A stretch of 64,000 bases of DNA. Origin: Trichosphaerium sp. ATCC 40318. Its lineage: Eukaryota > Protista > Tubulinea. Positions 1 through 64,000 of this stretch are shown in pieces. A program made the translations under genes and the position numbers. Numbering within the stretch: position 1 is the stretch's first letter; every line of letters begins with the position of its first letter. The DNA lies in the NCBI GenBank assembly GCA_038496445.1, contig JALMLS010000216.1:1-64000 (forward strand), in the 5' to 3' direction. Below the pieces are notes generated by a model. The model did no database searches. It had not been told where the DNA came from and saw only the letters and a list, made by a program, of their open reading frames with translations.

Positions 1-54
1 TAAGGAAAAGTAAAAAACCAGAAAAACAAAAAAAAGGTTCGTCGTTCGAGGTTT

Positions 55-2300
55 TTTTACGACAGGAAAATCTAGTGTTCGAACGCGACCGCGAGCTAGC
101 GGTCGGTCAACCGACACGTAAAATACGTGTTCGAAAATATTCGCGAACATACGCCAACTCTGTCAAAAGACAGTGTGCTCCATCTCCAACTCCAAAGCCA
201 ACAATAGGGTCTGTATTGTATTCATCACACCAAACAATAGGCATAGGACAAAGCACAAACCTTTTGGTGAAGGTTTCATAAATAAGCATCTTTTGTATAA
301 TGTTCCTGGGGTTGACTCCTCTGACATTCAAAAACAAGCTATGTGTGACATGTCCAAGGGGCCTTTGTAAAATGAGGGCTTCTTCACTCTCAGATACTTC
401 TTGTTGATAGAGTTGGCAGCAATCCCTCTTAGCAAACCCTTTTGTATTGATGGCTTTATGATGCAGCCATTCAATTTATTGGTGCCTGTCTTCATGTAGC
501 TACATAAAAGTTAAAAATAAAAAAAAAAAAAATAAAAAAACAAAAAACGACGACGTTCGTTTTCGAACACATTGAACGCGTGTTAAAAAATATCGCGAAA
601 ATTGTTACTTACTCCACAAAGAGATGGAAATCTGAATCATTGCCAAAGCTCAAGGAATCTCTAAAATGGACCAAAAGAAGGGCAATGTAGTACCAAGAAT
701 CTGTGACATGAAGTCCCATGGCTGTGTAGAATATGCCAGTCCAGAGTAGCACCTGCCAATACAACTGTCTCCACTTGCAGCTTATAATCCATCTATTTTT
801 TTCTTTCTCCTCTACCTCCGATTCCTCATCTCCGTGTTCTCTCAGCATGGGTTCGTGCTCCTTGTAATCTCTGGTGTAGTTGCCTTCGAAGTGCATCGGC
901 TTCCACCACTTTTCTTCATCCGAGGAGTAGATTTTTCTGACGTCTTTGATAAACTTCTGCAGTTGGTCTACTCCTTCAACAAATGGAAATCTCTCCTAAA
1001 GAAACAAATTAATTTAAAAAAAAAACAAAAAAAAAACCCCAAAAAGCCAACGATTTTACAACAGGATATTTAAGTGTTCGTACACGACCGCGAGCTCGCG
1101 GTCACACGTTCGACACATGAAAACTGTGTTATGAATACTTTAGGGAAAAAAATCAAAAAAATAATCAAAAAAAAAAAAATCAGAAAAAAAAAAAAAAACA
1201 AAAAAAAAAAAAAAAAACAAAATAAAACGAACACGGCCCGCGCGTGTATGTATCGGAAAACGTACCTTGAATGCTGCCTTCAGCTTGTTGTTAGGAGTTA
1301 TTTGAGACTCCAACACATTATCAAAGCTGGCAGCAAAAAACCCATTTAGGCATCTCTTCATCCTCTTGATGGGCATGGTTTTAGCATAAACCAACTGGTT
1401 GGCTATGATAACACCTCTACATAGATAAATTAGTTGAAATGAATTAAAAATAAAAAAAAAAACAAAAAAAAAAAAAAAAATATAAATGGCAGCTACGTTT
1501 ATGAACATGCGCCGCGCGTGTTGCGTCGAACGCGAACTTTAATGGGTAAAAAAAAAAAAAAAAAAATGGACAAAACAAAAAAAAAAGCAAAAAAAAAAAA
1601 AACAACCAACTTACTCAAAACCAAAGATAACATCTCTGTGTTCTCCAATGAGAGTACCCACAATTTTTGTTTCAGTGTTGTGGTTTCCATGGGTACTCAC
1701 AATCATCCAACCAGGACTTGTTGGAGCTAAAAAGAGTATTAGAAGTGGCACAGCAAATAATTACAACTAACGAAAATACAAACACGGGTTTTTCGTGTTA
1801 AAAATATGACCTCGAGCTCGCGGTCGTTAACGAACACATTAAAAACGTGTTATGTTAAAAAAAACAGCAAGCTTGCAGTCAGTTATAAAGAGACTTTTAA
1901 AAAAAAACGGTTTTTAAAAAAGTACACACTTTTTATGTGTACGAAAACCGACCGCGAGCTCGAGGTCAGGTACGAACACGGTAAACATGTGTTGAATACC
2001 ATATACCGAGCAAGCAGTCAGTTATAAAGCAAGACTTTCAAAAAAAAAAAAACGGTTTTTAAAAAGTACACACTTTTTATGTGTACAAAAACCGACCGCG
2101 AGCTCGCGGTCATGTACGAACACATAAAAAGCGTGTTTAAAATCGTACAGCGAGCTCGCGGTCTGTAAAAAAAGCAAAACAACAAAAAAAAAATTAAAAA
2201 AAAAGTACACAATTTAATTGTGTACCAAAACCAACCGCCAACTAGCGCGACTTTCGTACACGCGATATACGTGTTCTAATGCCGCGGCGAGCTCGCTGTT
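55..2300. repeat. Dispersed and tandem ~80-140 bp module centred on palindrome GACCGCGAGCTCGCGGTC
   Basis: Perfect copies at 1086-1103 and 2094-2111; one-mismatch copies at 87-104, 1808-1825, 1950-1967; partial copies near 2150 and 2287; tandem duplication of ~140 bp starting at 1875 and 2014. Confidence 0.9.
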
Positions 2301-2722
2301 GAAAATTAAAGCAAAATAAAACAGTGTGAACCAAAACCAAATGAAAAACAACGCACACGCGTTCTGCGTGTTACGAAACCCTCGTTTGGGTTTGGTTCTA
2401 CCATGCAAAAAAACCGCATGGTAACGAAAAAATCGTACACATGAAAACCGTGTACAAAAACCGTCATTTTTTTTCGAAATTTATTTGAAAAATTAGGGGT
2501 TTTGAAAAAACCATTTAAAAGCAAAAAAACCCCCTTTATTAGTCTTTAAAAATTAAAATAAGACTAATAAAGGGGGTTTTAAAAAAAACAAAGAGTAAAA
2601 AAGAGGTTAGTACCTAGTACTCTCTTTCTCCTGAGCCTGGGCTTACCATCAGCTTTTTTGGAGGGCTCATCCTCATCAGAAAACTCAATATTTATAAGAG
2701 AGAGATCTTCATCTGAGCTCAT
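153..2722 (-). CDS. Multi-exon gene of the element, possibly a transposase (weak Kyakuja/KDZ-like resemblance); 3' end outside the window; one frameshift near 475
   Basis: GT-AG exons 2722-2614, 1726-1615, 1416-1266, 995-613, 499-153 splice in frame (MSSDEDLS...PTSPGWMIV...GVIIANQLV...ERFPFVEG...YMKTGTNK). One extra A at ~475-477 would continue to IEWLHHK...PIVGFGVGDGAHCL. Confidence 0.55.
2526..2580. repeat. Perfect 21-bp inverted repeat with 13-nt loop
   Basis: AAAACCCCCTTTATTAGTCTT (2526-2546) and AAGACTAATAAAGGGGGTTTT (2560-2580). Confidence 0.9.
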
Positions 2723-3040
2723 CCTTGATTTATGAAAAGTCAAAAAAGTAAAATGAGGCTTTTTTTCCCCCAATAATCGCGTTGAGAAATAGACAGGAAA
2801 ATTTCGTGTTTCGAAATGTGAATCGGAAATTTCGCCTGTTTAAAAAAAGTAAGAAAAAAATGAGAATTTGACAGTTTGCAAGATTGTTGATGAGGTTCTG
2901 GGTTTGTAAAAAACCCTATCTTGCTGTAACCCTACAGGGAGATTGTATGTGCAAAAAACATAAAAAAAAGCCAAAAAAATCGAAAAAATTTTACAACAGG
3001 GTAGAGTAGTGTACAAAAAAATACGGTTGGTACATACTCC

Positions 3041-3264
3041 TAAACCCTAACCCTCTTAAACCCTAATTGGCTTCTAAAGTTTTATCTTAATTAATATTGT
3101 TGTATACTAAGATTAGGTTTTAGATAATGATTACAATCAGTAACTTAGGGCTAGGGTTAGGTTTATAACCCTAATCTATATTAGGGTTAGGGTATACTGC
3201 CTTTTTAAACTCTAGAATAGCTAGGGTTGAAGCATGCAACCCTAATCGGAATTAGGGTTAGGGG
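3041..3264. repeat. Telomere-like TTAGGG/CCCTAA motifs in alternating orientation
   Basis: taaaccctaaccct, ttagggctagggttagg, aaccctaatctatattagggttaggg, aaccctaatcggaattagggttagggg. Confidence 0.85.
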
Positions 3265-3764
3265 CAGTGTTTATGTATGGCACTTTGTTCAATTACCTTT
3301 TATACTTGGTTTGTAATGCGTTTTATTTATTACTGTACTGAGGTAGCACTGCGCTTCCAAAATGTAGTTTCACTTTGTTTTTTCTATTTAGTAATTTTTT
3401 TTGTTTTAACGCACAGCACTCGACTAGTTTTAGTGTAATAGTGTTATAAAAAATGTAGTAAGTGCTACCCAGTGATTGTACGGTACTACAATGTAACTCG
3501 CTATCAAAACTTGCTATTGCACATTCAGAACGTGTAGCGATCGTGAACAGGCTGTAAACACGTTATTTTTAGCAAACAAAGCAAAATACGCGAGCTACAT
3601 ATTGTTACAGACATAACGAGGTAACACCAAGGGCTTATACACGCGTTGGCGCACTCGCAACAGCCAATAAAACGTGATTATGTCCACCTTGAAACTAAAA
3701 GAAAATCGGCGGAAAATTGTGCGTTTTTGCTTAACTCGTCTAGAAATTGTTAACATAGCAACAA

Positions 3765-5428
3765 ATGGCCAAGGTAGGAAAGGAAGACCCAAGGTACGGC
3801 GACGGCGTTACAAAACAACTTCGCTTTACGTCGCTGTTCCCTCACTTGTTGGTAGGTGGCTTGTAGAAAGCCGACAAGACGGAAAGAACGTTAACCAATG
3901 GCATTGGTACGCTTTTGCTAAACCTTTGCTATTTTTTTTTCTTCACGCTGTTTTATACATTTATACGCGTGCACTTTCACTCCGTTATCCATTGGATGTA
4001 ATGCCGAATCGCGTTGCTGCCTTTTTACGTTTTTTGTGCTTCTCCTCCGTTGAGCGTCAGTATTAAATTACTAAATCGTATCAGGACTGAAAAAAACCTC
4101 TTTCCTCTGGCCAAGAAGGCATTCACCGACCTTTTCAAAGACATGCAAGTTCCACCACTTGCGCCTGCCGACAAACTCGTCATTAAGACGATGGATAGCA
4201 TTGACGGCGATGTTACATTACAAGGACGCAAAGTACGTTTTTATTTTTTGTGAACAAAAATAACATTTTTGCTTTAAAAATTATTAACATTTGACGTGCC
4301 ATGTATTTTACTATACAACGACATTCTTAAGCTTCAAGTAGGGTCGCGCATTTTTCTTACATGACATTACGATCAAACTAAAGTGGGAGGGCGAACGTAA
4401 TGGAATCAAGGCCAAGGGACTAGTTAAAATTATTGACATCATCTCAGATGATGATGACTGGGTGGTACGCCATTATCGTGACATTATATATTGCTTCAAT
4501 ATTTTTTATTGTACACTTGTTTTGCCGAAGCAGAAAAAAAAACAAAAAACAGACCAGTGGAATTAAAACGCATTGGATAGATTCAAATCACATTGGAAAA
4601 GGAGACTAAGGAGGGGAGGGAAATGAAGGAGCACTTGCGTGCCACAAAAAAAGATTTCTTCAAAACAAAGGTTAAAACTGTGATGGACGCTATGAAGGAT
4701 GGTAAAACTTTTTCTTCTTGGTTTTTTTTTTGGTTATCTTGTCAATTATTTCTAAAGAGCTGATATAGAGTGGCTCACACTTGCCAAAGCTGGTCCTGGT
4801 GCTGTGAAAGCTAAATCCATCGCTCCAGAGCCAGTTGCAAAACCTCCAGCTGGGAAGAAGTTCTCGAAAGACTTCAGGACTGTCAATATAAAATTGACAT
4901 TTAATTGCCCTGCAAAAGTGCGTTGATAACTATTTGTCTGAACTTTTATTTGTATCGGTGTCTCTAACAAGCAACTAGATGTTGTATGGTACTTTACTGG
5001 ATAGCCAACGTATGTCTGCTGTGACTGGAAGCCAGGCCATCATAGCCAAGGGTCTCGGAGACTTTTCATTATTTGGTGGAAGCATCACTGGCAAAACTAC
5101 CAAACTTGTAGAGAACAAGTCCATCGAGCAAGATTGGAGATTTAACACCTGGCCAGAAAACCACTTCAGTAAAGTAGTAATAAAACTAGAAGCTGACGGA
5201 GGACGTACTACACTGACACTTGTTCAAGCTGGTACTTTTAGTTTGGTTTTTTTTATTTGCCCCCTCTTTGGGAATTTTATTACTTGATTAGTGCGCATAA
5301 TGAAACGCTTACGCTTGAAAATAGGTGTTCCTTCAGATGATTATGATAGAACACGTTCAGGATGGATGAGGAATTTTTGGCAGCGATTGCGCGCCGCATT
5401 TGGTTGGGGATTTTCTCTCAAAAACTGA
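3765..5428 (+). CDS. AHSA1: Activator of Hsp90 ATPase (Aha1), multi-exon
   Basis: Spliced N-terminus MAKVGKEDPRWLVESRQDGKNVNQWHWTEKN; C-terminal START-like domain FSLFGGSITG...IEQDWRFNTWP...GWMRNFW. Confidence 0.93.
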
Positions 5429-5618
5429 GCCGTACAACCAAACAGCCAATTTGTAAAAGAAGGTCAACACGAAAACAATGGTTTGATTATACTTGATTTT
5501 GCAGCGCGTTTAACTTCAGTTTTTTTTCAACAAAAAAGCTGTTTTCTCTCATTTATTTTCTCTTTGCTTTACATATGTACAAGTTGCCAAAAGGGGTGAA
5601 CCGGCATCGTTGCCGCAG

Positions 5619-7467
5619 TTACTTCAGCTTCCTCAACTTAACAGGCGACACGCCAAGTCTTCGCGCTTTTTTAGGTGAACGGCCAGGCGACATGAGTGGT
5701 GACAGACTGCTTAGAGGCCGCTTTTTAGATTGCCCATCCAGAGCACGTGGCGCTTTGAACGCTTTGCTAAACTTTTTCTTTGGTGTGGTGTATGCATTGA
5801 TTTGTAGCGGTGAGGAACCTAATAGTTTCTTAATTAGCATTGCAAAAAAAAAAAGAAACAGAGGGGTGAAAAAATAAAAAAACTAAATGGACAAGCACTA
5901 GGTTTAAAGGCTTACCCACAGAACCAGCAGAATCGAACAATTCGTATTGTTTTTCTTCGGCTTGTTTGTTTGCTCCATTACGGAATCTGCAAAGGTGATA
6001 AGACTCTGGCAAAGGAGAGGGAAAAAAAAAGTAACAAAACGAAGCGCAAAAATACCTCTTGCGTATTGGCGGTTGGACAGGACTATCGGCGGATAACAAA
6101 TCCATTGACGGAGTGGGCATTAGAGACGCATTGAAAGTCAGTAGACTCGGCGACATTACAGAATTGGGTTGTGTCATCGCCTGAGATTGGCTCTGCCACA
6201 TTTTGGTTACTTTTAAGAAACAGAGGCAAAAGAAAATAGAGCGTTAGCGCACCTCAGGAGATATTTCTTCGCCTTCTTCTTCCTCCACACTATTTTCCAA
6301 ATCGAATGCCTCTGGGGCAATAGGTCGTGCAGGTTTGTTTTCAAGATCTTGTTTTAGCTCACGTATTTTTCTCTTCTTCTCATTTAGAATGACAATAAAC
6401 TACCAATATATAATTGAGCTTAACACCATTTGGTTACTACTTCTTTACAATACCTTTGTGTACAAGTCAGTTTCCAGGCACTGCTTCTCGATAATCAGTG
6501 AATCATACTTTTCTAATGCTTGCTCCCGTTGTTCAGTTAGCATGTTGTTCGCTCGTGTCAGTTCGCGATTGCTGTCCTGGAAGTGTGGTGATGAGTCTTT
6601 ACGCATTTTACATTTTGCTGTAGTGGCGTACTTGTAATGAGCTGAGGTTATCTATCAAAAAATCTAACATAGCGTTACAAAAAAAAAATACATTGCAACA
6701 ACTAGATTAAATACCCAGATATTTTTGTATAACCGAGCGTGGATCATCCGTGATTCGTGTCAATGTGACAGTACCTTGAGTACGCGATAAGTTGGGCGCA
6801 TTGCCTTTAGAACATTCTCACCTTTAAGTTTCATCTGCGCATACAAAAGTCAGCTCTACAAAGTAGACCTTGTGAGGTACAAAAAAAATAAAATACATAC
6901 CATGCCTTCTTCGCCGAGTTTGATATTCCAACTCAACTGTAACAGTAATTAGAAATGTGCCACAAAAAAAAAAATAATGTGACGCGTCACCTTGATTTGA
7001 TCTTTGGTGTCTCCTTGATGAATAGAGTACGTAAATTTTTTCTTCGTTCTGTCCTGTGTTGTAAGACCTTTTTCACGTGAGCATGAATAGACTCGAGCAT
7101 AAAAAACTTTTTTGGTGTACGACAGTAACACCCACCTTGTTTCACTAGCGCAATGTACGCTTCCGTTTCCATCCCTTTTGGTTTAAGCGATTTTTCTATG
7201 TAGTCCGCTTCCGCTGTTTGCACACGTCAGAACGTTCACAGTACATCACGATCGGTGCGTCAAAGGCGTACCTGATCCTCTCCAAACATATTTTCCGTCT
7301 GTGAGGTCTATTTCAAACTCTAATGGGTCATCGTTCCATCTAGTGTAGAAATAAAAGCTTCTGCCGCTTATGTTAAACCGACTGATGAACACCTCGTTGT
7401 TGTGCGCTGCGTCAGTTCTTCCTTGTTGTGACTGACTGTATTGAGAACGGTTGGTGTATTGACTCAT
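5619..7467 (-). CDS. XRCC4: DNA repair protein XRCC4, multi-exon
   Basis: FEIDLTDGKYVWRG head domain; coiled coil with LETDLYTKFIVILNEKKRKIRELK; SQ-rich tail. Confidence 0.85.
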
Positions 7468-7745
7468 TGATGTATTGTTTCTTGGTTTAAATTGGGGCGG
7501 GAAATGATTAAAAACTGTTTAAAAAAATGGCTTCTGAGCGTGGTGTTGTTGACGTTAAACAAAGGTTGAACTATGTAGTAACTTAACAAAGTAAAAAGTA
7601 CAGTGCTTGACGCGAGCAATGTCCGCATTTAAGTGGTACAATTTAAGCATGTGCGCTTCACAAAATTTGAGGAAATATTCATGGCGAATTAAGCTTCTCA
7701 ATACCTATATTGTATCTGGCTGACGTTCATAGCAAAAATAATTTT

Positions 7746-9789
7746 ATGACCACGCGAATCATTAGCGTGTTTACGCTATTTGTGGTGCTGTGCGTAATGT
7801 CCACACGCGCTAGAAAAGGTAGTACGCTTCGAGGTCTCATTTAACGTCTGGTGTAGAATATTTTAAAGCCAAACCGCTTAAAAGAGCTGAAACGCTATGT
7901 TCAGAACAATCTAATTGTTCTGCGTGCACCAGCCAGCCAGGTACCAACTTATCAATATAAATGGGCTGGTTCGCCATCTAATGCTGTACGTAGAACACCA
8001 ATGCAGGTGGTGTCAAGAAAAGGGCGTCTGCCTCGCTACAAAGTACGTCAATAGTACGTGCAGCAATTGTGTGTTCAAGAACCCTCCTGAGTGTCCAAGT
8101 ACGTCAATTACATCAAGTGCAAAGGTTAAAAAAAAAAAAACAGAACCTTGAACGTATTCATCATTTGAATTGTCGTGCAATTTTTCAAACTTTTTTTAAA
8201 ACTATACCGAATACAGTGCAACTCACACGCCACAGCTATCGAGTGTGGCGATCTCAATACATGCGATCAATGCACAAAGCAAGCAACCTGCGGTTGGTGT
8301 ACAGAACGAGGTAAATGTTTAAATGCTTCAATAACGGATCAGTGCGTAATCATCATCTACAGCGCTTGCTAATTCCAAACAGATTACCCTGTGGCCATAA
8401 TGTGACATGCAAGTACTGGAGCTACGGTGACTGTTCAGGTAATACAAGCACAAGGATTCATTCAGCTTGCTAATTTTGCCCAGAGTTCTGTAGATCTTTT
8501 TCAGACTGTGGTAGCTGCCTAAATGAGGGAAGACTGTGCTCATGGTATCTATTTGGCTATTTGTGTGCCTTCTGTTAATTGGACTTTGTTAGGTGTGCAG
8601 GTTTTAATGAGCCGTCTCTGTCGTTCTTTGACAGCAAAAGAGTAAGCTTCTGTGCATTGGGCAAACAAGAAGTAGGATTGAAGTGTTCCGCGTGGCATAA
8701 TGTTACTTGTACCAGTACGTGACATGCTTCTGTGTATACGCCAATTCTGTTCTAGACTGTTTTGTATTTAATTCGAATTGCACCAAGTGCACAACAAAAT
8801 CCAATGGCGAATGCGGGTATTGCAGCAATCCTGCTGTTTGCACAGAAGTACGTTTGCCTTGCCAACAATAACGTACTAACACGAATCCAGGGAGATATAA
8901 AAGGGCCATATGATTCTTCAGGTACGCTCTTGCATACATGTTTGTTCTTAAAGGGTTCATATAGATTGTGCACGTGGTACATGGAGCTATGACATATGTC
9001 CCCTTCCACCTACATTTTCGCCAACAAAGGTTCTTTTTTTTTTTATGCTGTTTTTTTTTTCCCCAAGTAACAACAGGATGTAGGCGCCGACAACAAGTCC
9101 TCCAACTAAAGCGCCCACAAAACCACCCACAAAACCACCTACAAAGGCGCCAACAAAGGCGCCAACAAAACCGCCTACAAAACCACCAACAACAGTAGCG
9201 CCAACTAAGGCACCAACTAGGGCACCAACTAAGGCACCGACTAGGGCACCAACTACAAAGCCCCCTACAACTTTAGCACCAACCAAATCGCCCACTACAG
9301 CATCACCGTCAACATTGCCTCCAACAACAATGCCAACGACAACAGTACCCACAACGGTTTCACCCACAACAGCACCCACAACGCACACTCCAACAAGTGC
9401 ACCAGTAAACCCGGTAGCACCTACATCTAGTCCAACTACAGCAAGTCCAACACTGTCTCCAACAGTGCCAGCGCAATCTCCAAGTGTAGCCCCAATACCT
9501 TCAGCCCCAGGTAAGGCTTTAGTATTTACATCGCAAAAACTAATGCTATCAAGTGGCTCCACAAAGTCCTACACAAGCACCGGTGGCGCCTTCAAGTCGG
9601 AACACAGGCGATGACGGTTTGTTCCACACATTGGAGTAGCCAAGATTAATTTTGTTTTTAGGCATCATCTACAGCTACACTAATGATGCACTGATTGGGT
9701 CAGCAATAGGAATAACTGTCGTTATAATTAGCGCTGTCTTATGGTGGAGACTATCTCGGAAGAGGTTCAGATATCGAGCTATCGGCTAA
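7746..9789 (+). CDS. Type I membrane protein with PSI-like Cys repeats and a Thr/Pro mucin stalk
   Basis: Signal peptide; repeated CxxC...CGWC motifs; PTKA/PTTA repeats; TM helix ALIGSAIGITVVIISAVLWW; short tail. Confidence 0.8.
9080..9500 (+). repeat. Coding 12-bp-period repeats (P-T-K/R-A/P)
   Basis: ccaactaaggca / ccaactagggca / ccaacaaaggcg units. Confidence 0.8.
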
Positions 9790-10016
9790 CCTCGCAATTT
9801 TCAACGAAAAGAAGTCCCAAACTGTAAAAAGTAGCTGGCCAACTTATGCATGTAAATATTTATGCTGACAAGAAAAACTCTTATTGGCAAACCAGTGTAC
9901 TAAAGAGAATGGTCTGTATTTGACACCTTTTTGTAAGAAGTGGTTGTTTTTTTTTTTTCCAATTGTTAGCAGTTACTCATTTTATTTTACATTGTATACA
10001 ATATTTTAATCTCACA

Positions 10017-11627
10017 TTATTTCCTATCAAACACACACAACAAAGTCAAAAGGTTTTCGAGCACACACTTGAGTGCTTTTGTCCACCCTTCTACATTGTA
10101 AGTTTTAGTAAAGACTAATTTTTTGGTGATGAAAAAAAAAACCAACAAAAACAACTAACCAAGACTTGAACTACTGTGATACTTTATGGTGTATTCCTCA
10201 TTTTTGTTTTGCGTATTGACAAGTTTATCCCCTAGAATGAAATGTTACAAACCAAATAAATCTCTTATTTGTTCCAACGTACCAACAATTTTCCAAGGGA
10301 CATACACATCTCGGGTAACACCAGCAAAATTGGCGACATCTGCCATCACCTTTAAGTAATTGGTCATGCCAAGGTCGTATCTAGGTGTGCCAGAGAAAAA
10401 AGAGAAACCAGTAGCGCTCAAGAAACTGCTAGAGGTAGAAAATTCTCCATTAAAATGCCTACAAAAAGTTGCGTTAGTACTGACTGTAATGTGCTTTAAA
10501 ACGTACAAAGGAAATTTATCAATTTCGCTACCACTTGCATCCACTTTTGTGACCCATGACAAGTTTCCAACAGGCAACACTCTGTACCTAATAAAAAAAA
10601 ACCAATTAACCAAAAGAAAAAAAAAACGTGAAGCGTGTATACATAGCACGTGTTGCTTTAGGCCCGAGTTTTGTATGTATTGTAGAAAGTGCTAGCGCTG
10701 CTTCTCCCCAACCAGCATTAATCTCTTCCCAAGGAGGATCTTCCTAAAGCACAACATTAACTGTAACAGTCACATTGCCAAGACATACAGCTGTCCGTTT
10801 ACCAAATCTGAAGCCGTTTATTGTAGCAATGTCGCCACGAACATCAATATCAAATATGTCCCTGTGAGCTTGTCTCTTAGCCAAGTAATTGAGCTCTCGT
10901 TTCGAAGCAACAACTTCAGCCGCAATTGCACCCAACTCTTTCCTCATATGTTCACGTTCAGCTAGGAATCCATTGTAATCTGCCCAGTATCTACCTCAAA
11001 ATTTTTAATAAATATCCAAATCACATGCATTAACACGCTTACACCTGTTGCTCAGCACGTAATGCAGTATACTCTTCCTTTAACGCTTCTTTACTTGACT
11101 TAATACCCGCACCCTGCGCTTCCAGTGCGTGCAGCGTTCGCAGTAGTTGTTCTGTCTCGTCAGAGGGCTAAGTTTATAATCAATTCTTTACATTTTAGGT
11201 TTTTTTTTTCTGTACCGGCAATTCTTCGATGGGCACCTCGTCTAGTAGGGGCTCTTCCGTTTGCAATACTTTGTGAGCGTTTTCTTCGATACCCAACTCG
11301 CGAATTAATTTATTCGTTTCTGTATCAACAGCGCTCTCCAATACGCGTAGACAATCCTTTGATATGCTCTAGAGTAAAAATAATTAGACTTTTAATTACA
11401 ACGCGGCTCTTTACCTTTGTTGTTCTACTATTCACTTGCTCGTTTAACCGCTTGTAGAACCGCGCTTTTTGAGAGATCAACGGTTTTCCATCAGGATCCA
11501 ACCATGACTGTTGTATAATGTTGTGGCTTATATCTTCTTCCTCTTTAGACACAAAAACGAATGAACCCGTAATAAACTCGTCATCTGATACTCGCAACCC
11601 TACAGGGCTCAACGGAGGTTCTGCCAT
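10017..11627 (-). CDS. ATG6: Beclin-1/Atg6-like autophagy protein
   Basis: CIRRALLI Cys region; coiled coil; IATINGFRFGKR...PPWEEINAGWGEAAL; C-terminal WTKALKCVLENL. Confidence 0.85.
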
Positions 11628-11857
11628 TGTAGCGATTACGTAAGGTACAGAATTACACTTTGGGCGTTTTTAGCAAATTAACCAAAAAAGTCCACGTATT
11701 TCCTTCTACACAGCCGAAAGAAAAAAAAGAGCAAAAGGTGCAGCGATCGAACTACAGCTGCGAAATTGCAACAGATCCACCACACCGACCATGTGTACTT
11801 GTTGATGAAAAATTTGCGTTGTTGATTACAAATTTTTGAGTTAATTGTACAATTGTG

Positions 11858-14300
11858 TCAGTCTGTAAAGAATGCATGTGTCAAGGCTTCTTGAGCGCTC
11901 GGCCGTTCATCAGGTGTGCACGTGAGAAGATGATCGAGGAGGTCGTATAAACTATCAGGAACAGTAATAGGAAAGTCATCACCTCTCAATTGTGGTAGAG
12001 CCGTTTTAAAGTCCATAGCGTTCAAGAACCTAACGTCTTTTGGCAAAGTCAGTTTTTTTTGCAATGCTTCAGCGCATCTAAATATATTCATAGATCCTGG
12101 AAGTGAAGTTAGATTACATAAGTTCTAACCTAGTTAGCGTACCACAGACAGAAGCTATTTCACACAAACTACTTGCATCGTCAGGAGAATTAAAAAAGGG
12201 GTATCTATTGGATAATATTGACAAAAGGATGACACCTACAGACCAAACATCTTTTTACAGAAAAAAGTAAGCATCAAGTACAAGGACAAACGAGATTGCA
12301 TACCTATCTTAGTCGTTTGGTTTATCGATGCAAGCAACACTTCAGGTGCGCGAAATCCTCGTGTTCCAGCACGTGCTTGAATTGTGTAGGTAAGCAAAAT
12401 ATTCTAAAATAAATTTAAAGCAGACGTACGAGGATGTATCCATTTAGTAGCACGTGGGTTCCTTTGCTGCTTAGCACGCTTCATAGGTGCCTTGGAATTG
12501 CTAGCCTTCTTTAGTGAAGGTACTACTGAATCCACTTTGAAGGTACGTAAAGCTGCATTGGGGTTATTTTGTTTCCTACAAAAAAAACCAGTTAGCAATG
12601 CAACAAGTATTAACTATGCGAACCTGTTTACAGTTTTTCTAGTAGAAGGACTTGTTCCATTTGGAGCTACCTTTAGTTGCTGATTTTTACTTCTCATTTT
12701 AGGTACGCCTTGCTGAGCTTTCATTACTCTCGGTGAGTTATGTGTGAGCCAACTGCTAGATCGTTGCAATACATTCGATTTTTTTTTGAAACTAACAGTT
12801 TGTGCGTATAGTTGATTGGTAGTGATATATCTTCCAAATTTATTTTCCCTCATGTTTGAAAGCATCCCTGGATCCCTATTTGCATCGACAGGTCTATTTT
12901 CTTTGAGCGCTGGAGCATATTGAGACAACGCGGCTACTTCTTGAGACTTTTTTAACAAATCCTTTAGTGAGCATTTTGCAAAGTTGTTTGTGCCAATCAA
13001 ATTTCTTGTAGTGAATACTTTTCGTGGTACATTTGTATGCGCCACAGTGCGCGCTATGCGTGGTGCGCCACCAGAAATTCTATCAAATTTTCTCTTGAGT
13101 TTGCTTGGTTTTCCGATAGCTGGTAAATTCAGCTTTGTATCATCAGAATGTCTCTACATTGGTTTATTAGCCAATACTATATATTTCGTTGGCTTGATAA
13201 ACGTACACAACGATGAGCTAATCCAAAGTCGATAAGCATTACTTTATCTTGTTCTACATTATACAAGATATTTGCTGGTTTGATCTTAACAGGTGTCAAC
13301 ATTGCAATGTGTCAAAGTTCATTTCAAAATATTTTACGTACATCTCTGTGAATAATTTGATTCTTATCGAGCCATGCAAGTGCAATTAGAAGACTCTTTA
13401 GATATAAACGTATTTGAGGAACAGTAATCCCCCTAATCAATTGCTAAAATAGCGTCAGACTGGGCATTACGCACATTAAACAAGGCACCTTAAAATTATC
13501 TTTCTTTACATACGGAAGTGCTAACGTTATTGTTTTCTCACCCCTATGTACGCCCAGTAGGGGCGCTACATTGAACTTGCCACTATTTAAAGGTGAGTAA
13601 CGATTGTGATAAGATAGTTTGTTGTCTTACCCTAATTCTCTCAGGTACCGAATCTCGGCTTCAATACGTTGTGGGTGGTGATTGCTTCTCATACACTTTA
13701 AAGCAACTGGGTTTACATAATCAACTTTTCCGTCTTTTACCAACCAAGCTTTTCGCACTTTTCCAAAAGTTCCTTTTTTTTTTTTTGTCAGTCGCCGAAC
13801 AACGCGTGGGTGAGTACCTTTGCCAATAATATTACCCATCTTGTATTTTGGCGTTACGTTTGTTTGTGGGCACGTGACTTGCGTTGGAGGTGCGGTTTCC
13901 ACTGGATCATCAGTGGACAGTTGCACTTCAATCTATGCACAAAGTTAGGACTAAATTTAATGCTAATGTTTATAATGAAACAGTTTAGCAAAGTTTTAAC
14001 GTACGTCGCAACCCGAAGAATACGTGAGAGACGCTTTATCGTGTGACGCGGGGGTTTCCTCCGTTCCTGAAGAAAATGCGCATATGACAACGTCTGCTTC
14101 ATCCTCTACTACTTCTTGGTAATGTGTGACGGCATTACAATGTTGTTGAACGTTATTTTCTTCAGATGAGAACTCAACTACCACACGATCGCTGTCATCG
14201 TCTGTAACCTTTACTTATGTCATTAACGAAACAATTCATTAATTCGTTATCTTACATCGCTGAAAGCTACCTCTACGCAACTACTAGACGCTTCGCTCAT
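11858..14300 (-). CDS. CDC7: Cdc7 (DDK) serine/threonine kinase
   Basis: IGKGTFGKV, VALK, HRDIKPAN, DFGLA, long kinase insert, RAGTRGFRAPEVL...QTTKI. Confidence 0.92.
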
Positions 14301-14551
14301 TCACTTGTACGTTTGTAGCAATTTTTTTTTTTTTGAAATTGTAATTCGCGCCAAAACAAAACGTAGCCGCGCAATGAAGAGCAATATTACTGCGCTGGGC
14401 GTGTGTTATTAAGCTGGTATTGTCTAATGTAGAAACTAGCGTTGACTTTCAGAGTAACTTGAATGGTATTTCATTTTTACTACCTTGCTTAGGCTGTACA
14501 GACCAATGATGCCTTTTGCCTAAAATGACCCCTGCAAGGTAGAATCAGCAC

Positions 14552-16007
14552 ATGGACTGCTTACCACCCGAGCTTGCTGTAATGATATTGGGAAACCTTG
14601 ATTACATCACTTTGGCGCAGTGTCAAGGTGTTTGCAGATACTGGAAGACTGCAATAGGCCACAATCGGTCACTCAATGTAAGTACTAAGGGTTTTTTTAT
14701 TCCTGTTATGTATACACCCGTGCTAAATACTGTGAAGAGACTGCTAAAACCGTACACATACGTTGTGTTTAGCGATTTCTTTAAAGTAACATCCACAAAC
14801 GACAAGTTCGCGTCGTTTGTAAAGGTAACGCCAATATTTCTTTTATTGTTATTATTTTATTAATTAGGTACAATAGAGCTCGAAATCATCACCATTTTTG
14901 ACTAAACTATTGGGTGGTAATACACGACGCGTATGGGTATCCGTCACGAAACGCCAACTTATTTTTTATCGACAAAAAAAGGTACGTTACGTTATCACGA
15001 AATATGACAATAAAATGACACCTTCACCAACTTATCAAACAGGTTGGTGTTATACTCGTAGTACAGCGCTCAGATATTAAATCCAGACGCCTTAAAAGCA
15101 CGAAGAAGCTCACTCTTAGAACGCAAATCGACTTGTACGAAATATCTCATACAAATAGCAAACTGATGATGCAAGTAAGTAGTGCTCTTAACCCCTCGTG
15201 CGTCAAATGTCTTCAACCAAGTACCTTTGAACCACTTTATTAACGAGGCTTCAGGGAAACAATAAAGCTGGTGCTTGTTGGTGATGTTGGAGTAGGTAAA
15301 ACCTGGTACGCCCATTAACATTTTTATCAAAAAGCCAAGTGCTTAGCAATCTAATGGCTTAACTCAAGTATTATAAACCGTTATGCATTGGACGATTTTA
15401 GCCCATCTACTCCAACAGCTGCAATGGAATGTGTACGGAACAGTGACAGGTAACTTTTTTCTGACTCTTGCACTATAGAAAAAGTTGCAGATAGAAATGG
15501 AGGATGTACACGTTAACATGCAGCTATGGGATACACCTGGATCCATGAGATTTGATGTACACAAACCCATATCATCTGCCTTGCTCATACAACTTAGCCA
15601 ATGACGAGCAGCTTCTACCGAAACGCACATGGCATCATTCTTGTATTTGATGTGACATCGAGAGTTAGTTTTACTAATTTGGCTAAACGGTGGAAGACAA
15701 TACGGACGTATGCAATCACTGGCGTTCCTGTACTCCTAGTTGGCGCCAAAGCGGATCAGTCCTCTCAGGTGTCGTCAACTGAGGTCGCAGCTTGGGCGAA
15801 TAAGCGCGCTATGAAGCACATACATGTTTCATCCAGAACAGCTACAAATGGTATGTATTACATTTTATATACTCTTTCATGCGCTTATAACAACTATAGT
15901 GGATGTCGCTTTCGCTACAATGATAAACTTGGTTCATTCTTTTCGCAGGGGGACGTCATAACCCTAATTTTGCTTGTTTAACACTTGACACATCACCTTT
16001 TTTGTAA
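14552..16007 (+). CDS. F-box / PH-like / Rab-like GTPase fusion
   Basis: LPPELAVMILGNL F-box; RRVWVSVTKRQLIFY PH-like strands; KLVLVGDVGVGKT, WDTPGS, FYRNAHGIILVFDVT, VGAKAD. The 3' end is approximate. Confidence 0.75.
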
Positions 16008-16267
16008 AAAAAACCTTGTACACACCATCACAACTCGTGGTTACCCTTATTTATTATTAAAAAAACTGGTTGCAAATTGCAACAATCCAAAGTCTTTGAC
16101 TTTTTTTTTGACGTTAGTTGCACGCTACAGAAACAGCCCAATTGTAAAAAAATGTGTTGAATTTCGATTATCCGCAAAACTTGCGAAATGGAAGCAAAAT
16201 TGCTTTTTTTTCTTCCACGTTCTTCAGCTTTTTTCTTACTGGTCGCTCTAACTCAGTAATACAACCA

Positions 16268-17653
16268 ATGGCGTACAAAAAAAGCGAAGGATTCAAACGA
16301 TTCAGAAGTTGGGTACCGTTAAAGCGTGTAACTGTAGACGACAAAGTATGGAGCTACTACGAGCACGGCCCACGAGAGAAAGCGCCATTGGTGATGATAC
16401 CGGGCGCAAGCGGCACAGGGCAAATTTTCTTTAAACAATTCTTATCGCTGTGTCCGAAAGGAGTACGCATCATAGCTGTACGTAAACAATTTAAAATAAA
16501 CCGCTGTAGCTCTTATTATCTGCCAGGTAACTTCCCCTTGTTACATGACACATGACGAGTGGATAAAAGGTTTTGATAGATTTTTAGACGCTGCAGGAGT
16601 AGATAGGGTACCGTACCTCATTTTTTTTGTTTTGTTTTTGGAAGTAACAATTTGTTTGAAAATGGTGCTCTGTTAATAACAATTTTTATTAGCTACACTT
16701 GTTTGGTACAGCTTTAGGAGGCTATTTAGCTCAGACGTACATCCAATACAGACCCAGCAGAATAAAATCGTTAGTTTTATGCAATAGTTTTTGTGACACT
16801 CAATACTACGCAGACAATGCGCCTTGTGCTGGATTGTACGCCGTCGTTTAATTTTAAATAATTAGTTCCTAATTTCCTCAAGGTTCACGTGGATGCCAGA
16901 GTTTATGCTAAAGCGTATGATACTCAGCAATTTTCCGAAAGGTGCCTTAGAAACAGAAATCGCAAATTCAGTAGATTTCATGGTCGATCAGGTAATTTGG
17001 AACTGTGGTGACATTGTCTAATAGCTTATAGCTCGAGGGAATGGCTTCACGCGAATTAGCTAGTAAAATGACACTAAATTGCACTTTGGGCCCTCTCAAG
17101 TGCGTATCTAAGATCATGCAACAATTGGGTATTTACTTATACTTGTACTTAGACCTCAAAATTTGGAGATTCCACCAGAGAATGTCACAATTATTGATGT
17201 ACAAAAACGTTATTTATTCATCTCAAACCTAACTAAAACCATGACAGAGCTTGGATGAAGTTGCTATACCTGAAAAGCTCCGACATGAGGTATACAAGAT
17301 ATACAATGGATGTAAAGAAGCACATTTAAAAACAGGAGGTAATTTTCCATACCTAAGCAGGCCAGATGAGGTGAATATGCATTTAAATGTTCATTTACGG
17401 TAAGTGATTCAAAAATTTTGACGCTTAGTTTATTTTGTTTCGCAGGCGAACAATGATTGAGCTACGACCTTCACTAAAGCCAAAAGGCGATAAAGAAGAA
17501 GAACAAGAGCAAGAAGAACAAGAAGAACAAGAAGTAAGGAAGCCCCGCAAAAAGAAATCGCCTAAAGAGCCTGCAACGGAGGTTAAAGAGGAGACAGTAG
17601 AATCAAAGGGAACAGACGAAGAAGAAGAAGCAGAGAAGGAAGAAACCGGTTGA
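16268..17653 (+). CDS. SPG21: Maspardin (alpha/beta hydrolase fold)
   Basis: WSYYEHGPREKAPLVMIPGASGTGQIFFKQFLSL, HLFGTALGGYLAQ, AHLKTGGNFPYLSRPDEVN. Confidence 0.92.
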
Positions 17654-17872
17654 GTTTTTTTTCACGTGCATTGTAAGTGTAGAGATAAATTTGTGACATG
17701 TGCTGCATATTGTGTTGTGCAGGCTTTGAAAAAGCTCGAGTCAGACTTGTTGTTAGTTTTTGATTGTGTTTTGTGTTGTATTCCCGAGTTGTTTTTTGAA
17801 ATTTTCTATGTGAAAATATCGGTCAGGACCAACTACAACTACAGATGTGACGTGTCGGTGCGTAAAAAGAGA

Positions 17873-19887
17873 ATGACAACGCAACGTTGGACCTCTGTGA
17901 TTTTATTGGCCTCACTGGCTTGTATAAGTGCGTAACGCTTCCAACACTTTTGTTATTGATTGGTTTAGCGTGGGCTTTTACAAGCGACGAGCTCACGAAG
18001 AAGGGAGACGAAGCGTTTGTTGCTGGCGAATTAACAAAAGCGTTGGGTACGCACATGCTCGCATTCGCTCAGTAATATCGGCTAGATTTCTATGGCGACG
18101 CCATAAACGCGGATTCGTCAAATTACATGGCTCTCTTCAAAAGGTACCTTAACGCTATCGACACGCTATTAAATCGCGCGTAGAGCCACATTACATCTAC
18201 ATAAAGGCAACTACAGGGGAGCCAAGTACGATTTGAACCAAGGCATGTCAAGTTTAGCGTTAAATTGTTGCTAACCTTATGGCTAGTGCGGAATTTGAAT
18301 CCTTCGTTCTATCAGGTAACAAATCAAAATCAGTCTATTAACTTTCGTCTAAATACCTTTGTAGGCGTGGTCATTGCGTGGGCAATTGCTCTTCCATACA
18401 GGAGAATTTGACGACGCTAGAGACGCCTTGAAAAAGGCTTTGAAGCTTAAACCAAATCACAAAAAATCCACCAAACTAGTACGCAATGACTTGATCATTT
18501 AACACTAACCTGCACTAGCTAGGGCAAGTAACAGAAGCTGAAAAATATTTGGACGAAATTACAACATTGCGCGAATCAGGTGGCAACATTCAAGCGCAAA
18601 AAGAAGCCTTAGACAAGTTAATAAAAGTGAGTAATCACAAGCAATATTGCTTTTACTAAGTCCGTTTAGATCGCCCCTGGAATGTCCAAACCACGCTTGT
18701 GGCTCATAGAAATCGCCTTAAAGAGCGAAGACTACTCCAGCGCACTTGAAAATTCCATGATATTGTTGAAGGCCGACAAGAAGAATTTGGCTGCTGTTTT
18801 ACTTCGTGGTGAAGCATTCAAGTACTTGGGAGAGATAGAAGCTGCAAAACAACACTTTGCGTACGTAAATCAAGACGTCAATAGATGGTTATATTTCAAT
18901 GAAGTTATGTGATTGCATCTTTTTTTAGAAATTGCCACGTGTAATCATGTTATTGCTATGGTTTTTTGGTTTTATGTTTGTTGATATATATTATAGGCAT
19001 TGCTTGAAGAAGGAACCTGATCATTCAGGTTGCAAAGCTGCTTTCAAAGGTCTTAAAAAATATATAAAAGACAAGGAAGAAGCTGAAAATCTATTTCAAC
19101 GCAGGAAAGGAAAACCAGCGCTTGCAAAGGTTGAGGAAGCCCTCAACTACGATCCTAGTACGTCATAAATTACCATATCCATCTTGGGTTACTTCAAGAG
19201 CACTACTCATAATACGTAGATTGGAAACTCATAATTCCTGAGCTGAACTTGCTCAAATGTAAAATTTACAACAGTTTGAAGGATCCCAAGAACGCCATTG
19301 AGGCCTGTAATATTGTTATTGAGGCTGATCCAGAAAACTCTGAAGCTCTCGCTCAACGTGGTGAGGCTAAAATCCTCGAAGAAGATTTCGATGGTGCTGT
19401 TAAAGATTATGAACAAGCTGTCAAAAATAGCAACTCACATGAAGTTCATGATGGCCTTCGTAAAGCAAAGAGGCTCTTAAAGATGTCTCTACGTAAAGAT
19501 TATTACAAAATCCTTGGTACATACTTATCATCTGTTACATCTTTGTTCACAACTATTTCTAGGTATAGCAAAAAGTGCTTCACCAAGAGAAATCAAAAAA
19601 GCGTTCCGTAAGGGTGCATTAATGTATCATCCTGATAAAAACAGCGCTCCAGAGGCAGAAGATAAATTTAAAGATATTAATGAAGCGTATAGTGTACTTA
19701 GTGATCCTGATAAGAAGGGAAAATATGATAGAGGAGAGGACTTGGATGAGCAACAAGGCGGATTCGGAGGTATGATTTTTCTTTTTTTCAATTTTTAGCA
19801 TGTTAGAATATTTCTAATTGGTTGTAAGGGTTTCACGGTTTTGGCGGTGGAAATCCTTTCCAAGGATTTAATTTTAATTTTGGATAA
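17873..19887 (+). CDS. DNAJC3: DnaJ homolog C3 / P58IPK (signal peptide, TPRs, J-domain)
   Basis: TPR helices; RKDYYKILG...HPDK J-domain; YDRGED; [15 protein letters not shown]-terminus. Confidence 0.92.
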
Positions 19888-20145
19888 ATCGAATGTAAAA
19901 ACAAATAGAGCAGTTAACTTTAATAACAATTATTCGTCGACCATATATTTGTAGTGAGGTTGAGTTGACTCAACAAAAAGGAAGTATTAGGTTTGCGCTG
20001 CTGGTTATACTTGTTTAACTTCAATACTCTACCTAGCAATGCCATTAACGTGTAACAGTGCCTTTAATATCAGTGACATGTTGACTTATTACTCATTCAT
20101 CTTTTATTTCTTTACACTTGGAATTCTATTTTACAAAATATTTAA

Positions 20146-21951
20146 TTACTTTTTTAAAACTGCGCACAAAAGCGTAATAGTCCCTCTAGGATCCAAACTA
20201 ACTTTTGTGCTTGACTCATTGCATCCAAAAGCCTCTATATGTACCTGTGCCGCTCCAACACAAGCTACAAAGAAAGTCAGACACGTGCAAAAACGAAAAC
20301 TCGCGTACAATCAGAAAACAATACGTCTCTGTACATTATGCGTATGTTTAATGTGTCTTTGATATTATCTATGGGCATTTCGAGGTCTTGCTTCCACTGT
20401 ATGTAGAGTAAACACTAAACCATCTATGAAAATATTGACTTACCTTTGGATTTGTAGTTTTCTTTGCCACCTTACTGCGTAACCAATACCGTCCTAGGTT
20501 GAAGACAACATATAAATCTTTGGAGTCCTTAATTTTAAGTGAAGACGCCTTTTGCAGCCTAATTAACAGTTTCCCTGCCCGACCTCTTACACATCTAAGG
20601 TCTGTCGCTATACTTCGATAGTCTGCACGTGTCATCTTCTTCTTGATTTTCGGCTTTGTCTGTTCAAAAAGTTGTTAGCACGTGACATTCAGTTTAAATA
20701 GGTAAACGTCACATACCGACTCGGAGCGCCTTCTTTTCTTCTTTGCTAATTCTTTCGCCTTCTTAGCTTTTGCGTAGGTACCATCAGCACCTGGCAATTC
20801 AGTAGGCATTGATGCAACTTTCCATCCTTTACTACTTGATCCACCATGGTGCTGGCTTAATCCTTTCTTTTTAAAAGCATTCTTCATCCTTTTGTGAGCT
20901 GAAGCTCTTAACTTTTTATCATCTTCTTCTATTGCTTCTAACCCTGGAAACGACTTGGGCCTTGCTGCCCTTATTTTTTCCCTTGTTTGGATTTTTGTGA
21001 GAGGCTTTTTTTTTGGCACTTCTTCTGTCCCTCCATTTAATTTTTCGTCTATAAGTGCGAGAGCCATTTCAAAAGCATCGTTTACACCTTCCAGATTATC
21101 TGCCGACGTTTCAACATAACCAGCAGCACCTATTTTCTCAGCGTATTGAAGTCCTACAGAATATCAAAAAAAAAAATCCAAATGACGCCATTTTTTTTTA
21201 GACTTTGTGCGTTTTTCTGTACAAATCTTTCGTAAGAGTACCATACCTTGATACTCTGTAACTGGCATGAGTTGTCTATCATACAATTTGTCCAAGACAG
21301 TTGTGTCGTTTTGCATATCAGCCTTTGTTCCGACCAAAATTGTCGTGTAGCGCTGATTGTACCATGTAAGTAACGTGTTATAGCCTCCGGAATCGGACTC
21401 GTACCGTAGTCTTTCGTGGAGTGCAGTTCTTAAAACTCCGTGGATCTATGGTGGACCTGCATTTCAGAACAACTGTCGTCTCTGTATCAAGATTAACCCA
21501 CATATTAGCGTCATGAACAGGCCGAGTGTCAACAACATTTACGTTGTAAGTTTTACTTTTGTAGCGAACTAGCTGTGATCCTGCACGTGCGCTAACATTG
21601 CTAATACGATAGAAACGCGTCAGGAAGCATGTAACATAATTTAAGACGCTTTTGGTCTTTATTTTTGGGAGTTGTTTTTTTTTTTTTATGCTTTAAACTC
21701 TTTCATATCAAAGTACCTTGTATCTTTAGACGTGTTTATGGAGAGAAACGCATTGATCAAAGAAGTTTTACCAACCTAAAGCCGAATATTAAAACAACCA
21801 TAACTCCGTTTACATTACGCTACAAAGCGTCAAACTACGCACGTGACCGGGTCCTAAAAATAAATAAGAGTCACGTTTTGCTCAAGTAGGTGTAGAAAAA
21901 GAGCAAAAAAGCAGTCATCTTACCTATCACTACGATGTTAACTTCAGTCAT
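20146..21951 (-). CDS. Divergent Rho/Rac-like GTPase fused to a C-terminal C2 domain
   Basis: IVVIGPGHVGKTS (uses an 11-nt exon at 21843-21853); ILVGTKAD; AEKIGAAGYVETSA; C2-like GKLLIRLQKASSL...DLYVVF...SKVAKKTTNPKW. Confidence 0.78.
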
Positions 21952-22082
21952 TCGCCCTTGTTACCACTAAGAAAGCCACGAATTACCAAAGTCAATAGAA
22001 ATAAAGCTTTCACAAAAAAAACTCGGCTTTGTGTTGCCTTTCAGTGATACTACTTGAAACCATTTTTTTAAACCGTTTGCGT

Positions 22083-23222
22083 ATGGCTGAACCCAAGAAA
22101 TATTTATTAGATCACCCAGAACTAAGTAAATTGTTCTTCTTTCCAAGGGATAATGCTGAGAAGCTCCCATATGCGTTCAATATACCACTAAGAGATGGCG
22201 AAACACTAGTATGCGCAAAATATGCGTCTGGGTACTTCATCGTTGTAAATAACTCCAAAACTACGATATTTAAACACACATACGTTTATCCACGCGACAA
22301 AGCGTATTGGCTTGAATTTATTTGTAACGTCGGGGTTTTTTTTAAACTATGTCTTAAACATATTCCAGGCGCTCAGGAAAGACACTGGTCCACTTTCACG
22401 GCAATGGAGAATTAGTGCAGGGTTATGTTAACTATTTAATGCCGCGAGACCAATCACCCTCTCTAGTACATGTCGTAGACGATTTACAACTGAACGCTGT
22501 ACTGATTGCTTTCGATGCAAAAAAAAAAACTGACAATGTACAGGTATTCGTTGAATATCGCGGTTATGGTGACTCTACTGGAACTCCTGCTATGGCGACT
22601 ATGCTGGACGATATCAAAGACGTTTTTGAGGCTCTAAAATTGAGACAGGAAGACATCATCGGTAACCATTAATAATAGAAAATTATCTAATTCCAATCCA
22701 AGTTTATGGTAGATCTATCGGTTCCATATTTGCCATACACTTTGCACACTTGTACCCAAATATTGCTGGCCTTATTATAGATAGTGGACTTGCACATCCG
22801 TTTAATCTCTCAGGTGAGAGGCTTCGTAAGGGTATTGAAGAAGGTAAGTTTGATACGCTACCAAAAGATGCATACGAAACATGCAAAAAGGAGGCTTCGA
22901 TTTTGTTTGATCATGAAAACAAGCTAAAAGCGTATCCTGGGCCTCTTCTATTATTTCATACAAAGGATGACAAAGTTGTATGTCGTTTATCCATTGTTAA
23001 TCATGTACTAAAGTAATTCCCTAGCTTCCAGTTGAAGGAGCAGACGAAATGTTACAGTGGGCTGAAAAATCAAGAAAAAAGCACCTTGTCAAGTTCGAAA
23101 TAGGCGGGCATAACTATATCTGGAGAATGAATGTTGATGAGTATTGCAAGCAACTACGAGAGTTCATTCCAGCACACTGTGGACATGTTGTTGTTCCACC
23201 AAAGCGTTGTACAATTTGTTAA
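22083..23222 (+). CDS. ABHD13/17-like alpha/beta hydrolase with C-terminal CaaX-like motif
   Basis: HFHGNGE, EYRGYGDSTG, YGRSIGS nucleophile elbow, HTKDD, GGHN; ends PKRCTIC-stop. Confidence 0.85.
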
Positions 23223-23481
23223 AATATACTCAAAATTTCTTATAACTGTTTGGGTTTTGGGTTTTGTCAACTAATTGGTGGTTATTTGATCTCTCGTGCG
23301 TTTTTACCAATGTAAGACATGGCGTTTTGAAACAATGTGATCTCAACAACTTCTTTCTTATCACATCAATTCGAAAACATGACCACTTCCTTGAGAAATA
23401 GAAATACCACCTGTTTCGTGGCATAAATGACAAATTTAATACAATTTATTGTATGGACTGATTGCATTGTACGCATCATTT

Positions 23482-24669
23482 CTATTCTACAGGTTTTTTT
23501 TCCTTTTCCCCATCATCTTTATTTTCCTTTTTAGCAATCTTTGCTGCATAGGCTGGATGACTCAGTTTGTTGAAGGACTACAAGTATTTAATAAATGTGC
23601 AATTTTAAGTAATAGTTGGAACCTTTCTTGTTGGGGTATTGTTATCAATGGCACGCTTCCAGTCACTAGTCTCCACAAACTCATTCAAGATTTTATACAC
23701 TAACGTGGGTATAAGGAACCGCCAGTACATAAGTTTAAGGTACCATGGTTGACGTTCAAGGAAGTATTGGCAACATGTTCTTTATTTTCTGAAATTGGCA
23801 GTCGGACAGCCTTAATACCATCTTCCTCAGCTTTTTTAACTGACAGGCCCTAATAAATTTAATAAGGATTTGATTTGTGGTACATTGACACGTGCTTTTA
23901 ATCTATTATGATCAACAATGCCACCAATGACATAAACTTTCTCAGGATCAACATGAGTCAAAACTTCTGTTGCATCTGGAGATAAGTACCTATAAATCAA
24001 TTACTATAAACAGTACCCTTAAAAGCGCATACACTAATTCATCACTATTCCATAATGAGAGTATGTCTTCGTCATGTTTTTCTAACTAAACAATGTCATT
24101 ATGGTACATGTCACTTATCAAGTGGACCTTCCACGACTGCCAACCAACACGTGCAAGAGCTATCCGCATTTTATCTCCAATGCTTGTCAAATGCACCTTG
24201 AGTCGATGCTCTCGCCTCCTTACATATCCGTATATATCCATTAGTTGCACCACACAGCTTCGTATTTCCTTTTTGTTGAATTTAGATTTTTTTGAACTCT
24301 ATTATGTCTGTATCACGCTACCTTGCCAGTAAGTGAGTCTACAAATCGTAAATCTACCGCCACACGAGGTTTTTGCCACACAATGTCATCTGGATGAGAA
24401 TCGTTGAAGGCCGTTACTAATTTACGAATGGCACGCTTTTCTAGCCTTCGCTCTTGCGTAATTTCAAGGTTTGGGTTTGTTTTAGCTGTTCTGCGCTTAA
24501 CGCGCTTCAGCTCTTGTTTTCGCCTCCAATACGCTTGCACATGTGGTTTTAACCCTAAAAAAGCGTGTGGATCGGGATTTACTTCTTTTTCTTCAGTTTT
24601 GCAGTAACAACGTCTACCTGACGTCTCAAAGCGCAAACCACGCGTTCTCAGCGAACGTGCAATCAGCAT
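23482..24669 (-). CDS. TRM10: tRNA m1G9/m1A9 methyltransferase (TRM10 family), probably mitochondrial
   Basis: YLSPDA...VYVIGGIVDHNRLKGLS...AVRLPI, LNVNHV; Arg-rich N-terminal presequence. Confidence 0.88.
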
Positions 24670-25014
24670 TAGTGCTTATAACCATTTCAATGTGACACCT
24701 GTATGTACTTTAGATGAGCAACCGGCTAATACGGAGAACTGCAATACAGCGAACTCAGCGAGAGTTTATGAACAAAATTACAAATGGAAGAAACTTGACT
24801 GTCAAAGTACTATTCAATCTTTTTATTTGTATCTGGGCTGGTATTCTTTACAATTACCAAGCCAACAATAAGCATAGCACATTGTGCAAGGATCCTCATC
24901 ACGGCATAACTGCAAGTGGAGCTGATACTGATTTGAAATAGCGTAGTGTTCTAAAATATGAGTGAGCACGTGTGCAAACTTGTTTAATTGATTTTAGGTT
25001 GGCTTTGTTTTTCA

Positions 25015-25100
25015 AAAGTTCAGATAACTGTAGCCACGTGTTGTAATTTTGGTCAACACCTATATCTTATGATCGCGGAATACAACTCTCATCACTACGA
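25015..25100 (-). ncRNA. Box C/D snoRNA candidate, copy 1
   Basis: Box C GTGATGA (25095-25089), C'-like TGTTGA, guide GGCTACAGTTAT, box D CTGA (25023-25020); intronic. Confidence 0.8.
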
Positions 25101-25379
25101 AACGCCAAAAAAAAAAAAAAACACCACAAAGGTAAAAAAGGCGTACCAAATGAACAAGTGTGTTGCGGTAATCATCCCGTTACACGTTGCTCCTGGTGAT
25201 AGCCAGGGCATACGAGCGACCAGAGTATTCTAGATAATGCACCAAGAAAATTAACTGGTTGCAACCTATAGAACATCAATATAGCTCTAGATTAACGCTT
25301 CAAAAGATAGTGCAACCGATTAGAGAAGCTTGCTATCGTAAAGAAGCGAAGAAATTTTAAAAGATAATTTTTTTTTCGC

Positions 25380-25437
25380 CATCAGACGTAACTTGGATAC
25401 CATCAGTGTTATATCAGATAATTGTTTTAATCATCGA
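25380..25437 (-). ncRNA. Box C/D snoRNA candidate
   Basis: TCGATGA - guide - CTGA (D') - CTGATG (C'-like) - guide - CTGA (D) in ~58 nt; intronic. Confidence 0.65.
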
Positions 25438-25609
25438 AAAAAATAAAGGAAAAAAAAAAAACAAAGAAAAAAGTAATAACGCGTACCATTGCGGTATAAA
25501 CTAGTGTCTTTGCGCTAGTAATATCTCTTGTACATACTATACCCTGGATCTATTACAATTCATGAGTATGATGGCTCGTGAAGCATTTCGAAAAAATAAA
25601 AAGTTTTTC

Positions 25610-25677
25610 GTTTCAAGTCAAAAAAATCCAGTCATCACATTTTGTCAGAGGCACGGAATAAATATTCTCATACAAGC
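25610..25677 (-). ncRNA. Box C/D snoRNA candidate with SSU rRNA-complementary guide
   Basis: TGTATGA (C-like), guide TTATTCCGTGC, CTGA (D'), GTGATGA (C'), TTGA (D-like). The guide pairs with conserved SSU GCAUGGAAUAA using one G-U pair. Confidence 0.6.
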
Positions 25678-25952
25678 CGATAAGGCGGAAAGAAAAACAT
25701 AAAGCTGACAAAGAGCACTACGTACCGATTTACGATTGGGTGGTGCCACTGTGGCTTTCGTTGATAACACAGCTTGCACTTATCTTTACTATGACGTGAG
25801 ATCAGGATCGCATATTACAGTAGAGATAAGTAAAGCCATGGGAAGACGCCACTGAGCGTCATAGCCAATGCTTAGGTTTTTTTGCGCCACGATACCTTAT
25901 TACGAGGTTAGTATTTGGCGTGTCATAATAAATTTGCTTGAAGAGCTTTAAA

Positions 25953-26040
25953 AAAGTTCAGATAACTGTAGCCACGTGTTGTAGTTTTGGTCAACACCTA
26001 TATCTTATGATCGCGGAATACAACTCTCATCATTACGAAA
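25953..26040 (-). ncRNA. Box C/D snoRNA candidate, copy 2 (paralog of 25015-25100)
   Basis: Box C ATGATGA (26033-26027), box D CTGA (25961-25958); two substitutions relative to copy 1. Confidence 0.8.
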
Positions 26041-26808
26041 AATCAAAAAAACAAAAGAAAAACATCGAAAAGCGCTGTCTGACGTACCCCATTCTTTCAC
26101 AGTTGTATCCTATGAGAATATCAAAACTGAGAAATAACTTGGGAGAAGGTGCTGTTTGCGATAACAAGAACTTATCTGTTAAACAACTAACTTAAGCGAA
26201 TTGTCAACAATAGTCTTCGTTTTTTTTTTCATGCAATTTTGTCTTTGCAACAAAGTGTATGTATCAACCTTTCATGAGCCTCAACCTGTACGATTGCGCA
26301 TTGGTTAGGCTGCGCGAGTTGCAATACTTTGCGCAGGTTCGCTCACAACAACTGCTAAACACCTCAGAAGAGACCACAGCGCTTACTAAGCGACTTCAAA
26401 GTATTGACCACTCTTATGTAGAGCTCATTGTTTAGATAGAGTGAACCCTCAACGACTTTGTTGCTACAGAAAACATAGATTTTACATGCCAAGTACTAGC
26501 CGAAAGTTCAACGTACAAATGGTTTGGTTGTTGGTTGCTTCCGTGTACATGACTGATGTGTGTAGTTTGTAAACGCTTGTTGATGTTATTGGTCACGTGC
26601 TTTTTATTGGGACGGGCAAATAGTTGACCCTTAGTCCGACCTTTTAAGGCAGAAAAGGCACGCGCCTTCAAAAAATACGACAGGTATCTTAGTGTTGTAA
26701 AACACCGTTACAGTACATAGTGATATTGCGCAAGCGTCCCCGAAACAGTGCCGTAATAACTGTTTAAGATCTGTGAATACTTTAGTTCGCTTTAAAGACC
26801 ATAACAAC

Positions 26809-27199
26809 ATGGCTTCAGTTATAAACAAGTTGCGTGGCGATAGTGATAAACCAAAGAAACAGCGTCCAGCGTTTATGGAGAATACCAAATGCTCAGGACC
26901 AAAGTGCGATAGGATAGTCATAGGCGAGAATGAAAGGCGAATAAAATACAATGATGACATTGCAAAGAAACCTCGGTATTGTTCAGTTTGCGGTAAATTC
27001 TACTGCGGAAAACACAAGCATAAGGTACGAAACGAGTCTGGATTAATCTCGTTCATAACTAACAACTTTGTAGTACATGAAGAAGAGAGACGGTGGATGG
27101 AAGTGTAAAAAAACGTGTAAAGGATTGCATCATGTATATAAACCAGATGCACCTGAAGACTATAAATTTGTAGGTCCGCTTGTTATGAACCTGGATTAG
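26809..27199 (+). CDS. Small Cys-rich zinc-finger-like protein, two exons
   Basis: CSGPKC...YCSVCGKFYCGKH...WKCKKTC after splicing a GT-AG intron near 27024-27072. Confidence 0.7.
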
Positions 27200-27334
27200 G
27201 TGACAACAAAAGAATGTACATAAAATAGAAATAAAACCTACTGTGCAAACAATTCTTAGTCTTAGTTTTTTTGTTGGAACAGAGGCTGTTTTATTTTGGC
27301 AACAGCTATATTTTACAAGTTTTAGGCCTTTTAA

Positions 27335-28771
27335 TTACTGGTATGGCGAGTCATTAGCGTATGGATCAACTATTCAAAACAATAAGAAATAAATAATAAA
27401 AACAAAAAAAAATCAATCAAACGACATACCTTGTGGTACTACTGGGCCGGGTTGCCCCTGTGGCGGGTACGGTTGGCCTTGAGGTGGGTATCCTTGGTCT
27501 ATTGGCTGACCTTGTGGAGGGTATCCGGGTTGTGTGCCATAAGGTTGTGGCGTAGCATAAGGTTGTGGAGGTTGCGCATATGGTTGTGGCATTGGTGTAC
27601 CGTAAGCCACAGGTTGTTGAGGTACAGGTTGATGAACTTGCGTAGTGACTTGTGGTTGAACTACGGTGGTAGTAGTATGTGTGACTGTTTTTGTTGTTCC
27701 ACCTCTCGATCTAAAAATGTTCTAAAGGAAAACATTAAGAAGGGCAAAACAAAGTTTTTTTTTTCAATACTTACACCACGTCTGAATATCGAACAACATA
27801 TGATGAGGAGACAAATGACAACAAAAATGATTGGTCCAATGTATGCAGCAATACTAATGCCACCGCGAGAAGAGGTGCTTTCCTCGTCCCAATCTATGTC
27901 AATGAATGGTTTTGTCTACTAATGTTAGCGACATAAAGTAATTCACCCCCTTTATACACGCACATTGACGTTCCAGAACGCATTGCTGGGTACGCTGGTT
28001 GGGAAAACTGGCCTTAAAATGATAACAATATCACTTCGGAGGTCTACCCACGCTATAAATAGACAACAAGTCAGTGGGAGCTCAAAAAAATAATAAAAAA
28101 AAATGTTATTGTGTTATGCTAATACAAACAAAAGGTTACGCACAAGATTGGCTAACAACACCCTCAAGCAACGAATTAGGAATGTCCCAGTCATTGTCGG
28201 TATTGAGCCTACTGACGGTTTCTCTAGATTCGGTATTTGAGCCTGACGAACAATTAGATTACATTATTTTACTTCTGCTGTACCTGTGTTGACGTAGTTC
28301 CAAGTATCGTAATCAACGTCACTAAACAAAGTACAACTCCTTTCGGCTGGGTCTGGTTCTCTGACAATGCTGACAAGGAATGATGTACTTTGCAAGGTAA
28401 ATGCGCTCGGAGAGAAAGAGGTGATATGAAAATCTAAGTCATCGATCTGGGGATTAACAAGGGTTAGTTATTTTGGATTACCATTTAACTGTTAGTAAAA
28501 TTTATCACATTGTGCGTACCTCTGCGTCTTCCGTTAGTCTGACGTTGTTAAAGCGAATGTAGAGAGAAGCACTTGCAGGTATAAGTTCATTAACGCTAGC
28601 AGAGCATTCAGCGGTTGTCTGCCCCGGTCGCACGAACATAACCTGATCAGCAAATTCGAGGGTAGTAGTTGAGGCTACTAAAAACAGTTACACGATTGAA
28701 ACGCCCTTATAGTTACCTGTGGTCGCTGCAAGGCAACATAGCACAATTAGAAAGCAGCTTTGCCTGTGCAT
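27335..28771 (-). CDS. Single-pass membrane protein with Pro/Gln/Tyr-rich cytoplasmic tail
   Basis: Signal peptide MHRQSCFLIVLCCLAAT; TM GISIAAYIGPIIFVVICLLIICCS; QPYATPQPYGTQPGYPPQ tail. Confidence 0.75.
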
Positions 28772-29236
28772 TGTAAACAAAAAATATAACTTCAACGAAA
28801 GTCACAAGTCACTTTTTTCAATCAATACTGCCATTGGAGAACATAATGGACAGTGTCGGAGAACTTTGGTTTTCAAAACAAAACCAAAAGTTCAATGGAA
28901 CTAATTAGTTTTGTAGTTGTGTATAAACTCACGCGATATGTACACGCAGTACACTGAATTTTAGACAATACAGGCTCGTTTACAAAACAAAGTGTCAAAC
29001 AACAGTTGTAATGTTCTTATGCCGCTGAATTACGTTCGATCGAGTGCAAAACCAGCATATCAACGTGGTGCTTTATCATTTCCCAACTGTTTCGAACGCA
29101 TATAACAGCACAGCCATTTCATAATCACAAAGGGTACTTCCATGGCCTTTATTTACATGTTGTGCTTTTTTTTTTTGATTAACTGCTCTATCGCCAGCTC
29201 CATAGATTTGTAGGCTGTAGGGAACATGTTTTCGGA

Positions 29237-29419
29237 CTAATCGTTCTTTAAATCGCCGGTATTCGTCTTTTTTGTTCCACCTATTCTACCTTCCCTTACT
29301 TCTGTGTAAACTGCACCACAGCCGCATAGAACAGCCGCTACGCACAAAATTAAGAATGCCATAATTACACCGCGTGTAATAACTTGAAATACGTCTGGAT
29401 CAGACCAATCGATGTCCAT
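29237..29419 (-). CDS. Small 60-aa single-TM protein
   Basis: ATG-initiated ORF with a central hydrophobic helix and a charged tail, located between two genes. Confidence 0.55.
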   Translation of the reverse strand: MDIDWSDPDVFQVITRGVIMAFLILCVAAVLCGCGAVYTEVREGRIGGTKKTNTGDLKND

Positions 29420-29496
29420 TGCAGTGGTACTAGCGAGTTATGTGTCAAATGCAACTTAAACACGAACAAAACAATTAGTTTTATTTTCCTTATATT

Positions 29497-30639
29497 TCAG
29501 TACATAGCGATTTGAATCAAAGTACAAGTTTGTTCCTTACCGTCACGTGGATCAACTGTATTGAGTTTCAATACAGTCAAAACTCTCGTAGGGTTGCGTG
29601 CAACGGCCAGTGTTGAGTCTCCCTCTACCATCAATCTACAATAGAATTAGGAAAAAAAACTAGCATGATTCAATGAAGACGATGTTACGTAACCAAAAGA
29701 CGAACATTCCAAGCGATCCATTCTTCAGGTTGTAGGTCATCAAATATTTCAACCTCTCCTGTAAGGAAGGAGTAGTCATAGCGCCTTGGGTGGTGTTCAT
29801 GTCGCTTCCATTTAGGGTGCCACACAACAAAGTAGTATAGTCCTGGTTGATCAATTACTGCATCAATGGTGTTTCTAGTGTCGCAATTATTTTCAGGTAA
29901 AGGTTTGAGACACTCTTCAATCCCTAGGTTCGATTGTAAGGATATTTGAACAGTTTGAAACGAAGAGTTTGCATACCAAAAGGAATGAACAATACTCTCT
30001 TCCACAAAATATTCGCCTTTGATCATATTTTCTTTGTGTTTGCTTGACAGTTCTAATAGCGTAACCTTGAGGTACATCAAAAGGTAGGTCATCAGAGCAA
30101 TAATTGTTATAGACAAGGGGCTTCTGAGTCTAAAGTGTAGTTAGGAGATTATTATTCGATTGGCATATAAAGACAACGTACTCTTCGGTCAATTGTGCCT
30201 TGCGGAGCGACCAAGGTTAGTGCAGGATAAAAATCCAATAACTCCTTACAAGCAGGGGTCATAACAAAGTTGTAGAGGGTATGGTTTGTACGTCGGTTTT
30301 GTTAAACATAACACATCATAGTCCTTCCTCCCAAGCAATGTAGCGCCAGCAACTATTGCTGCATTTGTGCGTATTTTACTCCTTGCTGGATTAACTAATC
30401 ACATGCTAGCCACGTTTTACAAATATCAAAAACACCATACATCTGTCAACAAAGCTCGATTCTTTGACGACATCAAATGGGAACTCAAAACTGTAGTCCT
30501 CCGCTTCTTCTGGGTTAACATAGTAACTGGTTGGCCTGAAGTTGCTGTGACGCATACGTTGCAGCTCTACGGGAACACGGAAGTGGCCATCAGCAGCGGC
30601 TATAAAAAATAATAGACACAGAGGCGCTGTGGATGTCAT
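29497..30639 (-). CDS. Secreted hypothetical protein; possible frameshift near 30006-30009
   Basis: Signal peptide and spliced exons (FYPALTLVAP...LPFDVPQGY...PGLYYFVVWHP); frame change or an unusual intron needed near 30.0 kb. Confidence 0.6.
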
Positions 30640-32508
30640 TGGTGACTTGTATTTGTTGAAGTACAGTGCACATCAGCATAGAAACTACAAAGTAATGTTC
30701 ACACCCCCCGAAATTAAATAATTCTTCAGATTGCCGTAAGTTTATGAATTAGTGTTCAACAGGCAACGAGAGCCTTCGTGACATATGTGAACGTAAAGTG
30801 AACAAGGTTAGCAAGAGTTATTGAAATGTCCGAAAAAGAGAAGTTTTTTAGGATACGTGAAAAGTGCTACGAGATGTGACAGTTTTAACGTCACGCGTCT
30901 GGTTGTTTTCAGCTAACATATTCTACTACACGTGTTGTCAAGTGTGTAAAATGGTCCGAAGAGCCTAAACCGTTAACATGTAATAGCAATGGAGAAGCAA
31001 CAGCATACCAGCGTCTAGAGTTGAAAGAAAAACAGTTAGGGCTCAGAGCTAATTGTGGGTACATCTTCCGAACGCGCTGTAGGCTGCATGAAACATCGTA
31101 GTAGTCATATTACATTGTTTCTGAAGTATGCAAGCACGCGCGGAAACCGTATTTCTCGATGTGGTGCAGAATTTCCATTTTCAGATTTCCAACTTGGCTT
31201 ATTTCCGATATATTTGTCTATTCTCAACATGGAAACGCACCACCTCGTCCTCAAACCACTATTTCAAGACGGCAAGCACAAGGGATCTGTTGTATATCAT
31301 CTGAGCTTCAACCACGCGCAACAAGTTGACTTGGCGTCTATGCACAGCAGAGCGCTTCAAAAACGAATAAACCAATTCGTTGACGCACATTTAAAGGCCT
31401 CACAGCATAAACAAGGCAATCTCAAAAGGAACCGGGATGCATTTAAGAAACACTCTTGCGGCCGACGTTGCTTACGAAGATGCCCTATTACACTTGTTGG
31501 TACCTACACTAGCGGATAAAGCGAACTGTGAGCCATCATGCATGGAAACAATGACCTAAAGAAGAAAACGCTTGTCGGAATTTTTTTGTACCCTTCACCG
31601 CAGCGAAACCTTGTACATACACCAAAAAATGAAATGAAAATTGTAACTGATAAAATAAAACAAATACTACACTACTCCACCTCGTGCAATTCGTGTTAAC
31701 ACGAAGAATTGACACCACAGTGTTTTGACATTTTGTAGACGTGATGAACTTTTTAGTGAGTATCTATAAGTGTAACTTCCTAAAGTGGCCTCTTAGGCTC
31801 TTTAAGAAAATAGCGCTTGCCTCCAACGAACTTTTGCTTGCCAGAGGGCCAAGTCTCATAGCTTGTGTGGGTGTTGGAACAAGGGATAGTTTGCAGATGC
31901 GTTGATCGTGTATTGAAGATAATAATGTAAACTATATGCAACGGGTCCGCGATGCTCATGTGCAGCGGCAACAGCGTAGCTCCTGTGAGCGTCACCGCCG
32001 ATCACTGACAGTTCTCAAAAACATGGCATTGTTTAAAGCCAATCTTGCGAAAAGGTATAATTTTACATCCTCCGCAACAGTTACAGCTATATCGAGATTT
32101 GTTTGATACGTATTCGCCTGAACATTCGTCGGTAAGATTCCAGTAATACGTCGCCTAACTGTCGTTTGGATTATACATACTCACGGTGTTGGGTCTTCTC
32201 AAGAGGTGGACAACTTCCTCAAAATTACACTGGCTAGTTCCGGAGAAAGACTGTTTACGTTAGCAAATTTTCAAGAATATGCCGGCAATAAAGTGACACT
32301 CAGAAGGCTCATTAATGTGTATACTTTGCTCTTGTGCAATTACGGTTTTCGTTATTAAATTTAACACCTGAAAAGCATGAAATTTGTTGTAAACTTAAAA
32401 GGCTTTAAGTCTAACTTCCTGAATATTAGCTACTGTATCACCGGTATTGTACACGAACTAGCACCCAGTACAAAGCGCAAGCCTAAAGATCATTATAAAC
32501 ACAACAAT

Positions 32509-33069
32509 ATGGCCAAAGAATTCTGCGTGGTAAAATTTGGTAACACAGAACGGCGATTTGTGTCTTTTGTAACGTTAAGCGACATACTGCGTGCGTTTAG
32601 CTTATCTCCGGGACCATTTACACTTTACAACTCTACATCACTCTCATGCGACATGGCACCGCGCATAGGAGCTAAATACGAATTATTATATTGGCCCGAT
32701 GCTATAAAACGAGAACGTGAGTCTTTTAACAAACGCATACATGAAAAATTGGCCGCTATAGATAAGATTAAGAACACTATCGAGCAATTGAAGCGCGTTC
32801 GGGTCGTTGGTAAACCGGGAAAAGAATTCAGCAAAACCAATACTACACCCTTTGTGCGGCACAGCAGAGCTGGCTTTTCAACCAAATATAACACAGCTAT
32901 GAGCCGCTTGACTGGTTTAAGTATTAATAACCGCGTTTCAAAGCGAAGCACCAAGACACGCATGCCACGACAAATGGACCTTCCAGTATTGGCCATGAAA
33001 CCTTCATTGTCCCTGAAATCCACTTGCGCGCCTCTACACGTCAACTTACAACAATTTCGGTTGAACTGA
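32509..33069 (+). CDS. Hypothetical intronless protein with central coiled coil
   Basis: Open frame from MAKEFCVVKFG; RESFNKRIHEKLAAIDKIKNTIEQL; AT-rich 3' flank. Confidence 0.55.
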   Translation: MAKEFCVVKFGNTERRFVSFVTLSDILRAFSLSPGPFTLYNSTSLSCDMAPRIGAKYELLYWPDAIKRERESFNKRIHEKLAAIDKIKNTIEQLKRVRVVGKPGKEFSKTNTTPFVRHSRAGFSTKYNTAMSRLTGLSINNRVSKRSTKTRMPRQMDLPVLAMKPSLSLKSTCAPLHVNLQQFRLN

Positions 33070-33507
33070 AAATATCACCCAGACGACAATAACATATATT
33101 AAATAACACCGCTGTAATTATAATAGCTGTGCCCTTCAAGAAAAAAATATGAATGGCGCATCACACTCACTGTATCATAAAAACGAAACAAAATTGTTAC
33201 ACCTGTGGCTCTGACAGACGGCTACTTTACGCTTTAATATCACCTGCGCTACAACGCGAGTCGCATACTCAAGTTCCCCACAACCGCCCCAAAAACCCGA
33301 TCCTACCCCACTTCACAAATTCGCGCGATTCTTCGCTCACTTGTATTTTTACGTGCCTTTGGCACTCAACCAAGGATTTTCAAATAAAACCTGTATTTAT
33401 TGACACTTGACATTTTTTTTATTATTGTGAAGCCACTGAGACCACTGAAAGCCATTTAGCTGACTTAAAGCATTAACATGATATAAATACAGTTTGATTA
33501 GCGCATT

Positions 33508-34487
33508 ATGGCGCTGTTTACGCGTGTATCTGTAAACAAAGTGCGGTCTACATATAAAAAGAGCTTCGTACGCTGTTACGAACGACACACCGACGTCCAA
33601 GAAGTGCCTGGGCTCGTTTCCTACAATAATTTTCTTAATGAGCATGAAATCTCCTCTATCAGTAAGCAAATGACGCAATTCAATGCCGAAATGCGTTCTA
33701 GCCTTAAAAAGGCACGTTTTATCACTTTCAACTCTTGTTGGTTAACTGAAACGTTACTTTAGAGCGCACATACATCAACAAAGACAAATGTGCCACAACC
33801 AAAAAGTGTTCGTAGTCAGAATCACAACCTCTCCTCTGAAGAAGACTTCCTACCACTCACGTGCAATGATACCATTCGCAAAACGTGCGCACGGATATAA
33901 TTTTTTAATCATTCTTTGCGTTGCCTTCTGTTAGTAACACCCAGTGTAGGACATTGCAGGGCGCGTACTTTACTCGGTATGGAGAGGATGCACACGAGCT
34001 AGCTTATTTTAAAGGTGCTGATAACGTGCCTGGCTTCGCGTGGAACTTGTTATCAAGTAAGATCATTGAATTACCTGAAGTACAGGCTGTTTCACCACGT
34101 AAGGATTCGCTGGTTTGGAATACAACCTTAAACTATTACGGTAGCCGTGAAACTGATGGTGGAAACACTGAGCAGGCTGGTTTTGGTTTTCATAAAGATA
34201 TCGCTGCAAATGGAGATATTTCCGTTATACTTAGTCTTGGTCCTACTACTTCGCTTGAGTTCAAACCAGACAAGGAAGGAGCTACAGAAACCAAACGCAT
34301 TCATGTTGGTAATGGAGCTATGATTATACTGACAGGAGATGCAAGGTATGCTCTTACTAATTGATTCATTATTTACATTGTTAGATGGAAATGGATTCAC
34401 CGAGTGGTACCAAAGATAGGTGTAGAGCCTTCAACGCAGGATTTAGATGGATGGAACCGCTTGTCAATAGTGTATGGTTGTAAATGA
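33508..34487 (+). CDS. AlkB-family 2OG-Fe(II) dioxygenase, probably mitochondrial
   Basis: LNYY...GFHKD (HxD), ILSLG, LTGDARWKWIH, RLSIVY; presequence-like N-terminus. Confidence 0.85.
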
Positions 34488-34774
34488 TTAGAAGTGTAGT
34501 GTTTTAAAAATGAAACTCTCACACAAAAGTATTTAGCTAACTTTCAGAAGTTTGTGATTGAAACTGCCCATAAAGAGTGAACGGTATCAAACAGCAGAAT
34601 TCGTGAAAATACGATAATTGTATAATTTCAACTCAATATTCAGAAAATGAGGAATGTTCAAAGTGTAGTAGTGAACTGCAAAAACGTGCCGCAGTTGAAT
34701 TTTCATGAAATTTCCCACAGATTTGCACTTTTGCAGACTGAGTTTGAATATTCCTCATAGCGTCAAAAATCAGA

Positions 34775-35942
34775 ATGCAGTGCTTCCCACCAGAAATTCT
34801 GTTTCATATTGCCCAATTTTGTTCTTTAGAAACTGTTAAAGCGCTAAGACTTGCCGACACTGCTGTAAGGGATAATTTAAATCATCTACGCATTGTCCGT
34901 GTACGTGCACCTTTGTTATCGCGTATTAACAAGCTTTTCAGGCTTGTTTGCTTCTACGTGTAGTAGATTTGTTTGATGCCTTTACACTTAGAGCGTCGTA
35001 TATATCCGATATTGTCAGCTTGTCATCTGGTAAAGTAAGGCTCTTTAAATATTCTCAACTGCCATGTCCATAACATTCTACAAATAGCTTCTAGTAGTAG
35101 AATTTACACGCCATGTGGTACATGTTATGGATAAAAGTGGCAAAATAAGTGATACAATTGGCTTCCGTAATTTAAAAGGAGAATTAAAAGATGGATTGTT
35201 CAAAGATGCACGTTTTTCTTGCCCATGCTCTTTGGCACTTGATAAAGAAGGTGATATTTACCTCACAGATAGTGATAACAGCGCTGTGAGACGTATAGGT
35301 ACAATACATGTTCATTTTTTATAGAGTATTTTTGTGTTGATTAACATGTTAGTTTTTTAACTGCTATTTTCAGATCTCAGTGTGGGTTCAGTTTCGTCAG
35401 TAGATTTCCTAAAGTTTGAAAGTGGTCCAGATGATCTATGTTTTGATTTAAACGGTGATTTATTGATCAGTTCTGAGAGCTATTCAAGTATATGTAGAGT
35501 TAACTTAAGAAAAGAAACACAAATGAACTACAACCTACTACCTCCTGAACTACCACTTATGAATTTTGAGCCATTTAAGTTGGCAATACACCCTAAAACT
35601 GGTATACTATATGTATTGAGACATGATTGCGATACTTGGCTAACCTATAGACACTTGACAATATCACGTGTTATTGATGGTAGAATTGAAGACATATTTA
35701 CGCATGCCACTCGTATACATTCTATGAAGATTGATAGGGCAGGTAACTTGTACTTTGGAGCAGAAGACGGATTCTTTCAGATGGTAATAGAAGGAGAAGT
35801 ACATCGCGTTTTTAAGGTAAAAACAAAACCCAAAATACAAAACGTTACAGCGTTTTGTTTCAACTCTGTTGACAATACAATCATTGGCACGTTTAAGGAT
35901 CTACGCAGAAAATATGCTATGTTCAGTATAAAACATTATTAA
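34775..35942 (+). CDS. F-box plus NHL-repeat beta-propeller protein
   Basis: FPPEILFHIAQF F-box; DGLFKDARFSCPCSLALDKEGDIYLTDSDNSAVRRI NHL repeat. Confidence 0.82.
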
Positions 35943-36412
35943 GAGAATGTAAACACAATCGGTTACGGAAATGTCACAGAAAACAAAGTTATATCATTTT
36001 ATTAGAATACCTCCATCATGTGCGACCAATGCTCATCGCAACTTAGTAATCGCTTAATGAGGTATGGTATCTACTTCTGGTCGGTTATCTAAGAAATTTG
36101 TTCGCCTTTGCTAATTTATAAGGTTACCAAAAAATAAGGCTAAATGGGTAGGAGAAACTTGAGGGAGTCAAATGAGGTCTCCATTTATAAGATTTACATA
36201 AATATAAGAAAGGTGCGATGGTGTTAAAACGTTTTAAACAGCAGTGAAATCTCAATGAAAACTCCAGCCAGTTTTATTATTTGTTACAATTTTTTCATTT
36301 TTAACGCCTGAACTACGCAAAATTAGCCAGGCTATGTTTATTGTAGAGTTCAGAGCAAAAAATAAGACTAATTACTCTCAATGCAGATAAATAAAGCCTG
36401 TGACTACTCTTT

Positions 36413-37561
36413 ATGGCCTCAAAGCTTCCAGAGTCGCCAAAGAGCGTTGTTCAAACACAAGAAGTACTATTAGAGTTGCCACAAACCGAAATCAGCGAAA
36501 AAGGTAACGTTGTTTTGTTTATATGCTGTTACTTACACTATGACATAAAGCGAAACCACAGAGTACCGTATCAACGTACGTATACAACTTTGACATCTAC
36601 TTTTTAACTAAATCCTTTCGTTAGTGAGGAAAATAACGGTGAAGTGCAAGGCCCTCCAAAGTCGCCTATACAAGCAATTGAAGTCCCATCCCAACAAACA
36701 CCCAGTACGTTTTTGCGCAGAACGTTTTTCTAGAGTTACTAATCGCGATATAGCTCCTTTGCCTCCTGGTGTAGCATCATCCGTTGTAGTTGTTCATCCT
36801 AGCCAAACCATCACGCCAGCGGTGCGTACAAGTAATATTCTGCTCTACTAAACAACAATCAGGTAGTATATGAACCCATTGTGACACATGCGCCTTTAAC
36901 ACCGCCTCAGTCCGCTGTTACACATGTAATGACACCACCAAGGGTTGCACATGAAAAGCAAATAGTGACTAGACCTATACAGGCAAGTATAAAAGAACGA
37001 CTTGTAAATAGAATGCTAACTCCGTTTTTAGCAAGCTACTGTTTACACTTCTCCTCAAGTGATGGCTCATCAAGTGCGACAACAACCTACTGCCCCAGTC
37101 GTAGCTACAGTTTCTGGTAATGTAGCTACATCAGCAATACCAGTGCGCGCATCATTGCCAAATCCACCAGGAGAAAATTATGTTGATATTACAACATACC
37201 TCAGTTTACCACAGGTTAGTTGGAATTTTGATTGTTTATTTTTTTTGACACTCTGTTAGCGGGAGGCTGCAAACAGATTAGGCTTACCAATGTCTACTCT
37301 TTCAAAGCGTTGGAAAGACGCTGTACCCAACAGAAAGTGGCCTTACAGAACCATCTCAAAGTTAGATAAGGTGATGCTTCAATTTGAGCTGTTGTTTTTT
37401 CTCAGTTTTTTCTTATCTTTTAATTGAGAGTTTAGGAAATAATGGTTCTGCTCCACAATATTCCACAAAACCAACCAGTACCAAAAGATATTGAAAAGAC
37501 TTTAACCAAGTTATTAAAAGAGCGTGATGATTTATTGAAGAAAGTTGTTATCCGCCTTTGA
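36413..37561 (+). CDS. RWP-RK domain transcription factor
   Basis: YLSLPQREAANRLGLPMSTLSKRWKDAVPNRKWPYRTISKLD after splicing. Confidence 0.88.
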
Positions 37562-37868
37562 AAAAAACAATTGTACAAATTAAAAAAAACCAAATAAACC
37601 TTTTTTTTTTATCAATTGGTTTTTATGTCAAGCTGTGCTGTATCTCACCTTGAGCTACTGAAATTAAAAACATGAAATGAACCTACTGGATTTGACCGGA
37701 CTTGTTAATTACATGGTGTTATCATATTGAGCATAACTCAATGAAGCCAGTGTTATGGGTGATACAAAAACAGAGTTTATTCTTTGTTCTAGAAACTAGG
37801 AAGTGCGTATAATTTGAGAATGTAACTAAACTATACGAACAGGAATAGATTGGTTAACAATATATGAT

Positions 37869-38596
37869 TTAATAGGTGCTGGAGAGTTGTGGTGTTTTCT
37901 GATATTGATAAGTAATAGCACCACTAACATCGAATTTTGCTTTCACAGATTTTGTAGTCACGTGCTTGTAGCCTGGATATGTTTCAGGAATGAAACACCA
38001 AGCACCAGTGAGATACAAACCTGCATAGGAGGCAGCGTCTTTTACACCCCATTCTGAATACGGTGATACGCAATCCTGGAGCTAGTTAGACTTGGCATTT
38101 CAAGCATGGCCTATACCTTTACTGTTAAATGAATGCGACCGTCGTACGCTAACTGGTCTCTAGCCGACATCATAAAACGCTGAATGAGGATTTGGTTGAA
38201 GTGAATGGGTCTTTGGATACCACAGTGCGGGAAGTTAAATACAATAACATCAAACCTTATGTATTGCTATACAAAGTGCAGGTTGGTCAGCTAATATACC
38301 TTTTATCCCCAAAACTTCGTTGTAGGTCACAGGCATCTACTTCCGTAAGCACGTTTGTTCCGGCGCTTTTGAATTAAATCATGTTCCAATTTGAGGCACT
38401 ATATTTCTTCACCACATTATCTACACTATCTAGAGTTGTTGCTGTAATACAAGTTCCACCAATAGAGTTAGAAAGCGCTACCATAAACGACGTTAGAAAA
38501 TCCGTTGAACAACCGAAAAGGGTTGTTACCACGGCTAAAAGAAAAGTCACCATCGCCTACTATTAGAATAGAGTCGTTCTTAGTGTATTGTTGCAT
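37869..38596 (-). pseudogene. BMT5-like (DUF2431) rRNA uridine-N3 methyltransferase domain gene with one in-frame TAA
   Basis: ILIVGDGDFSFS...TATTLDS...KKY...NMI*FKSAG...VDA...FDVIVFNFPHCG...PYSEWG...YPGYKH; stop at 38374-38376. Confidence 0.8.
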
Positions 38597-38831
38597 TTAT
38601 AAGTACAAAAAGGGATGAAGTCTCTTAGAGGATTTGGTTTTTTTTGTTGGATTCTCGCTTAGCTTTACTTAACGATCAAATTAACCTATGTGGCGGATTG
38701 TTCTACGATAAACGTAACCTACACGTGACACTCAGTCAATTGAATTTTTATCGTAGAAAAATTTGTTTTAGCACGTGGTAAACTAACTAGTCAAAGCGTT
38801 TATTGTATTAGTTTGATTTGGAGCAAGAGAA

Positions 38832-40329
38832 ATGTTTACATACATTCTAATAGTAGCGGTGGCTGGAATAATAGCTGTATCTAATGGTATGTATTCTTCA
38901 ACGCTTATTGTGTTACATTTTCGCTGTAACCGATACAGCATGTGGAAAACGATGCTGTGGTTTTTGTTTTGAAGTGTCATTACCCATATCATTTTATTAG
39001 GTGCTACTTTCTATACAGGAGCTGATATGTCGGCTCTACCAACGTATGACTGTTACGGCACTTGTTCACCATACAAGTCTAATAAAACGGCTGCTTCTGA
39101 AGACGCGTTGAGTATATTAGCTAAGGCGGGCATCAACGCGATACGTTTGAGGATTTGGAATGATCCTGATAAGTCTGGAGAGTACTGTAACCTGGATGGC
39201 GTGTTGAAGATGGCCAAACGCGTACACGAGAATGGGTAGGATAACATGTTGTAATAGTCTTAGCTTTTGGTAGGTTAAAGCTTCACTTGGATTTTCACTA
39301 CAGTGACACTTGGGCTGATCCACGTGCGGCTAAACAAAAATATTTTCGGAACACTAAACATCTTGCTAGACCATCAAATTAAACCACAGGCCTGGGCTAA
39401 TCTTACAATTTCTCAATTGAAAGACGCAGTATACAAATACACCACAACCGTAATGCACCAGCTTTACATTCAGAATACGCCACCCAGTTATGCAACTTTA
39501 ATATATCACGTGGTTTACAAGTACAACAGCTAGCGTTCAGATTGGTAATGAAATAGACCACGGCATGTTGTGGCCTGAGAAAGGACAAGCTTGCGAGGAT
39601 TCAGGCTCGCTAAGCTGCCCTAACAATTGGAAAAACTTGGCAAGCTTGCTTTCGGCTGGTACGAGTATGTGTCGCACTAGGTTTCTCACCAAGAGATATA
39701 GGACTCAAAGGTGTGGCTGATGTTGCTCATAGTTTCGGGGCAGAAATTCCTTTGAGGATGATTCACGTGGCAAAAATGAACGGTAATGAGGCACTCTTTT
39801 TTTTTCAAGTGTTGCAATGGTTAACAACAAAATAGGCGGAACAGTAAACGATGTAGAGGATTGGTTTAGGAATTACGAAAATAACGGAGGTGCTTCCTTT
39901 GAGATAATTGGATTATTATTTTATGGTGCTTGGGGTGCCAAACTAGAAAGCATACGCACGTGACAATTATAACTTTCAGAAAAAACTGCTGACACTGCTG
40001 ATTATTTTAGCATCTTTAAAGAAGTTATCACAAACATTTCCTGGAAAGCAATGGATACTAGTAGAAACAAGTCATCCGTATTATAATGTTACCGGGTGGA
40101 ATAGTCCTTATCCATTTACCCCGCAAGGACAAGTACAATTTGCATCAGCGATAACAGAAGCTGTCAAACAGAATGGCAAGTTTCAGTGTTATAAAAACTC
40201 ATCCTGACTCTGTTAGGAGGACTGGGCGTGTATTGGTGGGGTACGGAGTACTACAATAAGCACCCCAGTCAATGGTCCTCACTATGGGACTCAACAGCAG
40301 TAGCCTTACCAGCAATGCAAGCATTTTAA
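38832..40329 (+). CDS. Secreted GH53 endo-beta-1,4-galactanase
   Basis: Signal peptide; GADMS, GINAIRLRIW, LDFHYSDTWADP, VQIGNE, LVETSHPY, GLGVYWW. Confidence 0.9.
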
Positions 40330-40639
40330 TAATGAATCTGTTTTAGCAAGAGGTATAGGTTGTTATCCTACTACAAAACAAAACAATAGTGAACACCTGA
40401 AATATGAGTTGGTGCTGTTCATTTTTACTTAAATATAGTCTTGAATGCCATGTTAAGAGGTAAAATTACTTGTTGTTCAGGTGACTAAATTTATGTTCTC
40501 GCAAGTTATTACATGTTAAGTTGCTATGTTTACTATTTACAATGTTTGTACGCACGTGTAACCTTGCTATAGCATGTAGGCCATTCGAATTTATTTATCA
40601 CTAGCAAAGTAGGTCCGAACCAAGACATGTTTTTTTTGA

Positions 40640-41706
40640 GGTTGCAACCAGGCTACGCTCGCACAAACTGCAGAACAAAACTTATGCAAAACACTATCAC
40701 AGTCTTTGTCAAACAGGTTGAACGCCTATCTGAACTCTGTAAATCTTGTGGGTAAGGTAATTCCTATGTTTGTGATAAATGGCTTGCAATCCCTACAATC
40801 AAGTTAACACGTGGACGAATTATTTTCTAGATGGTACCTTCACAATAGTGTGAAAGTTCAAGTAAAGCTACATCTGACTCAATAGTCGCATTATAAGTGA
40901 TAGAATTTGTTATCAAAGGTTTCCATGGTTCATAAACATGAGAATCACTGCGCCATACATTAGGTAAACGAGAAGGGAATGATCTGGATCCATCTTGGTG
41001 AAGTACAACTTCTACAAATTTTTCAATATCCCACGTGCTTTAATCAGTGTTTAGGTACCTGGTTGAAGTTTTACAATCAAGTCGTTGTTTCCGCTTAATA
41101 CTGTGGAATATTTACCACGTATACTCGTAGTTCTCATATTACGTAAACCTTCAGGACCATCTCTTTCGATATATGCAATTAAACATAGCTCGTACTGGTT
41201 TTCTACAGTTTTGAGAACTTACTTTTTTTTACACATAATTGTGAAGTTGGTATGTACTTTTTTTGAGTCTTAGTGATGTACTAAATCTACCTTCACTACC
41301 ATTATATCCTCCAACAAGCTTCTACATTATCAAGTATTAGCAAGGGTGTCTTTGAACCAAAAGAGGTTTTTCCTATTTGAAAATTTGTTTGTGTCATTAA
41401 AACAACCTTTGTAAGCTCACTCTTCTCTCGCATCAGTCTTACAGCATATTGACGTGGTGTCCTATATTATTGTAAACTGTTAGAACAACCAAATTGTTCC
41501 GTACTCTTCATCTGGGTCTGGGAAACGTATTTGTACATTTGGTTTGTGTTGGTAACCCAAAGCTGTACGTACAATTGTAATCCAAAAGCTTTTTTGATCC
41601 ACTACCGATGATAACCTCACGCTACAACAAGATAGAGCTAAAACCGTTTCGGTATCAGAATATGATACTATAAGATAAAGCAGCTCGTTTGGAAGCGTAT
41701 ACAGCT
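40640..41706 (-). pseudogene. F-box protein, probably disabled
   Basis: LYTLPNELLYLIVSY...SFWITIV F-box; no clean start found; all three frames closed near 41300-41370. Ends approximate. Confidence 0.5.
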
Positions 41707-43479
41707 AACTATTAGTTAGAAATTAGCCTAAAGAGTGTATCAACCCAACAATGCTTAGTCAATAACCCACCCATTCAATCTGGCTGGTAAGGGTGCCTTC
41801 TAACTTTCAACGGAAGTTGTCAGTTTGAGGTCAAGCCATTTTCAAAGAAATGTTAAGTAACCTTGGTCACTTAACTTTTTTTGGTTCCCTTTCCCCCTTT
41901 TTTATTTCAGTCAACCCCCATGCCTGCGTCAACACGTTCAGAGTATTACTCTTCCAGCCTTTTAGGCCTTAAGAATTTGTTTGACGTTAAAAAAATAAAT
42001 AAAAATTTTTTGGTGCTTGCTTAGCTTTGTTTTCCTTATTCCAATCCGTTGGTAGTTAGTCTGTTTCTAATCACGTGCGCAGTGCGGACTGATTTCATTG
42101 TACTTTATCGAGGTTCAAATAAACTCGTCTTACTTATCGGATTTTGTCACTGCATAAAAATAAACGCCATTGTACTGCTATAGACATTGCTAGTAAATTC
42201 TCCGTATTGATACGGTTGAAATTTCGTTCTAGCGCTTTCTTAAATTAAGCCACTTTGGCGCTAGCACCATTTTAACAACATCACAACGGTATCCAAACGA
42301 GAGTCATATGAATTTAGACGTTGTAGGATTATTCTCAAACTGTAAGAGCGCCACAACCTTACATGGGCGTAGTAGCAAGCCAGAAAGAGCACTCGACGAT
42401 GTTATAGTTAAAACCATTAAAGAATCCTTTCCTGCATCTCATGAAGTTATTATCCGATTTTTGAACCAAACCACGTGTGCTCAGAGGATAGCATTTGTAA
42501 AAGATCTGGATAAATTGAGAAAAGCAGATATCCAGTTTTGTTAAAATGGGAAGGAAATGTCAATAAAAAAGTGTAAAATAAAAACTGTCCAGAATTCTTG
42601 TTTAACGTTGTTGGTTTTTAAGTTGTGCAACCTTTGGCAACACTCATCAATAGATACAATCTTGCTTTAACTGAAAAAAACGTAGCAGTAGAGTGTTTGG
42701 TCCTTGTGAGTATCTTTGTTAATAATCATGCTGGTTTAAAGGGAAACAAACTATTTCTGAACAACTCCATTTACACCTCTGTATGTCTGTTATTCAAGCT
42801 TTGTTTATTGAGTATAAATTTTACATGCTCTACACATTTGCAGTCGGCATAGCACTATGATCTGGGAGAACTAAAGAATATGTTACTACAATTGTTGGGA
42901 GACCATCGTTTTAGATGATTTCGGAATATATTTTGGCTTTGTTTACACAGCACGTACTTGCACAAGTGGGGGGTACTTGCGTTTCTTTTATTACGATTAT
43001 GTATTGCAATATATAGACAGGATACTATACTTAAAAAATTGTAGCAGGTATTAGCACCAAAATAAATCAAGTATCACCTAAAAAAACCTTTTGGGTAAGT
43101 ACAAGTATGTTGTGGTTCTTCTTTTGTTCCAATTGCCTAAATATCAAATTTGTACCTGTGTGTACAAAATTATTACACGCACAGCTATCGAGAATATTTT
43201 TGCACATGGCTTCAACGCTAAAAGAATAATTAGCCTAAGCTAAACAGAAAAAAAAAAAAAAAGGCAGAACTAGAGTTTCGTCTTGTACGAGCAATAGTGG
43301 CAATTGTTATCATAATTACAGTATACACTAGAACTACGTGATGCTCAAAATGCTAAAAATAACATAATATATAAACGTCTTTAGGATGTATAAATCAACA
43401 AAAAAAAAAGGTTGTGCAGCCGATGAGCCTATCGTTATCTTAGTCTAAACACAAAAAATGAACAAAATACTTTGATCTT

Positions 43480-46400
43480 TTATTTACTTTCTTGTTTTCT
43501 TCGCGGACTCTTTTTCTTTTGTTTTGATCCGAAAATCATTTCTTCTTTTTGTCTTATCCTAACAGCAAGTACAGATGCCAAGTAATGGTAAAACCTTCCA
43601 GCAAGCTCAGGATGCTTAGAGAACAAGATATTAAGCATAGTCCCTTCAATAGCACAAATTTGTGTTCCATCACTATCAGCAATAACAGACGCTGTAGCGC
43701 CTCCACCATGAAAGAAAGAGACCTCTCCAAAAGTCTCTGATTCCAACATTGTTCCGAGATAAACTTTTTTCTTCTTTGATCCAAGTTTTCTCTTCCTAGG
43801 GACCTTCCTACTATATTTTAGTAAACCAAGGATGAATATTCATAGGTGAAAAATATATATAATACTTACCGAATACTTGGACGAGAGTCATCACTACTTT
43901 CAGAACTCTCCAAGTTCCTCTTTGCCTTCCTTTCTTTATCTTTTCTACTAGTACTTCTCTCAACAACATTTGTGTCTCGTTCAATAATACATTTTCCTCT
44001 AAATGAATCATATTTAGTCACATGTTTTCTATGAATATTTCAAACACTTACCGTACTATCTGATAAACAGATTTATGTGTGCGACCTTCCTTAACAATAA
44101 AGTCACCCTTATTGTAAGTTTGAATAGTAGCCACTTGCATTAGAAGAGCCCAGTCGTGAGGTGACATAGTAGGCTCATATCCCTTAAAGTAGGGTTAGTT
44201 GTAAAGTTCTTACACATTCCAACAATTACGTACAAGGAACTTGTATTCCATGTTAGGATCAAATGTTTCTGTTGTATAGCGTTCTTGTGCATGTGCGTCA
44301 TTTGGCGCAATGTATTTAAAGCCAAGGAATCGCTGGCAGGCATCAAGCGGATCTAGGGAGCGAGTAAGTTTTAAAACTGTCGTTTACTGTTAAATGTACC
44401 TAAGCTTGTGAAAAGGTCTTTCTTCTCTCCAGTGTGTTTTTTCATCCACTGAAGCAAGTGTTCGCCTAAAATACAATAAGAAAATTGTTGTATCCAAGAA
44501 TAACAGTTACCTTTAAATACACCCATCTTTGCTATTTGATGAGCTCTTGGGATAGAACTAGAAATAGATCCAGAACCAGTACGAAGGTTTTGAAGAATAC
44601 GTGTTGTTTGTCCAACCTTGGAAGGTAATCCAAGCTTGACACCTAAAATAGTAGATTTAATCAATGTATCCAAAAAAAAGTAAAGTGAGTAGTACCATCA
44701 CGTGGATGCCGCACACGCATGACTAGCTTATCTAAGGAAAGCTCTTCATTGGTGAAAGCGGATTGACAAACTTTAACACAAACACAAGTAGTGTGGTCCA
44801 TTTTTCCTTGAAACTTGGAGTAATCCGAAGGTAATTTGACATCTGACAATTGAGTTAATAAACTATCAAATAGATTCATAAAGTCAATTTACCTGGGTGC
44901 TCTTCCATGAATGTTCTACTTGCTTTAGTAGCAGCGAGACAATGCGCTATAATCTCTTTAACGAGAGTTTGTACATTAAGGGAATTATCTGGGCTAGCAT
45001 CAAGGAGCCTATCCATAATTTTTTTAAGCTGAAACAAACAAGTTAGCATAATAATAAACACAGTGAATGTTTTATTGTTGTTTACCTCAGTAACGCAATA
45101 ATCATGCTTCAGTCGCTCAGCAACTGCTGGATCAATTTCGTTCCAACTACCTTCTACATAATAGTGAGTCTAGTGAGTATTGTACTTGTGGTTACCTCCG
45201 ACTGTAGGATCAAGAGAAGCTGGTGTAATACCGAAATGTTGTGGATCGAAATTATCAAATACTCCATCAGAACAAAGCATAATAATATCACCCTAAAACA
45301 ACAATAAATATACAACAAACGCGTAATATAAGCAAAAATCTTACCTCATCAACATATTCGACATATGCGCCCAAATTACGTAAATCCGGCTTGCTCTCTT
45401 CAATATATGGTCCGAGCCTTCCACCGCAATCTTTAGCGTCAGTGATACTGTCATGTCTGCTTCCTCTGTTGATATCGGAAACAGTTCTATCAAGTTTTAA
45501 GTTAGAACTGTATTTTTTTGCTAAATAATTTACCTTTCTGAAATGCAAAAATGGTATGCTTTGCAGTCACCAACACTGGCGCATACAAATGCCCATTTTT
45601 TAGTCCGATCATAGATTTGAGTCAAAATACCACCAATGAGCGTTGTTGTTCCACATTCCCATGCTTGACCATGCTCCGAATTTGACATTATAGCAAGATG
45701 TGCATGTGCAAAAGCCTAGGTATTTTAAATGATTGTAATTAACATGGTATGATCAGTACCTGCAACAGATTGAACACCACTTGTTGTGTATTTGTGTATG
45801 TTGTGTGACCTCTACGAACAAACTCTACAAAAGTTCTAGCAGCAACTTTTGCAGCTGCAGCGACTTTCTCTCCCCAACTGCATCCATCAGCAACTCCAAT
45901 AATAGTACGATTAGGTAACCTTGATTTTAAGGTTAGAGAACAGATCTGAACCGCATTAAGCAGTACCTTTCTACGCAAAATTGATCACAAATTGGATCGC
46001 CCAAACGTGTCCTTGATTCTCCGTTAATTTGGAATGGATAACCACTAACTGCTTGTCCACAAACATCATTACCAAAGAATACTAATCCTTCATCTTTTTG
46101 TGGTCCTACAAGTCCACGTGAGTATAAAGGAACAGAATATTACTATCATTATATTTACATACCAGATATTCTGACAGCTATATCTCTTGTGATTGGTTTC
46201 AAGTTTATCTTTGGTACTTCTTGAGGTAGCTTTGATTGATGCATTGTCCTTACTACCCAGTTTTCTATTGTTTTAGGTGTTTTTGGAGGGTTGAACTAAA
46301 CCAATGAGTAAGGGCTTACTCAAGCACTTAAACGCATGCGTACATCTTTGCCGCCACCTTCAACTAATTCGCTGATCTGTAACTCAATAGCTTTTGAAGC

Positions 46401-49340
46401 TTCTTCAACTTCTTGTAATTTGCTGAATCCGATTAGCACTTCAATCATTTTACCACTATCTGAGAGTTGAATGCGTGCGCCAGCGTAAGTCGCAGCCTAA
46501 GATCAAAATTAATGCCACTGTTATAACGCTAAAACAACTTGTAGATAAACAAGCAATTGCTTATAAAGTACCTTGCGATCTACACGAAGGACCAAGTCTG
46601 TATTAAGTTGTTCAACACGCTGCAAATGCCTGATAGGTATGACTTCCTTGGTCATAAGACCAAACAATTTATAGTAAAAGCAAACATACTAAATACCACA
46701 ATTAGAAAACGTGCCATAAAGAAAATAAAAAATATCACATACACGTTGACTGATATATAAGTGACCATCATTGGCTTGTGGACTACCCATTCCTGATGTA
46801 AAACTCCAAGAACAGAAGTACTCTAATAGACATTAGTAATGCACTTACAGTCATCACTATTACCCTTAAGTATTGTTTCATCATGGTTAGGTAAGTCAAA
46901 TCGGTTACAGTAATGAATATCAGTTGAGCTCCTAACACCTTATGTGAGACCACGTTCAATTTACTGAAAATGAAAGCATACCGTTTAATTGGTGTATCAA
47001 GGACATCTTTCATATCCATTGGTTCCGGGGTTTCATCGCTGTCCAAGCGAGAAATATCAAAGTAAAGCTCACAACGTCTAAAGTTAATGTTAATTAAAAA
47101 CACACGCTGTATTCTTTCTTTATACCTTATTTTCTCTTCTTGATCAAGTACAGCAAGAACCAAAGCCCGCTCAGCAAATAGTCTTTGTTTTGAGGTTGGA
47201 GTGCCAGGGATTGTAAGTCGTAATTTGGCTCGCAAAGTAAATCCTACACAAGAAATCAACACTACGTTCTAAACCACTTTTCATGAACATGCCACCAGGG
47301 AATCCAAACATCTCAGAAGGTATCCATTTCCAGCTTGGGTAAAGCTGAAATAGCTTTGTATAGTGCGCTTCAAGTGCATCTGTGCCTAAAAAAAAGTTGT
47401 TTGTATAAAAATACTTGTACTGGAAGATAGAAAACTACCTTTGATTCCATGTGGTGCAATTGGATCTCTGTAAATGACACTTTCAGAAAAACATTCAACT
47501 AGTTGCTCTATGGTATCTGAGCTCCATTTATCTAACCAAATTTGGGCCAGAGAGGAAACATTCTCCTTAAAAAAAAACATGTTAAAAACCCCATACATTT
47601 GTTTTCCTTCGAAAAAAATACAATATACAATTTACCCCTTGGATGACAGGGCCTAACGACTTTGGTACCAATAGGCCTGAATACGTTTGTTGATGTTTAG
47701 GGTATGCGCGATCATGTTTGAATTTAGGGTTATCTAGAGCAGAGAGTCTAAAAAACAATAAATAAAAAAATCTACCTTAATTATTATTTGTTTGAGACAA
47801 ACGTACTTTCTGGACAATTGCATAGCTAAATGCGCATAAAACCGCTTAAAAAGACCCGAATGTGCTTTAAAAACATCTTTTACTCTATCTGCCGGAATGA
47901 CATATACTTCAACTAAAAAACAAGTAAATACAGTTTAGGCATACAATGTCATCAAATTAATGATTAAATACCATCAGTGTCTGCTATAACAGCGCCAGAA
48001 AATCGTCGTTTATCAATTGCAGAAAGGTAAGTATGTCAAGGCTAATAAAGGCATTTTTGTTGTAATAAATGTACACAAGTGAAAGTAAAAAGGATATCTC
48101 TCCGAAAACCTCTGTCTGGCGTAGAACATCAAGAACCTTTGGTTTTCCTTTGACGTCAACTTCAACCCTAACTTTGCCAGACTTTATTTGAAACAAATTT
48201 TCATTTGGATCACCATCACGCAAGATGATCTCATCTAGTAATGTCATAAGTGAAGAATTCATATAAAGCCAACAAAAAAAAAAAGATCATGACGCTATAG
48301 AGTATCTAATAACAAATACACGCATACAAACAAGTAGTACAACAAATATGTTTGTTTGGAAAAAGGCAAAAAAAAAAAAAAAAAGAAATTAACAAAAAAT
48401 AAGCACTTACGACTTTCATACGCGCGTAATGTCGCATTGCTATTTAACAAATCCCAATCCTTCTCAGTGAGACACAAATGATCGCTACTTATAAATTCTT
48501 GAACTCCCTTTGCATCCATTGATACTTCAACAACCTCCTTAACGAGTCCATTGGGTAACAAGTGATCCCAACCACCCTACAGATAAAAAATCTCAGCACA
48601 AAGCAAAAGAAAGAAAATTTACGCGAGAGTTTACGCGTAAAACTACCAAAAAACTTGCAAAGCGTTGTTATTACCAACACAAAATCGTACCGCGTATTCT
48701 ACGTCGTTAGACTTCTTAATGGTGCCATAACCTGCTTGCAAACCAGCATCCCATCTGCCAGAAAAAACAATACCGTTTAAATCCGTAAATGCACCTTCTC
48801 CGTGTAGCTAGTGGCGTAAGATGACATTCTTACAATTTTTGCTCAAAAACAGCAAGCCGGAGCAGTGTATTGTGTACGGTACCTTTCCGTTCTTCCACAT
48901 CCCCTGGTAGTGTCCGGACTCGAACCGAAAGTGTCCTTCGCGTATTTCTAAAATTACATGCGTCAGAACAAGTGTTTTGCTTATTTTCACGCACCATCGC
49001 CTTCGTTGTCATTGTTAAACGTATTTCTGATAGCGCGGGTAAGTAAGTTAACCCAATTGTCTTTTTCGTTTGCATCCTTTGCTATGATGATATGTACGCC
49101 GCGGGGGCCTATAATTGCAAATGTGCGGTTGTAGTCCTCGAACTGCTGCCCGATCAGCTCTCCTTGCGGATCAATCCACGTAAGATGCAACGGACTAACT
49201 AAGACATCTGTTTTTTTGTGCTTTCGCTCCAATTCTACTCTGGTGGGATGCAAAGTTATAGTATACTTCCTCAAACCACCTTTTTTGCTTGCCACATGCG
49301 GCAGTAGTACGTGCACTACCCCGGTCTTTGTGCCGCTCAT
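43480..49340 (-). CDS. Large signalling protein: PH - MORN - cNMP-binding - SnoaL-like - PP2C-like - cNMP-binding
   Basis: PH (KDNWVNLL); MORN (YQGMWKNGKLHGEG); cNMP (FGEISFL and FGEVSFF); SnoaL-like (FSESVIYRDP); PP2C-like (VADGCSWG, TTTL, SVGDCK, GGRLGP, KMDHTTCV). Confidence 0.82.
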
Positions 49341-49498
49341 CCTGAATCTTCACAAAAAAAAAGGCAATTTTAAGGGAAGTTTTAACAACGACTTACCAAA
49401 AAGATAAAAAAACTTTAAAACGCTTTATAAACGTATCTTACATACGTCGCATAATTATTGAGGTGTATTTAAAAGAAAACGTGCTTGTAATTTTAGAA

Positions 49499-50961
49499 AT
49501 GGACAGTTACGTGTGTAGCAGGCCTGTATTATCACCAATATCAATGCACACCATCACAAATACACTTGGTACGTATATTACTCTGAATTAACGCCGTTCA
49601 CAAAAAAATCAACAAACCGTTTAGGTAATAAGACAATACTGTACATAGCAACCATCATATCAGCGTAAGAAATGTCGTAGTAAATTTTTTTTGACGCCAA
49701 ACGTACGCATAGTTGTCTTTCGGTATTTGGCTCCAGTATGATTTTATTATCTTGGTTATTTAAGCAAAACAGAACGCCAACACGTCAGGTTAGTTGCTAC
49801 CATTTATTTTTTAGTTCGAATTGTTTTTTTAAAGCTAAATGTAGGCCCTTGTAATGTTGAGGCACGTTCTCATAAACTGTCTTCGTTATTTATAATAACA
49901 CTAAAAAAGCGCTGCTGATTTTGTAGCTGCAATGGCATACCTTTGGCCTGTGGATGTACGCACGTGATACCATAAATCAAAGTATGAGTGTTTTAACTCC
50001 TACTTATGTAGTATGTCAACGGCAGTTGTCAGGCTCAAGGCTTTGTTTCCACAATGGGCACATGCGCATCACTTTTTTTAACACGTGCACAATTTTACCA
50101 TTACAATTTCTCACTGATTTTGTTGTAGTAACAGTTGCAATGCATCTTTATGTGTCGTTTAAATGGAGCTTGTCTAGAGGCCAGTTATTGCTCTATATCA
50201 TGTATTCTTTTTCAATAATTTATCCCATAATAACCCTTGCAATAACAACCGCAAATGGAAAGATTGGCAAGATGGATGACCAAATTCCATGGTTTGTTGT
50301 TGAAGTTTACTGTGATTGTTATAATTTACTAGGTGCTTTGTTCCAATGTGTAACGATACAGAGGTAAACAAGCATTGGAGATTCTATAGAATTCTTACAG
50401 TTTATGGTCCATTATGGTTTTGCTGGGTCTTAACACTTACCTTCTATTTGCTAACGCGGTGTGAAATACACAAAAAATTAAAGAGAGCTGGCACATCTCT
50501 CAAACAAACCCCTAGTACAGTACAACTGAACATACAACGTAAACTTTTCTTTGTACCAGTTGTCTTTATACTAGTAAGATTACCTGGCACTATTCATAGG
50601 GTACGAACTTGTCACTTAAGAAGGCGTTTCGTGTTGAATAAGAATCTAGATTATGGAATTTGCTGATCCTCTTGGTGAAGAACATCATCCCAGTGTTTAT
50701 TTCTACATGACGCTTTTTCAAGTACGCTCGAGTATAGTTTAAGATTCGTTTAACACGTTAAGGCTATTTGTGATCCTTTACAAGGATTTGCAAATGGAAT
50801 ACTATACGTTCTTTTTACTCCATCAATTAGAAACACGTACGAAACAATATCACGCGAGAAGTACTAACTCATGATTAAGTTACTTTGCTTTTTTTGATAA
50901 ATACTTCTTGTGTATACCAGACGACAGAGGTTATGATCAATATTCACATACGTTGGAATAA
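49499..50961 (+). CDS. cAMP-receptor-like (CAR/CRL) seven-TM GPCR
   Basis: CLSVFGSSMILLS, LVMLSAADF, WCFV in ECL2, YGPLW, FVPVVFILVRLPGTIHR, PLQGFANGILY. Confidence 0.82.
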
Positions 50962-51098
50962 TAACATTAGTCTTAGACTCTAGTTCAGATGAACGAACGA
51001 GGTGACAGCAAAAACTACTCAATGTAAAATAGACACTAATTTAATGTTACATTAAGCTTTTGCTGTTTTAGTCTTTAATTTTGAGATCTCGATTCAGG

Positions 51099-51756
51099 TT
51101 ACTTAAATTTTCTATCTTGCTCGTTGATTGGAACATCATTGATGGAAGAAGTTCGTTGTTTCTGAAAAAAAAATAAGAAAATAGTTCCGAAATTGAATGA
51201 CCACGTGCCATAAGGCCATCAGCGTTGAAAGTCCAGTGCTCGAGTCCATAGGCGCGATACCACTAGTAAACGTTAATGAGGGGTTATCAAGGACGTTTGT
51301 ACCTGTCCAAAACCATTATGATACTCATATTCAAACTGTACTGCAATTTTGTCGTCATCAAACGTGAATAGGTTTTTTTCGAGCTTGTAATCCTTCTCTT
51401 TCGCCCATTTTTCATTTAGAAAGCGTTTAATAGCGTCGTGGCCGGAAAAGAACAAATCTCTGTTCCTCCACCTATATTTCCGTTATGACTGTTCAACAGA
51501 GTTTTGCTAGGCGTACACACAGTCGTCTGTATAAGCTAACGCTACCTATGACAGTGGTGTTGGATAAAAATACGAGTATACACCTGACAGTCACCTTTTC
51601 AGCGTCCTTTGTGTTCCATAGAGCCTCAGCAGCTTTTACTTTTTTAAGAGCGGTTTCTTCAGTAAACGGAGGTACTGGCGGTCTTGTTGCATAGGTACGC
51701 TTTAGTGTGTTTCTTGTAGATTGAGCAGCGAGCTTTATTCTTGAAACGCGCAACAT
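51099..51756 (-). CDS. DUF1348 SnoaL/NTF2-like protein with mitochondrial presequence
   Basis: RPPVPPFTEETALKKVKAAEALWNTKD, WRNR, KWAKEKDYKL, IAVQFEYE, WYRAYGLEHW, SINDVPI. Confidence 0.9.
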
Positions 51757-52071
51757 CTTTAAGCTTGGCAGGCCAAAACTTAGCGTTTTCACGTAATTTT
51801 GTTTAAGGATGCTTACTGAATGTCGTACAAATTTACCTAGATGCTTCACAATTTCAGGGCTAGTAATTTGACATTGCAGCTTTCGGAAAATGTTGTTTAG
51901 AATGTAATGAGCCACTTTTTTGTGCAAATAGCGCTTAAAACTGCACTGCTTCAACAAAATACAAGTGAACAATACCATCACGTGGAGTTGTACAAAGAGC
52001 CCAGGCGCTGGTATTTCGTGAGGTGTCATATGGCGAATACAAACTAAGGTTATTTATTTACTAAGTAAAAA

Positions 52072-52962
52072 TTATACTAAAAGATTGTAAATTGTCTTCA
52101 AGTTCGTTCTTGTTTTTCTTTTGCCCATGAAGGTATAGTATACGCTTGATAGAGTTGGTATTATTGCTGGAACTTCGTTTCTATAAGTTTTGTAAGCTTC
52201 ATACATCAATAAGTTTTTCTTGTTTGTGGGAATTGCGAAATAAATAGATACCAATGATACAAATAATAACTTGTCTCCATTCATTACAGGAGACCAAAAT
52301 CCTTGCTACTACGGTAAAGTATAGTGGGTGACGAACTAGTCTATAGTAGCCTAAATAATGTTACAACGGTGCACATTATTGTGTAAGCTTGCGTGTTGTG
52401 AGTTGGGCCAATTGCACGATCAGAACCATCATAATCAAATGCCTTATAAGTAGCACTAAGCTGTGAGACAAACACCTAAATTTCACAACAAGAATTTTAT
52501 GAGAAAGCGTGTTCAGTAGTTTGTGACATACCGTTAAGTCAAATCCGAATAGTAATGGTAAAAATAATAAAATCCAAGTCCAAAGCTACTTAGTCATTTC
52601 TCTACTTCCAAAAAAAAGTCGTACGTCTTTGAATCTTTGCCATCAAGGCTCCAAATATTAATTTCGATTCTTTGCCAAGTACCAACCGAGGACAGCTGAT
52701 CAAAAGCGAATACCAAAAATATCATGCATGTTAATTGTTTGGAAAGTGTCCGAGATAAAGTGTTTGTCAGACCAGAAAAACTGAGAATCCCATGCAAGGT
52801 ACAGTTGTATTGATAGGATTCTTATGTTATTTGTTGTACCTAGATAATTTGTTGATTACTATTGGGATAAAGCTAGGCAGTCATGCCGAGGTAAAACCAT
52901 GCAAAACATAATAAAAGCATTGACGATGACAATACCAAGAGAGGGTATCCTGTAAACTGCCA
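52072..52962 (-). pseudogene. Nurim/MddA-like (ICMT superfamily) membrane methyltransferase, apparently disrupted
   Basis: WQRIEINIW, YRLVRHPLYF, FWSPVMNGDKLL, YKTYRNEVPAIIP; frame break between HPLYF and FWSP; 5' part not reconstructable. Confidence 0.55.
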
Positions 52963-53146
52963 TTATACAGTATTCGCTCTGTTTTTAGGCTCTCTTCCGT
53001 GTTGTTTATGTAGTTGTCTGCACTAAGTTATTATTAAAAACTGGTTGTTAGCCTCCACAAGAGGTTTTTTTGTCGGCTAACAAAAAGGTATTAATGGAAG
53101 TTCTATTGCTCCCACCGTAACACTATTCAGGTTGTGTATCTGTACA

Positions 53147-53422
53147 TAGACGTGGTCGCTAACCGGCTATAGCCGGTTAGCCGTTTAAGTTTTTGGGACG
53201 GCTATAATCGGCTAAGAAAAGTAAGAGAAAACGCAAACCTTTTTTCTATGTACAACAAACGTATTTCAAAGCCATTGAGAGCATGTAGAACTTAAAAAAA
53301 GCATGTGGTGCCGTGGTACACCAACAAAATATCACATATTTAAAGGGTTAGCCCATTTTGTTGCTGAGTTTCTTAGCTATAGGCCAGAAGGCTACGGATT
53401 TTTATAGCCAGACCACGACTTA
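53147..53422. mobile_element. Non-autonomous hAT-like MITE (~276 bp)
   Basis: Imperfect TIRs TAGACGTGGTC / GACCACGACTTA; direct repeat TCTGTACA at 53139-53146 and 53423-53430; 24-bp palindrome at 53158-53181. Confidence 0.8.
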
Positions 53423-53521
53423 TCTGTACACTGTAGTTATTGTCATTATTAAAATCAATTGAAACCATGTAGAACTGACTACTATCAACTTGTATTAAGC
53501 GTACTAATAGTACTGCGTTAG

Positions 53522-53601
53522 AAATTACTATTAGTAATTTTAGTTAATAAGCATAAAATTATGAGATTTCTCAGGTTAGAAAACTCATAACTTTATGCTT
53601 A
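53522..53601. repeat. Adjacent AT-rich inverted repeats
   Basis: AAATTACTA-T-TAGTAATTT (53522-53540); 24-bp arms with two mismatches at 53548-53571 and 53578-53601. Confidence 0.8.
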
Positions 53602-54014
53602 GCTTGCCACGTTAATAAAATCCGACGTACCCGACACATGACTTTTTAATCAAAATAGTGTTGAAAGCACCTTTTAACGTGGTTTATATCTTTTGGGTAA
53701 TACCCAGTGCTTAGTTTTCCGAATGCATAGCCTTCATAATCTACATTATATGATACTGGTGTTGCTGATTAACCAATAAACAATATTATTACGACAACTT
53801 TTTGGTATGACGTTTAATGTTTGTGTACTCGCTTTATCGATCACAATGTCTTGATCATTACTCCCTACATATTAAAATACAGCGCAGCAAAGTAATTGGT
53901 ATTATCAGGAAAGCTGTAGGTAGCACTTAGCCTAAAACTGCAAAGGAACTTTTTTACTGCATAAAAACATTGCCTCATCCAAACCAGTAATTAGTAATTT
54001 ATTTGAAACGCCTG

Positions 54015-55483
54015 ATGAAAGCACCACGTGCCCTGCATGCACTCGTCCTATTTTCTATATTATTAAACAGCAATGGAGCTGTTATTGATCCGTATACAGC
54101 AACCCAAGGGCTTTCAATCCGATCAGTGGAAGACAGTGCTTCAAATGCTATTTCAACCTCATCAGTGGCTGGTGGAAGGCGTCGGTTTAACCTACATTGG
54201 ACAGCTATCGATAATATGGCAACATCTGAAAACAGCTGCTCAATCAACAAAGATAGCTCACGAGCCTTGGAAGTAAGGTCAATTGATAATTCAGAAAATA
54301 CTACATGCGAGATTATTTATAATGGAAATTTCTATCCTCCCGTAGACCTTGGTACAAACGGCCGTAGTACGCTTATATCAAACAAAAATAAGTTAATCTC
54401 TTCTCTGATATGGCTTTTAAAGGTTGTTATAGCTTTCACGTCACAGAGAATACAAAACCTTTTCAAGTATCTGCAAAATTTAGAGATTCGAACACAGGTC
54501 AATATATTGTTTTTCAGACGAACAACTCTGTATCAGAACTCCATAATCAGGCAACAGGGGGTATTGATGTATGTCTACCTTATGGAGATAATATAAGACA
54601 ACTTAGAGCGGTAGATTACATTGAACATACAGTGTCAACAGAATCGGAAGGTGAAATTACAATTGACTACATATGTCCCATTCCAGTGGTATCATGCTGG
54701 CATGTGTCACATGCGACAATGTCTTTAATTTTTAAGCTCTTTATTAGGCATAGCTATAGACCTCTTGACGGAGCAAACCTTAATTCCCTGGAAATTGGGG
54801 ATAGACTAGAAGTAACACTTGGCTGTAGAAACTACAAGTCTTTTGATGCTGAAGCCTTGTTGATTAATGCTGTCACTCAATTTAATGGCGTAGTCCTTAA
54901 TACAGAACAAAGGGACCAGATTGTCAAACAAGTTATAGTGTTGGTATCAGGACCATGATTTTGTTTTATGGTCTTCTCGATGACACCGAAAAAGTCTGTA
55001 AGTTTAATTTAGTCGCTGTACAAAATGGTATCTCAGAGATTGGTACAATAATTATGGTTAGAGATGTGGAAAATCGTGAGACAGATTTAAGATCAAACGA
55101 AGGATTGTCATTGTACGTGTTCAGCTGCATGGGTTTTGTTTGAGTGTAAAATAACTCACGATAGGCACGGTACAAGAGAGTTCTGCGAAGAGCCAAAACG
55201 ATCGTATGTTTTTGTAGGTGTACCCATTGTACCTCCTACTACAAACCCTCCAACCACCTATCCACCGAAACCACCAACAACCGCACCGCCAACCACACTT
55301 GAGCCTGTGACAGCACCTCCGACAACACTTGAACCTGTCACAGCTCCTCCGACAACCGCATTACCAACAACATTAGAACCTGTGACAGATCTTCCGCCTG
55401 CATCACAAAATTCTTCATTACCACCAGCGTATATTGGCAAAGACAGAAAAAAACCTTGTAAGAGACGACTGTCGCAACAATAA
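54015..55483 (+). CDS. Secreted protein with C-terminal Pro/Thr repeats
   Basis: Signal peptide MKAPRALHALVLFSILL; several spliced exons; three TTLEPVT repeats at ~55290-55390. The 3' end is uncertain. Confidence 0.7.
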
Positions 55484-55858
55484 ATACCGCAATTATTTAT
55501 GTACTGATTTTTCTACATTACCAAACACATTCACCTCCACATTCGCCAGATCCAACAACTACAAAAACAAAACTGTCCAAGTGCAACATCATCAATGACT
55601 ACCAACTAAACCTATTTATCTCTGAATGTAATAATATATCATATCTAAGTGAACAAGGCTTGTGGCGCTATCTTACCCTAAACTAACAAAAACTATCGTA
55701 TCTATTAACTAAAATTATTAACTCATTTCCGCTAGTGAGATGCAAACCTCACAATAACAAACTACTTTCCTATTTTATTCTCGGAAAAACAAAACATCAA
55801 AGTCTTTAAGGAGTGCGTGGTGTTTAACTTAGTTTATTGTCAACATAAAAAAACAGAT

Positions 55859-58800
55859 TTAGGAAGGAATGGTTACAATTGCTACAGTTGCTACATCTTT
55901 ACTTTTGCACAACCTTACTATGCAAGATTTTTCTAGCTCACGCTCAGGTCGACCATAATCAGTGTAGATTTTTACTAAAACCTCTGTCTCTACCTTCTCT
56001 TCTTTTGGTGCGTAAAATAGCTTTACAGATACATAATAATCACCAGGCATAGCATCACGTAGTACAAATTCTTCAGGACCTACCACAACGTCAAAAAAAA
56101 CCAGTAAAGTGAACAAGACCAACTATTGTGATTGGTGGATGTCATCAAATAAAATTCACTTTGTAGGCGTACCAAATCCCTGACTGACATCTCTGGACAT
56201 GTATCCACCAATATCAGTCTTGTTATGCATAGCATAACACTCTTCATCATTAGGATCGCTAAAAAAACCCCGATAAGTTTCTTGTAAAACTACAACAAAA
56301 TCCCCAACGCACTGAATGTGAAGTTCGACATCGGCTTGTTCCCTATCCCATTGAACAACAACACGTAGGTCTACATCTAAAGGACGTATGTACTCTTCTG
56401 GAATCAAAGGCTAAAGAAACATATAAGCTCAAAGAGCAAACAAACAATGACCAATTAAAACACAAATTTCTTGGCAAGAAAGGGCTAAAGATTATAGTCT
56501 CAATGGCAACCCCCGAAAAACCAAAGAACGAGAAGTACTCAGAGAAACTTACCACAAGATCTTTTGTTAAACCATCAAAAACAATAAAATTCGCTAGTCT
56601 GTTCAAGTCCATCAAAGCAATAACTTCGATTTGTGCATACCTAGGTATCAATATGAGCTTTTTTTATAACTACAATAGCAGTATAAAGGTTATTGAACTT
56701 ACTGTTTTGGCCATTGGCCATGTAATATCTTTAAAAGACATTCTATTGCTTCCTTGTAGCATGCAATAACCTCTTTTTTTGTATCACCTTCTTGTAACAC
56801 ATATAACTTGCCTCTCTTAGCAAGTGCTACAGCAACGCTGTATAGTGCCTTTATAAGACAAAATCTGTTAGTACACAGACATAATCACGTGCTGTTCTTA
56901 GAAATTACAAAGCTGATACGGCAACTTACTTGAGGCTCATTTGGACGCAAAGTGGCGATATGTCTTAGCATATTAAGTGATAGTTCACCTACGTCATCTA
57001 CTGGTTCTTGCTCTTCCAATACATAACTCATCATGCGTAGCAGCTTCAGGTCTTCGAACTGTAGTTCAGCTACATTAGAAAGCACTTTAAGTGCTATGAT
57101 GGGTTGTTGTATTTGGAAGAAGTGTAACGCTATATTCATAAAGAACCAAGGGTCACTTGCTAGCTCTGGACGTTTACGAAGTTCTAAATATGCAGCATAT
57201 TCAGGTAACCATATTTTACCATCTAGTTCCTTCATATAAGGCTCATCAGATTCCCAAGGCTAAGAGAATAAGAAAACACAATCCAAAAAGAAAGGGTAAC
57301 AAATACAATGTTTAAAATCACACGTACGATAACTTTAATGTTTGGCATGCCTGCCTCCGGCTCATCACGTGTAAGGGACCCGTAGTAGTCCTGTTTGAGG
57401 TTAGATGTTATCATTTGCAATTATAATCACCTGTGGAGCACGTTTGTAATTAATAATATTGTATTCTATTTGCTTGACATTTGTATTTCTTGTTCTTTTA
57501 GCGTTACCCTGAACAAGAATTTTCAAAAGTGCTTCGCGGAACTAGTAGGTATGTCAATACTACTTGCTAAATCTACTTGACGTTGTTCATTTGGCGTACC
57601 TTCTTGGGGTAGAGAGTTGCAGATACATCATCATCAATTTGTTCTAAAATGAAGTCATTCTCTGCTCCAAACTAGTTTACTAGCATACCTTCTACCATTT
57701 CTAGTACTCGTACCACACCATTTTGAGGTGATACTTTGACTTTATCAAAAACAAGCACAAGATCGGTTAGCTCATTCAGCATACCGGCGCCAACCACATT
57801 TCTTAGAAAAGTCAGAATTGCAAACAAAGTTACTTACTCACCTTAACAAAGTGGTGATGATCATCATGCGTAGGTATACGGAATAGTTTGCAGCATGCAT
57901 AGCGAGTATGAGGTCCTCTATTTCCCTGGAAATTGCTTCTCTAACCTAAATAGAGTAATTATTAAAAGTCCACAAAGGTAATCTAAGTACGTACAGCTGC
58001 AGGTACAAGTGCAGATAATTCGTTGAACTCATCTAATAGTTCGTTCAAGTCTTTCTCATCAATATCATCTATTGTAGACATTAAGACAGGTTAACTACAA
58101 TCAAAGAGTTTACCTTTATCGCTAGCAAGAAGACTCTTAACCAGCTTTGTCTCATCGTCGTCAAGATCAGCAGCATCAAATTTATCAGCATAACATTGAA
58201 CACCACCAAGATGTATATCATACTCTTGTGCTGAGTCATCGTAGACTACTGATGATACCCCAAGTTCTAAAAGATCTAGTGAGTGAAATAGTATATTTGA
58301 TGTAGCATACCTTCTTCATCAGGTATAACAACACCAGAATGGAATATTTCAGCAGCTGATGTTTTCTCTTTAGCTGGTTTTTTCTCCATCATCAAGTCCG
58401 CAATAACACCTTTTTCTCACGATTAGAAAAGAGAGTATTACAAATTCGAATACAAGTTACCTGAAGAAAAATTTTGCTTTGCAGCCACAGATGCAGCGTC
58501 CAACCTCATCTTTAGGGTCTCTGTGAACTACAATATATTAAACTATAGATATCACCAGTATTATTAATGTACGTTTTTACTTGAATCACGTGCAACGTCA
58601 TTAGCAGTGCGCAACACAATACCCTAAAAAACACGTTTAAGAAGAAATCTCCTTACTAAAAAGCAACAAAATCCGACTCACCTCTGGACTGTTTAGAATA
58701 TCAACTTGACCTTTGCTGAATTCAAAGTACAAGCTTCCCAATGCGTTCAATGTATCTGCATCAACTTTATTCTCACATAATGCAAGCGCAGTCTCAGCTC

Positions 58801-61773
58801 TTGATCGAGCTGATAATCCCATATCTTGCATGTCTTGCATTAAATCTTCAAGCTCCAACGAAGTTTCTATTAAGAACATACTTAGGCTTGTAAAGCTGAT
58901 GGATAATTTACCTTCTGGTACTGAACTTATTGCAGTACTAAGCCTTTCTTGTAGCTCATCATAAGACACCAGTCTGAAGCAATTCACACGACCCTTTCCG
59001 GATTCACGCAGAGTATCTAATTCGACAGCACGTTCCTTTTGTATTTTCTCTGTCAGGCTTAGCATATTCTTGCTAATTTTGTTCTCTGACTCCCTAGTAA
59101 TGGATTAGTGATTAGTCTTTATCAAAAGGAAACATAGGAAATTTGCAAAATCACTAACCTGTAAGCTTCCCATTGTTTTGCAAGAGCATCATTTACACTT
59201 TTCTCTTGGGGTAATTGTTTACCAATTGCATAGAAATGTGTACTAAATTCTTCTATGTTCTCTTGAAGCCTTTGATCATTACTCCACCATTTGGAACGTC
59301 TAAACGATCATCAATCAATCAAACAAAACTATTTCAATGTACGGTTACCTCTTTAGTAAGTCCTTCAAATAAGTTTTTTTAGCCTCATCAGCTGTTTCTT
59401 GTCCTTTCCTGCCTTTTTGAACCTCTAAGTATTTCTTTCTAATATCTCGAAGGCTCATAGGTGGCTCTACATTGTCTTGAAGTGTCAAGGTAATAAAAAA
59501 TGTACCAAACACAAAAGAAATTGAGGATACGTTTCAAAAACTCGTCTAACGTTGACATCACCTTAAAATAAGTTACAGGCGTCTCCAGACTATATTTTAC
59601 GCCAATCTAAACGACAATGCATAAGAATCAAAGATAACATCCAATTTTGCAACGTACACTCTTCAAAGCATCAATACTTGGTCTGTCTTTAAGTAGTAAA
59701 TCTTCAATCTTTGCACGTGCCCAAGCACATGCAACTACTTTACCACGTTGTTTATTTGCCGTATCAATGTTATACTTTTTCTCAAGTATCACCTTATCGC
59801 CGTAACCAAATTTCTACGTACAAGAATTGGTTGTCATGAGATAAAGTAAAGTGCGTACTGTGACTAAAACGCCCTTTGAGTTAGGTTTAACATGTCCAGA
59901 AAGGCTAAATGACCCAGCAGAGAGAGGCGTCCAACCAGAAGGAGAAATTTCGCTAAATGAATCACCTTCCCAACTTGCACTTATGAACGCAAATTGTGGA
60001 ACACCAATTGTGTCAACAATGTCTGGAATATCTAAAATATCTGATAGTCTAAAATATTTACCACCGCTTTTCTTAGCTGAACACAATTAGACAAAACAAT
60101 CTACTTTATCTATCTCACAAATTCCTTACCCCATACTTGTAATATAGTCTTATTAGCAAGTGCTGACGATGAGATTACATAAACAGGAGCCATAAATTCT
60201 CTACAAAGTATTAAGTACACGCAAAGTGAAGGTTTGTGACGCACTTTGGTATTGATTCTGCGCCAAGAGAATCCAAGCCATCAGTAAAAAGTAGAAAGTA
60301 GTCGTATTCACTGCAGACTTCCTTATTTGCTACCATATCACATACTCCACTAAAGGATGTACCACCATCATAGTCGATCTACATGTTAGTCTGAGCAACG
60401 ACTGTCGAAGAATCGGAAAAGCACGTGTAAAAAACACTTACTGCGCCAAGTCTGCTCATTAGCTCACTACAGTCTCCGTCTTTTACTTCATATGTCATCA
60501 AGTCGTCTACATCATTGCTAAAGCTGACTAGATCAACAGTAACATTTTTAAGCTTTCGGTATAGTTAGTATGCTGAAAAAAAAACGTGTTAAAAAAAATT
60601 GTGTGTACCCTCTGTAAAATTTTGTAAAGTGCTCTTATTTCTAATAGTTGATTATCACTGCGCGAATATGATGCATCCCATAGAATACACACTTTGTTGG
60701 TGGGTTTTTGAATAGTGTTTGGATCGGTCTGGAGTTCATTTTAGGCTTGAGAATGAAGGATATAGCGCACGTTATCATCAATGGTGTCAGATATCGCAAA
60801 ATAAGATCCTTCTCGTGAACTCTCTACCATGCAAGTCTGTGTAAACTCTTTTATACGTATCTTTAGACCTTTAGCAACATTCTTATCTCTTGCTTCAAAA
60901 CTGGATATGTATCTATTCAAAGAAATCCATTAAAAGATTCAACATCAAAAAAAACCAAGTTGCTGAACTTCAAAATTCGTCTTACGTTTTGAAGTCTCCT
61001 TTGGTTGCCCCAAGCTCCATTGCATCTGAGCCGAAATCTGATGTGAGAGTAGGTAATGCAGCCCCTTGAACAGACGCTTTTACCTTCGAAAGTGTCAGAA
61101 TGCCACAAAAAAGTCAGAATTTCTGCTTTAGGATTTTAATGTCTGTCAAGCAACAATTCTGAATATGTGCCATTGTAGGACTTGTTATTCACTCTAGTTC
61201 AAAATAACGTACTAGAATTTTGTAGTTGCTCAACGGTTTGTCGTAGTTCAACGGAAGCAAAAACATGGCACCAGAGCCAGCACGCTTTAGTTCTTCGTGT
61301 ATTGTCACAGATACTTGTTTGACCTGTTTTGGGTTGAATACAACTCTTCGTGTCCATACAGCGCCGACAGCCTCTTCTGCAGCGGATGTAAAAGCGTTTC
61401 GCTTCAATTGTGATTTGTAGCGAACTTGCGCTCTCTCTTTCTAAAAACTGACTAAGGTTGGAAATAGCGCGTACTACGTACTGCTACTACGACAGACTCG
61501 ACCATTTTGCCTTTTTCGCCTATTGCGTACGAAACAACACTTGCGCCTTCGTTTAGCGGTACAGAAAGCTATAATCCATGGTTTAGAGCTTTTTGGGCCA
61601 AGTATCAACTTTCCGTGTAGTACCTCGCTTTGGGACTCTATTTCCGCTTCATTTTGGAACAAAGCCGTTATAGTAGTGCTAGAAATGAAACCGTTTATTG
61701 TAACATTAACATCTAGCTCTAACAAACGCGCTAGTGTATTACTAGGCAGCAATACGCAATTAACCGCCTCCAT
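55859..61773 (-). CDS. VIT - vWA - helical/TPR-like - DUF2135 (YfaP-like) protein
   Basis: VIT (LDVNVTINGFISSTTITALFQN); vWA (ILWDASYS, YDGGT, LFTDG); C-terminal DLRVVVQWD...DVELH...GGYMSRDVSQGFGPEEF...PGDYYV. Confidence 0.82.
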
Positions 61774-62124
61774 TGACGCCAGTGGTGCTCAAACTATTGT
61801 ACTCGTTGACTGTAAGTGTGCTTTAAACGCAAAAATGGAACATTTTTTTAATCTTGCCATACCTCATCATAAGCATTAACACGCGTATGTGTAACCACTC
61901 TTTGTATAATTTCTCGCAAATATTTATGTACAACATAATAAAATTAAAATTCATAAAAAACTATCTCTTTTTTGCACACGGTCAATTAATCCGTTGAAGG
62001 AGTGCCTAGGGTGCAACATTAACAACCAGAAAGAGTATCAAAGTCAGAATAAATACCAAATAAAACATACAAACTACATAATATGTACACAAAATGACCC
62101 TTCTAGCGGCCACAACTTAATTGA

Positions 62125-63776
62125 TTAAAAGTCCACCGTACCACTTCTATCATCACGTAAACCATTTCTTAATATAATAATCTTATGACCAAGTTCTTGA
62201 GCCTTCTCATAAATCGTCCGTACGCAATCCTTACGCTTCAAAAAACCATAGAAAACTAACGTCTAAATCTCTTTTTAGTATCACAATCTTCATATCTACG
62301 CACCTGGCCACTACGTAAAACTAGCTCTGCTGATTGTTTAAAAGTGCCTCCAAGTAAGAGAGTTTTATCAATCTTATTTATACTCAAAATATCCTTCAAT
62401 TTAATTGCAGCATCAAAGCAAATGTAATTTGACGTTATGTGTAAATAACTCAACACAACTCCTTTCCAACATGTAAACGCTAGTATTAAATCAATAAAAA
62501 ACGTGACATAATGTAAAGAGTTAGACCAAGTACATGTAACAATAAGTTCATCTTTTGGAAGTCCATACTTTGCATGTAGTCTCTAATCAAAATTGTTTGA
62601 GATATAACTTATGACTAAACTACTTGTTCCAATACTTACGCTACTTGTTCGTCCTCTTGTTTGAGTTGATGTCGTATCAACCGCTTCTTCTTCTGCCTTT
62701 TCATCATTTGCTTGTTGTAATCTCTCAATTTGACGTGCCAAGTTTCCTATTACTTCTTTTGACGCCTACAAACACTATTAAAACAACAGATATCTATTAA
62801 CCTCTCTCTTTCATTTACTATATCGTACTGCGTATTTATCTTCAAGCTACAAATAATTAATACAAACTGTATGGATCAGAAACTTAATTTTCTGAAAAAT
62901 GTCATTTTGTAGTTTTGACACATTGCAAGTGTCACAAGGAGTATTTTTTGGTTTACGTTGAAAATATGTGTTACCTCCTCTTTATTAGCCCTTAAATCCG
63001 CATTTGACATGTCAAGAGTAAATACTTCTTTTTTAAGCTTTTCTACACTCTGTTTAAGCTCCTCTGTCTTTTTTTGTTCTGCGTATAGATCTTCACCAAG
63101 TTCGGTTTTTTCTACTTTAAGCTTATCATTTTCACTTGAGAGTTTTGCCTTTTCTGCAGCGAATTGTTGTTGTAGAGCTTCCAATTTCTATCAAAAACGC
63201 GTTAGTGCTTTAATAATTGTCATAACGCGTACAGCTACTGTAGATTCGAATTGTTCGGCAACTTTGTTCATTATCACGTTGTCGTTTGGTTTTTCTTTAG
63301 CTGCTGGAACCGCGTCTTTACGCTCGGACTGATTTCCTTTCGGTGCTTGATCCAACTGCTGCCTTAATTTTGCGATAGTCTGTTTTTGCTCCTGCGATGT
63401 AGCAAATAATTGTTGGTACTCTGGCATTGAATATATGTCTACAGCTCCAGTTTTGTTGTCTACGGGTAATCATTAATTTCAGTTTGTTTTTTTGACGTTA
63501 TTGTTAGCGTACCTAACAAAACAGCTGAAAAAGCTTGTTTTTTCCAATTTGTGAGCTCTTTGCGTAGCGTTTCCAATTCTGCGGCGTGTTTTGCTTTTTG
63601 TCCAGCGAAACGCTTTTCATTCTCTTTTAGAACCTAACGGTATATTAACATCAAATAATAGGAGCTAAATAAGCACTTGCCTGTTTTAATGAGTCATTTT
63701 GCCTTTTAAACGCCTCTAGTTCCTCAGTTTTGGCACGCAGCTCGCTCGGATTATTACGTCCGCGTAGTAAATCCAT
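62125..63776 (-). CDS. Coiled-coil protein with C-terminal GRAM-like domain
   Basis: Long heptad-rich region; YGLPKDELIV...FTC...YLHITSNYICF...IKLKDILSINK. Confidence 0.72.
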
Positions 63777-64000
63777 TGATTGCTGTTTACATTGTATAAG
63801 AAGAAAGAAAAAAATTGATTTGTCAAATGTGTCATAATAAATGACTTAGGTGTCGTCAATAACGACTTCTTTTGCATTGAAGGGTGTATTTATTAACATA
63901 TGAAAGGGCCTGGAGGTAGTGAGGCGCCTGCAACATTCCATAACCAACCATCAACTGTTCCAGCTGACACCTTTCAAAAAAATTTAGTAATGCTCCCTTG

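Follow-up and report, generated by a model that had tools for sequence, protein, structure and literature searches.

Introduction

The Y' elements of Saccharomyces cerevisiae are 5.2-6.7 kb long, carry internal telomere tracts on their centromere side, contain an internal tandem repeat and an open reading frame, and are amplified by recombination (PMC13177704). The locus described here resembles them in being a unit of several kilobases, apparently at chromosome ends, with short telomere tracts at its centromere-proximal side, tandem repeats inside it and a large open reading frame, and also in its several sequence classes, its open and broken copies and its mosaic neighbourhood. This likeness is organisational and involves no homology. 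Unlike in Y', the encoded protein has no helicase or other recognisable domain in the exons searched, twelve introns split the gene, and the internal repeats are palindromic and intronic. At a finer scale the locus recalls minisatellites and foldback (MITE-like) sequences, with a unit of about 50 nt, tandem arrays, copy-number variation, indels between direct repeats and nested inverted symmetry. It differs from them in that single units occupy many separate introns of one gene and lie nowhere else, and in that each subfamily has its own core variant.

The intron of the Plasmodium var genes has a regulatory role. Here, too, a subtelomeric family keeps part of an intron better than the adjoining coding sequence, namely the first ~150 nt of intron 1 with the hairpin inside it; however, this gene has twelve introns rather than one, and the conserved element is a perfect, covarying hairpin. 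The var intron has been named as a paralogue false positive in the search for introners (PMC9860276). Introners themselves (PMC9860276, PMC12130899) resemble our locus in that similar sequence blocks recur from intron to intron, that these blocks are built as palindromes and that the host is a protist said to be aquatic. In contrast to introners, the module described here is limited to one gene family, supplies no splice sites, is younger than the intron positions and shows no target duplications visible by eye.

The window analysed is a 64,000-nt stretch at the start of a contig of Trichosphaerium sp. ATCC 40318. An earlier note, made from its letters alone, had described a transposon-like gene at the start of the window with introns built from one palindromic module, and had offered two explanations for the module, binding arrays near the ends of a transposon or an Introner-like element.

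Results

Positions 1-3040 of the window make up the proximal portion of a single subtelomeric repeat unit belonging to family A, which is more than 6 kb long and has at least 16 copies; on its minus strand this interval carries the 5' part of a 13-exon gene. The DNA copies are 92-99% identical with introns included (n=18), and the exon 4 translations comprise 15 open copies of 91-100% amino-acid identity and one copy broken by a stop. On the large contigs every family A copy lies at a contig end with the 3' end of the gene facing outward, either at the contig start on the minus strand (C2, C3, C13, C46 and C52) or at the contig end on the plus strand (C5, C59, C101 and C217). Judged by these contig ends, and with a copy pair on C154 internal, the location is that of a Y'-like unit held in fixed orientation at chromosome ends.

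The 5' junction is fixed to the base. In all 14 copies with a readable 5' end, (TTAGGG)1-4 and TTTA are followed by the identical first base of the element, so that each has an internal telomere tract at its centromere-side junction as Y' elements do, while the flanks upstream of the TTAGGG units vary from copy to copy. In the window the interstitial telomere-type repeats occupy 3041-3066 (minus strand; they read as TTAGGG in gene sense and adjoin the first element base on its proximal side), and the fixed 5' terminus occupies 3009-3040 (minus strand), its gene-sense start being GGAGTATGTACC. Neighbouring blocks are likewise divided by TTAGGG-type repeats, and the 3' side of the unit merges gradually into common mosaic blocks. 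A search for terminal telomere arrays throughout the assembly found none assembled, and it is the contig ends and the internal TTAGGG tracts that point to a chromosome-end placement. Pfam searches of 11 exon-level translations gave no helicase domain of the kind encoded by Y'-Help1. The unit therefore works like a Y' element but stands outside that family. Its organisation has the look of a Y'-like subtelomeric repeat rather than of a transposon.

The C154 copy pair is inverted as well as internal. A MULE reading of the C154 insertion was dropped, as Pfam gave no confirmation.

All features of the gene in this copy lie on the minus strand. The upstream and 5'UTR region (2723-3008) contains a partial module arm at ~2985-3012 (repeat finder, family D13). 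Exon 1 (2614-2722) has its ATG at 2722 and encodes a short peptide that is first acidic and then basic (RLRRKR); its donor GTACTAAC at 2613 is invariant in 17 copies, and an upstream GTAAGC is lost in three copies. Downstream follow intron 1 (1727-2613; 887 nt, phase 1), exon 2 (1615-1726), intron 2 (1417-1614; 198 nt, phase 2), exon 3 (1266-1416), intron 3 (996-1265; 270 nt, phase 0), exon 4 (613-995; 128 codons, with paralogues 41-48% identical), intron 4 (500-612; 113 nt, phase 2) and exon 5 (153-499), which in this copy has lost 1 nt from the A-run 330-334 and is thereby frameshifted. The start of intron 5 (1-152; phase 2) is cut by the contig end, where the gene runs off the contig start, and the remaining exons 6-13 are seen at the loci L019, L013 and L014. 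Introns 1-4 of this copy are all GT...AG and frame-consistent, and their splicing is predicted from selection and frame.

The earlier note had called these introns rich in T-tracts and unlike host introns. Of the A/T runs of at least 10 nt, 13 lie within the first 4 kb of the window and 26 in its remaining 60 kb, and 20 of 46 GC-containing 7-bp hairpins fall in the same 4 kb. This double excess means that the introns here do differ from the rest of the window. Donor-proximal structure as a general trait of host introns was also considered and rejected, the trend being weak (mean z -0.47 against -0.11, P=0.07).

The exons are under purifying selection and the gene is real. Among family A copies, which are a mixture of open and frameshifted ones, pi is 0.016 in exons and 0.049 in introns; it is 0.013, 0.010 and 0.027 at codon positions 1, 2 and 3, respectively, and the pooled pN/pS is 0.19 with a pS of 0.062, close to intron pi. 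In exon-by-exon searches the protein itself is an orphan. Pfam searches with 11 exon-level translations (from exons 1-7, 10, 11 and 13) gave no transposase or other domain, a word search with exon 4 and a metagenome scan were blank, and searches of PDB sequences gave no match. A profile of exon 5 run against 1.84 billion proteins retrieved one protein only, with a repeated short ISQIACF-like motif, which we judged non-homologous. A protein language-model search found nothing for exon 4 and gave for exon 5 a weak lead to NurA-type nucleases, with a score of 0.89 where the tool draws its line at 0.9, and the AlphaFold model of exon 5 (pLDDT 37) is unusable as a fold. All three subfamilies have basic, NLS-like patches in exon 1, and further patches lie in the C-terminal tail; to go by these, the product is probably a nuclear protein.

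The module is a nested palindrome of ~77 nt around GACCGCGAGCTCGCGGTC and is found in introns 1, 3 and 5. The block that the earlier note had seen in introns 5 and 3 was recovered by a repeat finder (family D16) at 55-131 and 1054-1130, 77 nt long and 75% identical; in intron 5 its core is 87-104 with 1 mismatch, and in intron 3 the module is single with its core at 1086-1103. The further copies reported for intron 1, two of them in tandem, are also there: three block copies at 1782-1851, 1924-1993 and 2068-2137 (repeat finder, D11), and two adjacent 144-nt repeats that occupy 1899-2042 and 2043-2186 (D9). These tandem modules span 1782-2186 on the minus strand and follow a higher-order unit of 144 nt, with cores at 1808, 1950, 2094 and 2146. 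In intron 4, said to keep the tail of the block, only an ACAC...GTGT hairpin at 559-583 is present, and intron 2 has T-tracts and a decayed hairpin with no intact core. The basic unit, about 50 nt long, combines a hairpin that has an AT loop with an 18-nt palindrome that has GAGCTC at its centre, and a second flanking hairpin completes the ~77-nt nested palindrome. The module begins at a distance of 13-130 nt from the intron boundary, and neither the T-tracts nor the ends are alike from one intron to another.

The module is private to the family. Cores within 3 substitutions of GACCGCGAGCTCGCGGTC are at 87, 1086, 1808, 1950, 2094 and 2146, and the other 60 kb of the window hold none. Genome-wide, the family A core has 118 sites at up to 1 mismatch against 0 for a reversed control; all of the ~50 sites listed among these 118, and 52 of 52 matches to the 77-nt block, are on contigs bearing a family copy. 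The genome-wide search that had been proposed to see whether the module is confined to this family thus came out in favour of confinement, and an ordinary satellite scattered without regard to introns is not what we find, the module lying within the family and inside its introns.

Unit number changes between copies, as in a minisatellite. One 145-nt unit of intron 1 is absent from C46 and C602, where a 52-nt hairpin-plus-core unit of intron 7 is missing as well; the latter is flanked by 16-nt direct repeats, and this clean indel points to slippage. The tandem 144-nt units of intron 1 and the variable 52-nt unit of intron 7 are both minisatellite features.

Two diverged sister subfamilies, B and C, have symmetric core variants of their own with the GAGCTC centre throughout; what is known of subfamily C comes from coordinates and a single truncated copy in L023. 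The flanks of the core are GACC...GGTC in A, GGTC...GACC in B and GTTCC...GGAAC in C, always dyad-symmetric. All 11 sites of the B core are on B-family contigs and all 33 sites of the C core on C-family contigs, in several introns, and tandem 50-nt arrays occur in both subfamilies. Introns 1-5 have phases 1, 2, 0, 2 and 2 at identical residues in A and in its 41%-identical paralogue B. Introns 2 and 3 of subfamily B are 69 nt each and contain neither module nor core, and the set of core-carrying introns is not the same in A as in B. Because the positions are shared and these B introns have no module, we take it that the module moved into introns that already existed and was not what gave rise to them. 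Of the Introner-like explanation, invasion of the introns is thereby upheld and their creation is not.

A perfect 21-bp hairpin, or palindrome, with a 13-nt loop lies at 2526-2580 in intron 1 (minus strand) and folds at -30 kcal/mol (z -6.0). It is restricted to the family. Its pi is 0.006, whereas that of introns is 0.05; variable sites number 3 of 54 in the hairpin and 415 of 2160 in the introns (P=0.008). Across A, B and C four of its pairs have changed on both sides and none on one side. It thus has what is looked for in a miRNA-like or mirtron hairpin, a stable stem of ~21 bp that compensatory changes have preserved. Across the three subfamilies an alignment is possible for the first ~150 nt of intron 1 but not for exon 1. 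The hairpin is a feature separate from the modules; it is conserved, and it probably has a function.

Discussion

The interpretation that we favour, and consider somewhat probable, is that the locus is a Y'-like subtelomeric unit carrying a selected 13-exon orphan gene, whose old introns have been inflated by a selfish, family-private palindrome. Most likely, an eroded chromosome end would invade an internal telomere tract and copy the distal unit by recombination or break-induced replication. We infer this mode of spread because the junction is fixed while the flanks vary. The introns are ordinary host-type GT-AG introns, older than the subfamily split, that became swollen by T-tracts and by the family-private ~50-nt unit. 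This unit behaves like a selfish, locally expanding minisatellite or foldback sequence, tandem in intron 1 and single elsewhere, whose number rises and falls by slippage between direct repeats and which decays within family A at about the neutral rate. In each subfamily many introns of the gene share one and the same core form, and paralogous module flanks differ by 20-25%. A homogeneous symmetric core in each subfamily is unexpected under pure neutral drift, so that conversion or selection must be added to the proposal; the core of each subfamily would then likely come from arm-to-arm and module-to-module conversion.

The intronic palindromes and the intron-1 hairpin could form a self-recognition code, in which the gene's own nuclear protein or its transcript reads the symmetric site or RNA duplex of its own subfamily. 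We regard this possibility as improbable. If it is true, the gene and its cis code would co-diverge as a private regulatory or recombination system for subtelomeres.

We consider it unlikely that the cores are functional sites to which a dimeric DNA-binding protein with sequence specificity attaches. In the simplest case this would be the gene's own nuclear product, each subfamily's protein recognising its own core, and the purpose would be autoregulation, silencing, or a reaction of recombinase or transposase type on the unit that carries the gene. Such a protein would account for the constant GAGCTC centre and for subfamily-specific flanks that are always dyad-symmetric and homogeneous across introns, and the NLS-like basic patches in exon 1 and the C-terminal tail, together with the sub-threshold NurA-type lead for exon 5, are in line with it. 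However, the introns and their modules drift within family A at about the neutral rate: pi is 0.056 in cores, 0.068 in module flanks and 0.049 in other intron DNA, so the cores are no better conserved than other intron DNA, CpG content allowed for. The single-copy cores of introns 3 and 5 do have a pi of 0.014-0.019 against ~0.05 in their flanks, in numbers too small for significance. Decay is plain to see in many of the intron-1 cores, two copies that are otherwise open have lost one core, and DNA-binding, nuclease or transposase domains were not found in the exons searched, with exon 5 giving no usable fold. This is the nearest surviving form of the earlier proposal of subterminal binding arrays, which itself does not fit, the modules being strewn over the introns along ~5 kb and not bunched near the ends.

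The palindromes may instead act in the pre-mRNA, as hairpins or through the pairing of identical palindromes from different introns, by aiding the splicing of long T-rich introns, by promoting exon skipping or back-splicing, or through RNAi silencing of the family, which we think quite unlikely. The modules do fold stably (z -2 to -8), and 2060-2145 folds as a single long hairpin (-38.4 kcal/mol, z -8.4). The asymmetric CTGTYGTAAAA arm is 3' of the core in gene sense in 4 of 4 scorable cases, and the perfect stem of the intron-1 hairpin is of Dicer size and has compensatory changes. Moreover, two palindromic copies that lie in the same transcript can always pair with each other, which would account for modules being alike within a gene but unlike between subfamilies. 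Yet the mismatches tolerated in the stems show no strand asymmetry (15 G-T, that is G-U in RNA, against 15 A-C), the stem changes between subfamilies are all from one Watson-Crick pair to another, which a palindrome at the DNA level fits equally well, and the cores drift neutrally within A. A genome scan with the 21-nt arm at up to 2 mismatches found no site besides the hairpin arms themselves, and Rfam gave no family above threshold, with sub-threshold hairpin look-alikes only.

It is very improbable that these introns were created by insertions of the module as an Introner, that is, as a non-autonomous transposon. An alignable block common to several introns, a nested palindrome with loosely inverted ends (clearest in intron 6) and a host said to be aquatic, introners being commoner in aquatic lineages (PMC9860276), would suit an introner. 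Against this, among the listed core sites and the 52 block matches the module is absent from unrelated genes, its similarity ends well short of the splice sites, and the positions and phases of introns 1-5 are older than the A/B split rather than new. No flanking target duplications are visible by eye, the flanks being too diverged for an empty-site comparison, and the clean intron 7 indel lies between 16-nt direct repeats. A screen for introners filters out similar introns in paralogous genes as false positives (PMC9860276).

Finally, we give hardly any credence to the whole unit as an autonomous DNA transposon or telomere-targeting element with a new kind of transposase, and the earlier 'transposon-like' label is not supported: its many copies, 92-99% identical and open or frameshifted, and its sharp 5' end are matched by no terminal inverted repeats or target duplications, by sites that are not dispersed and begin after TTAGGG at contig ends in fixed orientation, by no recognisable transposase in exon-by-exon searches, by introns kept in all copies, which excludes a sense RNA intermediate, and by a gene that runs with the G-rich strand toward the end, which would be the opposite of end-primed reverse transcription of a sense RNA.

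The symmetric cores specific to each subfamily and the compensatory hairpin of intron 1 beside an unalignable exon both point to a possible sequence-specific reading of these introns at the DNA or RNA level. A block common to many introns need not be an introner, since a private, slippage-prone palindrome can grow inside old introns. The locus would further provide a clean and checkable case, reportedly from an amoeba, of a non-fungal repeat that resembles Y' in sitting at chromosome ends, with its telomere-repeat junction fixed to the base.

Results

The family A gene

The assembly is eukaryotic and comprises 70 Mb in 642 contigs; the window spans the first 64 kb of contig C13. The feature lies at the extreme start of this contig, where window 1-3040 is the proximal part of one copy of family A, a multi-copy, probably subtelomeric repeat unit carrying an orphan gene. 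In this copy the gene is read from the minus strand, beginning with an ATG at 2722, and the gene model places exons 1 to 5 at 2722-2614, 1726-1615, 1416-1266, 995-613 and 499-153. The contig end cuts the gene here; its full extent in other copies is 13 exons over ~5.4 kb. All predicted introns of the window copy are GT-AG and frame-consistent, and family A donors, GTACGT or GTAAGT, are of the same kind as those of the neighbouring Aha1-like gene. This neighbour (window 3760-4200), identified by eye as an Hsp90 co-chaperone N-terminus, offers a local example of host introns, which are 62 and ~182 nt with GTACG donors as read from the sequence. A 1-nt deletion within an A-run is found in exon 5 of the window copy, and a frameshift in exon 6 of the reference copy L019; every checked exon is open in the C438, C46 and C602 copies, and exon 4 is open in 15 copies (91-100% identity) and broken in one. 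Among 18 aligned family A copies, exon diversity is one third of intron diversity (0.016 vs 0.049), the third codon position varies most, and pooled pN/pS is 0.19, with pS (0.062) close to intron diversity. This pattern of diversity appears to be that of a coding gene under selection whose introns are genuine.

Homology searches of the predicted spliced gene were run exon by exon. No Pfam family matched among the 11 exon-level translations scanned, and neither a word search, PDB sequence searches nor a metagenome scan gave a match. An exon-5 profile against 1.84 billion representatives matched nothing beyond a short motif that recurs in an unrelated repeat protein, a language-model search with exon 5 gave a weak nuclease (NurA) lead, and the exon-5 fold prediction was unusable. 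A nuclear location of the protein is suggested by basic patches, present in the protein tail and, in each of the three subfamilies (A and its diverged sister families B and C), in exon 1.

The palindromic module

A repeat finder recovered the 77-nt block that the earlier note had observed (window 55-131 vs 1054-1130, 75% identity), together with three more copies and a 144-nt tandem pair in intron 1. Read in gene sense, the module opens with a hairpin that has ACAC/GTGT stems and an AT loop; after a short spacer come the 18-nt core and then either a CTGTYGTAAAA arm or another hairpin. Folded as a whole it forms a nested palindrome, and z reaches -8.4 for an intron-1 unit. Allowing up to three substitutions, the core GACCGCGAGCTCGCGGTC occurs at 87, 1086, 1808, 1950, 2094 and 2146 and at no other site in the 64-kb window; genome-wide, 118 sites lie within one mismatch, vs 0 for the reversed control. 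Among the genome-wide module matches listed, all are on contigs with family copies, in agreement with a module confined to this family. The module is present in introns 1 (several copies), 3, 5, 6, 7 and 12, in decayed or hairpin-only form in introns 2, 4, 10 and 11, and as a partial arm at the 5' end of the unit. The density of long A/T runs and of GC-containing hairpins is several times higher in the first 4 kb of the window than across the remaining 60 kb.

Diversity reveals no detectable constraint on the module within family A: core (0.056) and flank (0.068) are on par with other intron DNA, cores split by CpG status behave as their surroundings do, and stem mismatches show no strand bias (15 G-T vs 15 A-C). 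In aligned family A introns (L019 4394-9263), CpG sites are about twice as diverse as other sites (pi 0.097 vs 0.047), which hints at cytosine methylation of these repeats. One 145-nt unit of intron 1 is absent in two copies, and the copies missing it also lack a 52-nt hairpin-plus-core unit of intron 7, which 16-nt direct repeats flank. Module turnover is thus satellite-type gain and loss, which accounts for introns that keep the hairpin alone, intron 4 among them. Subfamily B has GGTCGCGAGCTCGCGACC as its core, which intron 1 holds in 50-nt arrays and introns 4 and 5 as single copies; in subfamily C it is ACGTTCCGAGCTCGGAACGT, in intron-1 arrays and, by coordinates, also in later introns. 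The GAGCTC centre is constant among the three, and the flanks are subfamily-specific and symmetric in every subfamily. Neutral drift alone fails to account for the sameness of cores across one gene's introns and for these symmetric differences; conversion between arms and between modules, or reading by a subfamily-specific factor, could produce the pattern.

Subfamily B shares 41% identity with A in exon 4, and its introns 1-5 lie at residues and phases identical to those of A. Introns 2 and 3 of B are 69 nt long and have no core, so the introns predate the modules, with occupancy turning over. Of the proposal that an Introner-like element (an intron-creating transposon) had created or invaded these introns, invasion by the unit fits and creation is not supported.

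A conserved hairpin in intron 1

Intron 1 aligns across A, B and C over its first ~150 nt; exon 1 cannot be aligned. This segment contains a hairpin (2526-2580) with a perfect 21-bp stem (-30 kcal/mol, z -6.0), almost invariant among 17 copies (3/54 variable sites vs 19% elsewhere, P=0.008). Across subfamilies, four base pairs have both partners changed; no pair has a change in a single partner. The hairpin is confined to the A/B/C gene family, and no other site within two mismatches was found genome-wide. It probably has a function, whether at the DNA level as a palindrome or at the RNA level as a hairpin.

Position of the copies

On large contigs every copy is at a contig end with the gene 3' end outward, the sole exception being an inverted pair on C154. 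All 14 copies with a readable 5' end start at the identical base, preceded by TTTA and 1-4 TTAGGG units, and the flanks further upstream differ between copies. No terminal inverted repeats or target duplications were found at the unit. Contig-end placement, the fixed 5' base and the lack of such repeats and duplications argue against the earlier reading of a transposon-like gene.

The exceptional pair (C154:23900-37900, L019 and L021), the only non-terminal placement seen, lies tail-to-tail inside a 149-kb contig; its copies are 98.9% identical over 4.3 kb, and the second is cut short within intron 6. A ~3-kb insertion with inverted ends lies in the 3' flank of one of them (L019 ~9760 to L021 ~2730; C154:29759-32729); its multi-exon gene has a YYRC...C zinc-finger-like stretch and DGTF and TDGE motifs. 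The motifs recall MULE transposases, a resemblance as yet unconfirmed; the sole Pfam match is RYYR-CCHC (E=0.069).

Neighbouring blocks are likewise divided by short telomere-type tracts, and the subtelomeric DNA is a mosaic of blocks parted by 1-4 TTAGGG/CCCTAA units, some in both orientations (window 3041-3270; L015 5430-5560 and 7290-7310; L023 3600-3830 and 5215-5245). A gene start of subfamily C lies at L023 4350-5215 (C308:30349-31214). It comprises exon 1, the conserved hairpin and a ~50-nt tandem palindrome array, ends inside intron 1 at a short TTAGGG tract and is followed by a family A unit; the junction resembles a break that healed and was then captured by a new unit. No array of five TTAGGG units occurs in the whole assembly. 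Long telomere arrays are absent from the assembled sequence, so the term chromosome end rests on contig ends and internal TTAGGG tracts.

Discussion

The organisation of the family A unit matches that of the yeast subtelomeric Y' elements (PMC13177704). Unlike Y', however, the unit shows no helicase among the 11 exon-level translations scanned, and the likeness is confined to layout. The evidence is best read as a subtelomeric gene family of Y'-like type, with a private palindromic unit, prone to slippage, lodged in its old introns.

Follow-up and report, generated by a model that had tools for sequence, protein, structure and literature searches.

Among the described systems, the vertebrate non-coding host genes UHG/SNHG1, GAS5, and other SNHG genes carry one box C/D snoRNA in each of several introns (PMC2780460, PMC12508059). 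The exons of such SNHG-type genes code poorly, contain short ORFs, and are followed by a poly(A) signal. Fungal hosts (N. crassa clusters I–V; snR72–78, snR57–55–61, and snR41–70–51) are likewise non-coding and spliced, with short introns and only short ORFs, and their snoRNAs lie 41–60 nt from the donor (PMC2780460, PMC3596301), the range reported from the 5' splice site for most intronic snoRNAs of N. crassa (PMC2780460). Dictyostelium discoideum, the best-studied amoebozoan and a member of the same supergroup as Trichosphaerium, has short C/D RNAs, some of them in clusters of two to three; its 47 C/D genes are intergenic except for CD38, which is intronic in a protein-coding gene, and no spliced non-coding host is described (PMC8817022). 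In the unicellular Tetrahymena and Ostreococcus, C/D snoRNAs of similar size are clustered or intronic, but the clusters are intergenic or polycistronic and the intronic ones are found in protein-coding genes (PMC3273799, PMC7671301). The literature searched, with subscription papers mostly outside it, contained no report of a non-coding multi-intron snoRNA host in Amoebozoa. A green-algal precedent in Chlamydomonas is possible.

In the locus of the marine amoeba Trichosphaerium, four predicted introns each contain one box C/D candidate, the exons hold short ORFs only, and a poly(A) signal follows, as in the vertebrate genes; the predicted spliced, non-coding structure, the short introns, and the distance of the snoRNAs from the donor resemble the fungal hosts. 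The sequence-only reading had compared this layout with the animal UHG/GAS5 genes. The architecture does match, but it is not animal-specific, since UHG-like hosts are documented in fungi (PMC2780460, PMC3596301). Compared to the vertebrate hosts, the locus is far more compact (introns of 154–196 nt and snoRNAs of 53–76 nt), shows no sequence homology, and contains no snoRNA assignable to a SNORD family. The fungal clusters encode conserved guides for conserved sites, whereas the guides here match none of those families and, unlike in the fungal clusters, one snoRNA is duplicated within the gene; no detectable sequence is common to the locus and the fungal hosts either. The mechanism of one snoRNA per intron is textbook knowledge; what would be new is its distribution and the three very small guide RNAs. 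We consider it probable that the minus strand carries a non-coding snoRNA host gene of the UHG/GAS5 type.

Locus layout and predicted splicing

The window, i.e., the whole 64-kb stretch of DNA that was analysed, has a GC content of 35–43% and short, dense introns, in keeping with the published Trichosphaerium genome (37.7% GC; PMC10521059). The features of the locus and its neighbours are as follows, with the basis of each in parentheses.

ATG at 24669, minus strand: TRM10 gene (Pfam tRNA_m1G_MT)
24822–24950, minus strand: last exon, ending at AATAAA (sequence)
24951–25146, minus strand: intron 4, 196 nt, GTACGC donor, CACTCAT branch-like motif, TAG acceptor (sequence)
25147–25332, minus strand: exon 4, 186 nt, non-coding, two moderate hairpins (ORF scan, folding)
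25333–25486, minus strand: intron 3, 154 nt, GTACGC donor, TAG acceptor (sequence)
25487–25549, minus strand: exon 3, 63 nt, non-coding (ORF scan)
25550–25725, minus strand: intron 2, 176 nt, GTACGT donor, TACTCAT branch-like motif, TAG acceptor (sequence)
25726–25895, minus strand: exon 2, 170 nt, non-coding (ORF scan, codon bias)
25896–26087, minus strand: intron 1, 192 nt, GTACGT donor, TACTAAC branch point, AAG acceptor (predicted splicing)
26088–26560, minus strand: putative 5' exon or exons (inference)
26516–26464, minus strand: candidate intron, host-sized, 53 nt, GTACGT...TAG (sequence)
26588–26610, no strand assigned: CCAAT/CACGTG/CCAAT motifs, candidate promoter common to the host and the zinc-finger gene (sequence motifs)
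ATG at 26809, plus strand: zinc-finger gene, divergent from the host locus (weak IBR/zf-AN1 matches)

The four introns proposed in the sequence-only reading (26087–25896, 25725–25550, 25486–25333, and 25146–24951) were recovered with exactly these coordinates, and all have the form GTACG[CT]...AG. In intron 3, where the branch motif is weak, an alternative AG at 25329 or 25298 is possible. Among short host introns with a branch motif, lengths of 40–59 nt are over-represented (11 seen versus approximately 4 expected), and the four cassette introns are therefore three to four times longer than this cluster. The earlier claim that they are enlarged thus holds against the 40–59 nt cluster, but the published mean intron length of the genome is 75 bp (PMC10521059).

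The AATAAA predicted to follow the last exon was located at 24827–24822, where it closes the exon on the minus strand with a U-rich tract behind it; AATAAA is also present 30 nt past the stop of the zinc-finger gene and just 3' of TRM10. At the other end, the candidate intron at 26516–26464 together with the CCAAT/CACGTG motifs points to a transcript start near 26560–26600. The host transcript may thus begin approximately 350 nt upstream of the boundary originally drawn, as the extra donor at 26516 suggests. With regard to a possible 5'TOP start, three pyrimidine tracts were found upstream. As a separate observation, the N-terminus of TRM10 (24669–24590, minus strand) is rich in Arg, Ser, and Leu and, by eye, looks like a mitochondrial targeting peptide.

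Candidate snoRNAs and their possible targets

Each of the four introns contains one cassette, so that every snoRNA candidate is single within an intron bearing splice signals at the sequence level.

25958–26033, minus strand: snoRNA A copy 1 (intron 1), 76 nt from C to D (sequence)
25618–25671, minus strand: snoRNA B (intron 2), 54 nt (sequence, weak alignment to the SNORD18 model, E 4)
25382–25434, minus strand: snoRNA C (intron 3), 53 nt (sequence, best weak Rfam match E 0.63)
25020–25095, minus strand: snoRNA A copy 2 (intron 4), 76 nt, C GUGAUGA, D CUGA (74/76 identical to copy 1)

The boxes are placed as expected of box C/D RNAs, with C close to the 5' terminus, D close to the 3' terminus, and 50–100 nt between them. 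Copy 1 of snoRNA A has box C AUGAUGA (26033–26027), a probable C' GUGUUGA (25997–25991), and box D CUGA (25961–25958); no clear D' box was found in snoRNA A. Internal D' and C' boxes are clear in snoRNAs B and C, which have complete C-D'-C'-D sets: C AUGAGAA, D' CUGA (25648–25645), C' GUGAUGA (25638–25632), and D UUGA (25621–25618) in snoRNA B, and C AUGAUUA, D' CUGA (25417–25414), C' CUGAUGG (25406–25400), and D CUGA (25385–25382) in snoRNA C. The C boxes of these two deviate from the consensus by one to two mismatches, whereas snoRNA A is canonical. The deviations in the C and D boxes of snoRNA B may be able to pair with each other. A plausible U-rich/A-rich terminal stem flanks snoRNA C; external flank duplexes were no better than those of shuffled sequences (p 0.2–0.8). 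The four candidates of the sequence-only reading are all present as cassettes, one per intron, but they represent three distinct snoRNAs, the first and fourth being copies.

The two copies of snoRNA A are identical at 74 of 76 positions from C to D, compared to 26/48 in the upstream and 30/67 in the downstream flanks. The snoRNA is thus better conserved than its intronic surroundings (74/76 versus approximately 50%), a comparison confined to this within-locus duplicate. Within the locus, this identity of the core is the best indication that the C–D interval is the functional unit, although gene conversion could also explain it.

The C-like boxes of introns 1 to 4 start at +55, +55, +53, and +52 from the donor, a fixed spacing of 51–54 nt between donor and C box, and the D box lies 49–69 nt ahead of the acceptor in all four. 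A U-rich spacer follows each donor; those of introns 3, 4, and 1 rank as the top three among the 101 GTACGY sites. We searched the 64 kb with a pattern consisting of a donor, 40–55 nt, a C-like box, 35–65 nt, and YTGA. It gave six matches at five distinct donors, four of which are those of the host introns, against a chance mean of 0.12 matches; none of 100 shuffles reached six, for a pattern that was written after the sequences had been viewed. Such post-hoc design cannot explain four matches within 1.1 kb on one strand.

Two other sites were noted. At 3907–4060 (plus strand), a GTACGC donor with a U-rich spacer has no acceptor for 154 nt and no C box fitting the donor-C-D pattern; this may be another enlarged intron. 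In the last exon (24901–24833, minus strand), a C-like GTGATGA is followed only by a CAGA approximately 60 nt downstream, which is probably a chance occurrence and possibly a decayed fifth cassette.

An Rfam search of the locus found no family at the gathering score. Below that threshold, snoRNAs B and C gave weak matches to box C/D families (E 0.6–8), and snoRNA A had no match at E≤10. The resemblance of snoRNA B to SNORD18 was not borne out by its guide, for which LSU A649 was not a top-ranking site in the four surrogate LSU rRNAs used.

Box C/D RNAs guide 2'-O-methylation of the nucleotide paired five positions upstream of box D or D' (the D+5 rule). Pairing was placed by this rule in a target search on surrogate rRNAs rather than Trichosphaerium rRNA; one of them, a yeast-type rDNA unit retrieved by means of a 28S motif, matched known yeast numbering at 19/19 sites checked. 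One locus from a human-gut sample (L047) was left out of all analyses as a precaution. Many bacterial assemblies (loci L063–L150) include contaminant contigs with nearly complete eukaryotic rDNA units of the yeast type and of other types.

The D' guide of snoRNA B can form an 11-bp duplex with one G-U at the equivalent of 18S A799 in three independently fetched 18S genes, and 2–7% of control 18-mers pair as well. The D guide of snoRNA A can form an 11-bp duplex with two G-U at yeast 18S C149, a result equalled by 11% of the controls, and pairs less well in two other 18S genes. Overall, the A and B guides pair over 10–11 bp with surrogate 18S, where a box C/D guide calls for at least 10 nt, and 2–11% of the controls do equally well. 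The guide of snoRNA C was not above the controls on surrogate rRNA; it possibly pairs just upstream of the A site in some protist 18S genes, a set selected by a guide-derived pattern. Matches of A and C in that guide-selected set are circular and were not counted, and the joint adjacency of A and C targets was not significant on independently fetched 18S genes. A lone match of guide A to a viral contig (L151) was dismissed as a chance 18-mer. Neither C149 nor A799 appears in the Dictyostelium methylation table, in which Am796 sits in the context of yeast A796 (PMC8817022). C149 (snoRNA A) and A799 (snoRNA B) are plausibly the 18S targets, but with weak statistics on surrogates they are leads, not results.

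Coding potential and alternative explanations

In agreement with the earlier statement that the joined exons lack a long ORF, the longest ORF in the canonical exon chain, determined by a script, is 34 aa. Even when 2880 alternative splice combinations are considered, no ORF exceeds 60 aa; ORFs of 54–60 aa arise with alternative acceptors of intron 4. Stop-free minus-strand frames had codon-bias scores of −0.15 to 0.00, against medians of +0.04 for coding and −0.08 for off-frame sequence, in a test that separates the two weakly. A Pfam search of the exon frames gave nothing near the cut-off. The GC content is slightly high in exons 2 (0.45) and 4 (0.42).

The exons also fold. Exon 2 contains a long imperfect hairpin:

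25768–25840, minus strand: hairpin of 73 nt, approximately 33 bp (folding)

Its z score is −5.6 (0/200 shuffles), for a window chosen afterwards. It occurs as a single copy in the 64 kb, where nine other places fold comparably; strong palindromic hairpins were also observed at 1800–2400 (minus strand). In its predicted shape it resembles a pre-miRNA or an RNase III substrate and could act as either; its Rfam miRNA matches were far below gathering. Amoebozoans are known to produce miRNAs (PMC11014262), and the host RNAs of snoRNAs can contain RNase III sites (PMC12508059). We also looked for H/ACA snoRNAs, defined by a hairpin-H-hairpin-ACA order and an rRNA-pairing pocket 14–16 nt from the box. 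This class was rejected for exon 4, where no pocket was found, and for exon 2, where the one match is possible only if the long hairpin is disrupted. It is improbable that the locus is a mixed host in which, besides the C/D introns, the exon 2 hairpin would be cut by RNase III (for a microRNA or for RNA destruction) and the 18S pairing would serve lineage-specific marks or processing.

The main rival accepts real, intronic snoRNAs and takes the exons as a long 5' UTR of TRM10, making the host protein-coding. TRM10 lies on the same strand, its start is approximately 155 nt beyond the host AATAAA, and no CCAAT, TATA, or CACGTG motif was found in the gap between them. However, the AATAAA and its U-rich tract stand between the last exon and TRM10, and the leader would measure approximately 1.1 kb and contain some ten upstream ORFs at least 9 aa long; we regard this reading as unlikely. 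It is very unlikely that the host codes for a short peptide (13–60 aa) or that the introns belong to the 3' UTR of a small, unrecognised gene at 26560–26090. Host donors are often weak, so that other splice patterns are possible, and the slightly GC-rich exons 2 and 4 and the 54–60 aa ORF could be read in this way, but no frame is clearly coding by codon bias or matches Pfam, and the alternative intron 4 acceptors lack the branch-like motif present before 24951.

Polycistronic snoRNA precursors cut by RNase III are known from plants, yeast, and Dictyostelium. The locus might accordingly produce an unspliced or partly spliced precursor cut at the exon hairpins, the splice signals being relics or of minor use. 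The strong hairpin of exon 2 and the moderate ones of exon 4 fit such a precursor, RNase III is documented to cleave snoRNA precursors (PMC12508059), and the Dictyostelium clusters are intergenic (PMC8817022). Nevertheless, despite diverged flanks, each of the four cassettes has retained a donor that fully matches the consensus and lies at a constant spacing, each has a branch-like motif or acceptor, and not every pair of cassettes has a hairpin between them, which makes this explanation quite unlikely. Chance motifs or a decayed, unexpressed locus would agree with the lack of an Rfam family, and the identity of the copies possibly reflects recent duplication or gene conversion and not selection. 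The statistics of the donor-C-D pattern, the fall of identity at the box boundaries, and the common spacing of three unrelated cassettes argue against this possibility, which is highly improbable.

Counted against the host-gene reading itself were the absence of an Rfam family, the marginal targets, the deviant C boxes of snoRNAs B and C, the weak separation by codon bias, and the fact that protein searches found no orthologous locus. We nevertheless favour a non-coding host because the architecture, the conservation of the duplicate core, and the lack of coding potential fit it; the same features uphold the original proposal of such a gene in this protist.

Proposed expression and implications

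From the sequence we infer transcription, splicing, RNA accumulation, the targets, the fate of the exons, and independence from the TRM10 transcript. In the proposed scheme, the host would be transcribed by Pol II from the minus strand, starting near 26560–26600 back to back with the zinc-finger gene, and its RNA would be polyadenylated without encoding a protein. The spliceosome would remove the four enlarged introns, and Snu13, Nop56/58, and fibrillarin would load on each intronic cassette. Debranching followed by exonuclease trimming to the protected C–D unit would yield snoRNA A (76 nt) in two copies along with snoRNAs B (54 nt) and C (53 nt). Their most likely role would be to guide 2'-O-methylation of rRNA, with 18S C149 (A) and A799 (B) as the best guesses, and the joined exons, with their short ORFs only, would probably be degraded.

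If this interpretation is true, either the UHG-type arrangement is older than the divergence of amoebae from animals and fungi, or it evolves repeatedly in genomes rich in introns. The annotation of such genomes would then also be missing non-coding snoRNA host genes of the UHG type.
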